A DNA stretch of 64,000 nt from Thecamonas trahens ATCC 50062 (taxonomy: Eukaryota > Protista > Apusomonadida), in the NCBI RefSeq assembly GCF_000142905.1, contig NW_013657633.1:191855-255854 (forward strand), given 5' to 3'. A program made the position numbers and the translations under genes. Below, in pieces: positions 1-64,000 of the stretch (positions are counted from its first letter, which is position 1; every line of letters begins with the position of its first letter). The notes under the pieces were generated by a model. It saw nothing but the letters and a program-made list of their open reading frames with translations. It was not told the DNA's origin and searched no databases.

Positions 1-1
1 G

Positions 2-295
2 TCGCAGCTCTCGCTCTCGCGCGCGGTCGAGGTTGTCAACCACTCGCATGAGCTTGTGCGGAACAACGACATCAAGTTCCGGTCGCTTGTCTGCTACGGG
101 CTCAACTACAAGATCCTCCACGTGTGGATTGCGCTTCTCAGCGAAGACGAGCCGGTGGTCAAAAAGTGGTTTGAGGAGTGGTCGTTCATCCGGTCGCCGT
201 CGATCCGGGCGCAGGTCATTGCCGCGCTCAACGTCTTGGTCGAGTTCCCGTTCTGCATGTCGCTGGACATGGAGATTTCGGCGTGGGATTTGTAA
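2..295 (+). CDS. 3' end of RUN-domain protein (RUNDC1-like); 5' part lies outside the window
   Basis: Open frame from the window start: KFRSLVCYGLNYKILHVWI...VVKKWFEEWSFIRS...LNVLVEFPF matches the C-terminal blocks of the RUN domain; TAA stop at 293-295. Confidence 0.75.
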   Translation, partial: SQLSLSRAVEVVNHSHELVRNNDIKFRSLVCYGLNYKILHVWIALLSEDEPVVKKWFEEWSFIRSPSIRAQVIAALNVLVEFPFCMSLDMEISAWDL

Positions 296-330
296 AGGGA
301 TGTTTTACACATGTAGAGGGCAATACTTAA

Positions 331-1514
331 CTAGCCGATGAGGCGAGAGGCGTCATCAGGGGGGAACTTGGTCTGGGCCCAGGTGATGAGGCGCTTGACC
401 GACTGAATGTACTTGCGGGAGCGGTCGTCGTTGAGTACGTGGGCAACCTTGTGGGCCGAGATGCGCTCACGACCCGAGCGCTCGTGGATGCCAACCATGG
501 TGACGCCGATGGGCCACGGCGCGTTGCCGATGGACATGTCGACAAAGTGGCCCATGGCATTGATGTAGTCGCGGCCGTTGAGCTCGCGAACAATGGCGTC
601 GAGGCCGGCGAGGATCTCGGGATGAACCTGCTTCCGGACCAGCTCCTCAAACAGCGGCTGGAGATAGGAGCAGGTCTGAGCATACTTTGCGGTGGTCCGG
701 CGGCCGTCGCGGGTGGCGCGCTCGGTGACAGACCGGGCGTCGAGCTCGGCACCCACAAATGAAGCAGACGCGAGAAACAGAACAGAACGCGCTCGTAGAC
801 ATCGGCCGGGATCTTGCCGAGGTAGACCTCGCCGTACTCGGCGCCGGTCCCGCGCTCCGCAGGCCGAGCAGCCGACAGGGCCTCGATCTGCTCCTCCAGC
901 AGGCGCTCACTCTCTGCCTTGAGCGCACGTGAGTACTCGTTGGCCTCGCCAGTTCGGAACTCGCCCTCGTGCAGCAGCAGCTTGCGCAGACGGGCGGCGC
1001 GGGCGGCGTCCGTCTCGCCAAAGTAGGTCACCACCTCGCTGCGGGCACGCAACGCAGCCTTGACCGCATCGACCTCCATGGCCTCGCCATCGTTCTCTAC
1101 ACCAATACTATCAGTAGCCTGGTTAGCGTCGGCAGCCGTGGTAGCCGCCGTGGTCGCGGCTGCGGGAGCTGCGGCAGCCGTGTCGGTCGGCGCGAGCGTG
1201 GTGTGCGACGCGGGAGCGGTCTGTGCCTTCACGACTTCGGCGACGGGATCAAAGCGCTTCTCTGCAGTCTGAGCAGCTCTAGCCAGTGCCTCTGCCCGAC
1301 GAGCAGCAGCCTCTGCCGCAGCAGCAGACGCCTGCTGCTCATCGAGCTCCCTCCGTGTCAGATACTTGCGTCGCTTGTGTCGCCGTCCGTCGTCGCCCTC
1401 GCTGTCGCTCTGCCCCTGCCTCGCCTTGCTAGCGGGCTGGCTCTTGCCCTCGCTGCCGGCCTTGCGCTTCAGTTGGCTCCGCTTGCGCGCCAGCATGGCT
1501 TGGAGCTTGTCCAT
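331..1514 (-). CDS. PRP18: Pre-mRNA splicing factor Prp18; apparent 1-nt frameshift at about 752-754
   Basis: N-part (ATG 1514) has the PRP4-like motif VKAALRARSEVVTYFGETDAARAARLR. C-part (331-756 frame) has the Prp18 signature SIGNAPWPIGVTMVGIHERSGRERI...AHVLNDDRSRKYIQSVKRLIT. Joining RLLHLW to GAELDAR needs one extra G. Confidence 0.9.
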
Positions 1515-1750
1515 GGTGGGAGGGGGGGTGTTGGGGGGAAGGGGGGGGTGGGGGTGGGGTGGTGGCGGGGAATGACCGAGTGGAGGGATGAGCAGTGAGC
1601 AGGTGTGTGGTCGGTGGCTGCTGTTCAATGGGCTGGGCCAGGCTGAGCTGAGCTGAGCTGGGCTGAGGGGTGTCTCGGAACAGGATTGGGCTGAATCAGG
1701 CTGGAACGAGCCATGCGGTGCGTTGGGCCGAGGTGTGGGCCGAGCGTGAG

Positions 1751-3490
1751 TCAAGATCTGGCTCGGATCCGTCCCTCCCACACAACACAGCTCAGGCCAA
1801 AGATGAGTAGCGCGCCGGCGGGAACGAGGCCGGCGAGTGCAGCCTTGCCGCTGGAGACGCCGGCGATGACAAAGGCGGCCATGAAAGAAGCCCATACAAA
1901 TACCATGCCAACAAGGGCACCAGTAGCCCAGGTGACCTGTCGCTGGACAATTCGTGCAGGATCAGCCGGACGCGGCCGAGGCTGGCCAGTCTCGGCATCG
2001 GCCAGCGGATCGGCAACAGCCAAGACTTGGACCCGCCCTTCGCCAACCTCGCTCGAGCTCTGAGACGAGGAAGACGAGGAGGAGGAAGAGGAGGAGCCGA
2101 TGCTGGATGAGTTGGGATCGCGGCCACTCTTGGCTGAAGCAACGGCAGCATCAATCGAATACCGCTGGAGGGCAGGGGTGAAGCCGTCGGGCGCGCCCTC
2201 CAGGTCTGTTGGCAGTGGCCCGAGATTGTCGTAGCAGGGAGCATCAGCGGACGAAGCCGACGGTTCCGACGACGGAGCAGATGGCGGAGCAGCGTGGCGG
2301 ACGACGGCTGGGCTCGCGGCCGGGCTGGCAGTAGTGCTTGCTTCGTCTGACGAGTCGGATGTAGAGATGAGCGACGAGCGCGAGCCCATGAGATTGACAG
2401 CGGCCGCGGTCGAGTCAAGTAGGGTGTACGTCGCCATGCGCTTCGAAAGGAGCGGCATGCGCGCCGGGGTGGCGACGAGGCGGAGGAAGGAGGCACGATC
2501 AAGGACAACACACTTGACAGAGAACGAGGCGATGACGTCGGCGTTGCGGGCGCACTGAGCCATGAGCGCAACCTCGCCAAAGTAGTCGCGCGAACCAAGG
2601 GTGGCCAAAATAGCTGTTTCACCGTCCGGGGAGGTCTGTTCGACTCTGACATGGCCTGTGTCGATGATGTAGAAGCGGTCGGCGGCGGAGTCGCCCTGGC
2701 GTACAATGTACTCGCCGTCGGAGAAGACAGCCTCACCGAGGACGTCGGCGATCTGACCGAGCATGGAGGCGTCTGCGCTGCGGAAGAGCGGAACGTCGCG
2801 AAGGAACTCCTGGTAGCGGTCGCGCTTGGCGAGGGTCGAGTCCATGAGAATGTAGTTAAAGGTGACGCGATCGAGGGCCCAGAGGACCGAGTCCTTGACA
2901 GCAGTGCAGGTTGCAGCACGCGGGGCGTTGTACATGAGGGCGAGCTCGCCAAAAGCGCCCCCAGCGGTGACGGTCAGGACCTTTGCGGTCGGGCCGCCGC
3001 CGGAAGGGGTGACAAAGATGTCAAACTTGCCAGAGTCAACAATGTAGAAGTAGTCGCCCGGGTCGCCCTGGCGGATGATAGAGGTGCCGGCGACGGTGGG
3101 GAGCTCAAACATGGCGTTGACGACCACTGTCAACTGGTCGGCATCGAGATGGCGGAAGAGAATGTGACCGGCAACCGCCGATCGGATGCGGGCCTTGGCC
3201 TCGGGCGTCTTGGCGTGTTGCGGCGGTTTGAAGCCGGTCTTGCGCGGACGGAGGACTTCGGCCGAGATGGAGCCCCGCCGACCACGCCCGCCAAGTGCTG
3301 CAATCGTAGGCGAGCGGAGAGAGCCTTGGCTCGCATGGCGCATCGATGCTCCCGCTTGCGCATCAACAGCTGCCGCAGGCGATGACGACGACGAGTTGGA
3401 CGACGAGCTGCCGTTACCCGCCGCAGGAGCCACTGGCACCAGAGGGGACGCAGGTATGCCGGACGCCGGGAGCAGTGCGGCAGGGTCCAT
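1751..3490 (-). CDS. PKAR: cAMP-dependent protein kinase regulatory subunit (two CNB domains) with a C-terminal low-complexity linker and two predicted TM helices
   Basis: Inhibitor site RRGSISAE; phosphate-binding cassettes FGELALMYNAPRAATC and YFGEVALMAQCARNADV; LWALDRVTF motif; hydrophobic C-terminal segments. Confidence 0.9.
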   Translation of the reverse strand: MDPAALLPASGIPASPLVPVAPAAGNGSSSSNSSSSSPAAAVDAQAGASMRHASQGSLRSPTIAALGGRGRRGSISAEVLRPRKTGFKPPQHAKTPEAKARIRSAVAGHILFRHLDADQLTVVVNAMFELPTVAGTSIIRQGDPGDYFYIVDSGKFDIFVTPSGGGPTAKVLTVTAGGAFGELALMYNAPRAATCTAVKDSVLWALDRVTFNYILMDSTLAKRDRYQEFLRDVPLFRSADASMLGQIADVLGEAVFSDGEYIVRQGDSAADRFYIIDTGHVRVEQTSPDGETAILATLGSRDYFGEVALMAQCARNADVIASFSVKCVVLDRASFLRLVATPARMPLLSKRMATYTLLDSTAAAVNLMGSRSSLISTSDSSDEASTTASPAASPAVVRHAAPPSAPSSEPSASSADAPCYDNLGPLPTDLEGAPDGFTPALQRYSIDAAVASAKSGRDPNSSSIGSSSSSSSSSSSQSSSEVGEGRVQVLAVADPLADAETGQPRPRPADPARIVQRQVTWATGALVGMVFVWASFMAAFVIAGVSSGKAALAGLVPAGALLIFGLSCVVWEGRIRARS

Positions 3491-4506
3491 TGGGCAGGTA
3501 GTGGTAGGGGGTTGTAGAGGGGAGGGGGAGGGGGGGGGAGGAGGAGGGGGGCGAGTGGACTGCCAAGGGGCCGGTCAGTGTTGGTGGCTGTGGCGGGAAG
3601 GAGGTGGGGAGGGTGAGCGGTTGGCAACATGGTTGACCATGGAGAGGGAAAGTGGGGATGATTGCAGAAAAAAAATGTAGAGCATGGCTGACAATGTCTT
3701 GAACGGGTGCTCATGGGCATACTGTTGATGGTGGCAAGGACGGGGATGGAAAGGTAGTGATCGAGGTGGGGAGAGCAAAGAGGAGCAGGGGGGAGGGGGG
3801 GGAGGGGTTTAAAGGTGATGGAATAGTGGGGGGGGAGGGGATGGTTGGGATCGGAGAAGATGATGAGGTTTTTCCCGGCAGAGCACAAAGTGGTTTGGGA
3901 GGCAGTAGATGGCAAGCTACGGGTGCTCATGAGGCGAAGAGGATGTGGGAGGTTGTAGATGTGTGAGGACGTGGATGGTGGTGGCAGTGTGTGGGCCTGT
4001 GCATGTTGTCTACTACACATGATGGCTGTGTGTGCTGGAGAAGAGCACCAAAGCAAAGGATTACCGACGACGCAAGATCAGTCGATTTAGCAACCCACAT
4101 CATCACGTGGGCTGTGAGAGTGCTGCGCATGCACTGTTGGTGGGGTGTGTGGCAGACGAATAGCGACAACGTCCTTACGTCAGCAGGAGTTGTTCCTGCC
4201 ACAGATCGATGAGCCCTTCTTGCTCCCCCTTGACCGTCCTCGTGCCCCGCCCCGCCACCCCCGTCCCATCCGTCCGACCTCCTCTCTTGTCCTGCGGACA
4301 CATCACACACAGCGCATAGGCCATGGTACCCTCCACACCCGCCAGCCCCACGCCGATCATCCAACGACATCCCTTCCATCCGATCTGTCTGTGGCATGTC
4401 CTTGCCACAGATCGATGGCGCCCAACTGGCGTCCGATCCCAGCCTCCTCCCTCCCCTCCTTTGGGTCGTCCCCACTCGACGCCACACAGAGGGGAGGGTG
4501 TTTGGG

Positions 4507-5889
4507 ATGGAAGTTGAGGGCACAGACGTGGTCAAGCTCATACTGCAGTTCCTCAACGAGGCGTCGCTTCCTGAGACTGCAGCGGCGCTCTCGGCAGAGT
4601 CGCAGGTCACGCTTGCTGCGCCGGCGGCGCCGGCCACGGTGGCGTCGGTGACGGCGGCCACGGCTGCCGGGGCGTGGCACTCGGTCCTGCCGCATCTGAC
4701 GGCGACGCCGCTGCCGGCACAGCTTGCAGCGGATCTGGGAGCGGCGGCTGCAGGCGATCTGGCGGGCTCTTTGTCGGCGACGTCGGCTGCTGATCGCTCC
4801 GCGCTCGCCTCGGCCTTGGCGGCGTCGCTGGACGATCTTCCGCCGTCGCAGCTCCTCTCGCTCCTCGCAGCCGGGCTGCGGTTTGAGGCGAAGGCTGGGC
4901 GGGTTGGGACGCTTCTTGCGTCATCGGCGAGTTTGGCGGGCTCGGCGGAGAGCGGCGGCGGGATCCCGTCGGGGAAGGCGGGCTCGCTCAAGGCGGCGTC
5001 GGGGATTGCGGCTGTGGCCTTTGCGCCGGCAACGACTGTGGCGCGGCTGGCAACGGCGTGTTGTGACGAGCCGGGCATGGTCGAGGTGTGGGATTGTTCT
5101 CGTATGGGCGAGACGTCATCGATCGAGCCGATGATGATCATTGCGGCGCCGTCGGGGTCGGCGGTAACCGCGCTCTGCTACGCGCCTGATGCCTCACTGC
5201 TTGTCTCGGCGCACGCCGACGGAGCGGTGGTTGTGGCCGATGCCGCGAGTGGCGAGGTGGTGCGAGTCTTTGAGCCGTTTCACACCGACCGCATCACGTC
5301 TGTGACGTTCTGCGGGCCGTCGCGCATTCTCACGACCTCGCTCGATGGCACTGCTAAAGTTGTCGGGCTTGTCGGCGGGCGTGTGCTCCACGATCTCCGA
5401 GCGCACTCGGCCTTTGTCTTGTTTGGCCTCGTTCTCGACGACGCGGTGGTCACCGTCGGTGCTGATGCAGAGCTCAAGGCGTGGGACCCGCGGACCGGAG
5501 TCAATCTCGGGTCGTACACCCTCGACGGGCCGGCGCGATCGGCGGTGGCGATCGGCAACACGGTGTACGCCGTCTTGTCGACATCGGCCTCCATCCGCGC
5601 CATCTCATGGTCGGCTAGCGCGGCTGCCTTTGCGGCTGCAGGCGAGCTCGCGCTCGACGGCGATCCCGTGGGTATCGCGTCGGGAGCACGTCCGTGGCTC
5701 TACGTCCTCACTGCAACCGGCGTAGTCCACTGCGTCACCATCGGATCGACAACACCGACCCTGCAGCTTGCAGCCTCTGTTGCCACCGGAAGCGCACTGT
5801 CACCCGACACGGCGTTTGCCGCAGCTGCGCCTGCCCGGCCCGCCATTCTTGCTATTGCATCTGGCCGCAAGCTCCGGCTGTGGCAGTAG
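4507..5889 (+). CDS. SMU1: SMU1-like LisH/CTLH + WD40 splicing factor (divergent)
   Basis: N-terminus MEVEGTDVVKLILQFLNEASLPETAAALSAESQVTL resembles the SMU1 LisH region; PPSQLLSLL motif; WD repeats (ILTTSLDGTAKV, LRAHSAFV, LKAWD). Confidence 0.75.
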   Translation: MEVEGTDVVKLILQFLNEASLPETAAALSAESQVTLAAPAAPATVASVTAATAAGAWHSVLPHLTATPLPAQLAADLGAAAAGDLAGSLSATSAADRSALASALAASLDDLPPSQLLSLLAAGLRFEAKAGRVGTLLASSASLAGSAESGGGIPSGKAGSLKAASGIAAVAFAPATTVARLATACCDEPGMVEVWDCSRMGETSSIEPMMIIAAPSGSAVTALCYAPDASLLVSAHADGAVVVADAASGEVVRVFEPFHTDRITSVTFCGPSRILTTSLDGTAKVVGLVGGRVLHDLRAHSAFVLFGLVLDDAVVTVGADAELKAWDPRTGVNLGSYTLDGPARSAVAIGNTVYAVLSTSASIRAISWSASAAAFAAAGELALDGDPVGIASGARPWLYVLTATGVVHCVTIGSTTPTLQLAASVATGSALSPDTAFAAAAPARPAILAIASGRKLRLWQ

Positions 5890-6181
5890 CCTGTCTTTGC
5901 AACCCAATGCCGACACTGATCAACCAGCATGGTGATTACATCGTCGCTTAAAACACGGCGCGTGCAGATCGGGATGGGTGTGAGAGTTGGAAGTCTGCGC
6001 TTATGGTTTTGGTAGGAGGCAGGTGGCAACTGGCGGGGTGGGGTGGACGGCCCTCCTTCAAACTCACAAAGGCTTTAAGGCTCGTGAGTCGTGACGCCAG
6101 TTGGCACGGTCACACCGCCCGGGCCCCCCCCCCCCCCCCCCCTCACCCCCACCGCCACCACCGTCGGCACCGCACTCCACC

Positions 6182-9100
6182 ATGGCGAGTGCCACTCCCA
6201 CGAGTCCCACCAGCCGCACAAGCCCATCCTCGTCGTCGACCTCCACAGACTCTGAATACTTGCCCACGCCCTCGCGCCGCACTACTTTGCCGTCCTCGTC
6301 CACAGCCTCGGTGACCTCGTCGGCCTCTGGGCCTGGCACTGGGCCTGGCTCGGCCTCCGGCTCGGCCTCGTCTGGCGTGTCTAACCCGCCCATCCGTTCT
6401 CTCCCTCCGCTGCCGACGGGGAGCACAGGAGCGGGCAGTGGGGCAAAGGAGAGGCGCAGATCATTGTCATCATCATCATCATGTGAGTCGGTGTCGTCAT
6501 CGTCGGCATCGGACTTTTCGTCGTGGTCGCTCTCGCAGGAGGAGGTTGAGCAGCACCCGCCGGCGCCACCACCGGCCGACTCGGCGCCATCGTCGCTGCT
6601 GCTGGCATACTACGAGCTCGAGCTGAGTCCGCCGCACGAGCCGGTCTTCACTTCGCTGGCGGCTGGCGCGTCGCTCCCGCCGCAGTTTCACCTCTTTGCG
6701 GTTCCCATCCCGCCGCGGATCGAGTCGGGCGAGGCGGCCTTTACCCTCAACACGCTCACCTCGGTCTCGGGCGGGAGGAGCTGGCTGGCGACGGTGTCGA
6801 GCGGAACGTGTGTGTTTGGCTTTCTTGCTTCGGCGCCTGCGGTGCGGATGCTGAGGACGATAGCGGGGCAGCTCCTGGACGCGGCGTCACCGGACGCGCG
6901 GCGGGCGGTGGCGAGCTCGCTCCTCAAGTCAATGCTTGTGGTTCCGGCACCGATGCCAGCCCACTCTGGAGCGCTGCGGCTGACTACGCTTGCGCTCTCG
7001 CCGCCAGACCTGGCAGACATTCTCCTTGCGCTGCTGCTGGAGGCCAAGCTTGTGCTTGTGTCGTCGTCGCCGGGGATGCTGTCGTCTGCGGCGCTCGCGG
7101 CGCTTGCCCTCCTCGCACCTTTCCCGTGGCCATACGTGTTTGTGCCAATTGTGCCGGCGGTGATGACACAGTACCTTGCTGCGCCGACGCCGTTCATCAT
7201 GGGCGCGTCGCCGGTGACTGTGGCGGACCAGGTGGGCGACGGGGCGACGGACGTGTGTGTGGCGAGCCTCGACGGGTCTGGGCTTGCTCGGCCGCTGCCT
7301 GATGTGTATCTGGAGGCGCCACGGCCGCTGCGCGCGGCAGTGATTGCGGCAATTGTAGCGGGCTCGCGGCCCGAGCTTGAGTGTGCGGACAGGCTCCAGG
7401 CTGGTGTGCCGACGGCGCCAGTTCCCACGGTGCTGCTGTCGGCGGTCCGCGCGATCTGGGATCGGCTTCTCGCGGCGCTGCCGTATGCGGTGCGCACGGT
7501 GCAGGCCAGCACAGTGCTTGATCGCGGGGTGTTTCTTACGCTCACACTCGCAGCGGAGACGCGGGCTGACGGGAGCGGGTGGGCGTCGCCAGCACTCCTG
7601 CCGTGGCTTGCTGCTGTCTCGTCGTCGTCGCTCTTTGCGGCGCTTGTGGATGGAAGCGCGTGCCGGCTCCACGTCCGGATCTTGTCAGCTACCTCCGGAC
7701 GCTGCCAGCGCTCCGCAACGACGTGGTAGTGCTCTCGCGGGTGATTCCGGAGCTTTTGGCGTCGGCCGAGGATAGCGAGTTACCGTCGGCGCCGCGGCGT
7801 GATGCGGCGCGGGCGGTCCTGGGGTCGGCGGCCGGTCGGCTCCTCTTTGCGGCGCTTCTCTCAGCCGAGGCTGGCGGTCCGCAACCGGGCAAGGTGAGTG
7901 TGAGCGCGGCCGGGTTTGCAGCACTTGCGAGCCTTGTGGGCACGGCGCTGCGCATTGACGCGGCAGCGGCGCACTATGCTGGAGCACACATGCTTATTCC
8001 GCTGCTGACCAAGATTGTCTCGCCGTCGCGGCAGTTCCTTCTTGAGGCTGTGGCCAATGATGATGAGCTAATGGGCGCGCTGAGTCCGCTGCTAGAGGCA
8101 AGTGAGCTGTGGGCAGCGGTCTTTGCACATGTGGCGGATGCCGAGGCTGCTCAACACGCATGCACCGACGGAGCGGACGCGGGAGGGCCTGCCGACGACG
8201 AGCGCATTGCTGATGTGCTGTTTGGCCACCTGGCTGCGATTGCACACGCGATGGTGACGCTTGGGTGCACCGCATCGGCGGTGCGGGCTTTCGCATCGCG
8301 GGCGGCGTATGCGGCGTGCATCGGCGAGTCACGGGCGGCGATGGCGCGGCAGCTTGTGGCCAACCTGTTTCGGGCCAAGACTGAGATGGAGGAGAACGTG
8401 GTGACGGACGTCGGTGCGTTGATATCGGCGGGCGAGGAGACGGGCAAGGGGAAGGGAAAGGGAAAGGACAAGGGCAAGAACAAGGACAAGGGCAAGGAGA
8501 AGAGCAAGCGGCGGCGGCTTCGGCGCAAGCACAAGTCAAAGAGCGTGGATGCAAGAGCGGGCGCGGACGTTGGCAAAGACGGAGGCGCGAGTGCGGGAGG
8601 CGTGGCCTGCGAACTGAGGACAAGACTTCAGCCAGTGGTGGAAGAGGTGCCGTCGGGTGCAGTGCCACTTGTGGGCCCTGTGGTGGGTGCTGTGGTGTGC
8701 GGAGAGCTGGCAGCGTGGGGCGGAGCATGCGGTGGGGTTGTCGTCTCGACGCAGCCGCGGCTTGTGCTCCGTGGACACTCTGGGCCTGTGGGCGCACTGG
8801 CGTTTGCATCGCGGGCCGGACTGGTGTCCGGCGGGAGCGATGGGCGGCTGTGCGTGTGGCGTGCGGATCCGGAACGTGCTGGCGGATGGCGGGGGTTCTC
8901 TGTCTCGCAGACGAGCCACGACAGCGGTGTCCGTGCGCTGGCCTGCGTGTCGTCGCATGCGCTGGACGAGGTTGTGGTGTCTGGCGGCGGTGACGGGGCG
9001 GTCATCAAGTGGCAGCTGAGCGGCGACGGCGGCAGCGCCGAGTGGGTGGTGACGCCGCACGGGCGGCTTGCCGGCGGCGTCCGCGATCTTGTGGTGCTGA

Positions 9101-9777
9101 GCGGAGCGGGGCTTGTCGTGTCTGGCGGCGGCGACGGCCAGGTGGCCGGGCTCTCAGTTGCGAATGGGAGTGAGGCGTGGCGCGTGGATGTTGCGGACGG
9201 AGCGGCTGTGACGGCTGTGGCAGGGACGGACGACGGTGGGCTTGTTGTTGCCGGCGATGTCCGCGGCGGGTTTGTGGTGCTCTCCGGAAGCGACGGAACC
9301 ATTGCGGCGCGTGTGGATCTCGGGTCCGGGGCAGCGTGCGTGGACGCGGTCGGGAGCATGTGGGCGTGCGGAACGCATGGCGGGACAATCGTAGTCGGCT
9401 CTGCGTCTGGCCTCCTCGCCACAAAGCGCGTGGTGGCCGAGTCGGGCTCCGGCGCCGGGGTGACTGCGCTCAGTTGGGTGAGCGCATCGCGGCTGGTGGC
9501 GGCTGTCGACGGTAGCGTCCGGATGTGGAGCGTGGGCGGCGGTGGGGTGCTTGACGAGCTCGGGCGGCCGGCGCTGCACTCGGTCTGTCCCGGCGGCGGT
9601 GGCGTTGTCTGGGTAGGGGTCGGCAGCGGGGGCATGGCGTGGGGCGATGCTGGCGGCGGCGGCGGCCTGGCTGAGGCCGTAGAAGGAGGCCGGGTGGGAG
9701 AGGTGGTGAGGCGCCGGCGGAGGCGTAAGACCAAGTCGCGGACCCCGATCTTGGAGGGTGTTGAGTTTGGCCTGTAA
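6182..9777 (+). CDS. DENN-domain (Rab GEF) + C-terminal WD40 protein (DENND3-like); frame change at about 7650
   Basis: DENN core ILLALLLEAKLVLVSS...LLAPFPWPYVFVPIVP...YLAAPTPFIMG in the 6101-7729 frame; the overlapping 7579-9777 frame continues into WD40 repeats (LRGHSGPVGAL...LVSGGSDGRLCVW). Confidence 0.75.
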
Positions 9778-9934
9778 AGTTAGCTTCCCTAGCTCTCTCT
9801 GGTTCGCATCAGACAGACGTCTGCACCGTGATCACCCCACACACGTGACACCACTCACACCCTGCATACCCCAACCTCACCTCTGAGGTACCGAGAGTGT
9901 GTGCGACCGCCCCACTCCGCTCCCCCCCTCCCCC

Positions 9935-10690
9935 ATGATCATCTACGCCCTCGTTGCCCGGGGCACCAACGTGCTCTGCGAACACGCGGTCCGTTCAGGT
10001 ACGCTCTCCCTTCCTCCCCTTTCGCCCTGTCCACCCCCAGCACACCCCCTTACCCCCCCCCCTTACCCCCCCCCAACACACACAGGCAACTTTACCTCTG
10101 TCACGCCGCTCATTCTCGGCAAGCTCGACGCCAGCCGTAATGAGAAGCGGACATACGTGTACTCGTCGATGCACTTTCACTACGTGACGCATAACGGGCT
10201 GGTGTTCCTCGCCATGGCGGAGGCGGACACGCCACGGCGCATTCCGTTTGCCTTTCTCGCCGACGTCATCTCCCGGTTCGAGGCGCAGTTTGACGCAGGT
10301 GTGGCACGGAGGGCGATCGCGTACTCGCTCGACTCGGCGTTCAAGCCCACGCTCTCGTCGCGGATCGACTACTACAACCATGACCCGTCTGCAGACAAGA
10401 TTAGCGCAGTGCAGTCGCAGATCGACGACGTCAAGGGCGTCATGGTCGACAACATCGAAAAGGTGCTCGAGCGCGGCGAGAAGATCGAGCTCCTGGTTGA
10501 CAAGACCGACAACCTGTCGGCGCAAGCGTTCCAGTTTAAGAAAAAGTCGACGTCGCTCAAGCGGGCTATGATGTGGAAGAACATCAAGATGTGGATTCTG
10601 ATCGGGATGGTACTGGCCATCGTGCTTTGGCTCATCCTCTCGTTTGCCTGCGGCTTTGACTTTTCCAAGTGCAAGAAGAAGAAGAAGTGA
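9935..10690 (+). CDS. VAMP7: VAMP7-family longin R-SNARE; one intron 9999-10085
   Basis: MIIYALVARG longin start; RRIPFAFL; SNARE motif VKGVMVDNIEKVLERGEKIELLVDKTDNL; C-terminal TM; 87-nt GTACGC...CACAG intron. Confidence 0.95.
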   Translation: MIIYALVARGTNVLCEHAVRSGTLSLPPLSPCPPPAHPLTPPPYPPPTHTGNFTSVTPLILGKLDASRNEKRTYVYSSMHFHYVTHNGLVFLAMAEADTPRRIPFAFLADVISRFEAQFDAGVARRAIAYSLDSAFKPTLSSRIDYYNHDPSADKISAVQSQIDDVKGVMVDNIEKVLERGEKIELLVDKTDNLSAQAFQFKKKSTSLKRAMMWKNIKMWILIGMVLAIVLWLILSFACGFDFSKCKKKKK

Positions 10691-10850
10691 TGGGAACAGC
10701 TGTGACTAGGCTGCGTAGCAGCAGCATTGAAATCAAGGAACCAAGAAGGGCGTAGCCTCACACGTATCGCATCGCAGCTTGAGCTGAGCGCTGGCAACTG
10801 CCGAGTGTGCGAGTGCGAAGAGGGTCTGGAGATGGGCAAAAAAAGAAGTT

Positions 10851-10922
10851 CTTCCTCGCCGGGGATTGAACCCGGATCTTCAACGTGACAAGCTGAGATA
10901 CTAGCCATTATACTACGAGGAA
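10851..10922 (-). tRNA. trnD-GTC: tRNA-Asp(GTC), copy 1
   Basis: Cloverleaf: acceptor TTCCTCG/CGAGGAA, anticodon arm TCAGC-TTGTCAC-GTTGA, T arm CCGGG-TTCAATC-CCCGG; followed by an oligo-T Pol III terminator. Confidence 0.97.
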
Positions 10923-11205
10923 TTGCTTGATGATCAAGCCACAGAAAAGTGAATATATAGTGTACAATCAATGCTCACCCCAACTACTGCGGCTGATCAT
11001 GGCTAGATCTTGGACGCTGGACCCGCTGCTAGACACCTCCAAAGGTGCTCGAGACTAGGATTTTCAGCTTCACAGGAGGAAGATGCGGCATGGTCGCCAT
11101 CAGCTTGCGCACATCACACGATGTCGAACAAGGAGTGTGTTGGCTACTCTTGGGTGGGCTACTGTAGAACTAGCGGCAGGGTCTGGAGATGGGCAAAAAA
11201 AAATG

Positions 11206-11277
11206 CTTCCTCGCCGGGGATTGAACCCGGATCTTCAACGTGACAAGCTGAGATACTAGCCATTATACTACGAGGAA
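11206..11277 (-). tRNA. trnD-GTC: tRNA-Asp(GTC), copy 2
   Basis: 72-nt sequence identical to copy 1; T9 terminator downstream. Confidence 0.97.
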
Positions 11278-11730
11278 TTCGTTGAGTGACAACGGCTATC
11301 TTCACATCTTTATAGCATGCAATGGAGTCACCGCACTTGCCGCAGCATCGTAGTGTGCGCCCCCGAGTAGGATGGGCACGCCATCGCAGCCAAGGCAAGT
11401 GTCGAACGCGCTGTTGCAGACACTGCACGCATCAAAATCCTCGCCCGAGCTAGGCACACCATCGCAGGTCGTCTTGTTGCTTCAGGGCGGTGGCCCGAGT
11501 ATACCGCCAGCCACAGGTGATGTCTTGGTTGGGCTCGTGGTTGGCGAGAAAGGAACAGCCTGACTGAGGGCAGTGATTGTGATTGGCAAGAACGGCTCAA
11601 GTTGGACTGGTAGTGGAGGCTCCCCTGCTCACCTGTCCACGAACCTCTGCACGCACCGACCGAACTCGCCTACTGTACCAATCCAATATACACTATATAA
11701 TGCTGTCCTTCCTCGCTCTGTATCAAGCAA

Positions 11731-11802
11731 TTCCTCGTAGTATAATGGCTAGTATCTCAGCTTGTCACGTTGAAGATCCGGGTTCAATCCCCGGCGAGGA
11801 AG
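11731..11802 (+). tRNA. trnD-GTC: tRNA-Asp(GTC), copy 3 (opposite orientation)
   Basis: Identical 72-nt sequence; TTTTTT terminator about 8 nt downstream. Confidence 0.97.
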
Positions 11803-11929
11803 GATCTTCTTTTTTGCCTCTCTCGAGACCCTCACTCTCTGCACACTCAACGGTAGCCAGCGCTCAGCTCTTCTTCAACCTAGCGTACCTCTTGACACCT
11901 CACTGTCATCACCTCGTTCACCCTTTCCA

Positions 11930-12274
11930 ATGCTACGCGCCGCCCTCCTTGCCCGCGTCACCCGTGTCACCTCTGCTGCCATGCCGTTCTCGAACCGCTC
12001 GCTCACCCTCTCTGCGGCCCGTGCTGACGACGACGACCACGCGCCGGTCGACTCGCTCGATGACGCGTCCGCCTTCCTCGACGATGACGACGATGACGTC
12101 GAGGACTGGGCTGATGAAACCCCTCCGCCGCCGCTCTACTCCTCCTCCCATGCTGCCCCGGGCGAGTCGCGCTCCCAGGTCAATACCGAGACCGGTGAGG
12201 TTGGCGGCCCGGCGGGCCCCGAGCCCACCCGCTTCAACGACTGGTCGTTCAAGGGCCGCGTCACAGACTTCTGA
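11930..12274 (+). CDS. SDHAF4: Succinate dehydrogenase assembly factor 4 (DUF1674/Sdh8), mitochondrial
   Basis: C-terminal signature GEVGGPAGPEPTRFNDWSFKGRVTDF; Arg/Ala/Ser-rich N-terminus resembles a mitochondrial presequence. Confidence 0.92.
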   Translation: MLRAALLARVTRVTSAAMPFSNRSLTLSAARADDDDHAPVDSLDDASAFLDDDDDDVEDWADETPPPPLYSSSHAAPGESRSQVNTETGEVGGPAGPEPTRFNDWSFKGRVTDF

Positions 12275-13792
12275 CTCGACGCAAGCCCCCCCCCTCCCTA
12301 CCGCTTGACACCTCTCTTGCTTTGTACACAGACGATGGCCCGATCACGGGTGTCGCTGCGGAGGAGACTCTCTGGAATCTGCGATCTGTGGAGGTGTGCG
12401 CCGTTGGCGGCGCCCACCTCTCGCCGCTCCGTCGCAAGCGACGCTGTGACGAGAGGGAACCGGAAACCTCGCGTTAAACCATCCCTTTTGACGCAAGAAG
12501 ACCTTCATTCGCCACCCTCCCGGCCGCACACCTGCTAGCAGATTCTCTCTCTCCGCCTCGGGGTGCTGGCCAAGCTGTGATCGCATCGGTGCCAGCTCGG
12601 TGCCGCCCTCCCGCCTCGACCTCAAGCACCTGCAGCGTGCGGGTGCGAGGGCGAGCGCGCGGAGGCGCTATCGCGAGCAGCGCCGTCTCCCTCGGGCGCT
12701 CGGTTCCGTTGTGCCATCACGGGGCAAATGCCTCGCATGCTCAGTCAAGGCGTTGCACAGGCTCAGAGCATGCGATGTGCGGTCCTGCCGCTGCATCGGC
12801 TTTTTGTTGTACTTTTCCTTGCTGTTGTCGTTGGCCACATGCGGCTTTGCCGCTGCAGCAGCTTGTGGTTGATCGTTCCTTGTTGTGTCGGCTGGCGCCT
12901 TGCGGTTCTTCCGCATCATCATCTGGTTACTTTTGTTTTTCTGCTCGGTGCTGTTGTTGCCTCCCAGCAGAGAGCATGCAGTCTGATGTCGTTGCCGTGG
13001 TCATGGTCGCTACGACTCGGTGTGGGTGCATCGCCCTTTTTCTTTCTTGTTTGTCGCGTTGGCTTTTCCTGTCGTTCAGCCGGGCGACGCAGCCTGTCGT
13101 TGTGCTGATGCGCGTGCTGATGTGCGTGCTGATGCGCATACTGTTGCGCATGCCGTTGTGCGTTCCTTGCGCGTGCTGTTGCCTATGCCTTTGCGCTTGC
13201 GCTCTTGGTGACTTTGGGCCACTTGTTTTTTTTTTTTTCGCTCAGCCGTAGAACATGTTGTGTCGTCTCCTCCAGCCCGCACAGAGGTGTAGAACCCCGA
13301 CCCAAACCACACTTGCTCTTTCCTCCTACCACCACCTCCACCCCTCCCCGTCGTCACCTTCTCCCGTCCCTTTCCCTGTCGCACCCCGACTGCTTGAGTC
13401 AAGTCTTGCCGACTCTTGCTCATTCCGAACGAAAAAGCAAACGTTGCCAAAGAACGTTCCGCCACACGTGCGTGGTGCCGCCACCCTTCGCCACTCCGCC
13501 TGCCGCACCGTCTCCTGCCGTGTCCTATCCATTCACCGTGCTCGCATACGTCTGTACCACTCGTCACACTTCTCTTGTTGCAGCTATCCCTGCTTCTCGC
13601 TCTCAAAGCCCCTCATTCTTGCGCACTCTCCGTCCCGTCTTCCTCCCAGCTGAGCGTGCGGAATGCGGCGCAAGTGAAAAAAAACAACGAACAAATACAA
13701 ATTGGCGCTCGTGAGCAAATCCCAGCCGGAGCCGGCAAGGGGCGACAGTGCCTGACAGCGCCAGCTGACTCGACCTCCCGCACCACCGCGGC

Positions 13793-14185
13793 ATGGACCA
13801 AACTCTTGGTGAGGTGCGGGCCGAAAAGGCTGAGGCCAAGGCCGCCTTCCGCGAGGTTGCTGCCGAGTATGCCTCTGCCGCCGCCGACGGGGCCGACCCA
13901 GAGTCACTTGCCGAGCTCCAGACCGAGCTGGATGAGGTCTACGAGGCGTACGTCTACGCCTCGTGCGTCCTCCGCGTCGTTGAGAACCTGCTCCGCCTCA
14001 CCCTCGCTGCCGCCGTCCGCGCTCGCTCGATCCCACCCGCTCGCACTTCGTCTCGCCTCGACCTCACCACTGTCGCCGATGCCGTCCTTCGCAGGCCGTC
14101 CCGCTCTGCCTCCCAATTGGACTCGCTCTCCTCGCTCCGCCTCTCCTCCACTTCATCGGTCACACTCGAGTTGTCCGGCGAGTAG
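13793..14185 (+). CDS. Hypothetical small helical protein (130 aa)
   Basis: Codon usage like neighbouring genes (GAG/GCC/CTC rich); amphipathic helical N-half; no recognised motif. Confidence 0.55.
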   Translation: MDQTLGEVRAEKAEAKAAFREVAAEYASAAADGADPESLAELQTELDEVYEAYVYASCVLRVVENLLRLTLAAAVRARSIPPARTSSRLDLTTVADAVLRRPSRSASQLDSLSSLRLSSTSSVTLELSGE

Positions 14186-14305
14186 CGCCCACTCCCAGCT
14201 TCACCTCACCGCTTCGTACGCGTCGAGCGCAGAGCCCTGACCAGTCTGCTGCCAATGGCCAGACACTCGCCCCCACACTCAAAACCAGAGCGCTTTCAAT
14301 CAATC

Positions 14306-16284
14306 TCAGTCTCCAAACGCATTCAGTTCGGCTCCAGACAGGCTCTCAAACTCCTTGGCCTCGCGCGCAGCGCGCGCCTTCGCCAGCAACTTCCGCTTGA
14401 TCACCATGTAGGAGCCGATGCCCACACCGAGCACAACCACGGCAGCCACAATGACTCCGATGAGCACCCCCGTCGCCCCAGACGTGTCCTTTGGCGGCGC
14501 CTGCGCCGGAAACGTTACTCCGATCCGCCCTAGCTCAGAATCGCTGCCGTCCACAGCGGGCCTCGCCGGCTTCTTCCCTGTGAGAACGTCAACAAGCTCG
14601 CGGACAAGCGAGGGTCCTGTCCGGTTGCCGCAGTCGATGATGGTAAAGGTCACCGTGTCTGGCGGGTTTTCCGGCGGCTCGGCCTTGATCACGATGCACG
14701 ACTCGTCGATGTCGAGCTCGTACGCCACCGCTGCCAGAAACACGCTTCGGTTGTACGGCTTGGACAGCTCAAGGACGACCGTGAGCGACTCGGCGTCGGC
14801 ATCGTTGACATTGCACAGCGGCGAAAACTGCCACCCCACGTCGCAATCGCACCGGTCGTTGAGCGAGATCGGGCACACCCCGTGGCCCGAGCAGTCCGGC
14901 GGGTTGCACGCCACAGAAAACTGGTCACAGTTGCGTCCGTTCCACGACCCCACGTTGTCCACCACGCACTCGCACGTCCCATCGTTGCACACTCCGTGGT
15001 TCAGCTCCTCGCCGCATCCGCCCTCGCACCGCCGCTCCTCGCAGTACTGGCCTGTAAAGTTCGCCGTGCACTCGCACACGCCCTGGTTGCACACCCCGCG
15101 CTCCGGCCCATAGCAGTCAAAGGGACAGAGAATGATCGAGCAGTCAAAGCCGGCTCGGAGCGTGTTGCAGTTGCACGTCGTCCCGGTGCACACACCGCCG
15201 CTGCTCGCCGCGTTGCAGTTGTTCGGGCACGTTGCAGTCTCCACAACAATCACTTGTGCCGGGTTCGACTGCGTCCCAAAGTACACCCGCTCGTTGGCCA
15301 CGTCGATCACCGCAGACTGTAGCCGCTTCTCGCCCGTGTTGAGTGTAAGCGTCTCAACAAGTTCCATGCTCGTCGCGTTCACCAGGTACACAAACCCGAC
15401 AGGAATCGAGTTGGCGCCCCAGTACTGCAGCCCAGTCGTCGGATCCATCGCCGCAGACCGAATCCCAGCCGAGCCTGTAAAGAGCCGCCGGCCTGTTCGG
15501 AAAAAGGCGGCAGGATCCGTAACATCCACCTCTACAACAAAGTTGGCCGACGAATCCGTTCCAAAGTAAGCCTTGGTACGCGTCCCCTCGCCCCGCAACA
15601 GCGACGCAGACATAAAGTCCTCGCCTGACTCGAGCAACTTGGATGATATCGTTCCAGTCTTCAAGCTTGTGGCTGAGAATGGCGCCACCTTGGTGGGCTT
15701 GGTCAGCGAGGCGCCGAACATCATCTCCGTCACGGGGTCAAGAGCCATGGTGAAAAACCGATCTCCAAGATTCTCCCCAACCACTTGCACTAGTGGGCTG
15801 ATCGAATACTTGTAAACCATGATCTTCATCGCTGCGTCTTGGTCACACGAGACAATCGCCGTGCTCCTTGCAGGGTCCACAACAAGTGCAAAGTACGGTG
15901 GCCGCCCGGCCGGGGCGTGCGACTCTACAACCGCGTGTGTCGTCGGCGAGACGGTAGCCACCACCCCATCAAACGTCGCGACAATGATGAGCGTGCTGTT
16001 CGCGTCAAAGCCTGCACTCTTGACCTTGTTCAGCCCCGAGACAGAGCCCTCCCACACAACAGTGTTGGCAGCCGTGTCGATCTCCACAAGATACGTCGGG
16101 CTCTCAAATGAGAAAAAGTACGCTCGCGACGTGTCTGGGTCCGACGTCGCCGCCAGAAAGTCGGCGTGGCCGGCAAAGGTAAACGCTGACGACCGCGAGA
16201 ACGTGGTCGCAGCACCATGCCGTGCCATTAGAGTGACCACTAGCACCAAGAGAAGCTTCGCACACTGTCGCCGGGGAGGATCAT
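14306..16284 (-). CDS. Type I membrane protein: beta-propeller-like ectodomain + about 4 tenascin/integrin-type EGF repeats + TM + short tail; the start at 16284 needs +1 nt at the 16273-16276 run
   Basis: Repeated blades (SAAMDPTTGLQYWG, SAVIDVANERVYFG); EGF repeats (CYGPERGVCNQGVCECTANFTGQYC, CSGHGVC); TM GVLIGVIVAAVVVLGVGIGSYMVI; hydrophobic signal-like LLLVLVVTL just downstream of an out-of-frame ATG. Confidence 0.8.
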
Positions 16285-16655
16285 GGAGTGAGTGAGGAGA
16301 CGAAGTGCCGCCCGCCAAAGCAAAAAAGTATGCATGCCACTTCAGGCGGCCCTGTCCAGCCACCACGACGCCGGGTGGCTTTGGTGACCGGGAAGCAGCA
16401 CACTCTCGCATACCTTGTGCACTCCACAGACCGTCATGTGGATGTCCAAGTCTTAGGGGGTAGCCAAAAAATGGCGTCGAATACAAGCGCACAGGCTGAA
16501 GTCGTGGCTGTGAGCGTTGCTGGGGTGTGGGATCGCCATTTTGACAGACATTCGTCAGCCCCCACGCCATGCATCACCCTCCTCCACAGCGCTTGCGTCG
16601 GGACACGTTCGCGAAGTCATTCGACTCGCCCTTTGGCAGACAAAGGACGAAGAGC

Positions 16656-18490
16656 ATGCAACCTGTTGTTGTTGCTGTGCTGGCTTTGGTTGCTGTTGTG
16701 TGCGGGTGCATGTGTGTGGGTACGCAGCAGGTACCTCTTTGAACACAAGTATTTTTGTGGCACGACAAAAGCGTTGTCGAGGGTGGTGCACGCGAAAGGG
16801 CAAGGGGGATGGGGAGGGGGGAAGGGGGGGGGGGAACGAGGGGGGAGAGGAGGTGGGAACAGGGGCTGTGGAAGCAGTAGCAGAGTGGCTTGCCTGTTCA
16901 TCCAGCTGGCGACCACATGGGCGACCGGCCTGCTCACCTCGCGCCATCAACACTCACCACCGTGTGGCAACTCCTGCCGTGTACACACCTTCTGCTCGCA
17001 GACGCCGCCACGCCTGAAGAGCCGTTTTGCCTCTCATGGAACATGCCGAGTGTGTGCTTCTTCGAGACGGTCTATCCGTTACTGACTGATGAGACGTTCC
17101 AGGACTTTTACCAGTACAACATCCCGTTCGGTACGTGATCGTCCACCAAAGGGAGGGTGTGTGTGTGTGGGGTGTGTGGTGGAGAAGAGGTATGGCGCTC
17201 AAACTCACGATCATGCTTGTGGTCTGTCCCGCCCGCGCTGCTGGCGGCTGGCGGCTGGCTGCAGGCTCGAGCGCCAACTCGGGCATCGAGCTCTCGGGAG
17301 TCACCCAGTTCCTCATCGTCAAGGAGCAGGTCGGCAAGGCTGCGCCTGAAGACCAGCGCCTGGCACTCTCCGTCATCCACGACAAGCCACAAGACGGCGA
17401 TGGCGGCGCCATCGCCTTTAACTTTTCCGCTCCCGGCGCCGGCTTTCCATACTTTTTCGAGGCCAATACCGGCGACAACACGAATTCCAACGTGCCGCCC
17501 TTTCTTGTGCGCGACGATGTCACCCATCGCCTCGACGGCTACTTTTTCGACAACGAGACCGAGTCTGGCGAGTGCCACTGGGCCTACGCCGCGTGTTGCA
17601 CCGATGGAGCCTCGATCGGTCCGCTCATCTCGCCGCTCGAGTCGGTTCCGTACGAGATTACTATCAAGTTCACGGAGCTGATTGATGCCGTCAACGTCAC
17701 TGGTGCGAACGATGCCGCCAGTAGGGGTGATCCTTGGTCCCAGGAAGTCTACTTTCGCAACGCTCCACCGCTGCAGCCCACCCATCTCATTCGCCTTCCC
17801 ACCAGGAACGGGACCATCTACCCTGAGCTCCGGCTCCGCCCCGGCGCGTGCGCCCCGCGGCCGCCGTGCGACTACGGCTGCTTCGAGTGCCAGGCCCACC
17901 CCGAGTGTGGATGGTGTGGCGCGACCCAGACGTGCCACGACCGGACGTGCGACGACGCATTTGCCGCCTGCCCTACCGCCGAAGTCGACGCAACGTGCCC
18001 GACCGCCACCTACTGTGCCGCCCGGGACACTTGCGAGGCGTGCGCTGTTGAGACTGTCTGCACCTCTTGCTCGATCTTTGACAACTCGACGTTGAGTGTC
18101 AACACCACGTGCATCGCCAAGGACCTCCTCAACTATAACTTTACCACCTGCGAGTCGGTTAACGACACGCTCGCCTTCTGCCCGCAGGACCCGAGCGTGA
18201 CCAACTCGACCCGCGGGCCGACAAACGTGACCCAGCCGGACACCATCGACATCAGCGACCTCATTCCGGCTTCAGCACCTGGCGAGTCTATCCCGGTCTG
18301 GATCTTCATTGCCATCGGCGTCGCCGTCTTTGTTCTCTTTGCCGTCCTCGTCCTCGTCATCTGGAAGCTGTTGCGAGTCCAGCAGGAGGTCGCCTCTATC
18401 GTCGCCTTTGAGGACACAGACGACATCAAGAGCAACCCGCTGTTCGAGGACAACACCAAGGACAAGCTCAACCCGCTCTACGCCGACTGA
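16656..18490 (+). CDS. Type I membrane protein with PSI-like Cys modules and an integrin-beta-like cytoplasmic tail; exons 16656-16719, 16906-17130, 17265-18490
   Basis: Signal peptide MQPVVVAVLALVAVVCGCMCVA; two phase-consistent GTACG...CAG introns; PSI motif CDYGCFECQAHPECGWC; TM; tail WKLL...FE...NPLF-x8-NPLY. Confidence 0.8.
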
Positions 18491-18521
18491 AGTGCGGCAA
18501 TTAAAGTTTCTGTTTGCTTCG

Positions 18522-21098
18522 CTACGGCCCAACCCGCCGCCGCACCCGTGCGCCGGTGATCCGCAGGCCGTCGATCCCATTGTCGTCACCACCGTCGCCG
18601 CCGTCGCCGCCCGCGACTTTGTACCGCGGCAGCGACGACGTCGATCGCGCGCTCACCAGCCCGCGCCGCCGATCCGCCCGCCCTGCGCTCTGCGGCATCC
18701 GCATCACCAGTCCCGCTCGGCGCGGGCCAGCGCTTGCACTACGCCCGCTTGAGCCGCCCAGCGGCCCGTACCTGACCTCGCGCTTCGGCGCGTGCCCGAG
18801 TTTGGACGCCACCGCGCCCCATGTCAGTGGCACGCTTGCCATCCGCTCCAACTCCTCCGGCTCGACCACGATTACGTTGTGCACTTTGCGCCCGTCTGCA
18901 GCCACGGGCTCGGGTTGCGGTTGCGGTTGTGGTTGTGGTTGGGCTTCAGGCTCGGCTTCGGGCTCGGCTTTGGGCTCGATTTCGGCCTCGCCATCGGCCT
19001 CGACCTCAACACCATCGACCTCGACCTCAACCCCATCGGCCTCGACCTCAACCCCATCGACCTCGACCTCAACCCCATCGGCCTCGACCTCAACCCCATC
19101 GGCCTCGACCTCAACACCATCGACCTCGACCTCAACACCATCGGCCTCGACCTCAATCCCATCGGCCTCGACCTCAACCCCATCGACCTCGACCTCAACA
19201 CCATCGACCTCATCAGCTTCAACCACTTCCACTGCTGCTCCAGCGGCCCCAGCAGCCCCAGTCCCAGATCCAGCTCCAGGCTTGGCCCCAATCCCAATAA
19301 ATTCATCCACGCTACCCGCCCCAGACTTGATCAGCGCCCACACGAGATGGTTCGTCCGGAACGACGATAGAAAGTAACCGACATACCGCTCAAAGGTCGA
19401 CGGCCGCGGAAAAAGAAGCCGAAACCGCCCGCGCCGTGAGATCTGGAGCTCAAACTCGCGGAGGACCCGAACGTCGGCGGCGCTCAGCGCGCCAAGCCCC
19501 CACTCGTCCCGCTCCGCACTCCGCCGCTCCCGCCGGCGCCCCTTGCCCCGCGCCGCCTTGCCTCGCCCCACCGCCATGCCTGCAGACGTCGGCCGCACAA
19601 GCCGCGAGGCCACGCTCCGCCGCTCCGCACGCCCGTGCTGACCGACGTCGTACGCCGTAAAGCCCGCAAGATTGAACAAATCGCACACCATCGCGTCCTT
19701 GATCCGCCGGTCCAGCGCCGTTGACGTGTGGAGTGACGGCGAGATGTTGACTTCGATGAGCCACGGCTTGAGCTTGGAGTCCAGAAAGACGTCAAAACCA
19801 AAGAGTTCGTAGCATGTCGACCGATGCCGCGTCTCGGCCCGTACCACTCCTGCGACCTCGGACTCCATCGCAATGATGGTCTTGACTACAAGATCGTCCA
19901 CACGCTCCCACACCTCATCCCCGCCGATCCCGTGCTCCGCAAAGTACTGCTTGAGCGCGGCCAGCGACCATTTGTGGGCCTGGCTCTCGTCGCTCCCGCC
20001 GTCCGACTCGCTGCCAGACTCGCTTCCGGCCTCCGCGCCCGCTGCCTTGTACTCGGTGTTGTGCTTGTTGACAGAGTAGTTGGTTAGGTGCATGAACCGG
20101 TTCGACCACGAGTCCGCCCCTGGCGCGTACTTGACCGTCGCAAACCGCACAAGCCCGTCGTCAAAGAGGTACACAGTCAGCGGATTGACAGACATGACCG
20201 CCACATACAGCCGGATGTCAAACTTGGTCCCGTTGATCAGCAGCGGGCTCTTGATGTACCGCTGCACAATGCAAGACTTGCCGGACGGCACCTCGGACGC
20301 CCGCGAAATAACCTGGATCCCATTTCCACGCGCCGATGCTCGCGGCTTGACAATCCACGGCGTCCCACCCTTGAGCGTCCGCATCTTGCGCCGCAGGGAC
20401 GCCTCGCCCTGCGGCAACAGGTAGGTCAGCGGAAAGAACGCATAATCGCCGCCAGGATGCGCAGACGCCATCCGCCGCAGCGTGAGGTACAGGCGGTCCT
20501 TCCGTCCGATCGCAGACGAGCCCGGCAAGTGGTTGATCCGCGTAAACTGCGAGACTTTGCGGTGGATGCCGTCCTTCCGCCGTGGGCCCCACGTTCCCAG
20601 CCACGCCCGCGACGTCCGCTTCACAACCTGCACCCCTGCCCTCATCATTGCACGCTTCACCACGTGTGGCGTTTTGCGCGTCGCCAGAAAAACCATCGAC
20701 CGCCGCAGCCGCTTCGGCATCCCGGCACGCTCCGCTGCACCCACCGCCGCCGCGTCGTCCTCGCCGCCGCTCGCGCCCTCGCCCTCATGCTCAAACGTGA
20801 GCAGCGCCACAGGCAGGCCGGGCATGTTCACTGCAGGTAGCGCCGTCGTCAGCATCGCCTCCCTGGGCGCAGGCGTCTCCTCCAACGAGTGCAGCACCCG
20901 GCGGCCGCCCTGTTGGCCCACAGTGCCCGTCGCCGCATGCTTGGCCTGCGCCTCCTCTGACTCGCCGCAACTCCTCCGCCCACTCCCTGTTCCGGCACCA
21001 CCGTCGCACCCCGAGTGCGAGGACTCTGTGCCCGACTCGCTCTCCGAGCCCAGGCCCCACCTCGGTTCCGTGTCGTCCACCTCTGACTGCGCTGCCAT
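18522..21098 (-). CDS. TTLL4: Tubulin polyglutamylase (TTLL4/TTLL5-like)
   Basis: INHLPGSSAIGRKDRL, WIVKPRASARGNGI, VQRYIKSPLLINGTKFDIRLYV, MHLTNYSVNK, CYELFGFDVFLDSKLKPWLIEVNISPSL. Start codon uncertain. Confidence 0.9.
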   Translation of the reverse strand: MAAQSEVDDTEPRWGLGSESESGTESSHSGCDGGAGTGSGRRSCGESEEAQAKHAATGTVGQQGGRRVLHSLEETPAPREAMLTTALPAVNMPGLPVALLTFEHEGEGASGGEDDAAAVGAAERAGMPKRLRRSMVFLATRKTPHVVKRAMMRAGVQVVKRTSRAWLGTWGPRRKDGIHRKVSQFTRINHLPGSSAIGRKDRLYLTLRRMASAHPGGDYAFFPLTYLLPQGEASLRRKMRTLKGGTPWIVKPRASARGNGIQVISRASEVPSGKSCIVQRYIKSPLLINGTKFDIRLYVAVMSVNPLTVYLFDDGLVRFATVKYAPGADSWSNRFMHLTNYSVNKHNTEYKAAGAEAGSESGSESDGGSDESQAHKWSLAALKQYFAEHGIGGDEVWERVDDLVVKTIIAMESEVAGVVRAETRHRSTCYELFGFDVFLDSKLKPWLIEVNISPSLHTSTALDRRIKDAMVCDLFNLAGFTAYDVGQHGRAERRSVASRLVRPTSAGMAVGRGKAARGKGRRRERRSAERDEWGLGALSAADVRVLREFELQISRRGRFRLLFPRPSTFERYVGYFLSSFRTNHLVWALIKSGAGSVDEFIGIGAKPGAGSGTGAAGAAGAAVEVVEADEVDGVEVEVDGVEVEADGIEVEADGVEVEVDGVEVEADGVEVEADGVEVEVDGVEVEADGVEVEVDGVEVEADGEAEIEPKAEPEAEPEAQPQPQPQPQPEPVAADGRKVHNVIVVEPEELERMASVPLTWGAVASKLGHAPKREVRYGPLGGSSGRSASAGPRRAGLVMRMPQSAGRADRRRGLVSARSTSSLPRYKVAGGDGGDGGDDNGIDGLRITGARVRRRVGP
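18991..19210. repeat. 21-bp coding minisatellite (about 10 units) encoding DGVEVE[A/V] in the TTLL gene
   Basis: Unit ccatcg(g/a)cctcgacctcaac(a/c) repeated in tandem. Confidence 0.95.
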
Positions 21099-21499
21099 CC
21101 CCAGCCTCACCGAGTGATGTGTCTTCAACTCCGCGCCCGGCTGCCACCCGACGCCCGACTCTGCGACCGGTCTGAGACCCTTCCAGACGTACCAGGCCAA
21201 TCAATGCAACGATGCGTACCCACACACTCTGTCCAGGCTACGATGGCTTGCCATGCGCCATTCCTGGCCACGCGGCGCCAAGAGCGTCCCATTTGCCAGT
21301 GCCCGATGGCATGGATCCGGTCATGGACGACGGTTTTCCCTCTCGCCTCCTTTCCTCTCGCCACGATCAATACACGACAATGCAGTTACAGATAGTCCAT
21401 GTTGTTACTTTGAGATCACGCATCTTTGTGTATCCACAGCATCCGCAACGCGTGCGCCAGAGGCAGAGTTGTGCGCCTGAGAGTTGTTTCGAAATCTGG

Positions 21500-21640
21500 G
21501 CTATATAGAACACCTGTAGTCTGAACTATATAATTATATAAACATAACTATATAAACATATGATTATTTATTCAACACGCGAATATCCTAAAATGTCATT
21601 TTAATCACAAAGTAAAATATATAAAATGAATATATACGCG
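21500..21640. promoter_or_regulatory. AT-rich island between the divergent TTLL and ankyrin genes
   Basis: ctatataattatataaacataactatataaacatatgattatttatt...: the only strongly AT-rich tract in a GC-rich window; function inferred. Confidence 0.4.
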
Positions 21641-21807
21641 CGTTTGGGGCCCATGTTCAACGTTTTTTTGCTCTTTGAAGCAGGCCCTTTCCTCCATTCC
21701 TTCTTTCCTTCCGACACCCCGCACCTGCTTGAGTCCTCCCCACCCTTTCTTCCTTCCTTCTTCACCCTGCACCCCTTCCTTCCACACCGCTCGCCACACC
21801 CTCGCCC

Positions 21808-24800
21808 ATGCCCGCCCTCCTCTCCTCTCCCCCTCCTTCCCCCGCTCCACCGCCCTACTCCCTCGACACAGCCTCCCTCCACCTCCCGCACCCTCCTCCA
21901 CACACCCCGCTCACGCTCTCGCTCACCACCCCCGACTCATCGCCGGCTTCCCTCCCTCTCTATGTTTGGATCGATTCAGCCGACTCCTCGACTCCGCTGC
22001 CGGCGCCGTCGCCTGTTCCAGCGCCAGCACCCGACGGCGTCATCCGTCTCGCCCTTCCGCCCCTCCCGCCGCGGGCCGCATGTACTCTCCATGCACGCCT
22101 TGGCTCGGTCTTTGGCCCGCGGCTGCCGGGCACTCCGCTCGCCTTTACCGTCGCCGCCGAGCCCAATGCCAGCTCGTCTCCGCCATCGTCGCCGTTGCCG
22201 TCGTCGCCGCCCGCGATCCCGGCCTGGGATGCATCCCCGGACACTCTGCACGCCCGTCACAAGGCCCGTCGCGCCCGCATGCGCGCCGCCGTCGCCGCGG
22301 ATGCCTCCGTATCCGCGCGCGCCGCCCGCCTCGCCTGCTCCCGCACAAACTACGACAGCAAGGCTGCAGCGCTTGAGTGGCTTGCCGCCCGTGCCGCAGC
22401 CCCGCCCTCGCTTCCACCGCTCCCAGCTGCCGTCTCGGTCACCATCGTCGCCGACGGCCACTCGGCCGCCCTCCCGCTCGCCGTCATCCACGACATCGAC
22501 CCGGCAGCGTCTCTTGCAGACATCCGCGCCGCCGCCCTCACCGCAAACCCGCTTCTTGCCTCGGCGGTCTTTGTCAACCGCTCCGTCGCCCGCTCTGCTG
22601 CTATTGTTCCGCTCGCCTCCGAGCCTGGAACCCCCGCCGCCTCGCTCTTCCCGGTCTGGCGCTGCTACCGCTACCATGCCGCAGCCGCGACTGCTTCGCC
22701 ATCGCGCCGCTCACCAGCTGAGCGCTGTTGGGGTCCTGCACATCTACTGCATCACTCAACTTGCCCGCGCGCAGCCCCGCTTCCACCTTCCGACGACATG
22801 GTCTGGGATCCGGACGCCTCGCCCTGTCGCGTTGCTGCCGTGGTTGTCACCTTTCCTCAAGACACCCCGCCTCATGCCGGCCACCTCCTTGCTGATGCCG
22901 TCCGCCTCGTTGACGTCGACGCTGCCGCCGCGCTCATCGCTCGGCTCTCGCCCGCTGAGCTTGCTGCCGCTCTCTCCTGGCGCGACATTGCCGGCCTCAC
23001 CCCGCTCCACGTCGCCCTCACCCCACGTTCTATGACCGAGGCCGCCCGCGCAATGGCCCACGCGTCACCGGCCCGTCCCGCGCCTCGCGCACACCTCTCG
23101 TTTTCGTCGTCATCGTCGTCCGGTGATGACGAGCTCCTCGAGCTCCTCGACGCCGACAGCCCGTCGCCAAGCGACACAGCATCACTGCCCGGCGCCTCGG
23201 CCTCGGGTCCGAGCCCCCTCGTCGACGTCGTCGCCCTCGTCGAGCGCATGGCCGCCCTCGTCACGGTCCTTCTCGATGCCCTCGCATCGCTCCCGCCCCT
23301 CCTCGCTACTGCCGTTCTCGCCACCAAGGATGCATCGGGCCGGACTCCGCTGCACATGGCTGCCGTCGCAGGCCATCCTGCTGTTCTTGCTGCCTTTGGC
23401 ATTGCTGTGAACTCGCCCTCGCCACTCGCACCTCTCCTACCCGTCGCGCTTGCCGCCACAGATGCTACCGGAGCCAACCCACTCCATGCCGCCCTCTACG
23501 CCGGTTACTCTGACCTCTATCCGAGCCTCCTCGCTGCAGCCGGACCTCAAACAGCCAGATCGATTGCTCTTGCCGAAGACATCCACGGCCACTCTCCACG
23601 CTCGCTCTTTGCAGCTGCCGTTGGCGACCTGGTCGCCGCCGCAGGCACCGGCGACGACGCCCTCCTCGCCCAGCTCCTTGCCACAGAACAGCTGGTCGGC
23701 GAAGTTGACACCTCCATCGCAGCCCGCGACGCGCTCGAGCGCACTGCCCTTCACGCTGCTGCTCTCTCCGGCTCTACTGCCTGTGTCAAGGCTCTCCTAG
23801 CAGCTGGCGCAGCACCAGACACCTGCGACTGGCGCCACGACACCCCGCTTCATCTTGCCGCAGGCCAAGGCCACGAAGACGTCATCGCTCTCCTCCTGAA
23901 TGCCCCAGCCGGAGCAGACATCGCTTCTCTGCCCAACGCCGCCGGCCGCACCCCGCTCCACGAGGCCGTCTATGCGAATCACGTTCACGTCATTGACCTT
24001 CTTGCCTCTGCCTCTCCCGCGGCTCTCGCCGTCTTCGACAACATCGAGCACGCTCCGCTCCACGCCGCCTGTGCCGCCGGCTCCCTCGACCTTGTCTCTG
24101 CACTCGTCGAGTCTGGCCATGCAGACATCAACGCCCGCGCGCCGCTGTCCTCATCACCGCCCTTGTCACCGCACCGCCCAAAGATGCCTGCCCGCCTCCG
24201 CAAGCACCTCGCGAGCTATGCACCACCGTTGCCGTCACGCTGCCCGGCTCCGTCTTCTGGCCCATCGCCGCTTGCTGTCGCTGTCGCCGCGGGCCACGGC
24301 GTCGTTGTCAAATACCTCCTCGAGCACCGCGCTCACATCCGTGTCCGCGACGCCCACGGCTGCTCGCTCTTTCAGCTCGCCTGCCGCAGAGGCCACCTCC
24401 GCATTGCTTCGCTTCTTGCCTTCCACACTGCAGACCCTCACGTTTTGGTGGCCACCTCGACCTCCTCGGCCCGCCTTTCGGCCTCGTCGCGGTCCCTTGG
24501 CCTTCACTCGGCCTCTCCGTTCCGCTCCGACTCGCTCCATGCCTCTTGGTCGCCCGGCTCTGACCAGTCCTCGCTCCGCGCTCAGCTCCGCGACGTCAAC
24601 GCCGCGCGCGCCGCAAACTCCGCAAACTCGGCTACCCCGCTGCAAGTCTCTGCACAGGTCCACGCCCTCGATCGTTCCACCCCAAGCAAGGTCTGTCCCA
24701 CCTCGCGTGCCGCCCTCGCCATCCTTCTTCCCGCGCGCGACATCCCCATTTGGGCTAGCTTTCTTCACGCCGAGCTCGCTGCTGGCAACCTCCCACTCTT

Positions 24801-27800
24801 TTCGCTTCTCTTCTCTGTCGGCTACACCCTTGCCCAATCCGATCTTGCTGTTGCCGCCGCAGCCGGTCACCGCTCACTCGTTGCCCTCTGCATTCGTGCT
24901 GCGCACAACTCGCTCACCCCCGCCGCACTCGATGACGCCCTCATCGCAGCCGCAGCTGCCGGACATGTTGACGTCCTCGACGAGCTCATTGACGCCCCGC
25001 TCTTTGCTGCCGTCGCCGACTCGACGCCGGCCCTCCGCGCAGCGCTACGCGCATCCCGTCCTGACGCCGCTTCCCGCCTCTTGACTGCAGGCGTCCCCGC
25101 TGTCTACGACAAAGACGTTGCTGACCATCCGCTTGTCCTTGCTATCACACATGGCGAACTCGCGCTCGCCAGCCTCGTTCTCAACCATCCCAGCCTCGTT
25201 CTTGACGCGCCCGCTGCGGCAACCGCAATCGTCTATGCCTGCGCCCGGGCCATGGACGATCTCGTTGTCGCCCTCGCCAACGGTGGCGTCTCGCTTCAGG
25301 CCCGCCTCCCTCTCCCGACATCCGTCTCTCTCCTTGCCTCGGCCTCTCAGTTTGTTGGCGATGAGGCTCCCGTCGGTATTGTTCCCATCCTCGTCGCCCG
25401 CAGACGGTATGATGTCTTTACCGCCCTCGCCTCGGCCTTTCCGTCCCAGCTCACTCCAGACTTTGTTGTCTCCAGCCTCGATATCTCCGCTCTTATCCAC
25501 CACGAGGCACTTCCGTTTCTCGCATGGCTCCTTGCTCGCTCCAACCCCAGCACGCTTGCCCTCCCCAACGATCCGTCGTTTGCCGTCTACGCCACTCCCA
25601 ACGCCACTCTTCCTGCCGAGCCCCATGTTGATCGCCATTCGGCTGAGTCGCTCGTTGCTCCCGTCGCCGCAGCTTGCATCGCTCCTGGCACCATCACTCC
25701 TGTTGTGCCCGTCGCCCTTGCAGTTCTCGACCTCGGCTCCACCCCCTGTCTCGGCTACACCGCCTCCCGCAAGGAAGCACGCAACGCCATCCGTGCTCTT
25801 CTCCGCCTATCCACCGACATCGCTCTCGCCGTCCTCGGCACTGCCACTTGGCTCCACGCCGCGCTCCTCGTCGGCGACGTCGACTCGGCAAGCCTCCTCA
25901 TCGACCTCGGCCTCGCACCCTTGGACTCGAGCGTCTTGCTCATCATCGCTGCAACAGCCGCTCCAGACCGAGCCTGCCTTGACCTGCTCGACCGCCGCGG
26001 CCTCCATCGACTCGAGCTCTCACCCGACCCGGACGAGCTCAATACCTTTGTCCATGCCACCGAACACGCTATTGTTCTCGCTGCTCATCACGGCAACACT
26101 GACGGCCTCCGTCGCGCCCTCGATATCTACTCGAGCCTCTGGTCCTTTGAGCACATTGGCGCCACCAGGTTCTCCGCCGGCGCCCTCCGAGCTGCCTTTT
26201 CCTCCGTCTTTGCTGCCGCGCCATCACTCAGCAGCGACCGCCAGCGCCGGGCTGGCGACGACGACGCCGTCCTTGCCTGCTGCGACATCATCATCTCCTA
26301 TGCTGTGCAGGAGCTCCACGCCGACTTTGCGCCCGCAGCCTCAGTCACTGCCTTTTCTTTGCCGCACCTGTGGTCCTTCTCTCCACTCGCCGTCCTCCTC
26401 TGCTCCGCCCAGCCGCAGCCGCTCGCCTTTGCCCGCATTCGGTCGCCGCGGGCCGAAGACCTGGCCTGCCGCCTCTGGGCTCACACTCAGCCGCAGGACT
26501 TCTCGCAGGCTGCCTATCTTGCGCTGAGCGACGTCATCGCCCTTGCCGCCAGCGCAGGCTGGCACGTTCTCCTCAAGCTCGTCATTGTCGACACCCAGTG
26601 GTCGTCGCAAATCCTCACCCTCGGCGCGAGCAGCCCGATCCTGCCGCGCCCTCAGCGCCGAGCCTTGGACCTCGCACTCGGCCGCGAAGCCCTGGCTGTT
26701 GTCGCGGACTTGGCACCGTGGATAGAAGTCAACTTCGTGGACAACGTCGAGACACTCACCGAGGCCGCCATCGTCATCCGCCCCGTTCCTGGCTTTAAGC
26801 CGCCCATGATCCACGACCGTATCTATGTCGTCGAGCAGCTTTCAAGAGTTTTGCCGGCCTCTATCGTTCTTGACGACGACGACGACGACGACGACGACGA
26901 TGATGACAACGAAGAAATTGAGGTCGCCAGGCTTGCCCTTGGAAATACCATGCACACACTCGGCGTTTGGGGTCTCGCAAAGGCTCATCGCAAGTGCTCG
27001 GCCCTTCTTGAGCACATGCTCGCCAACGGCCAAGTCCGCGGTTCGGCGTGCTCGATTGCGCTGCATCCGCTTGTTGTTGGCGGCCGCCTCCCGCTCGTTG
27101 TCCAGATGCTCGCCGCCGGCGTTCCGGGCGGGCCCAATCTTCGCGACGCTCTCAACTCGTTTACTCGTGACGAACCCGGCATGGTGGGCATGCGCCAAAA
27201 GCTGGTCCGGCTGCTCTCGCTCATCGGCGGCTGGTCGGGCACTGTCTCGCAAGCCGCACTTCCGCTCATTGCTCGTCGAGCGCCCCTTGCCCCCATCGCC
27301 GCCCTCGGCATTGCCACCCTCGCTGACCTCGAGCCTGCTGCAGGATCGCAAGTCGTTGCTGGCTGGTCCATGCTCCACCAACTCGCAATCGAAGGCAACG
27401 ACCGCATGCTACAGATGGTTGTTGACGCTCTTGGCCGCGAGCGCGCCCAAACCGAGGCCTGTGCCACTGCCTCCAACGGGCTAACCCCGCTTGCCGCCGC
27501 CATGCTTGGCGGTCATCCGGCCTCTGCCCTTGTCCTGGAGCCGCACTGCTCTGACCTGCATCTCCTGGGCGAGGCGGCCGCCACTGGCCTTGCGACCTCC
27601 ATCGCGCCTGACATGATCGCCGTTGTTTCCCGGATGCTTGCCCGCACTGGACCAGCCGGCCTCGCATGCGCGGCTTCCCCGCTCGCAGGCGTCTTGCTCT
27701 TTGGCGAAGACGATGCGACCGCAGACCTCGCCGAGCACGTGATTAAGCCGACTTTGGTCCACATTGCTGCAGCCCTCGCTCAGACTGGCATCCTCGCACC

Positions 27801-30111
27801 TGCACTGGCAGTCTCAGCACCCGAACTTTGGCTTCCGGCCTCCACCTCGGATGGTCGCACCGTGTATCCCATCGAATGGTCCCTGGTCTATGGGCAGTCG
27901 CTCCCGGCTGCATCGGCAGCCGGCAATGCCGCCGGCCGAACCGCCGAGGCCATGGCCGTTGCTCTCCTTGATGCCGACGTTGCCCACACACTCTCTGCGG
28001 CTCACTCGGAGCCATCACGCGTTGTTCCGCTCGTGGCACGCGCCGCAGCGCGCGGGTACTGGACCCTGCTCGAGCGTCTGGTCGGCGCAGGCGCCCTTCT
28101 CGATGACTCAGCAGTCGTCCCAAGCAACGAGCAGTGGAGCTACGCCGACCGGGCGCAGAGCCTCTGGCACATCCTCCACTTTGCTGCTGCCGCTGGCCAC
28201 GATGACGCGGTGCGATTTCTTCTTGACGCCGGCGCCTCCCCGTTTGTCACCGATGCCTCCGACCACATGCCGCTGTACTACGCCTCGGTCCGCGGCAAGC
28301 ACGGCGCAGTCCGACTGCTGCTGCAGGCTGTCCTGGGTCAGCTCTCGCCTTCCGGCGACGCCGAGCCGTCGAGCCAGAGCCTCGACATGGCGTACGATGC
28401 CCTGATCGAGGTGTGTGAAGGCGGTGGTTACTACGCGGTTGTCGAAGTCGCTGCCGGCGTCTGGCCCGGCGCCTACGACGCGCTCCGCCAAGTCCCCCGT
28501 TGGTGGCAGCCGGTCATCGAAGGTGCCGTTCGTGCGGGCTCGGTTCGCGCTCTCACCGTTCTCCTTGATGCCCTCGACGACGCCGACGTAGCCTGGGCGA
28601 GCTACACCTCGCCAGGCTCGGGCTCGCCACTTTTGTACCAAGCTGCCAGCCGCGGGCGGCTCGGCGCGTGCATGGTCCTCATCAAGCGCGGCGCTGACCT
28701 TGCCCTCGGTTTCACCACAGCCCATGGTGAGACTGTCCTCCACTGGATGTACGCTCACGGCATGGTTCTGGCGCTGGCAGCCATCGAGCACGCTGTGTCC
28801 GGCGATCCTGACCTGCGTGCTGCGCTCGACAAAGCCCGGTCAGGTCCCGCTGCCGAGAGTCTGCGGGTTTACGCAGCAGGAATGGGTCATGCAAGCCTTG
28901 TCGGCGGCATCCGGGACGACGCTGAGCTACAGGGCTGGTTCTCGCGGCAAATGGCCGCCAACGCGGTCACGATTGCCACTGGCCACGCGGAGGACAGTAG
29001 TGCAAAAGCCTCTGCAGTTGCTCCTGCTGCCTCCATGGGCTCGCTCGTCGCCGCAGCACGAAGTGGCGCCTTGGCTGTTGTCGAGGCCCGGCTGGCCGCC
29101 GGCGATCTCGCAAACGGCACTAGTCGCAGTGAGAGCCCGCTCATTGCTGCATCTCGGATGGGTCATACCAAAGTTGTCGCTGCCCTCCTCCGCGCCGGCG
29201 CCGCAGTCGACCGGAGCTGCATGTGCCTTCCGAGCACCGCGCTCCTTGCAGCGCTCGACGGGCGCCACGAGGACACAGCCGCAGTCCTGCTAGAGGCCGG
29301 CGCGTCGCCGCGGCGCGCCGATGCAGAGACCGGAAATACCCCGCTGCATGTGGCGGCAACTCACGGTCTCTATGACAGCGTGATGCGGCTGTTCATGCTC
29401 GGCGCCCCGCTTGACGCCCGCAACAAGCTCGGCAAGTCGCCGATGTATTATGCGGTCGCCATGGGCCACGCGCCAGTCGTCCAGCTCCTACGTGAAGAGG
29501 GTGTCGAGCTCGGTGACGACGAGGACGCAGTTGTCCAGCCGAGAATGGCCGGTCTGGCGTCACATGCGGCTGCCCTCGACGTCGATGGCTCTGCTGCCGC
29601 CTCACGCCTCACGGCAGCCGACGTCCGCCACGTCGTCGACCTCGAGCGCCGTGCCGCCTCGCCTGCTCACGCTCCGAGTGCGACAACTCACTCCACGCGC
29701 TTGGCTGCCATTTCAGATATTGACGCCGCCCTCGACCAGATCGAAGCAACCGGCGTCGGCGGCGTGGCAGTCGCCGTCGACCGAGCCTCTTTCTACGCCG
29801 CCCTTCCTTCGCTCAGCGAGCGACAGCGCGCAGTCACGCTTCTCCCGACCTCGCTCGTCCTCGGGCGCATTGGCCAGGCCTGGGAACGGCTTGGCCCGGA
29901 CGCGCCCGCTCTGCGTGTCGAGCTCTCATTTGCGGCGCGGATCGGCGAGATTGGCGCCACTGCTGCCCTCGACAGTGATGGCGGGCTGATCGTCGTGGCT
30001 GACCGGGTCTGCATCCGGCCAGACTCGGTCGAGGCTGCATCTGACAATGCAATTGCTGCGGCCATCCGCCGCGTCATTGCGCACCCTGCCGACTCGGCGG
30101 ACAGCAAATGA
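21808..30111 (+). CDS. Giant ankyrin-repeat protein (about 2770 aa)
   Basis: Many ankyrin motifs (GRTPLHMAA, DTPLHLAAGQGHEDVIALLL, GRTPLHEAV, GNTPLHVAA) in an uninterrupted 8.3-kb ORF. Start uncertain. Confidence 0.9.
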   Translation: MPALLSSPPPSPAPPPYSLDTASLHLPHPPPHTPLTLSLTTPDSSPASLPLYVWIDSADSSTPLPAPSPVPAPAPDGVIRLALPPLPPRAACTLHARLGSVFGPRLPGTPLAFTVAAEPNASSSPPSSPLPSSPPAIPAWDASPDTLHARHKARRARMRAAVAADASVSARAARLACSRTNYDSKAAALEWLAARAAAPPSLPPLPAAVSVTIVADGHSAALPLAVIHDIDPAASLADIRAAALTANPLLASAVFVNRSVARSAAIVPLASEPGTPAASLFPVWRCYRYHAAAATASPSRRSPAERCWGPAHLLHHSTCPRAAPLPPSDDMVWDPDASPCRVAAVVVTFPQDTPPHAGHLLADAVRLVDVDAAAALIARLSPAELAAALSWRDIAGLTPLHVALTPRSMTEAARAMAHASPARPAPRAHLSFSSSSSSGDDELLELLDADSPSPSDTASLPGASASGPSPLVDVVALVERMAALVTVLLDALASLPPLLATAVLATKDASGRTPLHMAAVAGHPAVLAAFGIAVNSPSPLAPLLPVALAATDATGANPLHAALYAGYSDLYPSLLAAAGPQTARSIALAEDIHGHSPRSLFAAAVGDLVAAAGTGDDALLAQLLATEQLVGEVDTSIAARDALERTALHAAALSGSTACVKALLAAGAAPDTCDWRHDTPLHLAAGQGHEDVIALLLNAPAGADIASLPNAAGRTPLHEAVYANHVHVIDLLASASPAALAVFDNIEHAPLHAACAAGSLDLVSALVESGHADINARAPLSSSPPLSPHRPKMPARLRKHLASYAPPLPSRCPAPSSGPSPLAVAVAAGHGVVVKYLLEHRAHIRVRDAHGCSLFQLACRRGHLRIASLLAFHTADPHVLVATSTSSARLSASSRSLGLHSASPFRSDSLHASWSPGSDQSSLRAQLRDVNAARAANSANSATPLQVSAQVHALDRSTPSKVCPTSRAALAILLPARDIPIWASFLHAELAAGNLPLFSLLFSVGYTLAQSDLAVAAAAGHRSLVALCIRAAHNSLTPAALDDALIAAAAAGHVDVLDELIDAPLFAAVADSTPALRAALRASRPDAASRLLTAGVPAVYDKDVADHPLVLAITHGELALASLVLNHPSLVLDAPAAATAIVYACARAMDDLVVALANGGVSLQARLPLPTSVSLLASASQFVGDEAPVGIVPILVARRRYDVFTALASAFPSQLTPDFVVSSLDISALIHHEALPFLAWLLARSNPSTLALPNDPSFAVYATPNATLPAEPHVDRHSAESLVAPVAAACIAPGTITPVVPVALAVLDLGSTPCLGYTASRKEARNAIRALLRLSTDIALAVLGTATWLHAALLVGDVDSASLLIDLGLAPLDSSVLLIIAATAAPDRACLDLLDRRGLHRLELSPDPDELNTFVHATEHAIVLAAHHGNTDGLRRALDIYSSLWSFEHIGATRFSAGALRAAFSSVFAAAPSLSSDRQRRAGDDDAVLACCDIIISYAVQELHADFAPAASVTAFSLPHLWSFSPLAVLLCSAQPQPLAFARIRSPRAEDLACRLWAHTQPQDFSQAAYLALSDVIALAASAGWHVLLKLVIVDTQWSSQILTLGASSPILPRPQRRALDLALGREALAVVADLAPWIEVNFVDNVETLTEAAIVIRPVPGFKPPMIHDRIYVVEQLSRVLPASIVLDDDDDDDDDDDDNEEIEVARLALGNTMHTLGVWGLAKAHRKCSALLEHMLANGQVRGSACSIALHPLVVGGRLPLVVQMLAAGVPGGPNLRDALNSFTRDEPGMVGMRQKLVRLLSLIGGWSGTVSQAALPLIARRAPLAPIAALGIATLADLEPAAGSQVVAGWSMLHQLAIEGNDRMLQMVVDALGRERAQTEACATASNGLTPLAAAMLGGHPASALVLEPHCSDLHLLGEAAATGLATSIAPDMIAVVSRMLARTGPAGLACAASPLAGVLLFGEDDATADLAEHVIKPTLVHIAAALAQTGILAPALAVSAPELWLPASTSDGRTVYPIEWSLVYGQSLPAASAAGNAAGRTAEAMAVALLDADVAHTLSAAHSEPSRVVPLVARAAARGYWTLLERLVGAGALLDDSAVVPSNEQWSYADRAQSLWHILHFAAAAGHDDAVRFLLDAGASPFVTDASDHMPLYYASVRGKHGAVRLLLQAVLGQLSPSGDAEPSSQSLDMAYDALIEVCEGGGYYAVVEVAAGVWPGAYDALRQVPRWWQPVIEGAVRAGSVRALTVLLDALDDADVAWASYTSPGSGSPLLYQAASRGRLGACMVLIKRGADLALGFTTAHGETVLHWMYAHGMVLALAAIEHAVSGDPDLRAALDKARSGPAAESLRVYAAGMGHASLVGGIRDDAELQGWFSRQMAANAVTIATGHAEDSSAKASAVAPAASMGSLVAAARSGALAVVEARLAAGDLANGTSRSESPLIAASRMGHTKVVAALLRAGAAVDRSCMCLPSTALLAALDGRHEDTAAVLLEAGASPRRADAETGNTPLHVAATHGLYDSVMRLFMLGAPLDARNKLGKSPMYYAVAMGHAPVVQLLREEGVELGDDEDAVVQPRMAGLASHAAALDVDGSAAASRLTAADVRHVVDLERRAASPAHAPSATTHSTRLAAISDIDAALDQIEATGVGGVAVAVDRASFYAALPSLSERQRAVTLLPTSLVLGRIGQAWERLGPDAPALRVELSFAARIGEIGATAALDSDGGLIVVADRVCIRPDSVEAASDNAIAAAIRRVIAHPADSADSK

Positions 30112-30223
30112 ACCGTCCCACGTTGTGCCGTGGCAGAGTTGTGGTGCGGTTCTTGCGCCTGCGTTGATCGCCCGTTCTCCACTTTGGCTGTCGTCGCATG
30201 AGTGACCACCCAACCCCACCGCC

Positions 30224-31572
30224 ATGCCCCCCCCGCCCCTCACCACCGCCACCCCCACATCTACCGCATCATGGCTCTTCTGCACCAGATGTTGCACTCC
30301 GCTCGACAGTAGCGATGCCGTACGTCTTGTCCACATCTTCCACTGTCGCCCGAAAACGCAACCTGATCGCGATCACCGCCGATCGCTGCCGTCATCGCCG
30401 CTGCCCCCCCCCCCCCCCCAGTCCATCACACACAACCCACAACCTGCATCCCCTCTATCCCTTCCATCCCCCCCCCCCCCCCCCCCCATTGTCCCTACCA
30501 ATCGGTNNNNNNNNNNNNNNNNNNNNNNNNNNNNNNNNNNNNNNNNNNNNNNNNNNNNNNNNNNNNNNNNNNNNNNNNNNNNNNNNNNNNNNNNNNNNNN
30601 NNNNNNNNNNNNNNNNNNNNNNNNNNNNNNNNNNNNNNNNNNNNNNNNNNNNNNNNNNNNNNNNNNNNNNNNNNNNNNNNNNNNNNNNNNNNNNNNNNNN
30701 NNNNNNNNNNNNNNNNNNNNNNNNNNNNNNNNNCCCCGCCCCCCCCCCCCTCCCCTTTTCACGACCTTTTCCAGTCACCCTTCTTCATCTCCCGGTGCAA
30801 GCACCTGGCATGTGCCGGGTGCATGACCGACGCCGCCACCCGCTCGGCGACCGGCCCATGCCCCGCATGCGGAACGCGTACCGTCTTCTGTCGGCTCTCG
30901 TCGTCTGATCCGCCGGCATCTCGCCCGCCGTCAGTTGCCGAGCTCTTTGCGCCGCCGCTCCCGCTGCTCGAGCAGGCTGTGACCAACTTCAAGTTCCAGC
31001 TTCGGCAGGCTCTCGTCCTTGCCTCGCGCTACGCCGACCACGCCGCCGTCGCGCAGCGGGCGCATCGCGCGGCATCACGTGCCACCTCGCTCATCGACAA
31101 GTACAAAGAGAAGAATGCGGCGCTCGAGGCTGCCGCCCGCACCGCTACCAGCCGCATCGCCGCGCTCGAGGCTGAGCTTGGTGTGCCGGCCTCGCGCGCG
31201 TCGTCGCGTCGTCGTCACCACGAGCCCCAGCAGGAGCGGACCCACCTCCCGTCGCGGGTCTCACACCCTCGCTCGCATCTCCGCGACTTTGACTTTAGTG
31301 GCAGGGCCGGCGGCAGCAGTAGCGGATCGGGCACAGTAGTGGCCGCCGGTCCGTCACCACCCAAACGGCGGCAGCGTCCGCTCCCGGGCCCCATGCCGAT
31401 TGCTGCCGCTTTCCACCAGCATCGCTCGCCGCCACGATCTGTCCAGCGCTCGCGGCAGGCGTTTCCAACCACGCCAGACACGGTGGCGCGGCTACCGCCG
31501 TTTCGGCGGCCGCAGACAACGGCCGCGCTCTCGCGGTACGCCCGGCAGCACCGGCCGTACGTCCGCCGCTGA
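30224..31572 (+). CDS. RNF212: RNF212/Zip3-like RING E3 ligase; exon 1 30224-30319, intron spanning an assembly gap, exon 2 30775-31572
   Basis: Spliced product WLFCTRC...SPFFISRCKHLACAGC...CPAC, then LF..P...KFQ and a coiled coil, then a low-complexity tail; GTACGT donor and CCAG acceptor in phase 0. Confidence 0.7.
30507..30733. other. Assembly gap (N run) flanked by poly-C tracts
   Basis: N bases. Confidence 1.
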
Positions 31573-31592
31573 AGCTTAAACTCCGCCGTCGC

Positions 31593-32864
31593 TCACCGCA
31601 TGCGGTCAAAGTTGACCAGCGAGTACGAAATCCATTGCGGGTTCTTGGACGCGCCCGGGCCGTCGACAAGCCGCACCTTGATAGGATACGGCGATTCGCC
31701 AAAGAACGGAAGCCACTCGCGGATCTTGGCGGTCGGAAATGGACCGTACACCTCTTGCGGCTCCTTGAGAATGGCATATTCCCACATGCACGTCGCTGAC
31801 GGCCCGCTCGCTTCGCTTGCGACCGTTCTGGAGCTGGCCGCGTCCATCGCCGCCACATCGGCCTCGACGTCTTCACGACGCTTGGTAAAGATCGAGTGAT
31901 CGCCCGCCGACTCGAGCAGGTTTGAGGTGAGTTCGGTGATGGCGTCAAAGCTCGAGCGGTCGCCCGCGGCCTTGGTCCGGTTGAGCGCCGCGACCGCCGT
32001 TTCTCCAGGCTGCAGTAGAGCGAGGAGCTCGGATCGCATAGCCCGGACCCCGCCCCGGGTCAGGCTTTCTGCCGGCTCGTTGTCAAATGCTGCAGTCGAT
32101 GAGACGCGTGGGGCGGCAGCAGAGACTGGCACGGCCTCGTCGACCTCGGCCAGCCATCCGTCGCGCCCGCCGAGGCCCTCGACATCGTCCTCGCTGGCGT
32201 CGTCGTCCGCGAGCGCGTGGTAGTTCCCGGCCTCGTCAAAGTAGCCCTCGCGCATCTCGTCGCGGACGTTGAACGGCTCCAGCCGGACGCCGTCCTCGGT
32301 CATCTCAGCCTCAGGCCCATCCTCTTCGGCGGCCCCCAGCTCGCGGCGGACGCGCTCTCTCGCGCGGCGCCGAGCAGCAACTGCAGCGGCGGCGGCGCCG
32401 GATGAACCGTCCTCGCGAATGTCGCCAAAGAGACCATCATCCGAGTCCTCGTCACCGGCGGCGGCGCCATCATCGACCTCGTCGCCGTCATCGTCATCGC
32501 TCCCGCTTCCGCTCGCCGGGCCGGCAGCTGGGCGGGCAGTCGGCACGCCGCGGTCGTCCAAGCCCTCGGCGCGGGCGATCCGCGCCGCCCGCGCCGCCCG
32601 CTGGGCACGGGCCAGCTCCTCAGCCTCGTCAGCAACCATGTAGGCAGCGCGGGCCTGCTCGACCTTGACCGCCGCCTCGGCCGCCGCCGCCGCCGCCGCC
32701 ACCACCGCTCCGTCGTCCTCGTCCAGGCCATGCCCATTGGCGACGGGCTCGGGGCCGCCGCCCTGCCCGCCCGCCACCAGCCCGCGTGCCCGCTTGGCGC
32801 TCGTCCCGTCGTCGTCGTCTGACTCGAGGCCTGCTGCAAGCGGGTTCCCGCGTCGGCGCTTCAT
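31593..32864 (-). CDS. CD2BP2: CD2BP2/Lin1/U5-52K snRNP protein with C-terminal GYF domain
   Basis: DGVRLEPFNVRDEMREGYFDEAGNY; LLALLQPGETAVAALNR; GYF-like MWEYAILKEPQEVYGPFPTAKIREW. Confidence 0.88.
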   Translation of the reverse strand: MKRRRGNPLAAGLESDDDDGTSAKRARGLVAGGQGGGPEPVANGHGLDEDDGAVVAAAAAAAEAAVKVEQARAAYMVADEAEELARAQRAARAARIARAEGLDDRGVPTARPAAGPASGSGSDDDDGDEVDDGAAAGDEDSDDGLFGDIREDGSSGAAAAAVAARRRARERVRRELGAAEEDGPEAEMTEDGVRLEPFNVRDEMREGYFDEAGNYHALADDDASEDDVEGLGGRDGWLAEVDEAVPVSAAAPRVSSTAAFDNEPAESLTRGGVRAMRSELLALLQPGETAVAALNRTKAAGDRSSFDAITELTSNLLESAGDHSIFTKRREDVEADVAAMDAASSRTVASEASGPSATCMWEYAILKEPQEVYGPFPTAKIREWLPFFGESPYPIKVRLVDGPGASKNPQWISYSLVNFDRMR

Positions 32865-32930
32865 CTCCTGCTCTGCCTGGCCTGCTGAGTGGAGTGGAGT
32901 CGTCCAGTCGGCCGCCTCTGCCCGCCGCCC

Positions 32931-33028
32931 GCCGAGTCGGTGCCGCCCCACTCGCCGGCCGAGTCGGTGCCGCCCCACTCGCCGGCCGAGTCGGTGCCGC
33001 CCCACTCGCCCGCCGAGTCGATGCCACC
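32931..33028. repeat. 27-bp tandem repeat (about 3.5 units) in the divergent intergenic region
   Basis: gccgagtcggtgccgccccactcgcc(g/c) three times plus a partial unit. Confidence 0.9.
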
Positions 33029-33118
33029 TGCCAAGCCCGCGCTACTCAAGTCAGCGTCGCCCCCCCCTTCCCCCCCCCCTCTCCCTCACCGTCTCTCCGC
33101 CCACCCCTCTCCCCTGGC

Positions 33119-34528
33119 ATGCATCCGGCACTGAGCCCCATTGCAGATGGAGGACGGCGGAGAGGGGCGTACGCCCTGGCCGGGCGGCCGAAGACCACGG
33201 CGTTGGTACCTTCTGTCGCCCGGCCGGACCTCTCCGCCCTGCGCTTCAAGGGCCATCCGCTGATGGTGGCGCCGACACGGACCAAGGGCGAGCACCCGAC
33301 CATTCCGGGCCTGTATCACATGGCGCTCAAGCGGAGCGTAGGCAAGGGCAAGTGGCGCACCGTCGTCACCGGCTGGTTCGGCCCGGCAGAGATCGAGTCC
33401 ATCGCCGTCGCCCTCTCCCGGGCAGAGATCTCCCTCGCCGACATCGACACTGTCTGGCTCGCTTCCACCTCGTCGCCTGCTGCTGCTCCCTCGCCGCCCG
33501 CTTCATCAGCCGCCGCATTGTGTCCGCAGCCGCTGGCAGTGATCGGTCCGGCTGGTCCGCCTCCACAGGCGGGGAGCTGGGCGCTTGTTCCGCCGGACAC
33601 TACCGTTGTGTTCAACGGGTACCACATGTTTAGCAATCCTATCCATGCGGTTGTCGATCGTGAGCGTGGCTTCCGCGCCCTCGACCCAGTCCCAGTCCTC
33701 TACTGGTACATCAAGGCTGGGAACGTTCCCATCGCCGACGGCTGGTTCGGCCCTGATGAGCTGCTTCCGCGCGTGGCCGCCGCTTGCCAGGACGACAACG
33801 TCCACAGTAAGTATGTTCCTTCCGTTGCTTCCACCTGCAGCGCCTTTGCTGCGCCCTTCAACGAACCGCTTCCCCTCGAGGATCCGCGCCACGTCGATGT
33901 CCGCAAGCGGCGGACGGATCAAGTCCGCATCCTGCCCGAGGCTTCCCGCGCGCCCGTTCCAGACTCGGTCGACTTTTCCCTCGACAACTACTGGCTCTAC
34001 GGCCTGCCGCTGACTACCAGTCTCACCGTGGCCTCGGGCATGCATCCTGTTGTTCGCGAGGCAGCTTACGTGCATGTTGTGTTGTCGCAGATGGGCGGCC
34101 GCGCGCTGTGGTGTGGCTGGGCTACTCCGCATGAGACCCGCTACGTGGCATACTGCCTTGTACGCGACGCGGCTATCGCGTACGCTGTTGATGCCGGCTC
34201 GGCGCTCCACTCGCAGCTCGACGCTCAACTCAAGCTCCTCCCTGATCCAGCCTCCCTTTCTTCGCTTGATCTAGACGTACCAGGCGATATGTCGCTCAAG
34301 CTCACCCTCGATGCGAATGCAGGCGTCCGCCCTCGCCCGAACCGTCCGCCGCAGTACCGATTCAAGGTGTATGATGCGAATTGGAATCTGCTCGACAAGC
34401 CGCGGTGGGCCTCGGTCGACTCGCTTGCCTCTGTCATCGCCACCGCCAAGAACCGGCTCAAGCGGCTCCGCGCTGCCGCTGGCTCTCCGTCTCGTCCTGC
34501 CAAGCGCATCAAGTCGTCGCGTCCTTGA
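33119..34528 (+). CDS. Orphan protein with about 4 internal repeats of a (G)W(F/A)xPxE-containing module
   Basis: Good codon usage; recurring GWFGPAE, GWFGPDE, GWATPHE, RWASVDS; basic C-terminal NLS-like PAKRIK. Confidence 0.7.
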   Translation: MHPALSPIADGGRRRGAYALAGRPKTTALVPSVARPDLSALRFKGHPLMVAPTRTKGEHPTIPGLYHMALKRSVGKGKWRTVVTGWFGPAEIESIAVALSRAEISLADIDTVWLASTSSPAAAPSPPASSAAALCPQPLAVIGPAGPPPQAGSWALVPPDTTVVFNGYHMFSNPIHAVVDRERGFRALDPVPVLYWYIKAGNVPIADGWFGPDELLPRVAAACQDDNVHSKYVPSVASTCSAFAAPFNEPLPLEDPRHVDVRKRRTDQVRILPEASRAPVPDSVDFSLDNYWLYGLPLTTSLTVASGMHPVVREAAYVHVVLSQMGGRALWCGWATPHETRYVAYCLVRDAAIAYAVDAGSALHSQLDAQLKLLPDPASLSSLDLDVPGDMSLKLTLDANAGVRPRPNRPPQYRFKVYDANWNLLDKPRWASVDSLASVIATAKNRLKRLRAAAGSPSRPAKRIKSSRP

Positions 34529-34564
34529 CAACGAGAGCAGGCAGTTGTTTCCTTTAAACGAATT

Positions 34565-37252
34565 TCATCGCGGACGCATTGCGTGTCGCGGCGATAGCGT
34601 CGCCCCCGGCCCGGCGACATGGGCAGGGTGGACGGGGTCGTGAGCGGTGGTCGAGTCCGAAGCGGCGGCGGCATCGGCCGCCGCCGCCTCGCGCATCAGC
34701 CGACTCTTTTCCATGATCATGTGGTACATGTCGGCCTCGGCCTTGAGCTCGCGCTCCTGCTCACGCGCCACGACGGCGCGCTGCTCGGTCTGCAGGTTCA
34801 CCGCTGACTGCTGGATGTATTCGTGCATGGTCCCGAGCCGGGTGAGGTCTGGCGAAATGGGCCGCACCTCCTCAGCCTCGAGCTCGGCGTCGATCTCGGT
34901 CCACACCTCGCCGACCTTGTACTTAAAGTACTCCAGAATGAGCCGAAGTGCCGTCTTGTGCCGGCAGCTGAGCCCAGTGTGGCCCTGAAACCCGAGCTTG
35001 CAAAAGAGGGCAAAGACTTTGGCCCGCATGTTGGCTCGCACGTCGGCAATCGCCGGCGAGACCTCGTCGCCGTCGCCGCCGTCGCCGTCTGCCTCGGCCG
35101 CCGCGGCCGCCTCGAGCTCGAGCACAAAGGCCGCAGTCCGCCCGTACTGTGCCACCGCGGCAAAGGCAGGCGCTCCACCCTCGCCTTCATCGTCATCGCT
35201 CACGGCCACAGGCGCCAGTGGGGTATCCACGTTGCCGATGACCCCGTGCCTGTCGAGCGCCACGCCCAGCTCGGCCTGCGACGTCTCCCAGGCCTCGAGC
35301 AAGAGATGGGCCACTGAGCGCTCAGCGTCGCGGCCGGACCGCCACCTCCGCACATACGCCACCGTGTAAGGATGGTCGAGCAGGTCGAGGATAACACCGA
35401 GGCCATGGTTGGTGATCTCGGCCGGCAGCTTCGGCGTGTCAAGCAGGTCGAGGAGGGCAAAGACGCCATCGGCCCGCAAGAACTGTGTCTCGGACTCGAT
35501 GATGCCCACCACTGCGGACCAGATGCAGTCGATGGCTGCGAGAACAATGGTGGGCTCGCGCTCAGGGTCGCTCATGTCAAAGTTGAGGAGTGCGATGACG
35601 GCGTCGATGCCGCCTTCGAGGAGAAACTCGGCCTGGTTCGCTGCGTTTTCGGCGGTGAGGACCGAGAGCGTGAGTGCCGCATCGCGCCGCAGCTTGACCT
35701 CGAGCGTCGCGTCCTTGAGAATGGAGAGGAGGACAGCAACAAGGCCGAGCTCGCCGTACTGCGTCGCAAACAGGGCCGCAGTGTTGAGGACGAGCTTGCT
35801 CAGACCGGAGCGCAGCGCCGCTGGCGGAGGTTCATCAAGGTGCTGCACAAAGGCGTCGATGACAAGCGACGGACCGTTGCCGGCGGCAAACTCGGCCGGA
35901 ACCTCGGCCGCGAGGTGGAAGAGCAGCGAGGTGGCGAGGACCTGCAGCTCGCGGTGCTGGTGAAGCGTCCACTGGAGCAGCGTCCCACGCTCTGCACCCG
36001 GATCAAGGTACATGAGGAGAACACGGACAAAGGAGGCGCTGATGAGCGCCGCCACACCGTCGGGGGTGGTCGTTGTCGAGAGCACCAGGTTCCACAGCAG
36101 CTTCTTCATCTCAAAGTCCTCTTCGGTGCAGCCAAGAGCCGTCAGCGGGAGCTGCGGGAGTGATGCCGGGACGCGTGCCGTCTCGCGGGCGCAAGCCAGC
36201 TCGAGGAGGAGGGTGGTAAAGCCTGCGGCCACAAAGGCGTTCGGGTCAACATAGCCCGAGTTGGCGAGAAGTGTGGCGAGGATGAGGACCTCATTGCGGA
36301 GATGGCGGTCGTTGCGCTTACGCGAGTGAAGGAGGAGCGAGGCAAAGACGCCGCGGATGTCGGCCAGAACCTCGACAGAGTCCATCTGGGCGTGGGCCTC
36401 GGGCACGGCCTCGAGCACGTTCCACACCAGCTCGACCAGGACCTCCAACCTTGCCGGGGCGCGCGCGCAGCCGGCAAACAGTCGCGCGGCAAGTGCAATT
36501 CCACCAGCATCGGCAATCTGGGCGCAGTGCGACGGGAGCGAGCACGAGAGCGAGAGCAGAGCGTCCACGATGGCGTCGACGGTCTCTACGGCGCCGTCGC
36601 CGGCCTCCATGGCGCGGCCCAGAGCCTGGACCAGGAGCGGGATGCAGCCAGATATAGAGACAGCATGCTGATTATAGCGTAGCGGCTCACCGTCCTCGCG
36701 CCTCCCTGCGGCATCATAGGCGGCGAGAGCCGTGGCAGCCGCCGCCGCGGCATCAGGGACAAAGACGGCGCTGGCAGCATGGGCCAGAAAGGCGACCAGA
36801 GCCACGACATGATCAAACAGAATGAGTTCGTCTGACGCGCCAGCAGCTCTCAGCGGGCGAGCAGCCAGAGCCAGAAGATCCCTCAGAGGAGCGGCATAGG
36901 GCCTGGCATCGGAAGCGTTGGCGGCGTTGGTGACGGCGGCTTCGAAGACAGGCACCAGCCGCGGCAGATCCCTCAGATGAAAGCCGCCGGCAGCAGCATT
37001 GGCACTCGCCACTTTGGCCAGAGCAGCCGCATGACGAAGCGCAAGTCCGCTCGAGTGTCGCGAGGTGAGGAGGGCAAAGACCTGCTCCAACGGAGGCGCG
37101 TTGGGCGTCACGCCCCCGGGCAGCTCCGTCCCCCCGCCCTCCTCCTCGGCCGTTGCCCTCCGCCCGCCCGTCGCCACTGCTTCTGCCGCTGCTGCTGCCG
37201 CCACTTGCTCGTCCCTTGCCTCACCGGCAGTCCGGGGTGGGGAAGCTTGCAT
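34565..37252 (-). CDS. CFAP69: Cilia- and flagella-associated protein 69 (ARM-like)
   Basis: GFHLRDL, DRHLRNEVLILA, EDFEMKKLLWN, WTLHQHRELQV, NMRAKVFALFCKLGF, YFKYKVGEVWTEIDAELEAEEVRP match conserved CFAP69 blocks as recalled. Confidence 0.8.
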   Translation of the reverse strand: MQASPPRTAGEARDEQVAAAAAAEAVATGGRRATAEEEGGGTELPGGVTPNAPPLEQVFALLTSRHSSGLALRHAAALAKVASANAAAGGFHLRDLPRLVPVFEAAVTNAANASDARPYAAPLRDLLALAARPLRAAGASDELILFDHVVALVAFLAHAASAVFVPDAAAAAATALAAYDAAGRREDGEPLRYNQHAVSISGCIPLLVQALGRAMEAGDGAVETVDAIVDALLSLSCSLPSHCAQIADAGGIALAARLFAGCARAPARLEVLVELVWNVLEAVPEAHAQMDSVEVLADIRGVFASLLLHSRKRNDRHLRNEVLILATLLANSGYVDPNAFVAAGFTTLLLELACARETARVPASLPQLPLTALGCTEEDFEMKKLLWNLVLSTTTTPDGVAALISASFVRVLLMYLDPGAERGTLLQWTLHQHRELQVLATSLLFHLAAEVPAEFAAGNGPSLVIDAFVQHLDEPPPAALRSGLSKLVLNTAALFATQYGELGLVAVLLSILKDATLEVKLRRDAALTLSVLTAENAANQAEFLLEGGIDAVIALLNFDMSDPEREPTIVLAAIDCIWSAVVGIIESETQFLRADGVFALLDLLDTPKLPAEITNHGLGVILDLLDHPYTVAYVRRWRSGRDAERSVAHLLLEAWETSQAELGVALDRHGVIGNVDTPLAPVAVSDDDEGEGGAPAFAAVAQYGRTAAFVLELEAAAAAEADGDGGDGDEVSPAIADVRANMRAKVFALFCKLGFQGHTGLSCRHKTALRLILEYFKYKVGEVWTEIDAELEAEEVRPISPDLTRLGTMHEYIQQSAVNLQTEQRAVVAREQERELKAEADMYHMIMEKSRLMREAAAADAAAASDSTTAHDPVHPAHVAGPGATLSPRHAMRPR

Positions 37253-37259
37253 GGCGTGC

Positions 37260-37690
37260 GTATGGGTGGGTGGGTGGTGAAGGTGGGTGGGTGTGGGGGT
37301 GTGGGGGGGGTTGGGTGGTGGGGGGTGGGGGTGGGCAGGCGGTGTTTGGCTCGGCGAGTGGCGGCGGGCGGTGGGCGGGTGGCAGTGGCGGACGGTGGGT
37401 GGTGGCGGTGATCGTGATGATGGTGGGAGGGTATGGGTGTGGGCAGGCGAGGGAGGATGGCGAGTGGCGGCGGGCGGCGGGCGGGTGGTAGTGGCGGACG
37501 GTGGGTGGTGGCGGTGATCGTGATGATGGTGGTGATGATGATGGGAGGGTGTGGGGGTGGGCAGGCGTTGGGTGGTGGCGGTGATCGTGATGATGGTGGT
37601 GATGATGATGGGAGGGTATAGCGGTGGGCAGGCGAGGGAGGATGGCGAGTGGCGGATCGTGTTGGTGATGGTGATGGTGGCTGGTGCGAC
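37260..37690. repeat. G/T-rich imperfect direct repeats between the SLC35A stop and the CFAP69 start
   Basis: gtggcggacggtgggtggtggcggtgatcgtgatgatggtgg and gggcaggcgagggaggatggcgagtggcgg each occur at least twice. Confidence 0.75.
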
Positions 37691-37729
37691 AAGTGATTTG
37701 GACGGCAGATGCTTGGTGGAATCGTGCAT

Positions 37730-38917
37730 TTATGGACGGACGCCGTTGAGGCCAAAGTAGTCACGCGACGAGTTGTAGAGCGAGACCGAGGCCATGACCA
37801 ACGCTGCGCCAACGGCAAAGACAAGCGACGGCTGCATACCCAGAAAGACGATCGAAAAGAGAGCACAGACAATGACCGAGAACGAGGTGGCAAAGCCCTT
37901 GAGAATGTTGTCGGCGTACTTGACCACCACGGCCACAGTCAGCCCGCCAAGCGCGTAGACCATGATGATGAGCACTACAATCGCACCGTAGCCGCGGAAG
38001 AAGCCGTACTCGGCAATGGCCGCTCCGTCAGACACATACGCCCCAGCGAGGGCAAGGACAGAGCCGATGGCTCCGAGCTGGATGTTACGGATCCAGACCG
38101 AGACCTTGGAGCCCTTGAGAATCTTCTCAAAGTACACGGCGGCAAAGCCCGAGAGCAGGCACGCTGAGAGTACCGCCAGAAAGCCCGTCAGCTGTGAGCC
38201 GTAGTGGACCGACGACGAGTGGGCCTCGCCCTCGCCCGGCGGGCGGATCCCAAGCTGGACGAGCGTGACGCCGGCGGTGAGGACTACCAGGGCGAGCCAC
38301 TGCTGGTTCGAAAGCTGCTTGCCGAGGATAAAGACTGAGAACAGCGCTGTCGTCATCAGCTTGAGCTGGTACGTCAGCTGGGTGGTGGCAGCGTCCAGAT
38401 TCGACGTGGCCACAAACAGCAAGTTGTTCTGCACCATGTAGATAAAGGCTGGGACGCCGACCTTGAAAGTATCCCAAGGATCGGCCAGCTGGGAGGAGAG
38501 CTCGATCTTTGCAGCACTCCAATCCCAACCATGCTCATGCGAGAGGAGAGCAAAGGAGCAGATGAGCTTGACAACCTCCACACAGACCACCACCGTCGAC
38601 GAGATGTACGATGGCCCCTTGAGCGTCCTCGAGTAGTTCATCAGCAGCAACTGAGTCGAGTTCTGAAAGACAAGCACCACCAGCGCAACCTTCTTCATCA
38701 TCTGTTCCTTGGCCGACAGTCCATGAACTCCCGCAGGCATCGGCAGCTCGCCCATACCCTTCCCTGTCGTCCCATCACCACCACCACCACCACCACCACC
38801 ACCACCGCCACCGAGTGCCACTCCGACCAACCCAGCCCCTGCTCCAGCCCCAGCCCCAGCCACAGCCCCAGCCCCAGCACCCGCACCCGCACCCGCACCA
38901 GCCCCTGAAGACGACAT
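37730..38917 (-). CDS. Golgi nucleotide-sugar transporter (SLC35A2/A3-like; UDP-Gal/UDP-GlcNAc)
   Basis: VPAFIYMVQNNL, TYQLKLMTTALFSV, SGFAAVYFEKILK, WIRNIQL, VKYADNILKGFATS; Gly/Ala-repeat N-terminus; start uncertain. Confidence 0.92.
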   Translation of the reverse strand: MSSSGAGAGAGAGAGAGAVAGAGAGAGAGLVGVALGGGGGGGGGGGGDGTTGKGMGELPMPAGVHGLSAKEQMMKKVALVVLVFQNSTQLLLMNYSRTLKGPSYISSTVVVCVEVVKLICSFALLSHEHGWDWSAAKIELSSQLADPWDTFKVGVPAFIYMVQNNLLFVATSNLDAATTQLTYQLKLMTTALFSVFILGKQLSNQQWLALVVLTAGVTLVQLGIRPPGEGEAHSSSVHYGSQLTGFLAVLSACLLSGFAAVYFEKILKGSKVSVWIRNIQLGAIGSVLALAGAYVSDGAAIAEYGFFRGYGAIVVLIIMVYALGGLTVAVVVKYADNILKGFATSFSVIVCALFSIVFLGMQPSLVFAVGAALVMASVSLYNSSRDYFGLNGVRP

Positions 38918-39871
38918 CCACCTCCGCTGGCTCACTGTCTGTCCCCGCGTTGCCTTTGCTCTGCCCCTGGTTCTGCAGTGGCGTGTGTGGCCCTGTCGTC
39001 CTCTCCCTCTGGCTGCGGCTGTCGCTGTCGCGGTGGCTCTCGCTGCCTGCCGCCCGTTCGCCCAATTCCTGCAAACCTGACAATGCCGCACGAATCGAAT
39101 GGTGGCTACGCTCACACAGGATCGCTCACACTGGTGCACTCACTGGCCGCCCGCGGCTGTTGCGCTGGTGTCCGATCAGGGGAGGGGGGGGGGGCAAACG
39201 CGCACTCGGGTGACGGCGGGGTGAAATAGTGGTCGTCATGGATGTGTGGGGCTTGTTTGGCCGTTGCTTGACGTTCTGTCGAGTTTGGAAGTCGATCGGG
39301 AGCGGTTTATGAGCGGTCATGGCTGGCGCCGGGGTGTCTATCGCAAAGGAAGAATCGCGGTCAGACTGACTGCTACATTGTTTTCCGCGCCAATGGACGT
39401 GATCATGCTCGCCATTGGTGTGTGGAAGGGTTGTTTGTCCAGATCGGGGCGCCGGGTGGCTTGTTATCGTCGATCGCTTACCTGCGCATCGCATCGCACA
39501 GCATCGCAGCCTTGCAAGTCGTGGACATTCTCAATACTACATCACCAGCTGTGACAATAGTTGTGTTCATCGCGTCGCGGGGGTGTGGTTGGTTCGCCAT
39601 CGTGGGTCACACAGCGCGCCATCTGACCACGGTGATCACATCCACGATAATCGGCTGCACCAACATGACGTGGCTACACTCCAGCACACCATCAGAGGAT
39701 ACCACATGTCCTGTAATCGCGAGTTAAGCCCAATGGCCATGATCTCACTTGCCATGTGTCTCTGCCGCACGTCAGCCCGTTGACGTCATCGAACGTCACC
39801 ATGCGACACCACGTCAAAATGGGCACCCGTAACCTCATCCCGCACCACATTCGTCCCTTTCCCCATTAGAC

Positions 39872-41599
39872 ATGCTACACACACCATCGTTTCCATCCGC
39901 ACCCAATCTGGGCGAAGAATCCCTCGGCGAAGTCGCTCTTCACGTCCGGCCAGCCCATCCGCTCGGCCACGCGGCAGCGATCGCCGCGCGCCTCGCTGGC
40001 CTTGATGCGCTGACGACCGAGAGTAGCCCGGCGACGTCATCCTCGTTCGCTGATGGGCTTCCGCCAGCAGTGCTCATTGTCCACGACAGGGTCGCTTGTG
40101 ACGATCCGCTCTCCATCTGTACTGCCATCGACGATGCTGCTGGTGGCCAGCTCGCCGTCGCGTCCAAGGTAGCTGCCGGCATCTACGCCCGCCTCCTCAT
40201 CCCGATCTACGAGCTGCGGCAGGCAAACAACCAGCGCAAGTATGAAGAGGCGTTTGCCAAGATGTCCGCCGACTGGGACGCTTGTGAGACTGTGTTGGCC
40301 TCGCAGCGGTTCCTCTCCGGCGGCGACGCGCCCGACTTTGCCGACGTCCTCCTCTTCGTCGTCGCCCTCCGGCTTGATCTTGTGTACTACGAGCTGTACA
40401 AGGTCTCGTTCGGCCTTCTACAAGACTACCCTCACATCGAAGGCTTTGTGCAAGATCTGTTCGAGCGCCCGGCGTTTTACACCGACACGCCTCCGCTCGC
40501 CGTCATCAAGACCTTCCACTACACCGGCGAGCCCGATCTCAACCCGCACGGCATCGTGCCGCGCGGCGGCGAGCCCGATCTCCATGGGCCGCACTTTCGC
40601 GACTTTGCCTTTGACGCTGTGTCGGCTGACGATGCTGTCAACGAGGACCAGGACGCTGATCGTGGCCGCGGCGAGTGGGTTCGCGGCCTTTCGGAGCTGC
40701 GGGCGTGGATCGGGCCCGACGACGACTATCCCGTAGCGGGTGATCAGCGATACGTACTCTACGCCCCGTTCAACTGCCCATGGTCGCACCGCACACTCCT
40801 TGCCCGTGCCATCAAGGGTCTGGATGACGCCATCGGCCTTGTCGTTGTCTACTTTCGCCGTGATGCCGACAGTCGGTGGCAGATCAACCCGGCCGTGCCT
40901 GGCTGCACCGCCGACGTGTACGAGGGCATCGCCAAGATTACCGAGCTATACGCGGCGTCCAACTCGGACGAGCGCTCGGTGCCTGTTCTCTGGGATACCA
41001 AGACCAAGCAGATCGTCAACAACGAGTCTGCTGACATTGTGCGCATCTTCAACTCGTCGTTTGCCGATCTCGCTACCAACAGCATCGACCTTTATCCCGC
41101 CGACGCCGCCGACGAGATCGACCGACTCAACCTACTTGTCTATCAGCGCGTGGCCAACGGGGCATACAAGGCCGGCTTTGCTTCATCGCAAGCTGCCTAC
41201 GACCGGGCCTACGATCGCTACTTTCGTGCGCTCGAGTATCTTGATGGCGTGATCCTCGCCGATCGCGAGTGGCTCGCCGGTACACCGCATCCGACCGAGG
41301 CCGATCTCAAGCTCTTCCCGCCCATCTTCCGGCACGACGACGTGTACTTTTCCCGCTTCAAGCTCAACAAGAACAAGCTTGCTGCCTACCCCAACCTCGC
41401 TGCCTGGCGCGATCGCATGCTCGCCTTTCCGGGCGTTGCTGCTGCCTCCAATCTTGATCACGCGCGCAACGGCTACTTTGGCCGCACCGGGTCGGAAATC
41501 GTCCCTGCCGGACCTCGTCGACTTGGTCTCACTCGATCTGACTACAGCGATGACGTTTGGCTCAACCGTGACCAACCAGCCAGTGGCTCTGAAGAGTAA
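39872..41599 (+). CDS. Glutathionyl-hydroquinone reductase (GST Xi class, YqjG/ECM4-like) with an N-terminal degenerate duplicate
   Basis: CPWSHR active site, SVPVLWDTKTKQIVNNESADIVR, NGAYKAGFASSQAAY; the N-half repeats the C-terminal domain (RLDLVYY...LNPHGIVPRG). Confidence 0.9.
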   Translation: MLHTPSFPSAPNLGEESLGEVALHVRPAHPLGHAAAIAARLAGLDALTTESSPATSSSFADGLPPAVLIVHDRVACDDPLSICTAIDDAAGGQLAVASKVAAGIYARLLIPIYELRQANNQRKYEEAFAKMSADWDACETVLASQRFLSGGDAPDFADVLLFVVALRLDLVYYELYKVSFGLLQDYPHIEGFVQDLFERPAFYTDTPPLAVIKTFHYTGEPDLNPHGIVPRGGEPDLHGPHFRDFAFDAVSADDAVNEDQDADRGRGEWVRGLSELRAWIGPDDDYPVAGDQRYVLYAPFNCPWSHRTLLARAIKGLDDAIGLVVVYFRRDADSRWQINPAVPGCTADVYEGIAKITELYAASNSDERSVPVLWDTKTKQIVNNESADIVRIFNSSFADLATNSIDLYPADAADEIDRLNLLVYQRVANGAYKAGFASSQAAYDRAYDRYFRALEYLDGVILADREWLAGTPHPTEADLKLFPPIFRHDDVYFSRFKLNKNKLAAYPNLAAWRDRMLAFPGVAAASNLDHARNGYFGRTGSEIVPAGPRRLGLTRSDYSDDVWLNRDQPASGSEE

Positions 41600-41629
41600 A
41601 CCCCCACCTCATCCGCCTTTCCATTCACT

Positions 41630-41800
41630 TTGATCACCCCCGAACACCCCCTAATCACCCCCGATCACCTCCGATCACCCCGATCACCCCGATCACCCCA
41701 TTCACCCCCGACCACCCTACCCATCCACCCACCCGATCACCCTACCCATCCACCCACCCATCCACCCCGATCACCCCACCCACCCGATCACCCCGCCACG
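41630..41800. repeat. Degenerate GATCACCCC / CCACCC short tandem repeats
   Basis: ccgatcaccc repeated many times just upstream of a poly-C tract and the gap. Confidence 0.8.
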
Positions 41801-41869
41801 CCAATTTGTTCCGTTCGCTCAAAGTCAGGTCACGCGCCTGCCCCCCCCCCCCCCCCCCCCACTACGTTC

Positions 41870-42070
41870 NNNNNNNNNNNNNNNNNNNNNNNNNNNNNNN
41901 NNNNNNNNNNNNNNNNNNNNNNNNNNNNNNNNNNNNNNNNNNNNNNNNNNNNNNNNNNNNNNNNNNNNNNNNNNNNNNNNNNNNNNNNNNNNNNNNNNNN
42001 NNNNNNNNNNNNNNNNNNNNNNNNNNNNNNNNNNNNNNNNNNNNNNNNNNNNNNNNNNNNNNNNNNNNNN
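41870..42070. other. Assembly gap (N run)
   Basis: N bases. Confidence 1.
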
Positions 42071-42180
42071 TTGAGAGTGTTCTTTGCAAGGACAGCATTG
42101 CCGGGGGGCCTTTTGCTCCCCCTCTAAATAGGGGATCTCGTTTTATGCTTTTCCCCCACAAATTTCGTCACTCCACCACC

Positions 42181-43116
42181 ATGCCCAACCACATCAAGCC
42201 TATGCAGCTCCTCGCCCTTGTGGTGACGACGGTCGTCCTCCTCAGCACCAGGACAACGTCTGCCTCGGGCACCACGGCCGGCACCACGGACGTCGGCTAC
42301 CTGCCTGTCTTTGCCTACCATGGCTTTGGCGGGAGTGGCGAGGACTTTGCGACCATGGCCAAGTGGGTGGAGGCAGCGCATCCCGGACAGGACTTTGTGG
42401 CCATCGACATGTTCAATGGCGCAGCATCGTACAAGCCCATGTGGGAGCAGGTCGATGCCGTCGCTGCCTTTATCCGCAACTACACGGCCGTCCATGGCCT
42501 GACTCGCTACCATGTCATCGGCCATTCGCAGGGTGCCATCGCCATGAGGACCCTGGCTCAGTCTATGGATGATCACAACATCGCCTCGCTCATCTCGCTC
42601 GCAGGTCCGCAAATGGGCCAGTTTGGTTCGCTCAACCATTGGCCGGCTCCTCTGCATGATCTGGAGGCCGACCTGGCTTGGATCGTCCTCTACACAAAGC
42701 CTATGCAGGCCACCTTCTCCGCCGCCGGCTACTGGAACGATCCTTACCATCAGAAGGAGTTCTGCAGGGACTCGCTCTACCTTGCGGTGGCTAACAACGT
42801 CTCGTTGCCAAGCAATCCTCGTGCTGACGCCTTTCGCGCAAACATCCTCCGTCTCGGCTCCTTCTCTCTCCTCGGCTCGCCCGATGACGGCACCATTCAG
42901 CCGTGGGAGTCGACCATGTTTGGCTTTTGGAGCGATCACCGCTCGGACATTGTCCCACTCGAGGATCAGCCATTCTACAAGGCTGACATGCTCGGCCTTC
43001 GCTCGCTCGCTGAAGATGGCCGCCTTCACCTCTCCGCCCCCATCGGCGTCTCCCACATGGACTGGGTCCGCGATGAGGCCGTCTTCCGCGCCCACATTCT
43101 TCCGCTCCTTACCTAG
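42181..43116 (+). CDS. Palmitoyl-protein thioesterase (PPT2-like), lysosomal/secreted
   Basis: Signal peptide; PVFAYHG; GHSQG nucleophile elbow; LISLAGPQMGQFG; YWNDP; DDGTIQPWES; SHMDW. Confidence 0.92.
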   Translation: MPNHIKPMQLLALVVTTVVLLSTRTTSASGTTAGTTDVGYLPVFAYHGFGGSGEDFATMAKWVEAAHPGQDFVAIDMFNGAASYKPMWEQVDAVAAFIRNYTAVHGLTRYHVIGHSQGAIAMRTLAQSMDDHNIASLISLAGPQMGQFGSLNHWPAPLHDLEADLAWIVLYTKPMQATFSAAGYWNDPYHQKEFCRDSLYLAVANNVSLPSNPRADAFRANILRLGSFSLLGSPDDGTIQPWESTMFGFWSDHRSDIVPLEDQPFYKADMLGLRSLAEDGRLHLSAPIGVSHMDWVRDEAVFRAHILPLLT

Positions 43117-43242
43117 CCTCGCACTTGCCTGCTTGGCCTGCGGCTTGAGGTGGGAGGCGCGCTCGCACGTGGTGACCCTTTTAAACGCACACGTTCTAAC
43201 GTTCTGCCACTGCTGATGACGAGTAGGCTGCAGATGTCACTA

Positions 43243-46200
43243 CTACACGCGGTTGCTGCCGCGTCTCCCGCTGCTCGACTTGCGCCGGCCGCTGCGGCCC
43301 TTGCCCTTGCCCTTGCCCTGCGCAAGCTTAAAGTACGAGAACGGGACAAGACCCTGCTTGCCCTTGGCCGACCGCGCCATGATCCAACCTTGCTTGGTCG
43401 GCTGGCCCATAAGGATGACCACCTCACCCTGCGCCACCTTGAGCTCGCCCTTGCCACGCGGCTTGAACGCGGCCTTGGCCTTGGCCTTGCGGGTCGAGAC
43501 GGCAGCGGCGCCAGCCTTGGCCCGCGCCTCCTGCTGCTTGGCCAGCGTCTTCCGCCGCTTGCGCTTCTTCCAGAACCGCAGCGCCACGCACGAGAGCAGG
43601 ATGCACGCTGCCGCCGCCACGCCGATGATGATCAGCGTTGAGGTGGGATACCCGACGGCACCGTTCGCTTGGTCTGCTGCCCGTACGTCGTCTCCACTCC
43701 GTCGCTGTTCCGCACCACAATGGCGAGGTCATACGCAAATGCGGGCTTGAGCGACCCAATCCGCACAGTGTATCGCTCGAGACCCTTGAGCGGGCCGGCT
43801 GCAAGCGTCCCCGCCCGTGCCCGGCACGTCGTGTTGAACGTTCCAGCCGTCAGCGAGCCTTGGTAGTACACCCAGTACTCGAGCTCGTCAGACGGCGTCC
43901 GCGGGTCGCTTGCCGCAGACCACCCGATCGTGATCGACCGGAACGTCGACGAGACTGCCACAGACTCCACCGGCGCTGTCGGCGGCGAGATGCGGAGCGC
44001 CGAGAGCTTGAATCCGGCTCCGCCGGTGTTGCCCGTTGATCCGTCTGCTGCAACGCCCATCAAGTAGCTCGCCGAGTCCTGACACGCCTGCACCACAAAC
44101 GAGTCTGCCACTCGCGCCCCGCTTGTGCTGGCATCCACCGGCGCGCTGCCGCCGGCCACGTACGCCATCCTCACCGGCCGCGCCGAGTCGCTCGCCACTG
44201 CAGCAACGCGGGTCGCAAACGGCCCCGTCACGTGCGGCACGCGATACTGCCGCCACTCACTCGATGACGCCGAGTAGCCCGGCTGTGCCGCCGTTGCGTT
44301 GGGTGTGACCCCGATGACTGTGCCGGCTCCGCCGGCCACGCCCATCGTCAGCGAGTAGTCGGCCCCGCCGGCGTCGGTCGTCGAGACCTCGATCGAGTAC
44401 ACGCCCACAAAGCTCGAGCCGGCAGCAAACGACAGACTGTTCCCGGCCGGGCACTCCACCATGCTCTCTGCGCATGCCGAGTCGTGTGCGCCGACCCCGA
44501 GGCCGACCGCAAGCTTGACGTTGCCGCCTGTGGGAGAGGTCAGAGTCACGCTCAGCCCCACCGAGGCATCGCCAAAGAACGACTCAAAGTACAGCCGGTC
44601 TGTCGCGCCGGAAGACGCCACGCGGCCGGTCAGCGTCTCGCCTTCGTGCAGCGTTGCCGCGGCAATGTACGTAAAGCTGCCGGCTGCCGCCGCCCAGTCG
44701 CGCCCGCGGTTCGGCGAAATCTCAACAGAGACCGTCATCGCCGAAGGCGCGGCGGGGAGCACAACCGCGGCTGTCGTGCCCGACAGCCGCTGCGCAGGCA
44801 CCACGGCTTCCCAGCCGGACGACCCGGTGTCCTTAACTCTGACCACGACGTCGGCGCACGACGGCGAGACGTCAAAGCTCGAGCCGGCGAGGCTAACTCG
44901 GAGCCCGCCCGTCGTCGGCCCAGCCGCAGGCGAAAACGAGGTTAGCGCAAGTGGCTTGTCGCACTCGTTCGACGTCGTCGGGTCCGTCGTCCAATCGGTG
45001 CCACACGCGCACCGGCCGACAGCCTGCACGCATGTCCCGTGGCCCGAGCACATCGCGTCCTTGCAGTCGCCGTAGGTAAACGGCTTGCGCGAGTCCGACC
45101 AGTCACTCCCTCCGTTCGGCGAGACCTCCACCACCACCGTGTACGGATCGGAAGAGAGCGTTGCCGGCGTCGGTACCGGGCAGTTGACGGTCGTCTCGCT
45201 GAGGCGGTAGCCGCGGGTCGGCCGCTGCGGACGGAACCAGCACCACGGCTCACCGCCCACCGCAAACACGCCAGCGGTCGTCGTGACCGTCACGTTGGTC
45301 CCTGCCGGGGCGCCAACCTTGTGCTCCGGACTCAGCGACGCCACGCTCAGCTCGGTCCCACACGTCGCCCCGGTGTAGTTGCCAGAGCACGCGCACACGC
45401 TCCCGGCGCACACGCCGTGGCCCGAGCATGAGCTCGCATCCGTGCACCCGCACGAGCCCGCGCCGCTATCGACGGTCACTGCCAGTGTCCGAGTGGCGCT
45501 TGACCCGCGTGTGTCCGACACAGTCACCGTCACCGTGAATGCGTGTGAGGTGCCGTACGCGTGGGTGATGCGCGGACCGGTCGACGAGCCGTAGTTGCCG
45601 TCGCCAAAGTTCCACCCGTAGACTAGGACGTCACCGTCGGGATCTGAAGCCGAGGCCTCAAACACAAGCGCCTCGCCGACCGTGGGCGTACTGCAGCCAC
45701 CGCCGAGCGCCAGCGACGACACCACTGGTGCGTTGTTGACCGGCCCAGTGTAGACTGCCACGTCCATGACCGCGTTGCCTGCATTATCGTTGTACCGCGC
45801 CACAGGGGTGATGGTGATACCTGCCCCGGCGTCGCGATACGAGTAGCCGACCTGCAGCGGAGCGTCGTCGGTCAAGTTCGTCCACGCCGACGACGAAGTG
45901 TACGGCGCAGTCATGTCGAGCAGGTTTGACTCACGCTCAACCTGCGAGTCGCCAAAGTCGTCGATGTAGTGAAAGACAAGGCCATTGGCAAAGAACCGCG
46001 CGGCTGGCGCGTAGTCGATCGCTTGCCGCACGCCCATCCAGTACCATCGGTTGCCCGACTGTAGGATGCGGAGTGCCCGCGTTCCGGACGCGCCCTGGTG
46101 GTCATGGGCCTTGATCCGATATGTGCACGGGGTGGTCGAGCATGACGACGTCGTGGCCGTTGCCACGTCGCTGCTCGGAATCCACCCAAGCCCGAACTTC

Positions 46201-47579
46201 TTGTGCGGGTTGACGTGGAACGAGCTCCGGTCGGCCTCGATTGAAATGGCACCCATGATGTCAAAGTCGTCAAAGTAGGCCACAGACTCACCGTCGCCAC
46301 CGGGCGAGGCTCGGTCTGCCGTCACCCACAAGTTTGCGTGCTTGAGTCCGTAGTTGTGGCCAAGCTCGTGGGCAGTGACGTGCCAGTGAGCGTCCGGGTC
46401 GGTGACGCCGTTGATCCAAGACGCGCCGCCTGCCACCAGGCCGAGGCCGGCCCATGGGCAAGTCGAAAACTCGGAGAAAACAATGATGTACCGGTCGTAG
46501 TCGGACGGCGAGTGGCCGGACCACGCGTTCCACGCATCGTCGTCCAGCGGCGACGTTGTCGCTCCCGATGACGAGATCGGGCACGCTGCTCCGCCGTACG
46601 ACGCCCGGGTCCCGGCCAGGTCCAGGATCGGCGAAAAGGTGAGGCTCATTGACGAGCACGCGTTCGAGTTGGAGGTCCAGTACGCCTCAACCTTGTTCAT
46701 CAGCCGTGTGAACGAGCCAACGTCAGTCGGCGCACTCGCCTCGTCTGAGAACTTGACAATGAGCACGGCAACTGTGAGTTCTTGCATCGGCTTGGAGTTG
46801 ACAAAGGCCGCGGCGGCGGCGGCCTCGGACTCGGACTTGCGTGCCCTCGTCTCCAACGCCACCACCTCGTCGACAGTCTCCAGCACATGCTGCTGGCCAT
46901 TGTACTCGGCCACAAAGCGCTTGCCACTGGCCACCACCCGCACCGGCGAGTCGGCCACCACCACTGAGCCATCGTAGAGTTGGTAGCCCCAGAGCGGGAC
47001 CGGGTGCATGACCGGGACGCCGTCACGGGCGCCAAAGACATATGCCTTGCGTGGCGTCTCGCCAACGGCCTCACTCACCAGCGTGTAGCCGTGCAGGCTC
47101 TCGGGCGAGGCACCGGAGGCCATGCGCGGAAAGCCAGCGACCATCTCCAGCGAGCCACGGACCGCAATGCGCGACTCGAGCGCGTCCCGATGAGCCTTGG
47201 GAAGCTGCGAGAGGACTTTTGCCTCGGCGTTGCTGTCTGCGGGACTGATGCTGTCGCTGTCGAGAGCACGAGCGACAGCAAATACGGCGGCGACAGCGCC
47301 ATGTTCGGCCGCATCCTTCATAGCCTTTGCCCTTGCCACCGCCAGGGCAGTCCCATCATCCCGCACCCAATTCTTCGAGTCCCGCCTCCACCGGATGTAA
47401 GCTTCATGAGCCGAGTTGAGTGCAACCACAGCCGCAGTCTGATGCGATCGAGTGTTCACGACAGCATGATCGGCATGGACATCATCGGCATGAACAGCAT
47501 CCGCATCAACATGAACAGAACGATGATCATCATGATGACGGTGAGGGTCAACGGACGTCGACGTCGATCGCTTGCTTGT

Positions 47580-47611
<32 letters not shown>

Positions 47612-47798
47612 TCGATGTTGACAATGATGATGGTGATGATGATGGCGTCGATGAACGAGTTGGCGGGAGTGGCACCTTGTCAGTCCTCCCTTCCGAGAGG
47701 AAGACAGCCGCCGAGAAGAGGACAACGAGACAGCCACAGACTCCAAGGAGAACCCATGTCCTCTGTCGTCCTGTAACTTGCTCTCTTCCTCGCAGCAT
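43243..47798 (-). CDS. Membrane metalloprotease receptor: N-terminal hydrophobic anchor, M11/gametolysin-like metzincin, PKD, EGF, IPT/TIG, FN3-like, TM, cytoplasmic SH3; 1-nt frameshift at about 43645-43647
   Basis: HELGHNYGLKH zinc motif with DDFDIMG Met-turn; PKD YGWNFGDG; EGF CSGHGVC (twice); IPT SFSPAAGPTTGG; after the frame change TM LIIIGVAAAACILLSCVAL and SH3 ELKVAQGEVV...GWIMARS...GLVPFSYF. Confidence 0.85.
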
Positions 47799-47889
47799 GG
47801 TCTTGGGGACAGGTGTGCCTACACCCTTGCCCGTCTTATGCCGGAAGGAGTGGCCAGGGTGGTGCGGCTGAGGCCCATGACGAAAATGC

Positions 47890-48038
47890 CGCCAACGAAC
47901 GATTGAGCGAGCGACCGAATAATCGTAGCGAGCGATGGTGCGAACGAACGATTGAGTGAACGAGCGAATAATCGTAGCCAACGAGCGAACAAATGGGTTG
48001 ATGCGATGCGATGCGATGCGATGCGATGCGATGCGATG
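47890..48038. repeat. (GCGAT)n microsatellite and GAAC/GAGC-rich direct repeats upstream of the metalloprotease
   Basis: atgcgatgcgatgcg... about 7 units at 48000-48037; aacgaacgattgag and gaataatcgtagc each duplicated. Confidence 0.85.
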
Positions 48039-48537
48039 TGAGAAGAATAGTGAAGGGGGTTGGAAGGTCGGCTGTGATGATAGGTGGATTAATTAGAGTC
48101 AGGGGAGGGGTGGTGGGATTCAGGTCAGAGGTGGAGGCAGAAGGGGGTGGACATGTGTGGGGGGCATGCTTGTGCGCGGGGAGGCGCTGAGCGTATTGCC
48201 GACGTGGCTGCGGCACTTGGGTCGGCGTCGCTCCTGAGCCGATCCTGGTCGCCATGATGATCAAGACGACGTTACCCGAGATGGGACACATCTCGCCCCT
48301 TGGGCACTGCTACAACATCGAGAGCCATTGCTCTGCGTTCCGAGCTCTCAGCCGGAGCCCTTGCAGCTCCAGCACACGCATATCGTGCCAACGATCAGTC
48401 GTCGATACTGGGAATGGCTCGGCCTGCCGCCAACGAATGACTTGTCACCGGCAGTGCGGGGGAAGGTACCGAGTGACTGGAAATGGTCGGCAGACACGAG
48501 ACGCTGGACACATCACTGACTGTAGAGGTGGTCGAGT

Positions 48538-49341
48538 ATGGCACGGACGTCGTCTTTGAGTCGCAAGTCGCGCAAGTCGGTGAGCAAGTCGCGCAAGTCG
48601 GCGAGCAAGTCGCGCAAGTCGGCGAGCAAGTCGAGCAAGTCGCGCAAGTCGGCGAGCAAGTCGCGCAAGTCGGTGAGCAAGTCGCGCAAGTCGGCGAGCA
48701 AGTCGCGCAAGTCGGCGAGCAAGTCGCGCAAGAAGCGACGGACAAGATCATCATCGTCATCAGCGTCGTCAGCGTCGTCAGCGTCGCCAGCGTCATCGAC
48801 ATCAGCGTCATCGTCGGGAGGTTGGGGTAGAAAGATCGGAGCTGGTGCGTCGAGTGCAAAGACCAAGGCGGGCAAAGTAGTGGCAGTGGCAAAGTCGGGC
48901 GGGCGCAAGACGGGCAAGGTGGGCAAGAAGGGGACTGGCCACTTGGTTAACGTGGTGGAGAAGGCTGGCGAGGGCGTGCTGGACGATGTGCGTGATGTCA
49001 AGAAGATGTACGCGTCCAAGGAGTTCAGAGCTTTTATCCGCAACCCCACGCCCGAAGCCATCATGGCGAATCCCGAGTATGTTATCGTGACTGCCAAGCT
49101 CCTGCTCGCCATCAACCACCCCGAGGGCGCCATCCTCGCCGCCGTTGTCGAGCACCTGGTCGAAGCCTCTGAGGAAGAGCTTCTGGAGGCGTCGCGCAAA
49201 GACTGCAAGTCACTGGGCCGCGAGCTCGGCGAAGCCCTCGACGACGACGTCTCCAACTCTGGGTACTCATCGAGCGATGAGAGCCCTGTCGACGACATCG
49301 CCGCCATCCTCGCCCGCGTCCGGAAGCATCCGCAGCCGTAG
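48538..49341 (+). CDS. Orphan protein: very basic SKSRKSA-repeat N-terminus and acidic helical C-terminus
   Basis: The C-half has typical codon usage (AAG/GAG/GTC); the N-half is encoded by a 21-bp minisatellite. Confidence 0.65.
   Translation: MARTSSLSRKSRKSVSKSRKSASKSRKSASKSSKSRKSASKSRKSVSKSRKSASKSRKSASKSRKKRRTRSSSSSASSASSASPASSTSASSSGGWGRKIGAGASSAKTKAGKVVAVAKSGGRKTGKVGKKGTGHLVNVVEKAGEGVLDDVRDVKKMYASKEFRAFIRNPTPEAIMANPEYVIVTAKLLLAINHPEGAILAAVVEHLVEASEEELLEASRKDCKSLGRELGEALDDDVSNSGYSSSDESPVDDIAAILARVRKHPQP
48560..48732. repeat. 21-bp coding minisatellite (about 8 units)
   Basis: agcaagtcgcgcaagtcgg(c/t)g in tandem. Confidence 0.95.
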
Positions 49342-49357
49342 CCGGCAAGGGATGTCT

Positions 49358-51058
49358 CTACACCAGTTTCTTCGACGAGACAAGCTTGCGAACTGCCTTG
49401 GCCTGCCGCTGGATGAGAGACGCCAGGTCGGACCGATGCAGCAGCTGCCCGAGCAGCAGCGTGGCCGAGCCGAGCCGCGCCTGCGGATGAGGATCGGCGT
49501 CGGGAACCAGTAATGGTGAGAGCACCACCCCGCCCCGCGCCCCGGACACGGATCCACTTTGCAGCGCGTGCGAGATATCAAAGACCAGCTTGAGGCAGAA
49601 ACCCTTGCCCGGCAGCCACGCGTACGCCTTCGTCTCCTCCACTGCCAGAAGGCTCTCGAGCGGAAAGGCAGCCACAAACCGATCGGCTCCACGCCGCTTG
49701 CCGATGCCCAGCAAGTTTGACGAGCTTTGTTCAAACGCCACAAACGACTCAAAGACGTACAGCGTCCCGCGCCCGCCCTGCCACGGCTTGCTCACATGCA
49801 GCCGCGCTGCAACTTGCTTCAGCACAAGCTGCTCGCTCGGTGGCAGCGCAAAGCCGGTCCGCAGCGCGGCGAGCTCACTTGTGCCTATCTCGCTACTCGC
49901 AGTTGGCAGCGGCCGGCTGTCATCCTGCGGCGCTTCGAATGCCGGCCCGTCCTCACTGCTTGCCGTCGAGTCAGCCGCTTCGAGCGCCGCCATAACTTGC
50001 AGGTCGACGTTGGTCGGCAGCCGCTCCAGAATCGGCGGGTCGTCGTAGCGAGCACGAAAGGCCGGGAACTTGGCGCAGATCGGCGCGTAGATGAAAAAGT
50101 GCACGCCCACACTAAATGCGAGGATCAGGTGCATCGTATCGGTTGGAAGGATGGCGGCGAGACAGGCACACGCGGTCAGGACTCCAAAGACACGCGCCGA
50201 GTACGTCGGCGCACGGAAAGTGACCAGATTGGTCAGCTTTTCCAGCACGTCGGCAGCAGTCTCGAGCCCAGCCTGAAGCTTGGACGCCACGTCGACGAGC
50301 GTGTTGTAACGATCCTTCAGTCCAGCCAGCGCACCATCCGAGCTTTCGTCGTCGTCACCGACACTGTCGGGCTTCTCGCCTCCTGCGCCATCTGCTGTTG
50401 CTCGCCACCCGAGCTGCTGCGCCAGCCAGTGACGGCCCATGGCAGCGGCAGCAAGGGCAAACATCACACTCAGGAAGCAGCCATGCCACGCGGCCCATGC
50501 GTAGACCAGGATGACGAGGATGGTCAGCGGCGGTCGCGTCCAGAGATGGATGTCTCGCACAAGTTCGCCAACAGCCATGACCGGCTGCACCGCATCTGTC
50601 ATCCGCTCCACCGCACGCTTAAAGATGCGAATGCGGAAGCGCTGCGGCGGCACTTCAACCATCTGGGCCACCGCTGCCGCCATCACACTACCTTCCGTCT
50701 CCTCGAACAGGCGGACAAAGCCAGCGAGCCGAGCCCAGACCCCGGTCTCTTCCACCTGAGCAGCCTGGCCATCGTTATCATCGTCGACCACTACCTCCCA
50801 GCCATCGCTTTGGAGGCCAGTACTCCCCTTCAACCGCGCAGCACCTTGTTCTCCCTCACCTCTGGGAGGACCACCACCGCCGTCGCTGCCTGACCTGCTG
50901 CCACTACCGGCGTTCGCCAAAGTCCGGGCCGCCGCCAGCGCCGCCTTGGTCTCGGCCACCTCTGCGGTCAACTCTTCGTTCTTGAGCATCTCCCCCACCA
51001 GCTGTTCCTCCAACAACGCAAGTTGCGTTTCATACGCCTCGGTTGACACGCTCGCCAT
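49358..51058 (-). CDS. GRAMD4-like protein (coiled coil, reticulon-like TM hairpins, C-terminal GRAM/PH-like domain)
   Basis: QLALLEEQLVGEMLKNEEL coil; W-x2-P TM block; LEKLTNLVTFRAP; FRARYDDPPILERLPT; FALPPSEQL...GTLYVFESFVAFE. Confidence 0.7.
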   Translation of the reverse strand: MASVSTEAYETQLALLEEQLVGEMLKNEELTAEVAETKAALAAARTLANAGSGSRSGSDGGGGPPRGEGEQGAARLKGSTGLQSDGWEVVVDDDNDGQAAQVEETGVWARLAGFVRLFEETEGSVMAAAVAQMVEVPPQRFRIRIFKRAVERMTDAVQPVMAVGELVRDIHLWTRPPLTILVILVYAWAAWHGCFLSVMFALAAAAMGRHWLAQQLGWRATADGAGGEKPDSVGDDDESSDGALAGLKDRYNTLVDVASKLQAGLETAADVLEKLTNLVTFRAPTYSARVFGVLTACACLAAILPTDTMHLILAFSVGVHFFIYAPICAKFPAFRARYDDPPILERLPTNVDLQVMAALEAADSTASSEDGPAFEAPQDDSRPLPTASSEIGTSELAALRTGFALPPSEQLVLKQVAARLHVSKPWQGGRGTLYVFESFVAFEQSSSNLLGIGKRRGADRFVAAFPLESLLAVEETKAYAWLPGKGFCLKLVFDISHALQSGSVSGARGGVVLSPLLVPDADPHPQARLGSATLLLGQLLHRSDLASLIQRQAKAVRKLVSSKKLV

Positions 51059-52209
51059 GCTGGTTCTGGCGAGAGGTGGAGGGGGGGGGGCGAGTGGAAG
51101 GAGAAGGGCGGTGACCATGATCCTGGCGTGATCGGCGACAGGCCGGCTGCCAGCCTGTCGTCCTGCGTTTTGGCATGGCCTGGTTATCGTTGGACGGCCG
51201 ATGGTGGCCGGTATGGCCATAGAGACAGAAGAAAGAAGCACTGCATGGGAGGGAGGATAAGGTGACAAAAATCCTGGAGTGTGTGTAGAGGGCGGAGAAG
51301 AGCCGCGGGAGGGGGGGGGAAGAGGAGGAGGGGGGGGGGGAGTGATCACGGCTTGATCTCCGAAAAAGGTCGTGAAAGCTGCCCGTGCGTGGCAACCGCC
51401 CATGCAAGAACCACCTGCCTCTCCTTTGGGAAGAAAGAAGTAAACGGCGATGATTGCTGCAAGATCAACGTGAGCGCAGTGATTTTGATTATGATTGCGT
51501 TTCGATGAGGCTGCTCTAGCCCGAGCGCCTGAGCCAGGCGTGATGCACGGGGGGAGAAGCGGGGAAGATCTACGAAAGTCATTGAAGATCAATTGGCGGA
51601 AACAACGAGAGTGTGAACGTTCGTTAATTGACCAATTGGAGGCAACGGCTTTCATCGGCTCACCCGCCTCAGCTCTTCGCAACGGACAGGACAAGCACCA
51701 CCTCACGCTCACCCTTCCCTCCCCCGTCCCTGCACACCCCCCCACCTCCCTCCTGCAAGAGAGACATATAACTACAGTGAACGGGAGAGAGAGCGAGGAT
51801 GTTGTCACTGCAGGATGCTCAGAGGAAGCTGCACCAGGTATGTCATGACCACCACCTCGCTTGCTTGCCAGTCGTTGCGGAGCTCGGCTTCTTCGTCATC
51901 CGCAGCAGCAGAGCCATGAACAGCTATCGCAGGCCGAGCTATGGCTGGGCTAGGTTTTGTCTGCAGGCATGATTTGTAGTTATAGTTGAAGGAGATGGGC
52001 GGGACGAGATCGTTTGGCGTAGAGTCGACGGGCGAGAGTCGACGTTGGTGTCGAGTCGAGACGCGAGACTCGACGTTGGTGTAGAGTCGACGGGCGTTAC
52101 GAGATCGCAGCCTGGGTGGTAACCTGGGTGTGGGCCGACGAATCCACGGCGTGGGTGCGGATCAGACTCACACACGCGCTGCACGCAGTCGGAGAGGGCA
52201 TACCATGCG

Positions 52210-53007
52210 ATGAGGCTTCAAGTCTCGCAGAAGCAGCAGAAAGAGGCCCGGCGTGAGGCTCGGCGAAAGGAGAAGGTTCGTAGAGAGACGGCGATGGCGG
52301 CCGAGCTGCTTGAGCGCGAGGAGCGTGAGGAAGAGCGCAGAGTCGAGCTCGCCATTCGGAGACAGAGGCAGTTTCAGAAGCAGCTGCGAGCGCGAGAGCT
52401 GGAGGAGGAGCACCTGCATCGTTACCAGGAGGAGGCCCGCGACCGCAACCTGCTCCACTACGAGCTCGACGTCAATGGCCTGACAAAGCTCCGCCACACC
52501 ACATCCAAGCTCTGCCGCGTCGAGGAGAAGCGCCGCATGCTCGCCCTCGAGGCCACCGCCGAGGAGGAGGTCCGCAAGCTCGCCAAGATCCGGGAGCGCC
52601 AGGACAAGCGCGCCGCCGTCTTCCGGCGCCGCCACGAGACCATCGAGGCCCGCCGCGCCCGCACCATCCGCTACGAGGAGGCTAAGCGCCGCAACTGGGA
52701 GGCCAACATGGAGCGCCAGAAGCGCGCGTGGGAGCGCAAGAAGGCTGCCCTGGAGAAGAAACTCGACCGCAAGGAGCGCCGCATCGAGTCGGAGCGCGCC
52801 GCTCGCAAGATCGTCGCCGAGGAGCGCGCCCAGCGTGCCGCCGCCCGTGACGCCGAGATCAAGCGCGTACGCAAGCAGTACGATCGCATCCGCCACGCCG
52901 AGATGGAGCGCATTCTTGACACCATCCCCACAAACCTCGAGCGCCGCGGCTTGCGCGCTCGTCCCGGCACCGCACCTGCCGGCCGTCGGCGCCGTCAGCA
53001 TGGCTGA
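52210..53007 (+). CDS. Highly charged (R/E/K) coiled-coil protein; may have an upstream exon
   Basis: 265-aa ORF with strong GAG/AAG/CGC codon bias; possible acceptor CACGCAG just upstream. Confidence 0.65.
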   Translation: MRLQVSQKQQKEARREARRKEKVRRETAMAAELLEREEREEERRVELAIRRQRQFQKQLRARELEEEHLHRYQEEARDRNLLHYELDVNGLTKLRHTTSKLCRVEEKRRMLALEATAEEEVRKLAKIRERQDKRAAVFRRRHETIEARRARTIRYEEAKRRNWEANMERQKRAWERKKAALEKKLDRKERRIESERAARKIVAEERAQRAAARDAEIKRVRKQYDRIRHAEMERILDTIPTNLERRGLRARPGTAPAGRRRRQHG

Positions 53008-53128
53008 AACTAAACCGAACCGCCCCTCCACCTCCCACCCACTGCCATCACGCTCATCGCAATTCATTGTTCATGTGCGACACGAGAGGAGCCACAGAGG
53101 CCAAACACTCGCCAAACTCCAATGTCGG

Positions 53129-53644
53129 CTACGCGTCGTCGGCAGTGAGGAGCTCGTCGCCCCCACTCTCATCCTCAACATAGTTGGGATCGTTCTTGTC
53201 GAGGTACGCCGGGTCCGTCGCCGCCTGAAGCTGAGCCGACGGGTCGTCAGCGCGGCCCCAGGTGCCCTTGCCACCAGCACCGCCCTTGGCAGCCGTACCG
53301 CGCGTGCCAGTCCCTACAAACCACACACCACATAGATCCCCATGAGATGAACGCCCATTCCAACGTGTGGCTCTCTCCTCGTCACCCACCCTCAACACCA
53401 CCTCCTTCACCATCCAACCATGGGGCCCACGGCTGGTCGTGTTCCAAGGAACAAAGCAAAATTTCAAGCTCTGGGTCGGTCATGGTCTACGCACTGGCCC
53501 ACCGCGCTAGACAGTGAAAGAGACCATGGACAGAGCCGCCACTTGGCGAGGAAGCACATGCAACAGTCTTCTCTATCAAGGCTGGACGAACGTACGCGAG
53601 ACATGATGCTCCTTCGTCTGAGCGCCCTTTGACTTGGTGTCCAT
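53129..53644 (-). CDS. 77-aa microprotein carrying only the PDCD4/MA3-protein N-terminal motif; exons 53644-53596 and 53313-53129
   Basis: Spliced product MDTKSKGAQTKEHHVSRTGTRGTAAKGGAGGKGTWGRADD...LDKNDPNYVEDE...; GTACGT donor and TTGTAG acceptor both in phase 1. Confidence 0.8.
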
Positions 53645-54101
53645 GATTTCTTGAAAAACCTTCGAAATGAGAGTTGAATGTTCAATATCCTTTCTTGTTG
53701 CTTGTTGCGTCATCGATTCGTGTGTTCGCCCACAGAGGCCAAGGCCAAAGCCAGCCCAGCCCGACCCGACGTAGCAACTTTCCGTTTGTTCTCAGCGCAT
53801 CATCAATTATTTTCCTTCAGAGTCAAGTTTACTCTCTGCCCCAAACCTCTCCCAATCACATCGTCTTTGCCATTCCCCGCGTTATACGGCACAACACAAC
53901 CTTGCGGCCTCTGCTTTCACCCATCTCGTCATTCTCCTTCTGTTGCTCATCCGATCATCCATTCCGGCGTAGTGAACCCTAACCCAAAGCCATCCTTCCT
54001 TAGTCGTGATCACGATCCCGATCGTGATCACCCCCCCCCCCACCGCCACCTCACTTCACGACCCTCCCCCCCCCCCCCCACACCCGCCCCGCCCACCTTC
54101 C

Positions 54102-57100
54102 ATGCACGCTTCTACATTGCTTGTAGTGGCTATGACCATGGCTGTGGGTGTAAGCTGCCTCATTGGCCTCGTGGTGGCAAGGGAAGTCCCGTCGTGTACC
54201 AGCCCGGAACCTTCGGCATGTCTTGACTCGGCGCCTTTTTTCCCACTGGCGAGCAACGTGGAGAACCATGTTGTTGCCCTCCTCACCACGTCACAGCTCA
54301 TGATGGCCAACATTTCATCAACTCTGCCGCATCAATGTTTTCATCACGCCACCCTCTCGCTGGCGTCGCCTCTCTCGTCCTCGTCCTCTGCTTCGTTGTT
54401 CTTTGTCAATGCAGAGCTCAACGGCAATGCCTTCATCGATGAGTTTGTCGCCGTCGTCTGGTCGCCGGCGTTTGACATTCAGCATGCTGCCTCTTTCTCG
54501 ACTCTGATGGCGAGTACTAGTCCGGCTGTTCCAGCATTGTCTGTCATGCACTCGGCCGAGATGATCGGAAAGTTTCTCCTCGTCGCCGCCGACGTGGCTG
54601 GATCGGCAAAGCTCCTTGTCTATGCCCGGTCGTCAGGCTTTTCCGCTCTTGACTACGAGATCACCGCGGCGCCAGTGAGCGCCTCTGGGTCGCTTTGCGT
54701 CTCGTCGGCGCCAGATCGATCTGCGCTTGTCCTTGCCATTGCCGACGGTGCCTCGCTCTCGGCCTTTATCTGGCGCCCGGCGTCGCCAGCCTCACTCGCC
54801 TCCTTTCCGCTCCCGGCGGCGTACACCGCACCACTTGGTGCCGAACTCACCTCGTGCGCCATCGGCGACGTGCAAGGCTCTGGCGACCTTGCGCTTGTGG
54901 CAGGCTTTGCCTCTGTGGGTGCGCTTGTCGTCCTCCCACCCTCGGCCGCTGCCACCGCCTACAACGTCTTTGCCGATACTCTCCCTGCGGCACTCATCGG
55001 CATGAACCAGGTATCGCTCGCCTGGATGCCATCGACAAGCTCTGACGCAATCTTTGTCGGCCTGCCCGACTCGTCGCGGCTTGTCTGGGCTGCGCCGCGT
55101 GCCAGCCCGGCGCTCCTCCACTCGTTTGTCAATCTGCCCGCCGCGCCCACTGCCGTCGTCGCGCGCCACTCGGCGGCCGTTCACACCTTTGTGGCGTACT
55201 CGGTCGTTGGAAGCTCAACTCTTCGCCTAGCATCGATCACCGCTGCTGGTGTGACGTTTGCCCAGCCAGCGTCAGCCTACACCGGTCTCACCGCCAGCCA
55301 GGCCGAGGATATGGCGCTCGGGTACTTTGACACTGACGCCCACCTTGACGTCGCAGTCGCCGTTGGCAACTCGATTGTGTGGCTGACCAACACTGGCCAC
55401 GCCACCAACACCGTCTCGTTTGCCCTCGGCGGAACTGTTGCTGCAGCCACCAAGGTCGCTGACGTGGTCGCTCTCGACGTCGACGCCGATGGTGTCGACG
55501 ACATTGTCGCCTCGTGGGATACCGGCATGAGCGTGTACCACAACACCAATGGTGATGGCTCGCTCTGGACGGCATCGACCCTCACCACGGCCTATGGCGT
55601 AACTGTCATTAATATGGCGGTTGTCGACATCGACAACGACGGCGCACCCGACATTGTTGCCGGCTCGCGCAGTCCGTCCGAGCTTTTCTGGATTCGCAAC
55701 GACTGGGTCTCGTCGTCAGCCTTTGCGCCACTTGCACTCATCACTGCGCCGTCAGCCCAGGTCACAGGCACTGCTGGCGGCGACATCAACCAAGACGGAA
55801 CGACCGACGTGGTATACGTCAGCAAAGACGACGACCGCGTCGCCTGGGTCCCCCATCTCGACGGCGCGGGCTCGTTTGGCACCGCCGTCACCATCGCCAC
55901 TCTAAACGCGGTGGTCGATGTAGCAGTCGGCGACTTTGACGCAGACGGCGATCTTGACATCGCCGCCGCTGCTGCCGTAGGGATCAACGCCAACCGCGTC
56001 TTCTGGAACACTGAGGTAGCTGGATCATTTGACCCCGTTCCGCTCGTTCTTGCCTCTTCGGGTATCAAAATCCACTCGGTCGACCTTGATGCCGACGGCG
56101 ACATCGACATCCTCACAGCCGGCCAAACCCAATTTGGGACAGACGCGTACATCTCTGACGGGGCAGGCGCGTTTGCCCGCACACTTGCCGTCTACAACCT
56201 TGAGGTCCTTGCTGGTGGGAATATCAAAGAGACGCTCGCTGGTGACGTCACTGGCGACGCCGTCATTGACATCCTCTCGCTCGACCGCAGCTCGGGCACT
56301 GTCTATGGCTCTCGCGGCGTTGTTGTCCCACGTGCCATCACCCTCGCCGACACCCTCACTGACCTCACCGCTCCATTCAGTAACGTCAATCACGTCGCCG
56401 CTGCAGACTTTAATGCCGACAACAACACCGACCTTGTCATGGTTGCCGACTACTCGGACGACGTGTACCTTGTCCTTAACTCGGGCAGTGGCACTTTGGG
56501 CGCGCTCAGCCTCGGCGCTGCGCTCGCCACCAACTACGGCATTCCGCGCTATGTCCTGGCCTGCGACGTTGACTTGGACGGGGATGCCGACGTTGTTGTC
56601 GTGTACAACAGCCCGGGCGAGGTTGTTGGCTACGAGAACGACGGCACTGGCGGCTTTGGCTCGGAACGTGTGCTCGCCAGCGGCGTCTCTCCGCAAGGCG
56701 CAGTGCTTGGCGACTTGGATGGCGACGGTGACCCGGATCTTGTGGTCGGCTTTGATGACTCGCTCGAGCTCCACCGCAACGCCGACGGCGGTTGGTCATA
56801 CGTCTTGCTTGCCGTCCTTGACACTGCGCTTGGGCACGATGTGACAGCGCTCGAGCTGGCAGACGTCAACGGCGACACGTACGTTGATGTTGTTGCTGGC
56901 ACCAACAACGCCGCCTCGTTTGGTCTTGTGTGGCTGCCGAACACCGACGGCGCTGCCTCGTTTGGCAGCCGCAGTATCATCGAGGCGGCGGTGAACAGGA
57001 ATTTGGACTCGATTGCCACTGGCGACGTCGACTCGGACGGCGACGTCGACATTGTTGCTGCTGTCTCGGATAACCGGCGACTGCGGCTGTACCGCAACGT

Positions 57101-60100
57101 GAACGGGCTGGGGACGTTTGGCGCCTTTGAGGTTCTTGTCGAGGGCCTGGTCACTCCGCGTTGGATCTCGCTCGTCGACATCGATGCCGATGGCGACCTT
57201 GACGTGGCGGCGGTGGCCGATGGTGCTGCCACATTCTTTGTGCAGTACAACGTGGAGGGTCTTGGCGGCTTCTCCACCCCGGTCTACGTCGACATGTCGA
57301 CGCCTGATTTGAACCATGTTGTCCTGCTAGACTTTGACGGCGACGCCTTTGTTGACTTTGTCACCGTCTCGCGGGCCAACGGAGGAAGCGACAAGTCGGA
57401 CCTTCGTGTCTACTCGTCAGCGCCGTCGCTTCATCCGCTTGTTGCGGAAACAGTGGCGGTGACGTGTACTACGGTTGGCTGCATCGAGACTGCTATTGCA
57501 GCTGCTCCGCCGTGTACCCACACCCGGATTGAGCTTGCGCCGGCCGCCGTCATCGGCTGCTTTCCGGAGCACCATCACGAGGTTGCGACCAAGTCGGTGG
57601 TGGTTGCTGCCGCCGTCCCGGGCACAGTCATCATCGACTGTGGGGCCGGGACCGGAGTCGGCCTCTTCCACGTCACTGCGGGAGCACACCTTGTGTTTGA
57701 CGGGCTCGTGATTCGCGGCGGCAACGCCAACGCGCTCTCGATTGCGCCGCGGCAGGGATTGCTCCGTGTCTCGGGCCGCGGTTCTGTCCTCGTCCTCCGC
57801 AACTGTGTGTTTGACGCCAGCGTGAGCGGCGGCGCGGTGGGAGTCGAGGCTGGTGGGGCGCTCGAGGCAGTCGATGTTGTTTTTGCGGACGTGCGCCTCG
57901 CCAAGCTCTCAGGCGCAGCCCGCGACGCGGTCCCGGCACGCCAGGGCGCGGTCGAGGGTGGGGCGGTCCTCCGCGTCTCGGGTGCAGGCTCGTCAGCAAC
58001 GCTTACCAACGTGAGCATGGCGCGGTGCGGGCCTGCGGATGACCTCTATGGCGCAGTCGGCGGCGCGGTGCTGGTCGAGGCTGCACCGGGCGTGAGTCTT
58101 CGGCTTGTCCGCGATGTGGTCATTGCCGATGGAGCCGGGTTGCCGTTTGTGGGCGGTGCAGTGGCGGTGGTCGGCGCCAATGCGTTGGCCGACATGACCG
58201 ACTTGGCGGTGGAGGTGGGCGGCGGGATGTTTGCCCGCAACCGCGCGGTGTGGGGCGGGGCGCTGGGCGTGGCCGACTCGCTTGCAGTTCTCCCGCCGCA
58301 CCAGTCTGGGCGCGAGTACGGCTCGACGTCACTGGTTCTCGATGCGGCGGCGCCAGCCGGCGGAGCGAGCGCGCATGTGGCAGTGGACATGACGGGTGCT
58401 GGGCTCGTGTCCAACTCGGCGACGTACGGCGGGGCAGTGTTTGTGTGCGGGGCTCGAGTCGTCGGTGCGCCCGGAACCGCGGCGGGGAACTCGGCAGAAA
58501 GCGGCGGCGGCTTTGGCTTTGTTTGCCACTCGCCGGCGCTCGGCATTGGCCCGCTTGTTGCACCTGCTAGCCACCCGTGGCTCTCGGCGGGCGCGAATAG
58601 CAACGCGATCATCGATTCGAGAGCAAGCTACGGCGAGGTGTGGGCGTCTGGTGTGGCGTCTGCGACTGTGGTCAAGGCCGTGCAAGCTGAGCTCATGGTG
58701 GGACAAAGCCTGAATCCATCGCCGCAGGTTGAGTACCGCGACGTGTTTGGCACGCCTGTGGTTGACGAGCGAGTGGCGGTTGTGGCTACGGCGGCGGTGG
58801 CGCCGGCGACTGCGGCGAGCGATGTGGCTTTGCTGGCGGGGACTCGGACGGAGACGCTTCTCTCGTCGCCACTTGCAGTGTTTGCCTCGACGACGGCGTC
58901 GCTGCTATCACGTGAGGCACTTGACGAGACGCCGGACCTTCGTCTGGCGCTTAGTCTTGGCGGGACGCGGTTGCCGGCGGTGACTGTTGGGAGCGTGGCC
59001 TTGGCGGCGTGCGGCGATGGGTTTGGGCTGGACTTGGATGCGGCGAACCAGATCCCGGCCGAGTACCGATGCAGCACGTGCGCGACCGGGACGGTGTCGA
59101 GCGAGACAAGCTTGGCAGTCTGTACCGCAACGTTTGTCTGTCCCGAGCCGTCTGTCCTTGCTACGCCGACGCTCTGCCTACTCTGCCCCAAGGACACGTT
59201 CTTTGCAGCCGATGCGTTTGCCGCTGCGCTGGCCAACGGGACAGTCACCAACAGCGCGACTGCAAGCGAAGCGTCGGCGTACTGTGGATGCGTGTCAGGG
59301 TACTGGTCGCCGGCGGGGCGTGATCCGACGACGCCATGCGTGGAGTGCCCGCGCGGCGCGCGGTGCAGGGCCGGTCTGCAGCAGCGGCCCGAGGCCCTGG
59401 CGGGCTTTTTCGACATGGGCAGCGCAAACGGCGAGCCCAAGTTTGTCGAGTGCCCGCGGCGGAAGCAGTGTGCAGGCGGGCGGCTGGGAGCCTCGTGCGC
59501 GGCGGGCGCTACTGGCCGGTTCTGCGCACGGTGCTTGGACGAATGGTTCCCTGCGCCACAGGGCGAGTGCGTCAAATGCTCGGCGTCTTCGCTGGGCGCG
59601 ATGGTTGCTGTTCTTGTGCTGGTGGTGGGGCTGGTCATGGCCGTGATCGGGGTCTCGCTGCGCAAGATGGGTGAGGTGCGAGCCGGAGGCGGCGAAATCC
59701 GCGCCGAGGGCGAGGAGCGCGGCGACGTATTGCTGCTGCGGCTGGACTCGCGGCATCCTGCGTCTCGGGTGCCTCGTGCGCTCTCTGCACTGCTGCTCTA
59801 TCTTCAGGTGCTGGACCTGCTGGGCAAGTCCGACTTTAACTGGCCGAGCTCTGTTGACCATGCGGTGGGCGTGGCGTCTGTGGGCGCGTTGGATGTGGGT
59901 GCGTTCATCAGCACGTGCGATACTGGGACGTTCTACACGGCGTACATGATCAAGGCGCTACTGCCGATTGGTCTTGGGCTGCTCGCCAGCTGTGGGTTGG
60001 TGGGATATGGGCTCGGGCGTGGGCGGCTGGGCGAGAGCTTGGCGACGCTGCAGCGTGTGGTGATCACTGTGGGTCCGCTGATGTACATTCCGTGCGCCAA

Positions 60101-60947
60101 GGCGATTCTCACGATTTTCGACTGCACCAAGCTTCCTGATGGGACGTACTACCTTGATGCGGATCTTGCGGAGCGGTGCGGGTCGTCTGAGTGGGTCTTT
60201 GCTGCTACAGGGGTAGGCTTCCCAGCGACGGTGCTGTTTGTGGTCGGCCTGCCGGCGTTTATCGGCAGCTCGTTGTGGCGGGCGCGGCAGCGGCTGTACA
60301 CGCGCGAGGTTGTTGGGCGGCTTGGGTCTGTCTACACGGCGTTCCGCGAGTCGTTCTGGTGGTTCGAGGTCGCGCTGCTGGGCAAGCGGCTTGTGCTTGT
60401 AGGCGTGGCGCTCTTCCTCTCGTCGTTGCAAATCTGGCTTGTGGGCGGGCTGCTTGCGGTGTTCCTCGGCTTTGCGGCGATCCAGCTGAAGCACGAGCCG
60501 TTCTTCCGGCCAGTGCACAACACGCTGGAAGTGCGGCTCAACGTGGCGCTCTCATTTGTTCTCCTCTTTGGCTTTGTCTTTTACGCAGACCGATTCCCCA
60601 ACTCGGGTTCGCGGTTGGTGTGCGAGATCCTCCTCTTTTCAGCGATCGGGCTCGGGCTTGCGGCGATTGCGGTTGCAGCGCTGGCTGAAGTCCGCGAGGC
60701 GCGGCGTGCACGCGTGAGCGCGGCGGCCTTTGTCGGCGAGCGCGACGCCGAGTCGTCGCGGCTGCGGGCCTGGAAGCGAGTCTCTGATGCTGCCAGTGAG
60801 TTTGTGCCGCCGGAGCAGCTCGAGGCGTGGCAAGCAGCGGTGCTCCACCCAGACCTTGGCGAGGAGACGTCTGTCGAGCTTGGCAAGGTGGCGATAGACA
60901 GCAGCAGCAGTAGCAGCAGCAGCTTTAGCGGCAGCGGCAGCTTGTAG
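54102..60947 (+). CDS. Giant adhesion-type receptor: signal peptide, many FG-GAP/VCBS repeats, beta-helix-like GGA(V/L) repeats, Cys-rich stalk, about 7 TM helices
   Basis: More than 12 DxDxDGxxD loops (GDFDADGDLDIA, GDLDGDGDPDLV); GGAV...FARN motifs; CVECPRGARC; TM region with FDCTK...YLDADLAERC and LGSVYTAFRESFWWFE. Confidence 0.88.
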   Translation: MHASTLLVVAMTMAVGVSCLIGLVVAREVPSCTSPEPSACLDSAPFFPLASNVENHVVALLTTSQLMMANISSTLPHQCFHHATLSLASPLSSSSSASLFFVNAELNGNAFIDEFVAVVWSPAFDIQHAASFSTLMASTSPAVPALSVMHSAEMIGKFLLVAADVAGSAKLLVYARSSGFSALDYEITAAPVSASGSLCVSSAPDRSALVLAIADGASLSAFIWRPASPASLASFPLPAAYTAPLGAELTSCAIGDVQGSGDLALVAGFASVGALVVLPPSAAATAYNVFADTLPAALIGMNQVSLAWMPSTSSDAIFVGLPDSSRLVWAAPRASPALLHSFVNLPAAPTAVVARHSAAVHTFVAYSVVGSSTLRLASITAAGVTFAQPASAYTGLTASQAEDMALGYFDTDAHLDVAVAVGNSIVWLTNTGHATNTVSFALGGTVAAATKVADVVALDVDADGVDDIVASWDTGMSVYHNTNGDGSLWTASTLTTAYGVTVINMAVVDIDNDGAPDIVAGSRSPSELFWIRNDWVSSSAFAPLALITAPSAQVTGTAGGDINQDGTTDVVYVSKDDDRVAWVPHLDGAGSFGTAVTIATLNAVVDVAVGDFDADGDLDIAAAAAVGINANRVFWNTEVAGSFDPVPLVLASSGIKIHSVDLDADGDIDILTAGQTQFGTDAYISDGAGAFARTLAVYNLEVLAGGNIKETLAGDVTGDAVIDILSLDRSSGTVYGSRGVVVPRAITLADTLTDLTAPFSNVNHVAAADFNADNNTDLVMVADYSDDVYLVLNSGSGTLGALSLGAALATNYGIPRYVLACDVDLDGDADVVVVYNSPGEVVGYENDGTGGFGSERVLASGVSPQGAVLGDLDGDGDPDLVVGFDDSLELHRNADGGWSYVLLAVLDTALGHDVTALELADVNGDTYVDVVAGTNNAASFGLVWLPNTDGAASFGSRSIIEAAVNRNLDSIATGDVDSDGDVDIVAAVSDNRRLRLYRNVNGLGTFGAFEVLVEGLVTPRWISLVDIDADGDLDVAAVADGAATFFVQYNVEGLGGFSTPVYVDMSTPDLNHVVLLDFDGDAFVDFVTVSRANGGSDKSDLRVYSSAPSLHPLVAETVAVTCTTVGCIETAIAAAPPCTHTRIELAPAAVIGCFPEHHHEVATKSVVVAAAVPGTVIIDCGAGTGVGLFHVTAGAHLVFDGLVIRGGNANALSIAPRQGLLRVSGRGSVLVLRNCVFDASVSGGAVGVEAGGALEAVDVVFADVRLAKLSGAARDAVPARQGAVEGGAVLRVSGAGSSATLTNVSMARCGPADDLYGAVGGAVLVEAAPGVSLRLVRDVVIADGAGLPFVGGAVAVVGANALADMTDLAVEVGGGMFARNRAVWGGALGVADSLAVLPPHQSGREYGSTSLVLDAAAPAGGASAHVAVDMTGAGLVSNSATYGGAVFVCGARVVGAPGTAAGNSAESGGGFGFVCHSPALGIGPLVAPASHPWLSAGANSNAIIDSRASYGEVWASGVASATVVKAVQAELMVGQSLNPSPQVEYRDVFGTPVVDERVAVVATAAVAPATAASDVALLAGTRTETLLSSPLAVFASTTASLLSREALDETPDLRLALSLGGTRLPAVTVGSVALAACGDGFGLDLDAANQIPAEYRCSTCATGTVSSETSLAVCTATFVCPEPSVLATPTLCLLCPKDTFFAADAFAAALANGTVTNSATASEASAYCGCVSGYWSPAGRDPTTPCVECPRGARCRAGLQQRPEALAGFFDMGSANGEPKFVECPRRKQCAGGRLGASCAAGATGRFCARCLDEWFPAPQGECVKCSASSLGAMVAVLVLVVGLVMAVIGVSLRKMGEVRAGGGEIRAEGEERGDVLLLRLDSRHPASRVPRALSALLLYLQVLDLLGKSDFNWPSSVDHAVGVASVGALDVGAFISTCDTGTFYTAYMIKALLPIGLGLLASCGLVGYGLGRGRLGESLATLQRVVITVGPLMYIPCAKAILTIFDCTKLPDGTYYLDADLAERCGSSEWVFAATGVGFPATVLFVVGLPAFIGSSLWRARQRLYTREVVGRLGSVYTAFRESFWWFEVALLGKRLVLVGVALFLSSLQIWLVGGLLAVFLGFAAIQLKHEPFFRPVHNTLEVRLNVALSFVLLFGFVFYADRFPNSGSRLVCEILLFSAIGLGLAAIAVAALAEVREARRARVSAAAFVGERDAESSRLRAWKRVSDAASEFVPPEQLEAWQAAVLHPDLGEETSVELGKVAIDSSSSSSSSFSGSGSL

Positions 60948-61143
60948 TTAAAGGTAAAGCATCGATGGGCTGGTTGGTCTGAGTACGGGTTTGAATGCGG
61001 TCATAAGGCGGCGAATCGGAGAGAGCGGGCGGCGGACGGCGGGCGAGCGGCGAGCGGCGGTCGGGCGGGCGGCGGGCAGGCGTGACTCAAAGGTGTGTCA
61101 CTCGACTCGGCGCGACGGGTACGACAAGGGTGTGGACCGGACC

Positions 61144-62568
61144 ATGTTGTGTCGCACGCTTGCCTTACTTGCCTTTGCAGCAGTTCCCGTGGTTGGAGTG
61201 GTGGCTGGGACGTTACGGCGGCGAACGAGTTTGAGCAGAGTCGCGCAGTCGAGCAGTCGACGTGGCGGCAGTTTGGTCATGAGCAGCGGTGACGGCGGCG
61301 GTCGAGCAATGGATGGACGGCGTGAATTTGAAGACGGGCAGAGCGAGGGATGCGAAAAAAGAGGATTTGTTGGAGGATTCGGGCAGTTTGGTTCTGTGCC
61401 AGTCTTTGTGGATAACGATGACTCGGTCGGGTTGGACATTGGGGGAACGTTGACCAAGATCGTCATCTTTACCCCGGCCGCCCACTCGTCAGATGTGGAG
61501 GCCTTTGTCAGGTCGTCGGACAGGTACGGCGAGACTGGGAAACATGATGTGCATCTGCAGCGGGCGGTGCCGGAGCTCGGTGGCTCGCTGTTCTTTGTCA
61601 CCTTTGAGACGTGCGCCATGTCGGGCGCCATCCGGCTTATTGAGCAATCGGGCCTGGCTGGCAATGATGGACAGAGTGAGCAGAATGGGCGGAGCGGGCG
61701 GAGCGGGCGGCTCGGGGCAACGGGTGGTGGGGCGCACAAGTATGCCGACGCCATCCGCGGCACGCTCGGCGTTGATCTGGGCAAGATGGACGAGATGCAG
61801 TGCCTGGTGGCGGGCATGGCGTTCCTGCTCACGTCTGTGGGTGAGGAGGCGTACTCGCTCGAGTTTGACCGGCCGGAGCGGGCGACGGCTGAGGCGACGC
61901 GTGCGGCGCTGCTCGAGTTTGCGGTCTCGCGCAAGTCGTGGGAGGTGCCGCGGTCAATCTCGGGCGGAGCGTTTCCGTTCCTCTTGGTCAACATCGGGTC
62001 CGGCGTCTCTGTCATTCTCGCCGAGTCGTTTGACACGTTCTCGCGGGTCTCGGGCACAGCGCTGGGCGGAGCCACCTTTCTGGGCCTCGCCAAGCTGCTG
62101 CTTGGGGTGGAGACGTTTGACGAGGCGCTGGATCTTGCGGAGCAGGGCGACGTGACCAAGGTCAACATGACGGTGGGCGACATCTACGGCGGCGACTACG
62201 TGGGCTCTGACTTTGTGCTGCCGGCGTCGCTGACGGCGTCGTGCTTTGGCAAGCTTGTGGCGCGGGCCGGGACGCCTGCGGCGACCGACGCGGCGCAGCA
62301 CTCGCGGGCGGATCTCGCCCTGGCGCTGCTGGTCATGATCTCACAGAACGTGGCGCAGGTCGGGTTCCTCAACGCTCAGCGACTGGGCATGGACCGGATC
62401 TTCTTTACGGGCAACTTTCTGCGGCACGAGCCGAAGCGGCACACGCCGATTGCGCAGCGGACGCTCGCGTTCTACGTCGCGCTCTGGTCGCAGGGCGAGA
62501 TGGAGGCGCTGTTTATGCGGCACGAGGGGTACTGCGGCGCGGCGGGCGCGCTTGTGCTGGAGCAGTAG
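61144..62568 (+). CDS. PANK: Type II (eukaryotic) pantothenate kinase with a hydrophobic N-terminal extension
   Basis: GLDIGGTLTK, ATGGGAHKY, DEMQCLVAG, FPFLLVNIGSGVS, RVSGTALGGATFLGL, VGDIYGGDY, HEGYCGAAGA. Confidence 0.95.
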   Translation: MLCRTLALLAFAAVPVVGVVAGTLRRRTSLSRVAQSSSRRGGSLVMSSGDGGGRAMDGRREFEDGQSEGCEKRGFVGGFGQFGSVPVFVDNDDSVGLDIGGTLTKIVIFTPAAHSSDVEAFVRSSDRYGETGKHDVHLQRAVPELGGSLFFVTFETCAMSGAIRLIEQSGLAGNDGQSEQNGRSGRSGRLGATGGGAHKYADAIRGTLGVDLGKMDEMQCLVAGMAFLLTSVGEEAYSLEFDRPERATAEATRAALLEFAVSRKSWEVPRSISGGAFPFLLVNIGSGVSVILAESFDTFSRVSGTALGGATFLGLAKLLLGVETFDEALDLAEQGDVTKVNMTVGDIYGGDYVGSDFVLPASLTASCFGKLVARAGTPAATDAAQHSRADLALALLVMISQNVAQVGFLNAQRLGMDRIFFTGNFLRHEPKRHTPIAQRTLAFYVALWSQGEMEALFMRHEGYCGAAGALVLEQ

Positions 62569-62589
62569 TGCAGGACGAGGAGTTGCTCT

Positions 62590-63645
62590 TCACAAGGAGA
62601 AGAACTGGGCCATGACCGAGTTTGTGTCCGTGCCCGAGCCGCCCGAGTTTGCAGGCTGCTGGGTGGTGGGCTTCTTCTTCTTCTTGATCCACTTAAAGTA
62701 GACAACGAGGATGATGGTGACGACGAGGAAGAGGATGATGGAGGCGATGATGAGCTTGTTGACGACGGAGCGGCGCTGCATGGAGCGAATGAACCGGCCA
62801 CCGCGGCCGATGTTGGCGTCGGCGACGTGGAGGTTTGACCGCATGCGGTTGATCTGTTCGCGGTTCTCGCCGAGCGTGCTGAGGATCTCGCCGCCAGTGG
62901 CCTCTGTCTCGAGTGCGATCCGCTGGATGTCCTGGATGCGCTCCGAGTCGCGGTGGAGCTGACGGGTCGAGTCGAGCAGCCGCTCACGCTGGTCCATTGA
63001 GCGCTGAGCAACCTCCTCGTCGTAGTCGCCCATCAGCGCCGACCGCGCTGCATCGGCCTTGGGCAGCGCAAACTTGGCCTCACGGAACTCCTTCCGCAGC
63101 TTGGCCAGCGCCACCTCGCACTCGGTCAGCTTGGACTGATGCCTGGCAGCCTCAGACCGCGGGAGTGACTCGAGCTCAAACGACATTTGTTGGATCTGTG
63201 CGGTTTGCGGGCGTTTGCGAGTTTGATGACAACAATGGCGATGATGATGATGTGAGTGAGTTGGGGGGGCGGGGGGGGGGGGGGGGTAGGGGAGTGGGGA
63301 GGGATGGAGCGTACCACCGACTCGGCCTCATCGAGCTGTTGCTGTGTCTCTGCCACGGCGTCCTTCTTCTCAGCTGCCATTGAGCGAGTTGTGAGTGTGG
63401 GGATGTGGTTGTGTGGGGTGCGTGCTGGGGTTGAAACCCATTTGGAGAGGGGCCAAAATTGATGTCAGATTGGATATGAATGGAGCGAACGAGGTTGGGG
63501 CACGAGGTCGGCGGAGGGAGGAGGGTGGCTGGTGTGGGCAATACGTACCTCCTGAGAGAGAGGGAATGTTGTAGACATTGCGGGAAATGTCGAGAGTAAT
63601 GTCACCAAAGTCAGAGGCATACTCGGAGAACAGAGAGTCTCCCAT
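62590..63645 (-). CDS. VTI1: VTI1 Qb-SNARE; exons 63645-63549, 63373-63315, 63195-62590
   Basis: LFSEYASDF N-terminus; LDEAESVIQQMSFELESLP; DQRERLL; RIALETEATGGEILSTLGENREQI; TM; two phase-consistent GTACG introns. Confidence 0.93.
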
Positions 63646-64000
63646 GGTCTCGCCCGTACAATGCCCGAGACGCGTGTGCGACGTCGTCTGAAGAACGGCT
63701 TGTCGCTTGTCGCTGGCTCACCTCGTTGACGTTCGCTCACTCGTCGGCTCGATGGCCGTGCCGGTGGGGTCATCAACTCGCAGTCACTTTTGCGTCGACC
63801 AGCTTGCATGCTACGGGTCGATCTGAATTGGGTTGCATGGTGAGGTGGAGCAGATGTAGCTGGGTGTGTGTGTGTGTGTGTGTGTGTGTGGTGGGTGTTG
63901 GCATGGGCTAGTTGGCGGCTGTTCCTGCTCTCAGACCAGATCACGACGTCAAGTCGATCCGAGGGTGGGGGGTGGGGGTGGAAGGGGAGGGGGGAGGGGG

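What the first reader, a model, noticed from the sequence alone, without database searches (positions are those of the whole stretch)
14306..18490. Head-to-head receptor pair that divides integrin-beta modules between two genes
Seen: two type I membrane genes transcribed divergently from an intergenic region of about 370 bp. The plus gene has PSI-like Cys modules and the tail WKLLRVQQEVASIVAFE...NPLF-x8-NPLY. The minus gene has a propeller-like head, integrin/tenascin-type EGF repeats, a GxxxG-containing TM and the tail KLL-x6-RE-x3-FE. Established: the integrin beta1 tail is WKLLMIIHDRREFAKFE...NPIY-x8-NPKY, so both spacings match, and a canonical beta chain is PSI + vWA + EGFs + tail. Neither gene shows a vWA/MIDAS domain. 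Inference: a co-regulated heterodimer or paralogous pair forming a non-canonical, talin/kindlin-engaging adhesion receptor, analogous to Dictyostelium Sib proteins but with a different architecture.
Basis: partly seen in the sequence, partly recalled or inferred. Interest (0 to 1): 0.8.

Follow-up and report, generated by a model that had tools for sequence, protein, structure and literature searches.

The report
Integrin-tail receptor beside unrelated receptor
In the protist Thecamonas trahens, one of two back-to-back surface-receptor genes carries a tail very like the talin-docking tail of integrin beta on an unrelated outer part, and at least five other receptor loci in the genome share that tail; nothing beyond adjacency shows that the two neighbours work as a pair.

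Summary
The window is Thecamonas trahens. The genes are AMSG_09282 (minus) and AMSG_09283 (plus), both annotated only as uncharacterised.

**Observation:** both tails read exactly as quoted, and neither gene has a vWA domain.

**Plus gene:**
- Its tail has NPLF-x8-NPLY, conserved in a roughly 50%-identical ortholog.
- A tail profile finds the organism's single canonical integrin beta.
- It also finds five more non-integrin loci with the same [NS]PxY-x8-[NS]Px[YFA] tail. Three of these sit on other ectodomains (vWA+EGF, PA14+Ig, a novel Cys-rich type).
- The likeness to integrin beta is confined to the double-motif segment. Pfam Integrin_b_cyt scores 13.7 bits against a cut-off of 23.4.
- A predicted complex of the tail with the organism's talin F2F3 gave weak support (0.51; best control 0.02).
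- The public 5' model looks wrong. A three-exon model matching a transcript-derived ortholog puts the start at 16656, 218 bp from the minus gene's start.

**Minus gene:** a ~45-aa repeat head (probably a propeller), four teneurin-type EGFs, a GxxxG membrane helix and a short tail without NPxY. Its KLL..RE..FE match is no better than shuffles.

**Pairing:** no evidence beyond adjacency, and divergent pairs are common in this genome.

Other first-stage notes cover this same stretch (16656-18490), not other DNA.

The parts
14306..16255 (-). Minus gene AMSG_09282, exon 2 (to the stop codon). It encodes the rest of the signal peptide, the repeat head, EGFs, juxtamembrane domain, membrane helix and tail.
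   Evidence: 100% identical to NCBI protein P0005 (657 aa). Splice acceptor read.
16414..16437 (-). Minus gene exon 1 (8 codons, MTVCGVHK). The intron 16256-16413 runs GTATGC...AG.
15233..16171 (-). Minus gene head: about 7 repeats of ~45 aa (SAVID..YFGT..P..VV type), probably a beta-propeller.
   Evidence: Repeat consensus shared with bacterial homologs. A repeat HMM built from those homologs finds 4 units in the head. Atlas look-alikes are propeller families at 0.87-0.89, a lead only. No Pfam, PDB or NCBIfam sequence match.
14813..15229 (-). Four 6-Cys teneurin/tenascin-type EGF repeats.
   Evidence: PF25024 at E 1.4e-13 and PF23106 at 26.6 bits, above its cut-off. Cys spacing.
14549..14803 (-). 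Juxtamembrane alpha/beta domain, possibly SEA-like. This is an inference from the secondary structure of a low-confidence model only.
   Evidence: beta-alpha-beta-beta-alpha order, pLDDT below 50. Conserved in ortholog P0006.
14402..14482 (-). Minus gene membrane helix with GVLIG and GVGIG motifs.
14309..14401 (-). Minus gene 31-aa cytoplasmic tail, KRKLL-x6-RE-x3-FE, with no NPxY.
   Evidence: ortholog keeps KRKLLA.ARA.R...EF. Not significantly like the tail family and not matched by Integrin_b_cyt.
16438..16655 (.). 218 bp between the two start codons: the divergent promoter and 5'UTR region.
16656..16719 (+). Plus gene AMSG_09283, proposed exon 1, encoding the signal peptide. Donor site G|GTACGC.
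   Evidence: 9 of 10 identical to the signal peptide of transcript-derived ortholog P0030. Phase and splice sites. Another first-stage note also starts the gene at 16656.
17002..17130 (+). Plus gene exon 2, the start of the N-terminal domain. Acceptor CAG, donor G|GTACGT.
   Evidence: 76% identity over 37 aa to P0030 residues 27-63. Part of it is in NCBI model P0026.
17131..17264 (+). Plus gene intron 2. It contains the in-frame 'MALKL...' stretch that looks like a signal peptide and that ORF callers and the NCBI model read as coding.
   Evidence: Homologs run straight from ...PFG to SANxG with nothing in between. GT..AG and phase check.
17265..18490 (+). Plus gene exon 3 (to the stop codon): the rest of the N-domain, Cys-rich stalk, membrane helix and tail.
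17267..17839 (+). N-terminal beta-sandwich domain of an uncharacterised family (motifs IHDKPxDGxGG, DDP, WxWxxCCTDG).
   Evidence: Distant homologs, some with MopE metal-binding motifs and a bacterial lipobox. The AF2 domain has pLDDT about 60-70. VIA Z about 8 to adhesin and cohesin-type sandwiches, which indicates only the general fold. No Pfam or NCBIfam match.
17840..18187 (+). Cys-rich stalk with 18 Cys. The first module has a PSI-like CGWC motif.
   Evidence: Cys map. (PSI is the only Pfam hit, E 0.46, below threshold). (shares ECGWC with the membrane-proximal module of the canonical integrin beta).
18290..18361 (+). Plus gene membrane helix, ending ...VIW before KLL.
18362..18487 (+). 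42-aa integrin-beta-like tail: WKLL, E at +8, FE, NPLF (18434-18445), 8 residues, NPLY (18470-18481).

Best explanation
These are two independent, adjacent surface-receptor genes of Thecamonas trahens that share a short divergent promoter region.

**Plus gene (AMSG_09283).** It encodes a type I receptor. An uncharacterised beta-sandwich domain and a Cys-rich, PSI-like stalk face outward. The 42-residue tail is a copy of a tail 'cassette' also carried by the organism's one canonical integrin beta and by at least five other non-integrin loci. The cassette consists of a basic membrane border, an acidic helix, a hydrophobic residue 3 before the first motif, then [NS]PxY/F, 8 residues, and [NS]PxY/F.

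**Inferred mechanism.** The first motif docks into the PTB-like F3 lobe of talin, linking the bound particle or surface to actin, as SibA does in Dictyostelium. The second motif recruits another PTB-type adaptor.

**Minus gene (AMSG_09282).** It is a different receptor: a repeat head (probably a propeller), four teneurin-type EGFs, a juxtamembrane domain, a GxxxG membrane helix and a short basic helical tail that lacks the talin motif.

**Shown versus inferred.** Shown: gene structures, domain content, the tail family, its restriction to the motif segment, and the presence of talin. Inferred: talin binding, the adhesion or phagocytosis role, and independence of the two genes.
For: - **Identity:** (AMSG_09282 and AMSG_09283).
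- **Tail conservation:** the tail is conserved in orthologs of about 50% identity.
- **Tail family, first search:** a profile of membrane helix plus tail searched over the whole genome returns, in order, a vWA+EGF receptor on C9 and the canonical integrin beta on C30 (E 1.7e-4). It then returns C35 (PA14+Big_9), C11 and C4.
- **Tail family, second search:** a second round adds C35:286k.
- **Spacing:** the five other non-integrin loci and the canonical integrin beta, apart from the C9 tail, whose second motif has degenerated (NAIH), keep the 8-residue spacing.
- **Significance:** the non-integrin tail profile scores the canonical beta tail at 22.3 bits, and 0 of 2000 shuffles reach that.
- **PDB search:** the only three hits of the tail profile at E up to 10 are integrin beta2, beta3 and beta7 tails.
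- **Talin and integrin beta:** talin with a complete FERM head is present. There is one canonical integrin beta, as published (PMC4325847).
- **Complex prediction:** 0.51 in each of 3 runs against a best control of 0.02, with at least 83% contact agreement and partner pLDDT at least 52. The tool's verdict is 'weak support'.
- **Precedent:** SibA with two NPxY motifs couples to talin; the Entamoeba lectin and Acanthamoeba MBP are proposed equivalents (PMC12686525).
- **Independence of the two genes:** the ectodomains are unrelated, the minus gene is a singleton, and its tail has no relatives in the genome. The tail relative on C9 has no head-to-head receptor neighbour.
Against: - Pfam Integrin_b_cyt is below its cut-off (13.7 against 23.4 bits) and aligns only positions 27-44.
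- The membrane-proximal half is not significantly like the canonical tail (162 of 2000 shuffles; 689 of 5000). The tail could therefore be a convergent short motif rather than a homolog.
- The Trp that lies 5 residues before NPxY in the canonical tail is absent.
- The complex score is in the band the tool calls 'more often wrong than right unless likely beforehand', and it may reflect memory of solved integrin-talin complexes.
- No expression, localisation or binding data exist.
- A start-to-start distance of 218 bp is compatible with co-regulation, so functional coupling of the two genes is not excluded.
Confidence: 0.6

Rival explanations
1. The two genes encode the two chains of an integrin-like heterodimer built from unrelated parts. 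The propeller-headed, GxxxG, short-tailed minus protein would act like an alpha chain. The plus protein would act like a beta chain that carries the talin-docking tail. Both would be expressed from one bidirectional promoter.
For: - The genes lie head to head with 218 bp between start codons.
- The minus protein has a roughly 7-repeat head, a GxxxG helix and a short basic tail without NPxY.
- The plus tail has an acidic residue 8 positions after the border Lys, as integrin beta does, and this is conserved in its relatives.
- Both genes have orthologs in a related marine species.
Against: - There is no evidence of contact.
- Divergent neighbours are common in this compact genome.
- Other members of the tail family were not seen with such a partner.
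- There is no FG-GAP or integrin-alpha match and no GFFKR motif.
- Linkage in other species could not be tested.
Confidence: 0.12
2. The NPxF/NPxY motifs are endocytic sorting signals of the LDL-receptor type, not talin anchors. On this reading the plus protein and its tail relatives are uptake or recycling receptors, sorted by PTB adaptors or AP-2.
For: - NPxY is also a classical internalisation signal (established knowledge).
- The Trp upstream of the first motif is missing from the plus tail.
- The organism is a phagotroph.
- The ectodomains in the tail family are diverse and adhesin-like.
Against: - The 8-residue spacing of the two motifs is kept across the canonical integrin beta, the plus gene and four of its five tail relatives (the C9 tail has lost its second motif). 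This is an integrin-beta hallmark, not an LDLR one.
- The talin F2F3 prediction passed, though weakly.
- The two roles are not exclusive.
Confidence: 0.2
3. The resemblances are chance or low-complexity features of short tails and carry no common function.
For: The membrane-proximal similarities (KLL, RE, FE) are not significant for either gene. Pfam matches are below threshold.
Against: - The double motif with fixed spacing is conserved in orthologs and recurs in five of the six other tails found in the genome, the sixth (C9) keeping only the first motif.
- 0 of 2000 shuffles reach the observed score.
- The pattern was expected 0.00 times in the window.
Confidence: 0.05

Closest known systems
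Dictyostelium Sib proteins (SibA-E), 'similar to integrin beta'
   Same: Both are single-pass non-integrin receptors with two NPxY motifs in a short tail, and SibA couples to talin (PMC12686525). The concept is the same as for the plus gene. The C9 relative of the tail family also has a vWA domain with a DxSxS motif.
   Different: The plus gene has no vWA domain and none of the bacterial-type repeats of Sib. Its head is an uncharacterised beta-sandwich followed by a PSI-like stalk. Unlike Dictyostelium, Thecamonas also keeps a canonical integrin beta and talin. Sib proteins were reported not to occur outside Dictyostelia (bioRxiv 10.1101/2020.04.29.069435).
Canonical integrin beta subunit (here the single T. 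trahens gene on contig C30)
   Same: Both are type I proteins with a Cys-rich stalk containing a CGWC module near the membrane, a Trp/Lys membrane border, an acidic residue at +8, and NPxY-x8-NPxY.
   Different: The plus gene has no beta-I/vWA head, no 8-Cys I-EGF repeats and no Trp at -5, and Integrin_b_cyt scores below its cut-off.
Entamoeba Gal/GalNAc lectin heavy subunit and Acanthamoeba mannose-binding protein
   Same: Both are protist adhesion receptors with integrin-beta-like or NPxY-bearing tails, proposed to engage talin without integrins (PMC12686525).
   Different: The ectodomains are unrelated. I did not compare the sequences here.
Teneurin/tenascin-type EGF receptors (for the minus gene)
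   Same: Both have tandem 6-Cys EGFs matching PF23106 and PF25024.
   Different: The minus gene has no other teneurin domain. Its head is a repeat family shared with bacterial proteins, and the protein is only 657 aa.

Membership tests
Canonical integrin beta | Beta-I (vWA-like) head domain with MIDAS (Pfam PF00362) | tested here: not met
   Neither protein has a hit. The genome-wide search finds PF00362 only on C30.
Canonical integrin beta | PSI domain (PF01437) | tested here: inconclusive
   Plus gene, first Cys module: 11.3 bits, E 0.46, cut-off 23.1. It is the only Pfam hit for that piece. The minus gene has none.
Canonical integrin beta | 8-Cys I-EGF stalk repeats | tested here: not met
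   The plus gene has no EGF hit. The minus gene has four 6-Cys teneurin-type EGFs.
Canonical integrin beta | Integrin_b_cyt (PF08725) at or above 23.4 bits | tested here: not met
   Plus tail: 13.7 bits, profile positions 27-44 only. Minus tail: no hit at E up to 10. The canonical C30 tail scores 24.4-29.4 bits.
Canonical integrin beta | Two NPxY/F motifs 8 residues apart in the tail | tested here: met
   Plus gene: NPLF-x8-NPLY. Not met by the minus gene.
Sib-like receptors (non-integrin, integrin-beta-like tail) | Single-pass receptor with NPxY motifs in a short cytoplasmic tail | tested here: met
   Plus gene.
Sib-like receptors (non-integrin, integrin-beta-like tail) | Extracellular vWA domain | tested here: not met
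   Absent from both genes of the pair. Present in the tail relative on C9.
Sib-like receptors (non-integrin, integrin-beta-like tail) | The tail binds talin | tested here: inconclusive
   Complex prediction with the organism's own talin F2F3: 0.51 against a best control of 0.02, 'weak support'. No binding experiment exists.
Integrin alpha (considered for the minus gene) | FG-GAP seven-blade propeller, Ig-like thigh and calf domains, GFFKR tail motif | tested here: not met
   No FG-GAP or Integrin_alpha Pfam hit. The tail is KRKLLAK.... The head repeats belong to another family, shared with bacteria.
Teneurin/tenascin-type EGF | Match to PF23106 above its cut-off | tested here: met
   Minus gene: 26.6 bits against 24.3. 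PF25024 at E 1.4e-13.

The most novel reading that the evidence does not exclude
The head-to-head genes encode a two-chain adhesion receptor that re-creates integrin logic from unrelated parts. The minus gene would be a propeller-headed, GxxxG, short-tailed 'alpha-like' chain. The plus gene would be a 'beta-like' chain with the talin-docking double-NPxY tail. Both would be driven by one 218-bp bidirectional promoter and would coexist with a canonical integrin in the same cell.
Probability: 0.1. Interest if true: 0.85.

Novelty: new variant of a known kind. Interest (0 to 1): 0.5.

Why it matters
Talin-coupled adhesion through non-integrin receptors is established only for Dictyostelium SibA. 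It has been proposed for a few amoebozoan lectins (PMC12686525), and Sib-type proteins were reported absent outside Dictyostelia (bioRxiv 10.1101/2020.04.29.069435).

An apusomonad has one canonical integrin beta and also places the same double-motif tail on at least six other loci. Four of these carry different ectodomains (a novel sandwich, vWA+EGF, PA14+Ig, a novel Cys-rich type). This suggests that the integrin-beta tail is a portable talin/PTB docking cassette that was already widely used near the root of Obazoa.

That makes the origin of the integrin-talin link testable with simple peptide-binding experiments. It also gives candidate adhesion or prey-capture receptors for a gliding phagotroph. 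Finally, it flags a probable 5' mis-annotation of AMSG_09283, which hides its signal peptide.

Tried and rejected
- **Minus protein structure.** Single-sequence AF2 failed (pLDDT 37.7), so the propeller is not shown structurally. That was a wasted job; I should have given it an alignment.
- **Plus protein structure.** AF2 on the database model P0026 with a 14-row alignment was poor overall (pLDDT 48.7). Only the N-domain was usable, and VIA matches at Z about 8 indicate no more than a general adhesin-type beta-sandwich. Atlas fold hits had TM of 0.35 or less by the query.
- **Family and structure searches.** Pfam, NCBIfam and PDB-sequence searches gave no family for either head domain.
- **Relatives.** The exhaustive HMMER search found only 9 relatives of the plus protein. 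A profile word search added 2.
- **Synteny.** Both metagenome scans found nothing. The ENA contig with 99% identity is the same organism, and the ortholog contig is only 1155 bp.
- **Kindlin and integrin alpha.** Kindlin_2_N and Integrin_A_Ig_1 gave no match in the genome, but their controls found nothing either, so this shows little.
- **Rejected: the minus tail is integrin-beta-like.**
- **Rejected: the 'MALKL' start of the plus gene.** It lies in an intron.
- **Spliced protein.** Exons were searched separately by reference, and the database model P0026 was used for folding.
Full report
**Identity and gene models**

The window is contig C47 of a 28.7-Mb Thecamonas trahens assembly.
- The minus gene is 100% identical to NCBI AMSG_09282, a 657-aa 'uncharacterized / EGF-like domain-containing' protein.
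- The plus gene falls in the 90% cluster of AMSG_09283, 462 aa and 'uncharacterized'.
- Neither accession occurs in the searchable literature.

The minus gene has a 24-nt first exon starting at 16437, a GTATGC..AG intron (16256-16413) and a second exon running to 14306.

The public model of the plus gene looks wrong at its 5' end.
- The transcript-derived ortholog P0030 and bacterial-type homologs run uninterrupted from '...YQYxxPFG' to 'SANxGxE'.
- In the window these two pieces are separated by 134 nt with GTACGT..CAG ends.
- That 134-nt stretch contains the in-frame 'MALKL...' sequence, which ORF callers take for a signal peptide.
- Upstream, a 64-nt exon starting at 16656 encodes a real signal peptide that is 9/10 identical to P0030's. 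It joins through a GTACGC..CAG intron in the correct phase.
- Exon 2 is 76% identical to P0030 residues 27-63, and exon 3 continues from residue 65.
- Another first-stage note independently started this gene at 16656, and another remarked on uniform GTACG donors.

Exons were searched by reference, and the database protein P0026 was used for folding.

**The plus protein**

*Outer part*
- The N-terminal part, about 230 residues spanning exon 2 and the first 190 residues of exon 3, has no Pfam or NCBIfam family.
- The exhaustive HMMER search found only nine relatives.
- Two relatives are close orthologs from marine samples. The rest are short proteins sharing the motifs IHDKPxDGxGG, DDP and WxWxxCCTDG.
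- Two of these (P0029, P0033) carry MopE metal-binding repeats, and one of them (P0033) a bacterial lipobox.
- AF2 gave a beta-sandwich of modest confidence. VIA-align 2 matched it at Z about 8 to Als, Cna-type collagen adhesins, pilins and cohesins. That score range indicates only a common fold.
- Next comes an 18-Cys stalk. Its first module has C-x3-C-x2-C-x5-C-x-W-C, for which PSI is the only Pfam hit, and a sub-threshold one.
- The pentapeptide ECGWC also occurs in the membrane-proximal module of the canonical integrin beta.
- Ten N-glycosylation sequons fit an extracellular location.

*Tail*
Its motifs and their spacing are kept in the roughly 50%-identical ortholog.

**The tail is a family, not a peculiarity of this locus**

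A paralog search with the plus protein matched only its membrane helix and tail, to a gene on contig C9. That gene is a 663-aa receptor with a signal peptide, a vWA domain with DTSGS, Dicty_CTDC-type Cys repeats and EGFs. It is, in effect, a Sib-like protein.

A profile of helix plus tail searched over the whole genome then found more members.

| Locus | Ectodomain |
|---|---|
| C30 | canonical integrin beta (E 1.7e-4) |
| C35:205k | PA14 + bacterial Ig |
| C4 and C11 | two paralogs with a novel Cys-rich ectodomain |
| C35:286k | not characterised (102-aa open frame) |

- The aligned tails other than C9's, whose second motif has degenerated (NAIH), share [NS]PxY/F, 8 residues, [NS]Px[YFA], and all have an aliphatic residue 3 before the first motif.
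- The genome has one canonical integrin beta, as published (PMC4325847).

**How integrin-like is the tail?**
- A profile of the six non-integrin tails (five T. trahens loci plus the plus gene's ortholog, membrane helix removed) scores the canonical tail at 22.3 bits. None of 2000 shuffles exceeds 12.
- Against all PDB sequences its only hits at E up to 10 are integrin beta2, beta3 and beta7 tails, at E 0.35-1.3.
- The signal lies in the double-motif segment. Pfam Integrin_b_cyt aligns only positions 27-44, at 13.7 bits against a cut-off of 23.4.
- The membrane-proximal halves are not significantly similar.
- Common descent of the tails is therefore plausible but unproven. Convergence on a shared adaptor-binding geometry is the alternative.

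**Talin**
- The genome encodes talin with a full FERM head.
- Talin F2F3 plus the 42-residue plus tail scored 0.51 in all three runs, against 0.02, 0.00 and 0.00 for the controls. Contact agreement was at least 83% and partner pLDDT at least 52.
- The tool's verdict is weak support. Passes at 0.60 or under were reached by only 5 of its 78 solved complexes and by all 4 mismatches that passed, and a pass may reflect memory of solved integrin-talin complexes.
- From my own knowledge, unchecked here: PIP kinase gamma binds talin F3 through W-x-x-SPLH. A hydrophobic residue at -3 with an [NS]PL[YFH] core is therefore a known talin-F3 ligand format.
- No kindlin N-domain was found, but that search's controls also found nothing. 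Kindlins are reported to arise in early metazoans (PMC4325847), so the partner of the second motif is open.

**The minus protein**
- *Head:* it aligns with long bacterial proteins made of 12 or more repeats of 46-56 aa, with consensus SAVID..AYFGT.T.PG.VVKV.
- *Repeat count:* an HMM of those repeats finds four units in the head, and the spacing allows about seven.
- *Fold:* language-model look-alikes are six- or seven-blade propeller families, but under 0.9, so they are leads only.
- *Stalk:* the head is followed by four 6-Cys teneurin-type EGFs and a roughly 85-residue juxtamembrane domain, possibly SEA-like by secondary-structure order only.
- *Membrane helix and tail:* next come a GxxxG helix and a 31-residue tail.
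- *Tail conservation:* the tail is conserved with its 59%-identical ortholog as KRKLLA.ARA.R...EF. It has no NPxY and no Integrin_b_cyt hit.
- *Tail significance:* it scores within the shuffle range against the tail family.
- *Paralogs:* the protein has no paralog in the genome, and neither does its tail.

**The pairing**

Nothing beyond adjacency links the two genes.
- The genome is compact. The plus gene's stop and the stop of the convergent TTLL gene are 31 bp apart.
- The window holds several other divergent junctions, with unrelated neighbours: TTLL, an ankyrin-repeat giant, WD40, a longin SNARE and DENN.
- The C9 tail relative has no head-to-head receptor partner.
- Linkage in other species could not be tested.
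- An alpha-like/beta-like reading of the pair remains an untested possibility, to which I give about 0.1.

**Verdict**

The integrin-like character belongs to the plus gene only, and it is one instance of a genome-wide family of receptors that reuse the integrin-beta tail. This places a Sib-like principle in an apusomonad that also has a true integrin. It is a new variant of a known kind and of moderate interest.

Noticed in passing
window 16656-17264: The public model of AMSG_09283 (P0026) probably retains part of an intron and lacks the signal-peptide exon. A three-exon model with GTACGC and GTACGT donors is collinear with the ortholog P0030.
   Followed up: yes
L010:2939-4930 (G000 contig C9): A 663-aa Sib-like receptor: signal peptide, vWA domain with DTSGS, Dicty_CTDC-type Cys repeats, EGFs, membrane helix and a tail related to the plus gene's. 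Sib proteins were reported absent outside Dictyostelia.
   Followed up: partly
L015:280-1719; L018:1486-2982 (-); L016:1480-3192 (-); L027 (minus strand, 102-aa frame): Further receptors with the same [NS]PxY-x8-[NS]Px[YFA] tail. One has PA14 plus a bacterial Ig domain, two are paralogs with an unrecognised Cys-rich ectodomain, and one is a short frame that may be a last exon or a remnant.
   Followed up: partly
window 16790-16860: A G-rich tract with runs of up to about 12 G, lying inside the proposed first intron of the plus gene and close to the divergent promoter region.
   Followed up: no
window 18490-18522: The stop codons of the plus gene and of the convergent tubulin-tyrosine-ligase-like gene (18522-21200, minus strand) are only 31 bp apart, so the two 3' UTRs must overlap or be very short.
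   Followed up: no
window 15233-16171 and proteins P0007-P0011: The repeat of the minus gene's head (about 46-56 aa, SAVID..AYFGT.T.PG.VVKV) forms long arrays in bacterial proteins and has no Pfam, NCBIfam or PDB sequence match. It is an undescribed repeat family.
   Followed up: partly
L009 (G000 contig C43) upstream of talin; L016: Runs of N (masked or gap sequence) lie just upstream of the talin coding region and inside the C11 receptor locus, so those gene models are incomplete in this assembly.
   Followed up: no
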